A stretch of DNA of 8,500 nt from a virus (Duplodnaviria > Heunggongvirae > Uroviricota > Caudoviricetes): IMG/VR virus record IMGVR_UViG_2534681793_000001; one strand, written 5' to 3'. The position numbers and the translations under genes were made by a program. The notes below the pieces were generated by a model. That model saw only the letters and a list, made by a program, of their open reading frames with translations, was not told where the DNA came from and searched no databases. Numbering within the stretch: the first letter of the stretch is position 1; every line of letters begins with the position of its first letter. This document shows positions 1 to 8,500 of the stretch, in pieces.

Positions 1-125
1 CTGGTTGTCTGGAGATTCAGGGGGCCAGTCTAGCTACGTCGCTGGACATATGCTGGCGGTAAGCAATGGAAAGGTCTCATGACTCGTCGTGAGATTGAGC
101 GTGAAATCTGTTTGTGGGGTCAGCA

Positions 126-590
126 ATGAACAGAGTAACCGCGATTATCTCCGCTCTGGTTATCTGCATCATCGTCTGCCTGTCATGGGCTGTTAATCAT
201 TACCGTGATAACGCCATTACCTACAAAGCCCAGCGCGACAAAAATGCCAGAGAACTGAAGCTGGCGAACGCGGCAATTACTGACATGCAGATGCGTCAGC
301 GTGATGTTGCTGCGCTCGATGCAAAATACACGAAGGAGTTAGCTAATGCGAAAGCTGAAAATGATGCTCTGCGTGATGATGTTGCCGCTGGTCGTCGTCG
401 GTTGCACATCAAAGCAGTCTGTCAGTCAGTGCGTGAAGCCACCACCGCCTCCGGCGTGGATAATGCAGCCTCCTCCCGACTGGCAGACACCGCTGAACGG
501 GATTATTTCACCCTCCGGGAACGACTGGTAATGATGCAGGCCCAACTTGAAGGTGCTCAGCAATACATAACCGAGCAGTGTTTAAAGTAA
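126..590 (+). CDS. rz: Rz-type i-spanin (inner-membrane spanin subunit), lambda Rz homologue
   Basis: Translation [28 protein letters not shown]... has one N-terminal TM helix followed by a charged, coiled-coil-like periplasmic domain; near-identical to lambda Rz as I recall it; carries an embedded +1-frame lipoprotein ORF. ORF track starts at GTG 114 but ATG 126 gives the canonical MNRVT N-terminus. Confidence 0.9.
346..531 (+). CDS. rz1: Rz1-type o-spanin (outer-membrane lipoprotein) embedded in the +1 frame of Rz
   Basis: 61-aa [27 protein letters not shown]... with signal peptide, lipobox LVVVGC, and proline-rich mature part ([15 protein letters not shown]); wholly nested in Rz, the classic lambda Rz/Rz1 architecture. 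Confidence 0.85.
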
Positions 591-727
591 AATCTTAACT
601 ACAATATGATTCATTTTGATGATTGTTTCATAAGGAACAGTGAAGTAAGATCTAAGAGGAGTTAAATTTTATACAGTATAATCATAATATTGCAGCAAGG
701 TGGTTATAATTGAAAGAATATTTAGAT

Positions 728-2185
728 ATGAATACATCTCATGTAAGAGTTGTTACTCATATGTGTGGGTTCCTGGTTTGGCTCTATAGTCTTTCAATGT
801 TGCCACCAATGGTTGTAGCATTGTTTTATAAAGAAAAAAGCCTGTTTGTTTTCTTTATAACTTTCGTTATATTTTTTTGCATTGGTGGCGGAGCGTGGTA
901 TACAACTAAGAAATCTGGCATTCAATTACGTACCCGTGATGGGTTTATTATAATTGTAATGTTTTGGATTTTGTTTTCTGTTATTAGTGCATTCCCTTTA
1001 TGGATTGACTCAGAACTTAATTTAACGTTCATTGATGCTCTGTTTGAAGGGGTTTCTGGAATAACAACAACAGGAGCAACTGTAATTGATGATGTTAGTT
1101 CATTACCTCGGGCATATTTGTACTATCGGTCACAGTTAAATTTTATAGGTGGTTTAGGAGTTATTGTTCTGGCGGTTGCTGTATTGCCATTATTGGGTAT
1201 TGGTGGTGCAAAGCTTTATCAGTCAGAAATGCCGGGGCCATTTAAGGATGACAAACTCACTCCCCGCCTGGCCGATACGTCACGGACACTGTGGATAACT
1301 TATTCTTTATTAGGTATTGCTTGTATTGTCTGTTATAGACTTGCAGGAATGCCTTTGTTTGATGCTATTTGTCACGGGATTTCCACAGTTTCGCTTGGTG
1401 GTTTCTCAACTCATAGCGAGAGTATCGGATATTTTAATAACTATTTGGTTGAGCTGGTGGCTGGTTCTTTTTCCCTGCTATCGGCTTTCAACTTCACTCT
1501 TTGGTATATTGTTATTAGCAGGAAAACGATAAAACCTTTAATCAGAGATATTGAACTTCGTTTCTTTCTGTTAATAGCCTTAGGGGTGATCATTGTTACC
1601 TCTTTCCAGGTCTGGCATATAGGTATGTATGACTTGCATGGAAGTTTTATTCATTCGTTTTTTCTTGCCAGCTCCATGCTCACTGATAATGGTTTAGCTA
1701 CGCAGGATTATGCAAGTTGGCCCACGCACACGATAGTGTTTTTGCTGTTGTCAAGTTTCTTTGGGGGATGTATAGGTTCAACTTGTGGTGGAATTAAGTC
1801 ACTTCGATTTCTTATACTTTTCAAACAAAGCAAACACGAGATAAATCAGCTTTCTCATCCCAGAGCGTTGTTGAGTGTAAATGTAGGAGGGAAGATAGTT
1901 ACAGATCGTGTAATGAGGTCTGTATGGAGTTTCTTTTTTCTTTATACTCTCTTCACGGTGTTTTTTATACTGGTGTTAAATGGTATGGGATATGATTTTC
2001 TTACATCATTTGCAACAGTGGCTGCATGTATTAATAATATGGGATTAGGTTTTGGGGCTACTGCATCGTCATTCGGAGTGCTTAATGACATTGCAAAATG
2101 TTTAATGTGCATAGCTATGATTCTTGGTCGCCTTGAAATTTATCCTGTTATTATATTGTTTTCAGGTTTTTTTTGGCGCTCCTAA
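728..2185 (+). CDS. trkG: TrkG/TrkH-family potassium uptake membrane protein
   Basis: 485-aa polytopic membrane protein from ATG 728 (ORF track starts at TTG 710); contains Trk family signatures GITTTGATV, GIGGAKLYQSEMPGP and GGCIGSTCGGIK; matches my recollection of E. coli Rac-prophage TrkG. Strongly AT-rich relative to flanking DNA. Confidence 0.9.
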   Translation: MNTSHVRVVTHMCGFLVWLYSLSMLPPMVVALFYKEKSLFVFFITFVIFFCIGGGAWYTTKKSGIQLRTRDGFIIIVMFWILFSVISAFPLWIDSELNLTFIDALFEGVSGITTTGATVIDDVSSLPRAYLYYRSQLNFIGGLGVIVLAVAVLPLLGIGGAKLYQSEMPGPFKDDKLTPRLADTSRTLWITYSLLGIACIVCYRLAGMPLFDAICHGISTVSLGGFSTHSESIGYFNNYLVELVAGSFSLLSAFNFTLWYIVISRKTIKPLIRDIELRFFLLIALGVIIVTSFQVWHIGMYDLHGSFIHSFFLASSMLTDNGLATQDYASWPTHTIVFLLLSSFFGGCIGSTCGGIKSLRFLILFKQSKHEINQLSHPRALLSVNVGGKIVTDRVMRSVWSFFFLYTLFTVFFILVLNGMGYDFLTSFATVAACINNMGLGFGATASSFGVLNDIAKCLMCIAMILGRLEIYPVIILFSGFFWRS

Positions 2186-2271
2186 TATATGGCTGATTTA
2201 TAATTGTGAGTTTAATATTATGTTGACTCACTCATTGATCCAATACCTAACTTTACCAGCAACACCTCCGT

Positions 2272-2306
2272 CCCCAGTAGCACTGGCTGCTGGGGTGCGT
2301 TTTATT
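2272..2306 (+). terminator. Putative rho-independent terminator downstream of trkG
   Basis: 10-bp GC-rich stem CCCCAGTAGC / GCTGCTGGGG (one G-U wobble) with 4-nt loop ACTG, followed 4 nt later by TTTTATT; lies 87 nt past the trkG stop. The U-tract is not immediately adjacent to the stem, so only moderate support. Confidence 0.4.
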
Positions 2307-2322
2307 CATAAAGCAAGGCTGT

Positions 2323-2760
2323 ATGAGCGAGAAATTAAAGATAGTCTATCGCCCATTACAAGAATTGTCACCGTATGCGCACAACGCCAGGACGCACAGT
2401 ACTGAGCAGGTGGCACAACTGGTAGAAAGTATTAAGCAATTCGGCTGGACTAATCCGGTGCTGATTGACGAAAAGGGCGAAATTATTGCGGGTCACGGTC
2501 GTGTTATGGCGGCTGAAATGCTCAAAATGGATTCTGTTCCGGTCATTGTTCTGTCTGGCCTGACGGATGAGCAGAAAAAGGCGTACCGCCTGGCAGATAA
2601 TCGCCTGCCGATGAATGCTGGCTGGGATGAAGATCTGTTGCGGATGGAGCTGTCGGACCTAATCAATGCTGATTTTGATGTCTCCCTGACAGGCTTCATC
2701 CCGACAGAAATTGATGAACTGTTGACGGATGTTTTGCCCGGTACAGGAACTGGAAATTGA
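2323..2760 (+). CDS. ParB-like nuclease domain (ParB N-terminal/sulfiredoxin fold) protein, probably truncated by frameshift
   Basis: MSEKLKIVYRPLQELSPYAHNARTHS...IAGHGRVMAAEMLKMDSVPVIVL...YRLADNRL carries the ParB N-domain motif pattern (PYxxNxRxHS, GxxR..AA, VPV, LADN). Ends at TGA 2758-2760 while an open frame continues in frame +2. Confidence 0.8.
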   Translation: MSEKLKIVYRPLQELSPYAHNARTHSTEQVAQLVESIKQFGWTNPVLIDEKGEIIAGHGRVMAAEMLKMDSVPVIVLSGLTDEQKKAYRLADNRLPMNAGWDEDLLRMELSDLINADFDVSLTGFIPTEIDELLTDVLPGTGTGN

Positions 2761-2902
2761 ACGGCGCAGAATGGAAAACCAGAAGCTGCGCAAAGAGATC
2801 GAAACGGTGGAAGATAATGAATATCCCCAGCCTGTGGCGATCAATATTAATGTGGTTGATGCCAGAGTAAGGAGTGATGAAGATGATCTCTCCGACGCTT
2901 AA
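2744..2902 (+). pseudogene. Frame-shifted 3' continuation of the ParB-like gene (coiled-coil-like tail), overlapping the terminase start
   Basis: Frame +2 reads QELEIERRRMENQKLRKEIETVEDNEYPQPVAININVVDARVRSDEDDLSDA* directly after the ParB-like stop; skipping one nt in the CCCGG run at 2737-2741 would join the frames (…LTDVLP-VQELEIERRR…). Not in the ORF track because it falls under the size cut-off. Confidence 0.35.
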
Positions 2903-3737
2903 TGTGCCTCAGGCGCGATTTCTTTCAATGCTCCATAAATTTAAAGCCTATATTGCTGGTTTTGGCTCGGGCAAAACATGGGTTGGGTGTGGCGGCATAT
3001 GCAAGGGGATTTGGGAGCATCCAGGTATAAATCAGGGATATTTTGCGCCAACGTATCCCCAAATTCGCGATATTTTTTACCCTACAGTGGAAGAAGTTGC
3101 TGCTGACTGGGGATTGAACGTAAAAATTAATGAGGGAAATAAAGAGGTTCACTTTTATTACGGACGCCAGTATCGGGGAACCACTATCTGCAGATCGATG
3201 GAGAAGCCACAAACGATCGTCGGTTTCAAAATTGGTAATGCGTTGGTGGATGAACTGGACATTTTGCCGAAGGAAAAAGCCAGAACGGCGTGGCGCAAGA
3301 TAATTGCACGTATGCGTTATAAGATTGATGGACTTCGCAACGGTATTGACGTTACAACCACGCCGGAAGGATTCAAATTTGTCTACGAGCAGTTTGTTAA
3401 AGCCGTGCGTGAAAAAACAGAGCTGGCCTCACTGTATGGTCTGGTGCAGGCATCTACTTTCGATAATGAAAAGAACCTGCCAGCAGATTACATTCCTTCG
3501 CTTCTTGAATCATACCCTCCAGAGTTGATTAAAGCCTATCTTCGAGGACAGTTTACTAACCTGACAAGTGGTACTGTTTACCATCAGTTTGACCGGAAAC
3601 TGAATAATTGCGAAGAAGTGGAGCAGCCAGGGGAGCCGATTTATATTGGGATGGATTTTAACGTTGGAAAGATGGCGGGAAGCCATTATGCCATTAACAC
3701 GAACTTCCGATGGTTCTCTTGGTGTCAGAGCTATTAA
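2883..3737 (+). pseudogene. Terminase large subunit, N-terminal ATPase domain only (3'-truncated)
   Basis: Walker A-like AGFGSGKTW, Walker B-like ALVDELDIL, and the beginning of the nuclease domain (EPIYIGMDFNVGK) immediately before the ORF ends; about 285 aa against roughly 450-500 expected. Start ATG 2883 sits 8 nt after SD AAGGAG (2869-2874). Confidence 0.75.
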
Positions 3738-3924
3738 TAGTAAAAGTGGTAATGGAGGCGGAGATATTACCTATGCCCCTGTATACCAAATCACTATTCA
3801 AAATGACGGCCAGAATGGAGAGATTGGCCCTCAGGCAATAAAAGCACTTATGGGGATGGTTGATCAGCGGGTGCAGGGCAATCTGTTAAATATGCGACGT
3901 GATGGGGGAATGTTAAGTGGCTAA
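3694..3924 (+). pseudogene. C-terminal remnant of tail tape-measure protein (lambda H-like), inferred
   Basis: Frame +1 ORF (…GVRAINSKSGNGGGDITYAPVYQITIQNDGQNGEIGPQAIKALMGMVDQRVQGNLLNMRRDGGMLSG*) ends 34 nt before the preferred start of the M-like gene, the position H occupies in lambda. Assignment rests on synteny, not recalled sequence; the 5' boundary is approximate. Confidence 0.45.
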
Positions 3925-3958
3925 TACGGAAGAATTTCACTGGTTACCAGAGGATGGA

Positions 3959-4255
3959 ATGAAAACAGAAAATAAACCATCGATAAAAACTGTAAGATTT
4001 GGCGATGGTTATGAGCAACGAAGTCCAAATGGACTTAATCATTCTCTGCGCGTTTTCACCTGTGATTTCAAAGTTGAGGCGAATGAACGTGATTCATTTG
4101 AAAAATTTTTAGCCCGGCATGAAGGCTATAAATCTTTTTTTTGGCGCCCGCCGGGTATTAACAGAAAAATCAGAGTGGTGTGTCGAACGTGGTCAGCGAC
4201 AGAACATATCACCTATACCGATTTTTCGTGTCAGTTTGACGAAGTGGTGATCTGA
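3959..4255 (+). CDS. M: Minor tail protein M (lambda M homologue)
   Basis: MKTENKPSIKTVRFGDGYEQRSPNGLN...FDEVVI resembles lambda M (…VRFGDGYSQRAPAGLN…EFEQVVN) in sequence and length; SD GAGGA 5 nt upstream of ATG 3959 (ORF track starts at GTG 3917); stop overlaps the L start (TGATG). Confidence 0.85.
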   Translation: MKTENKPSIKTVRFGDGYEQRSPNGLNHSLRVFTCDFKVEANERDSFEKFLARHEGYKSFFWRPPGINRKIRVVCRTWSATEHITYTDFSCQFDEVVI

Positions 4256-4695
4256 TGCAGGACATACAACAGGAAACGCTGAATGAATGCATTCGTGCGG
4301 AGCAGTCGGCCAGCGTGGTGCTCTGGGAAATCGACCTGACAGAGGTCGGTGGAGAACGTTATTTTTTCTGTAATGAGCAGAACGAAAAAGGTGAGCCGGT
4401 CACCTGGCAGGGGCGACAGTATCAGGCCTATCCCATTCAGGGGAGTGGATTTGAGATGAACGGCAAGGGCAGTGCTGCCCGTCCGACACTGACGGTCTCT
4501 AACCTGCACGGCATGATCACCGGGATGGCGGAAGATCTGCAGAGTCTGGTCGGCGGAACGGTGGTCCGGTGTAAGGTTTACGCCCGCTTTCTGGATGCGG
4601 TGAACTTCGTCAACGGAAACAGCGAAGCCGATCCGGAGCAGGAGGTGATCAGCCGCTGGCGCATCGAGCAGTGCAGCGAGCCGGGCTGTGGCTGA
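4255..4695 (+). pseudogene. L: Minor tail protein L (lambda L homologue), truncated after about residue 142
   Basis: MQDIQQETLNECIRAEQSASVVLWEIDLTEVGGERYFFCNEQNEKGEPVTWQGRQYQ...RWRIEQCSE is near-identical to my recollection of the lambda L N-terminus; homology stops at CSE and the ORF ends 4 codons later (PGCG*), against ~232 aa for lambda L. Confidence 0.85.
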
Positions 4696-5510
4696 TTAAA
4701 ACGGAGCTGCTGGAAACGCAGACCGTGGACTTCAGCGTGGGTGCTGAAGGGCTTCGCCATGTACCGGGCGATGTCATTGAAATCTGCGATGATGACTATG
4801 CCGGTATCAGCACCGGCGGGCGCGTGCTGGCGGTGAACAGCCAGAGCCGGACGCTGACGCTCGACCGTGAAATCACGCTGCCATCCTCCGGTACCACGCT
4901 GATAAGCCTGGTTGACGGAAGTGGCAATCCGGTCAGCGTGGAGGTCCAGTCCGTCACCGACGGCGTGAAGGTAAAAGTGAGCCGTGTTCCTGACGGCGTT
5001 GCCGGATACAGCGTATGGGGGCTGAAGTTGCCGACGTTGCGCCAGCGCCTGTTCCGCTGTGTGAGTATCCGTGAGAACGATGACGGCACGTATGCCATCA
5101 CTGCCGTGCAGCATGTACCGGAAAAAGAAGCCATCGTGGATAACGGGGCGCACTTTGACGGCGACCAGAGCGGCACGGTGAATGGTGTCACGCCGCCAGC
5201 GGTGCAGCACCTGACTGCCGAAGTCACCGCAGACAGCGGGGAGTATCAGGTACTGGCCCGCTGGGACACGCCGAAGGTGGTGAAGGGCGTGAGCTTTATG
5301 CTTCGCCTGACCGTGGCAGCGGATGACGGCAGTGAGCGGCTGGTCAGCACGGCCCGGACGACGGAAACCACATACCGCTTCACGCAACTGGCGTTGGGAA
5401 ACTACAGGCTGACAGTCCGGGCGGCAAATGCCTGGGGGCAGCAGGGCGATCCGGCGTCGGTATCGTTCCGGATTCCCGCCGTCACATGCCGGGACCATCA
5501 CCGTGTATGA
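4677..5510 (+). pseudogene. J: Internal fragment of central tail fibre / host-specificity protein J (lambda J-like)
   Basis: Frame +3 RAGLWLIKTELLETQTVDFSVGAEGLRHVPGDVIEICDDDYAGISTGGRVLAVNSQ...YRLTVRAANAWGQQGDPASVSFRI matches an internal (not N- or C-terminal) stretch of lambda J as I recall it; no J N-terminus upstream, and homology ends near 5474. Confidence 0.8.
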
Positions 5511-7479
5511 AGATTCCCGACCCGGTACGCTGAATGATTTTCTCGGTGCCATGACGGAGGATGATGCCCGTCCGGAGGCTCTGCGCCGTTTTGAACTGAT
5601 GGTGGAAGAGGTGGCGCGTAACGCGTCCGCGGTGGCACAGAACACGGCAGCCGCGAAGAAGTCAGCCGGCGATGCCGGCACATCTGCCCGTGAGGCGGCA
5701 ACCCATGCGACTGATGCTGCAGGCTCAGCACGCGCAGCCAGCACGTCAGCCGGACAGGCCGCTTCGTCGGCTCAGTCAGCGTCTTCCAGCGCAGGAACGG
5801 CATCAACAAAGGCCACTGAAGCATCAAAAAGTGCTGCCGCTGCAGAGTCCTCAAAAAGCGCGGCAGCTACCAGTGCCAGTGCCGCGAAAACGTCAGAAAC
5901 GAATGCTGCAGCGTCACAACAATCAGCAGCCACTTCTGCATCCACCGCGACCACGAAAGCGTCAGAAGCTGCCACCTCAGCCCGGGATGCGTCGGCTTCA
6001 AAAGAGGCGGCAAAATCATCAGAAACGAACGCATCCTCGAGCGCCAGTAGCGCAGCTTCCTCGGCAACAGCGGCAGGAAATTCCGCGAAGGCGGCAAAAA
6101 CGTCAGAGACGAACGCCAGGTCTTCTGAAACGGCAGCGGGACAGAGCGCCTCGGCTGCGGCAGGCTCAAAAACAGCGGCTGCGTCGTCTGCCAGTGCAGC
6201 GTCAACAAGTGCCGGGCAGGCCTCAGCCAGTGCCACCGCCGCCGGAAAATCGGCAGAAAGCGCCGCATCGTCTGCTTCAACAGCCACAACGAAGGCTGGC
6301 GAAGCCACTGAACAGGCCAGCGCAGCAGCGAGGTCTGCTTCCGCAGCGAAGACATCCGAAACGAACGCGAAAGCGTCGGAAACCAGCGCAGAATCCTCAA
6401 AAACGGCTGCCGCATCGTCAGCCAGTTCGGCGGCGTCATCGGCATCATCGGCGTCTGCTTCAAAAGATGAGGCGACCAGACAAGCGTCAGCAGCGAAGAG
6501 CAGCGCCACGACGGCATCCACGAAGGCGACAGAGGCTGCTGGCAGTGCGACGGCGGCAGCTCAGAGCAAAAGTACGGCGGAATCCGCGGCAACGCGCGCC
6601 GAGACAGCAGCTAAACGGGCAGAGGATATTGCATCCGCCGTGGCGCTTGAGGATGCAAGTACGACGAAAAAGGGGATAGTACAGCTCAGCAGTGCGACCA
6701 ACAGTACGTCTGAAACGCTGGCGGCAACGCCAAAGGCAGTAAAATCAGCCTATGACAATGCAGAGAAACGTCTGCAGAAAGACCAGAACGGCGCTGATAT
6801 ACCCGATAAGGGATGCTTCCTGAACAACATTAACGCGGTCAGTAAAACAGACTTTGCTGATAAGCGTGGTATGCGTTATATGCGGGTTAACGCTCCTGCA
6901 GGTGCAACATCTGGAAAATATTACCCTGTTGTTGTTATGCGTTCTGCTGGCTCAGTAAGCGAACTGGCATCAAGAGTCATTATCACCACGGCAACGCGAA
7001 CCGCAGGCGATCCGATGAATAACTGCGAGTTTAACGGATTTGTTATGCCTGGTGGCTGGACTGACAGGGGGCGTTATGCTTATGGCATGTTCTGGCAATA
7101 TCAAAACAATGAACGAGCCATTCACTCAATAATGATGAGTAATAAGGGCGATGATTTGCGCTCTGTGTTCTATGTTGATGGCGCTGCTTTCCCTGTTTTT
7201 GCGTTTATTGAAGATGGCCTGTCAATATCCGCACCTGGTGCTGATCTCGTTGTTAATGATACGACCTATAAGTTTGGGGCAACAAATCCGGCGACTGAAT
7301 GTATCGCGGCGGACGTTATCCTTGATTTTAAGAGTGGGCGTGGTTTTTATGAGTCTCATTCGTTAATCGTTAACGATAACTTGTCGTGCAAAAAACTTTT
7401 TGCCACAGACGAAATTGTAGCGCGTGGTGGTAATCAGATTCGAATGAATAGGTGGGGAGTATGGTGCATTATGGCGTAA
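5428..7479 (+). pseudogene. stf: Side tail fibre protein (Stf-like), N-terminally truncated; Ala/Ser-rich repeat region plus divergent central domain
   Basis: From about 5470 frame +1 reads GFPPSHAGTITVYEDSRPGTLNDFLGAMTEDDARPEALRR…, matching lambda Stf from about residue 66 onward by recollection, then a long A/S/T-rich repeat region and KGIVQLSSATNSTSETLAATPKAVK. ATG 5428 is only a chance in-frame start inside J-derived sequence. Ends at TAA 7477-7479 while the fibre continues in frame +2. Confidence 0.8.
5650..6620 (+). repeat. Imperfect tandem coding repeats (Ala/Ser/Thr-rich fibre shaft) within stf
   Basis: Recurring nucleotide unit of the form AAAACGTCAGAAACGAAYGC at about 5887, 6011, 6096 and 6345, each encoding AAK[TS]SETNA, set in continuous A/S/T-rich low-complexity coding sequence. 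Confidence 0.7.
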
Positions 7480-8490
7480 TGATGGCGCTAAAACTTACCT
7501 GCTGCTTACCAATCAAGGTGATGTTTATGGTGGCTGGAATACATTAAGACCGTTTGCTATTGATAACGCAACCGGCGAACTGGTTATTGGAACCAAACTG
7601 TCCGCAAGTCTGAACGGTAATGCATTAACAGCAACAAAGCTGCAAACGCCAAGACTGGTTTCTGGTGTTGAGTTTGATGGTTCCAAAGATATTACTTTAA
7701 CCGCCGCGCATGTGGCTGCTTTTGCCAGAAGGGCAACGGATACATATGCCGATGCGGATGGTGGCGTTCCATGGAATGCCGAATCAGGCGCTTACAATGT
7801 CACCCGCTCTGGCGACAGCTATATTCTGGTTAACTTCTATACCGGAGTCGGAAGTTGCCGGACCCTGCAGATGAAGGCGCATTACAGAAATGGTGGTCTG
7901 TTCTACCGTTCTTCAAGAGACGGTTATGGTTTTGAGGAAGACTGGGCAGAAGTTTATACCTCGAAAAATCTTCCACCAGAAAGCTACCCAGTCGGCGCAC
8001 CAATCCCGTGGCCATCAGATACCGTTCCGTCTGGTTATGCCCTGATGCAGGGGCAGGCTTTTGACAAATCTGCTTACCCGAAACTTGCAGCCGCTTATCC
8101 GTCAGGCGTGATCCCTGATATGCGTGGCTGGACGATTAAGGGCAAACCTGCCAGTGGTCGGGCCGTATTGTCTCAGGAACAGGACGGCATTAAATCGCAT
8201 ACCCACAGCGCCAGCGCATCCAGTACAGATTTGGGGACGAAAACCACATCGTCGTTTGATTACGGCACTAAATCCACGAATAACACCGGGGCACATACAC
8301 ACAGTGTGAGCGGCTCTACAAACTCGGCTGGAGCACACACACACTCACTAGCCAACGTGAACACGGCTAGTGCTAACTCCGGTGCTGGTAGTGCATCAAC
8401 AAGATTGTCTGTTGTGCATAATCAAAACTATGCAACATCATCTGCTGGCGCACATACCCACTCACTGTCCGGCACTGCTGCAAGCGCAGG
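7448..8490 (+). CDS. stf: Side tail fibre distal part (frame +2 continuation, His-box receptor-binding region), partial; runs past window end
   Basis: Frame +2 is open from 7448 to the window end: …[47 protein letters not shown]…[76 protein letters not shown]…GAHTHS…; the segment from GAPIPWPSD onward is near-identical to the lambda Stf C-terminal region as I recall it. Confidence 0.8.
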
Positions 8491-8500
8491 TGCACACGCG

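Follow-up and report, generated by a model that had tools for sequence, protein, structure and literature searches.

Genes at the locus

The window, by which we mean the whole stretch of DNA analysed here (8500 nucleotides of the virus record IMGVR_UViG_2534681793_000001), holds a series of phage genes and, between the lysis cassette and the packaging side, an AT-rich segment that we refer to as the island (positions 591–2322). The island contains only one long open reading frame (ORF), on the plus strand, which begins at 710 or 728 and ends at 2185. The features of the locus are as follows:

114–590, plus strand: Rz, inner-membrane spanin, last gene of the lysis cassette (PF03245, 175.8 bits)
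346–531, plus strand: Rz1, outer-membrane lipoprotein spanin, within Rz in another frame (PF06085, 69.5 bits; rzoD in K-12)
591–727, plus strand: AT-rich upstream region travelling with trkG (25.5% G+C, conserved beside trkG of E. albertii)
728–2185, plus strand: trkG coding sequence (485 aa from ATG 728; 491 aa if from TTG 710)
2186–2232, plus strand: short, AT-rich tail on the 3′ side of trkG, confined to the insert (unrelated in sequence to the spacer before ParB in relatives that lack trkG)
2233–2322, plus strand: phage-backbone spacer 5′ of the ParB-like gene (homology to relatives without trkG)
2323–2760, plus strand: truncated ParB/Srx-like gene, ynaK, which opens the packaging-side module (PF02195, ParB N-terminal domain; phrog_620; annotated as the ynaK pseudogene)
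2874–3737, plus strand: large terminase, N-terminal fragment (PF03237, 116.9 bits; annotated as incomplete)

In RefSeq relatives, Rz starts at the equivalent of window position 126, and in one strain that is 99.9% identical it is labelled ‘lysis protein’. The window matches the Rac prophage regions of E. coli, collinearly and at 98–99.9% identity, and the Rac location given in the initial annotation is correct. In the closest strains, the genes run in the order lysozyme (disrupted), Rz/Rz1, trkG, ynaK (ParB-like), terminase fragments, tail fragments, stfR, tfaR, pinR, ydfK and uspF; ynaM also belongs to the last group, between ydfK and uspF, which comes next in these strains. Annotation of PSJ-16, K-12 and strain 162.2 gives the same core order, lysozyme–Rz–trkG–ynaK–terminase. 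A fuller structural set is present in vB_EcoS-683R6, where Q, tRNAs, holin, lysozyme, Rz, trkG, ParB, two small genes, TerS, TerL and portal follow one another on one strand. There, too, trkG lies between the lysis cassette and the packaging genes, the position first proposed for it here.

Structurally, the prophage is dead, as the initial annotation held. Alignment with a fuller relative (L003) resolves the window into five collinear blocks (32–2749, 2739–3576, 3678–4679, 4674–5480 and 5470–8313) with four internal deletions; the first block maps to 6001–8718 of the relative and the second to 11129–11967, and at three of the four deletion junctions the blocks overlap by 6–11 bp. One deletion, of 2.4 kb, fuses the ParB-like gene to the 3′ end of the small terminase gene. 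The ParB-like protein is 263 aa long in intact relatives, and here homology to it ends at 2749. After the terminase fragment, the next block of homology jumps to the tape-measure and minor tail genes. The head genes are gone, and what is left of terminase, tape measure, L, J and the side tail fibre is fragmentary; no packaging, head or tail set is complete.

The trkG gene and its product

The protein encoded in the island matches the TrkH family of Pfam (PF02386; 484.2 bits against a cut-off of 27, residues 40–483) and the NCBIfam model TIGR00933 (415.4 bits, above its cut-off of 331). Against the TrkH equivalog model, NF008020, it scores 449.7 bits, far under the cut-off of 866, and so it is a paralogue of TrkH and not TrkH itself. 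It aligns over residues 7–485 with the solved structures of TrkH from V. parahaemolyticus (4j9u/3pjz; E = 1e-120), and the motifs of its four pore loops, each with the conserved selectivity-filter glycine—TTTG (113–116), LGG (223–225), DNG (320–322) and MGLG (438–441)—align with the loops of that protein. All of these matches lie within the TrkH/TrkG family. There are no amino-acid differences from TrkG of K-12 MG1655 (WP_001097895.1), and the two genes differ by a single, synonymous nucleotide; the amino-acid sequence is also identical in three other strains or phage records. The neighbours, Rz/Rz1 and ynaK, are those of K-12 as well, and the comparison with K-12 TrkG suggested at the outset thus ends in identity. 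Judged by these matches, the gene is trkG, and its predicted product is a full-length member of the TrkH/TrkG family.

In the Trk system, by which the host takes up K+, TrkG serves as the membrane subunit; the partners that it needs, TrkA and SapD, are host-encoded. For the identical K-12 protein, K+ uptake dependent on TrkA (and on SapD/ATP) has been shown experimentally; this uptake requires Na+, Na+ itself is also transported, and loss of TrkH is complemented by TrkG (PMC9898762). Asp 327 (D327), a residue that the same work ties to Na+ dependence (PMC9898762), is present in the protein encoded here. With its four-repeat, K+-channel-like pore, TrkG would take up K+ together with host TrkA and SapD.

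A role as anti-phage defence cargo was considered, and was dropped because TrkG matches no PADLOC model.

The position of the start codon deserves comment. ATG 728, from which the 485-aa form is translated, has no Shine–Dalgarno sequence. TTG 710, 18 nt upstream, has one (AAGGTGG, 697–703) placed 6 nt before it, and both the TTG and the Shine–Dalgarno sequence are conserved in E. albertii, E. fergusonii and Pectobacterium. Many homologues at 70–75% identity are 491 aa long and have a residue other than Met at the position of the E. coli Met-1, from which it follows that they must start six codons earlier. The PHROG family profile of TrkG comprises 491 positions, and one phage record annotates a trkG ORF of 1476 nt. 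The 485-aa start follows database convention, and the 491-aa form, initiated at TTG, is at least as likely. Of the single, complete, 485-aa Trk gene first described, then, the single ORF and the full-length match to the TrkH family stand, but the true start may give 491 aa.

Base composition of the island

The G+C content of the window is ~0.51 up to ~590, 0.32–0.35 over 600–1200, 0.35–0.44 up to ~2300, and 0.46–0.50 thereafter. By segment, the values are:

1–590, left flank: G+C 0.517
591–2322, island: G+C 0.372
591–727, upstream spacer: G+C 0.255
728–2185, trkG coding sequence: G+C 0.380, third-position G+C (GC3) 0.321
2186–2322, segment from the 3′ end of trkG to the ParB-like ORF: G+C 0.409
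2323–2760, ParB-like ORF: G+C 0.489
2323–4300, right flank: G+C 0.453

The island differs from the left flank (chi-square, p = 9e-10) and from 2323–4300 (p = 7e-7). Maximum-likelihood segmentation, given no coordinates beforehand, places the change points at 561 and 2255. The compositional step originally set at 590 and 2323 is real, but those positions are not exact, and on the right the recovery of G+C past the island is only partial. The largest G+C step of the window is found elsewhere, at 4293 (0.455 to 0.614), where the tail-tip and tail-fibre DNA begins.

Codon usage changes along with composition. GC3 is 0.321 in trkG versus 0.52 in Rz and ParB, and rare codons account for 9.1% of trkG versus ~5% in the flanks. 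Low G+C might reflect nothing more than the amino acids, and with them the codons, that a strongly hydrophobic membrane protein favours, rather than foreign origin: TrkG is rich in Phe, Ile and Leu, and its second-position G+C is low (0.399), though near that of the flanking genes (0.36–0.43). The drop is strongest, however, at third positions and in the non-coding spacer, and these values refute the explanation. Homologous transporters at 62–70% identity from Buttiauxella, Morganella and Enterobacter, moreover, have G+C contents of 0.47–0.57 and GC3 values of 0.48–0.72, and trkH has a G+C content of 53% (PMC9898762). We give hydrophobic bias next to no credence as the cause.

A variable slot after the lysis genes

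The set from which relatives without trkG were taken comprises 80 IMG/VR relatives of the ParB protein. Most of these (71/80) carry trkG and nine do not. Four of the latter illustrate what can lie in its place, between the last lysis gene and ParB:

L097: spanin gene, 126 bp at G+C 0.548, ParB; an empty site
L078: 404 bp between the last lysis gene and ParB, with tiny ORFs only
L087: 612 bp before ParB, occupied by small ORFs, of which one encodes a KTSC domain
L104: type II heat-labile enterotoxin (LT-II) A and B genes (PF01375, PF06453), G+C 0.373, spacer 0.177

In the lambda-like phage ev207, whose Rz is 99.6% identical (to window position 515), the slot is occupied by bor. Across its relatives, then, the slot is empty, or it houses small ORFs, LT-II genes, bor or trkG; it is thus a hot spot for cargo, in which trkG is one among several AT-rich alternatives. 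An exact Rz–ParB junction, sought with an artificial junction query, occurs in none of 5426 complete E. coli genomes, and the evidence for an empty site thus comes from relatives with a different lysis cassette. When phage records were searched with the DNA of 2186–3740, ParB DNA was found only in phages that carry trkG; the other matches were to distant terminases.

We put at about 93% the probability that we are dealing with a moron, trkG, carried by a Rac-type lambdoid prophage of E. coli. One foreign, AT-rich gene, together with its own control region, would have come to occupy the slot between Rz/Rz1 and the ParB-like gene, reading in the direction of the late genes. The defining test of a moron, after Hendrix and Juhala, is that the additional DNA separates two genes which adjoin one another in related phages. 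The moron layout recognized in the initial annotation is upheld on two counts: in relatives the slot is empty or holds other cargo, and the composition of the island differs from that of its flanks.

Borders of the foreign DNA

Beside trkG of E. albertii, the upstream spacer is 85% conserved from ~605 onward, and the last 35 bp of Rz are still recognizable there. This conservation places the start of the AT-rich DNA directly after the Rz stop codon. Homology to lambda-type Rz breaks off earlier, at 515, within Rz (the phage matches, to phages without trkG, span 32–515 only). In view of that break, the module may have been exchanged by recombination at a point inside Rz, and the unit transferred may be larger than the AT-rich island.

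On the right, the last 65–90 bp before the ParB-like gene, 2233–2322, are ~70% alignable with the corresponding spacer of five relatives that all lack trkG (L078, L080, L087, L097 and L104), the start of this backbone homology being approximate (2233–2257). The trkG-specific DNA accordingly ends at ~2233–2255, not at 2322, and segmentation by composition, with its change point at 2255, bears out this homology-based border. Comparison with relatives lacking trkG, recommended when the island was first described, bears out the variable slot but shifts the right border inwards. Flanking direct or inverted repeats, which could mark transposition or site-specific insertion, are limited to short ones at chance level, and none of these bracket the island.

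Promoter and terminator

The initial annotation credited trkG with its own AT-rich upstream region, and we agree: the spacer 591–727, at 0.255 G+C, is conserved with trkG in E. albertii. Perfect TATAAT hexamers occur at 677–682 and 705–710, with poor –35 partners, and a sigma-70-like site at 581–610 matches at 9 of 12 positions. A sigma-70 consensus scan found 5 sites versus 6.8 expected from shuffled sequences; there is no enrichment, and the scan does not locate the promoter. No RNA family was recognized anywhere in the window by Rfam at gathering thresholds, and hence the upstream region of trkG contains no known riboswitch or leader. Experimental evidence comes from published work. In genomic SELEX, the RpoD holoenzyme gave a binding peak at trkG, within Rac, that is classed as a constitutive promoter (PMC5811629). 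The trkG promoter drives luciferase activity, trkG transcript levels are similar to those of trkH, and H-NS and StpA partly repress trkG (PMC9898762). We infer that the promoter lies within 591–727. According to this literature, expression of trkG in a lysogen would start at a sigma-70 promoter of its own within the AT-rich spacer, under partial repression by H-NS.

A hairpin is present downstream of trkG at 2269–2299. Its predicted stability is –22.5 kcal/mol (z = –4.3), none of 200 shuffled sequences was as stable, and UUUUAUU follows directly on its 3′ side (U-tract, 2300–2306). The five relatives without trkG named above possess a homologous, weaker hairpin followed by T6. The trkG-specific tail, on the other hand, has no terminator-like hairpin of its own: 2186–2262 folds no more stably than shuffled sequence (z = –1.0). 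Since the hairpin is homologous to the spacer before ParB in phages that lack trkG, it belongs to the phage backbone and not to the moron. A candidate terminator with a U-tract does exist, in other words, as first claimed, but it is part of the backbone rather than of the island's cargo. Because this is the sole terminator-like element, the strict picture of a moron with its own promoter plus its own terminator does not fit. Transcription of trkG probably stops at the backbone hairpin and U-tract, 2269–2306. In an intact phage, if the lambda paradigm and the gene order are a guide, transcripts from the late promoter would run on through trkG as well.

Origin, spread and retention of trkG

Outside Rac, the closest proteins are those of E. 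fergusonii (79% identity), Citrobacter (77%) and Pectobacterium (75%); further TrkG-type paralogues, at 62–70%, occur in Enterobacter, Buttiauxella, Serratia and Morganella. The three non-Rac relatives that we inspected have unremarkable chromosomal surroundings, free of phage genes, and G+C contents of 0.42–0.57, and for this reason the donor was probably an enterobacterial chromosome. One route from such a donor would be imprecise excision of a prophage from the trkG-type locus of another enterobacterium, in the style of specialised transduction, and the phage-free chromosomal settings of the closest relatives (E. fergusonii, Pectobacterium and, at 70%, Enterobacter) suit it. But trkG is situated in the middle of the phage map, between the lysis and packaging genes and far from the attachment-site ends, no donor flanking genes accompany it, and unrelated cargo occupies the same slot in sister phages. 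We consider acquisition by this route very unlikely and favour trkG as moron cargo of the slot.

In E. albertii, trkG (93% amino-acid identity) resides elsewhere on the chromosome, flanked by yebY and rsmF. For this pair of E. coli and E. albertii genes, dN/dS is 0.046 at a dS of 0.94, which indicates that trkG was under strong, long-term purifying selection while prophage-borne. Of the 5426 complete E. coli genomes, 1551 (~29%) have the island; 1542 of them have it at full length, and 1516 records show 99% identity or more. These counts do not alone prove selection on trkG, since the collection is clonal in parts, rich in laboratory strains, and includes many K-12 and BL21 derivatives. DNA for TerL and portal of the same phage type occurs in 792 of these genomes. 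The gene counts fit a published account in which trkG and recE are listed as the best-conserved Rac genes (PMC5700373).

Does trkG persist because it is useful to the host? It is plausible that the segment has been kept for this reason, as the initial annotation proposed, and the dN/dS and the gene counts are consistent with it, but the non-functional 5′ stub of ParB is retained equally often (1556 genomes, about as many as the 1551 with trkG). That equality is what would be seen if the segment had persisted passively, by clonal inheritance and by where deletions happened to end. The many K-12 and BL21 derivatives in the collection point the same way, and so does the naming of TrkH as the major system (PMC9898762, where growth of wild-type and ΔtrkG strains under various stresses is also compared). 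Passive retention sits poorly with purifying selection over a dS of 0.94, with a gene that is full length in 1542 of its 1551 copies when TerL and portal together remain in only 792 genomes, and with the ability of TrkG to complement loss of TrkH (PMC9898762). We regard it as unlikely, although deserving of some weight.

The phage, rather than the host alone, might profit too. The position of trkG in the late operon, its late-gene orientation in intact Rac-type phages and the strong purifying selection would allow a role in lytic growth, for example in restoring K+ lost on infection or induction, with expression of the 491-aa protein from the conserved TTG by Q-dependent read-through. We think this rather improbable.

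Comparison with known systems

The trkG gene of the Rac cryptic prophage of E. coli K-12 was reportedly described by Schlosser et al. in 1991 (J Bacteriol 173:3170, cited in PMC9898762). Later work on K-12 trkG gives its G+C content as 38%, and covers its location in rac, its partial repression by H-NS and its Na+-dependent K+ uptake (Tanudjaja et al. 2022, PMC9898762). The gene, its Rac location, low G+C, promoter, H-NS control and transport properties are thus all already published. What we add are refinements: the foreign DNA ends ~70–90 bp before the ParB-like gene, and the terminator is consequently supplied by the backbone; the cargo slot is common to trkG, bor and the LT-II toxin genes; and the annotated start codon of trkG may be 18 nt too far downstream. 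These are useful for annotation and make trkG a neat case for the textbooks on morons; no new question arises from them.

Identical though it is in trkG and its neighbours, the Rac prophage of K-12 differs from the window in its pattern of deletions. The window has no IS5/lomR, its ParB stub is 427 bp long versus 254 bp in K-12, and it keeps terminase, minor-tail and J fragments.

TrkH resembles TrkG in several respects. The two belong to the same fold family (PF02386, TIGR00933), have the same length, align from end to end, conserve the pore-loop glycines, and share TrkA and SapD as partners. They differ in that TrkG needs Na+ for K+ uptake and carries Na+, whereas TrkH does neither, and the trkH gene, at 53% G+C, is not bound by H-NS (PMC9898762).

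The bor gene of lambda and lambda-like phages occupies the same map position, directly after Rz, and is likewise a cargo gene expressed in the lysogen. Unlike TrkG, its product is an unrelated small lipoprotein; bor lies on the opposite strand, and is followed by cos instead of a ParB-like gene. The LT-II genes, which have been reported from full-size Rac-like prophages (Jobling 2016, Pathog Dis 74:ftw001, cited in PMC5917428), encode a toxin rather than a transporter, and in L104 they adjoin a lysis cassette of another type, with a GH108 endolysin. Yet they lie in the same slot, directly upstream of a ParB gene that is 92–97% identical, and they carry the same compositional signature, with a G+C content of 0.373 and a spacer of 0.177.

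Translation start and copies of trkG

The sequence AAGGTGG (window 697–703) precedes TTG 710, and translation beginning at this TTG would yield a TrkG of 491 aa, the length of many homologues and of phrog_1916. Both the Shine–Dalgarno sequence and TTG 710 are kept in Escherichia albertii, Escherichia fergusonii and Pectobacterium. The RefSeq start, ATG 728, lacks a Shine–Dalgarno sequence (window 697–730).

Searching 5426 complete E. coli genomes with window 591–2322 found 15 plasmid-borne trkG places, and some chromosomal copies (H56, H76) interrupted by IS5 or IS3. Judging from its sequence, the copy in Shigella flexneri (L023) seems to be degraded: nucleotide identity is 94%, yet the best protein segment reaches just 57%. 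In E. albertii NBRC 107761 (L007, 5800–7460), a diverged trkG (84% nucleotide and 93% amino-acid identity) is flanked by yebY and rsmF, a chromosomal locus other than Rac, and is accompanied by the same upstream spacer as in the window and by a 3' remnant of Rz. A holin-like fragment adjoins it.

Toxin genes and a hairpin in relatives

In L104, a trkG-less relative that shares the ParB gene, the trkG slot is filled by LT-II enterotoxin A/B (3514–4732). Another such relative, L087, carries a pertussis-toxin-like A subunit and a second ORF (1878–3096) upstream of the holin, at the Shiga-toxin position. Rac-like LT-II prophages were reportedly described by Jobling, and the placement of the toxin genes in L104 and L087 agrees with them.

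The spacer preceding ParB in L097 contains a hairpin (3206–3246) with a perfect 19-bp stem (−34.6 kcal/mol, z = −8.1). It recurs in L078, L080, L087 and L104, all without trkG, and is absent from the window; a similar element lies 3' of the E. albertii trkG (about 7500–7545 in L007).

The ParB-like domain

The PADLOC ‘MTase_II’ model hits the ParB-like N-terminal domain (window 2323–2760) with 131 bits, and the domain also matches PHROG DNA-methyltransferase families. These matches stem from phage fusions of ParB domains to methyltransferases; the full-length, 263-aa ParB-like protein has no methyltransferase part.

Deletions and composition

When the window is aligned with L003, a fuller relative, neighbouring homology blocks show overlaps of 11, 6 and 11 bp where they meet at three of the deletion junctions, which suggests that microhomology-mediated deletions took place as the prophage decayed.

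Overlaps at deletion junctions (window coordinates)
2739–2749, junction overlap, 11 bp
4674–4679, junction overlap, 6 bp
5470–5480, junction overlap, 11 bp

The largest compositional step of the window, a rise in G+C from 0.455 to 0.614 at 4293 onward (4294–6646), coincides with the L, J and side-tail-fibre fragments, not with trkG. AT skew is strong (0.3–0.45) across 5600–6700, which codes for an Ala/Ser/Thr-rich, repetitive portion of the StfR-like ORF.

Follow-up and report, generated by a model that had tools for sequence, protein, structure and literature searches.

A terminase/tape-measure junction in an Escherichia coli Rac-type prophage is very probably the scar of an 11.85-kb internal deletion

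The window analyzed here is an 8,500-nucleotide stretch that constitutes the whole of an 8.5-kb E. coli draft contig (AOGN01000043.1, assembly GCA_000340255.1; 100% identity), and at positions 3678-3681 the first part of a large terminase gene (terL) is joined to the last codons of a tape measure gene. We conclude with high confidence that this is the scar of an ~11.85-kb internal deletion in an E. coli Rac-type prophage carrying trkG and ynaK. A sequence-only reading of the same DNA had proposed such a scar within 3640-3760, between the ATPase half of terL and the tape measure C-terminus of a Rac-like prophage, and had suggested mapping the breakpoints against intact phages and looking for microhomology between them; the two halves do abut inside that interval, and both breakpoints are now located and share the sequence GGAA.

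The terL/tape measure junction

The undeleted references are a prophage of E. coli 1919D3 (NZ_CP046006.1) and Escherichia phage vB_EcoS-666R9 (ON470614.1). The left flank of the junction (2739-3681) corresponds to the 3' end of the small terminase gene (terS) followed by terL, with 99.4% identity to 1919D3 and 99.6% to 666R9, and the right flank (3678-4679) corresponds to the 3' end of the tape measure gene followed by M and L (98.8% and 98.7% identity respectively); in both references these segments are arranged and oriented as they are in the window. Because the flanks are colinear and 98.8-99.6% identical over ~940 and ~1000 bp, a chance match is excluded. The two flank alignments overlap by 4 bp (GGAA, 3678-3681) that are present at both reference breakpoints, and a three-way alignment including both of these breakpoints shows neither inserted or filler DNA nor an IS remnant at 3678-3681. 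The junction therefore has the characteristics of an illegitimate deletion, with colinear flanks in an undeleted relative, a short microhomology and no inserted DNA, although a microhomology of at least 4 bp is expected at a random junction with a chance of ~0.016 and lends modest support. The breakpoints enclose 11,848 bp of 1919D3 and 11,847 bp of vB_EcoS-666R9, which is less than the loss of over 15 kb that had been estimated from the window alone.

According to the 1919D3 annotation, the missing DNA encodes TerL residues 267-433, the portal (DUF4055), a minor head protein, a DUF6651 protein at the scaffold position, a P22-type coat protein, five small ORFs that lie between the coat and tail terminator genes at the head-completion/connector position, the tail terminator and tail tube, ydaY together with a small ORF, and codons 1-995 of the tape measure gene (92% of the gene). 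Most of the losses listed in the sequence-only reading are thus recovered (the terminase C-terminus, portal, scaffold position, coat, connectors, tail tube and most of the tape measure), but the protease is not among them, as the 1919D3 annotation shows no prohead protease gene in the lost interval. In this Rac-type prophage the head genes are P22-like and the tail genes lambda-like.

The terL ORF (2883-3737, + strand) matches Pfam Terminase_6N (E 1.3e-33) at residues 27-241, as counted from a GTG at 2874, over positions 3-213 of the 215 in the profile, and its translation contains the Walker A (GFGSGKT) and Walker B (ALVDELD) motifs of a packaging ATPase domain. A Pfam scan of this ORF gave no match to the Terminase_6C nuclease domain. 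The full-length TerL of 1919D3 is 433 aa, with Terminase_6N at residues 24-238 and Terminase_6C, an RNaseH-like nuclease, at 255-417; the window retains codons 1-266 (2883-3681, + strand; 99.4% identity to 1919D3 terL) and with them the complete ATPase domain and residues 255-266 of the nuclease domain (its first ~12 residues, IYIGMDFNVGKMAG). The break in the ORF is indeed a short way into the nuclease domain, as had been noticed.

Codon 266 of terL starts at 3678 and the tape measure frame at 3679, and the fusion is therefore out of frame. The terL frame reads 56 nt into tape measure DNA and stops at 3735-3737, and translation and frame arithmetic give an out-of-frame tail of 18 codons (SHYAINTNFRWFSWCQSY; 3682-3737, + strand), such that the product is 284 aa long and consists of 266 TerL residues and 18 unrelated ones. 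The tape measure remnant had been placed in a different frame within about 100 bp of the end of terL; the change of frame is as described, but there is no gap, and the two genes abut over the 4-bp overlap. Judged from its sequence, terL in the window is a gene fragment and not a functional member of the TerL family.

The tape measure remnant comprises the last 82 codons of the gene (3679-3924, + strand), somewhat more than the ~75 residues first assigned by synteny. This frame matches phrog_1716 (E 3.6e-27) at profile positions 848-927 of 943, which is the extreme C-terminus, and is identical at 82/82 residues to codons 996-1077 of the 1077-aa tape measure of 1919D3; an in-frame ATG at 3688 opens a 78-aa ORF that is called by gene callers in related contigs. 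All of 3694-3924, a segment in which a lack of tape measure similarity would have spoken against the deletion, is thus tape measure sequence. The remnant has no Pfam match. In the 1919D3 protein, TMP_2 (267-471), TMP_4 (671-748) and Tape_meas_lam_C (858-932) all lie upstream of the retained codons, and with 82/1077 codons left the window does not encode a full tape measure of ~1000 aa with these three domains. The C-terminal tape measure homology is directly upstream of M, as the sequence-only reading had it, and the start of gpM at 3917 overlaps the tape measure stop. The gpM-like minor tail protein gene is intact (3917-4255, + strand; 112 aa, Phage_min_tail E 1.2e-31), and its counterpart in PSJ-16 and 1919D3 is WP_000024051.1, annotated 'phage tail protein'.

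A scan of 3300-4100 for promoters and terminators gave nothing above the expectation from shuffled sequence. A 58-aa ORF on the opposite strand (3510-3686) was considered as a gene and rejected, being a mechanical ORF for which no supporting evidence was found.

A protein search with TerL yields 5,823 relatives at E <= 1e-20, and the best 120 of these are nearly all 433-436 aa long with both the 6N and 6C domains; the main E. coli TerL cluster among them is 433 aa and has 1,912 member sequences. Full-length homologues of ~285 aa, which would have argued for a naturally short protein, were not seen among these 120, none of which aligns with the last 6% of the 284-aa query. The other short E. 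coli TerL relatives are broken copies with varied breakpoints and partners. Two truncated E. coli copies have IS-like ends, one is fused to a PF18906-domain protein and one to a tail-fibre collar, and two early-truncated copies are among the relatives listed; one 231-aa truncated form has 493 member sequences. Distant relatives (83% identical) include terminase-portal and terminase-TMP_2 fusions, one of them from Enterobacter mori.

Gene map and other lesions in the window

The arrangement of the window, in which trkG and ynaK separate the lysis genes from the packaging genes and stfR lies downstream, identifies it at the sequence level as the late region of a Rac-type prophage, and it is 99.6% identical to the Rac prophage of K-12 over 146-2576 (2,431 bp) and 98.8% identical over 5470-8500 (3,031 bp). 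All of the genes assigned are on the + strand. The ORF listing and family scans place Rz at 114-590 and trkG, which has a TrkH-family match, at 710-2185. The ORF listing also shows an Rz1-type lipoprotein ORF at 346-531 in another frame within Rz; an Rz1 embedded in Rz is the classical organization of spanin genes and is seen also in rzoR/rzpR of K-12 Rac. The ParB-like ynaK (2323-2760) was assigned from the ORF listing and a ParB_N match, and it is followed by a 3' remnant of terS of ~53 codons (2742-2902) that is evident in alignments to 1919D3 and vB_EcoS-666R9. To the right of M are a truncated gpL-like minor tail gene (4255-4679 up to the next junction, with the ORF continuing to 4695), an internal piece of gpJ (4671-5510; 270 aa) with an Ig_J domain, and an N-terminally truncated stfR that is recognized by homology to K-12 stfR and extends from 5428 to past 8500. 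The gpL remnant covers positions 1-114 of the 206 in the Pfam Phage_tail_L profile before it runs into the L/J junction. Three long ORFs at 5672-6679 (+), 5772-6521 (-) and 5867-6592 (-) sit in the Ala/Ser-rich repeat of stfR and are most likely artefacts of repeat composition and not genes.

Three further junctions are present. At the ynaK/terS junction (2742-2749), which has an 8-bp microhomology (TACAGGAA), ~2,422 bp have been lost, including the C-terminal part of ynaK, two hypothetical genes and ~85% of terS; the terS copy in PSJ-16 is described by PGAP as 'terminase small subunit, missing N-terminus'. At the L/J junction (4674-4680, approximately 4679/4680) 2,965 bp are missing, comprising the C-terminus of L, K, I and the N-terminus of J, and there is no exact microhomology; a 6-bp overlap of the BLAST alignments was rejected as a microhomology because it contains a mismatch to the reference, which is 95% identical. 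At the J/stfR junction (5470-5479) the overlap is GGATTcCCGC (10 bp with one reference mismatch) and 2,196 bp are lost, with the C-terminus of J, lom and the first ~65 codons of stfR. In addition, the stfR frame stops at 7479, short of the end of the contig, to which homology to K-12 stfR extends. The gene differs from that of K-12 by a 1-nt indel, and the stfR copy in PSJ-16 is flagged as frameshifted by PGAP.

On this gene content the prophage is predicted to be unable to package DNA or to build heads and tails on its own. The sequence-only reading had attributed the same incapacity to the loss between terL and the tape measure gene, and although that deletion would be enough to account for it, it is not the only such lesion, as the losses in terS and at the L/J and J/stfR junctions and the frameshift in stfR would also block particle production. 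Defective prophages are sometimes packaged with help from other prophages (PMC2669165), a caveat that is tempered by the loss of most of terS from the window prophage.

Occurrence of the junction and comparison with other Rac elements

Among 5,426 complete E. coli genomes the junction is present in one, that of strain PSJ-16 (NZ_AP027632.1), with 100% identity over 201 bp. RefSeq/PGAP annotates the two genes there as partial pseudogenes, terL (AABJ77_RS12030) with 'missing C-terminus' and the tape measure gene (AABJ77_RS12025) with 'missing N-terminus'. The exact 284-aa product is indexed in 48 assembly-collection blocks and was read on at least 24 contigs, and six other draft contigs, which come from unrelated projects, match ~8 kb of the window at 99.94% identity or higher and have all four of its junctions. 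In every copy seen, the terL remnant is an open ORF with intact Walker A and B motifs. A 40-nt pattern spanning the junction has 0 exact matches in species-representative genomes, a result of little weight since this collection has one genome per species, and the closest intact right flank among the 5,426 complete genomes is 98.8% identical. None of these 5,426 genomes shares exactly one of the two terL/tape measure breakpoints, and no complete genome has the ynaK/terS junction with an intact terL-to-tape measure interval; PSJ-16 alone has the ynaK/terS junction, and it has both. The junction marks a clonal lineage, which is presumably recent.

The chromosomal location can be seen in PSJ-16, which shares the junction; the window contig itself ends inside stfR. 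The right end of the PSJ-16 element (tfaR-pinR-ydfK-ynaM-uspF-ompN) has the same order as that of K-12 Rac (tfaR-pinR-ynaE-ynaM-uspF-ompN), and the name of a paralogous cold-shock gene is the sole difference. The terL/tape measure and ynaK/terS junctions of PSJ-16 are identical to those of the window, but PSJ-16 has a further deletion of ~2.4 kb, equivalent to 4652-7062 of the window and with alignments that overlap by 7 bp, which has removed the L/J and J/stfR junctions and left the other two. This extra deletion is a later event and shows one lineage in the course of stepwise decay.

Elements that share the junction differ upstream of Rz. One draft contig has genes for Dam, NinE, RusA and Q and a porin gene in this part, and PSJ-16 has DUF1367, YbcO, DUF1133 and TolA-like genes as well as a lysozyme gene with IS3 insertions. 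These elements, otherwise near-identical in their late regions, are thus mosaic in the early-to-lysis region.

Comparison with Rac-like prophages of other strains, which had been put forward as a check, shows elements that are either colinear with the window (1919D3) or scarred in the same or in separate ways (PSJ-16, EcPF15 and K-12). The 1919D3 prophage and vB_EcoS-666R9 are colinear with, and 98.7-99.6% identical to, every late-region segment that the window retains, and represent the undeleted state with terS, a 433-aa TerL, the genes from portal through tail tube, ydaY, a 1077-aa tape measure, M, L, K and I, followed in 1919D3 by J, lom and stfR. Both keep the 11.85 kb that are absent from the window as well as the ~2.42 kb between ynaK and terS, and 1919D3 also keeps the 2.97 kb and 2.20 kb lost at the other two junctions. 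The relationship of vB_EcoS-666R9 to Rac extends to the early genes (integrase, RalR, RecT, RecE [exonuclease VIII], RacC, Kil and SieB), which are followed by TrkG, ParB, terS and terL.

The Rac prophage of K-12 MG1655 (NC_000913.3, 1411899-1434958) resembles the window in Rz/Rz1, trkG, the 5' part of ynaK and stfR (98.8-99.6% identity), and in both the morphogenesis genes have been removed by internal deletion. The scars are different. In K-12, one scar joins ynaK to ydaY, and another joins ynaA, the N-terminal third of the tape measure gene, to lomR; K-12 lacks 2577-5469 of the window entirely (the terS and terL remnants, the tape measure C-terminus, M and the L and J remnants), and the window lacks the ydaY and ynaA of K-12. 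Because the scars differ and are not nested, they are independent, and neither element derives from the other. EcPF15 is different again in having an intact 433-aa TerL, a portal/tape measure junction and a ynaK/terS junction unlike that in the window.

Such variation is in keeping with earlier reports that strains differ in the size and gene content of their Rac prophage, recE and trkG being its best conserved genes, and that half of it was missing from over half of 154 genomes (PMC5700373). In defective lambdoid prophages such as the Sp prophages of O157 Sakai, morphogenesis genes have likewise decayed through deletions, IS insertions and frameshifts (PMC2669165), and the window prophage is one more instance. 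We found no paper in the literature on this specific junction, and what is available are general statements on Rac variability and on defective prophages.

Origin and consequences of the deletion

We propose that a deletion joined terL codon 266 to tape measure codon 996 of 1077 at the shared GGAA, most likely by illegitimate, homology-independent recombination at short homology, for which replication slippage or microhomology-mediated end joining would provide a route. The longer overlaps at the ynaK/terS and J/stfR junctions fit the same short-homology process. That one deletion explains the junction, as had been suggested, is the simplest reading and a single step is probable; it is unproven in that nested deletions, or an IS-mediated deletion followed by loss of the IS, would leave the same junction. 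An earlier, smaller deletion or an IS insertion could have been consumed by later deletions, and the region has clearly been deleted repeatedly and independently: the window has four junctions, two of which were swallowed by the later deletion in PSJ-16, the portal/tape measure junction of EcPF15 and the ynaK/ydaY and tape measure/lomR junctions of K-12 are others, and some TerL truncations elsewhere end in IS-like sequence. We nonetheless regard a multi-step origin as unlikely, given that the 5,426 complete genomes contain no one-breakpoint intermediate, that the junction carries no IS remnant or filler, and that one event is more economical.

An exchange between prophages would leave a similar arrangement if terL had come from one lambdoid prophage and the tape measure gene from another in the same chromosome. 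E. coli strains have several related prophages, with the tape measure/M/L segment found at a median of 2 and up to 9 places per genome, and the right flank is slightly more diverged than the left (98.8% vs 99.4%). It is nevertheless the same Rac-type phages that match both flanks best, with order and orientation preserved, the PSJ-16 element is at the Rac locus with normal chromosomal flanks, and an overlap of 4 bp does not suggest homologous exchange, all of which makes such a crossover very improbable. It also seems highly unlikely that the 284-aa ORF is a genuine short, ATPase-only terminase-like gene that has been kept for its function. Its last 18 residues are tape measure DNA read out of frame, nearly all of its best relatives (the 120 noted above) are of full length with a nuclease domain, and truncations in other copies break at many positions, which fits random decay. 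The presence of an identical protein on at least 24 contigs with intact Walker motifs might be taken as a sign of selection, but the copies are at least 99.94% identical across 8 kb that include non-coding DNA, which reflects clonal descent. The match of phrog_38319 ('unknown function', 271 positions) to TerL residues 1-266 (2883-3680; E 3.1e-172) might similarly suggest a natural short form, and we rejected it as evidence for one because the match ends exactly where the TerL sequence of the window ends and because many truncated E. coli TerL copies exist; this PHROG family was probably built from such copies and is therefore mislabelled. Finally, an 8.5-kb draft contig bounded by repeated phage DNA could in principle be chimeric or collapsed in short-read assembly, but the identical junction in the complete PSJ-16 chromosome and in contigs from several unrelated projects leaves an artefact with scarcely any probability.

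The remnants were probably kept because trkG, the selected cargo, is located upstream of them and because the deletion is recent and has been passed on clonally, and both the terL and the tape measure remnants are most likely without function. The terL remnant, with its intact ORF and Walker A and B motifs, may have some residual activity, and one could imagine that it is expressed, co-assembles with the terminase of an incoming Rac-like phage and poisons the packaging motor. Were this so, it would represent a superinfection-interference function that arose by accident and was then retained. We consider this idea far-fetched, in that its sole support, the intactness of the ORF, is already explained by clonal recency.

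The window is a case of ordinary prophage decay, of which the PSJ-16 copy is already annotated as such in RefSeq, and the repeated deletional decay of Rac with retention of trkG is a documented pattern; the non-nested scars in the window lineage, PSJ-16, EcPF15 and K-12 provide a clean, small example of repeated independent decay in which trkG is kept. For annotation, the terL-like ORF and the short ORF downstream of it should be labelled as pseudogene fragments, and the element as a defective Rac-type prophage that makes no particles by itself.
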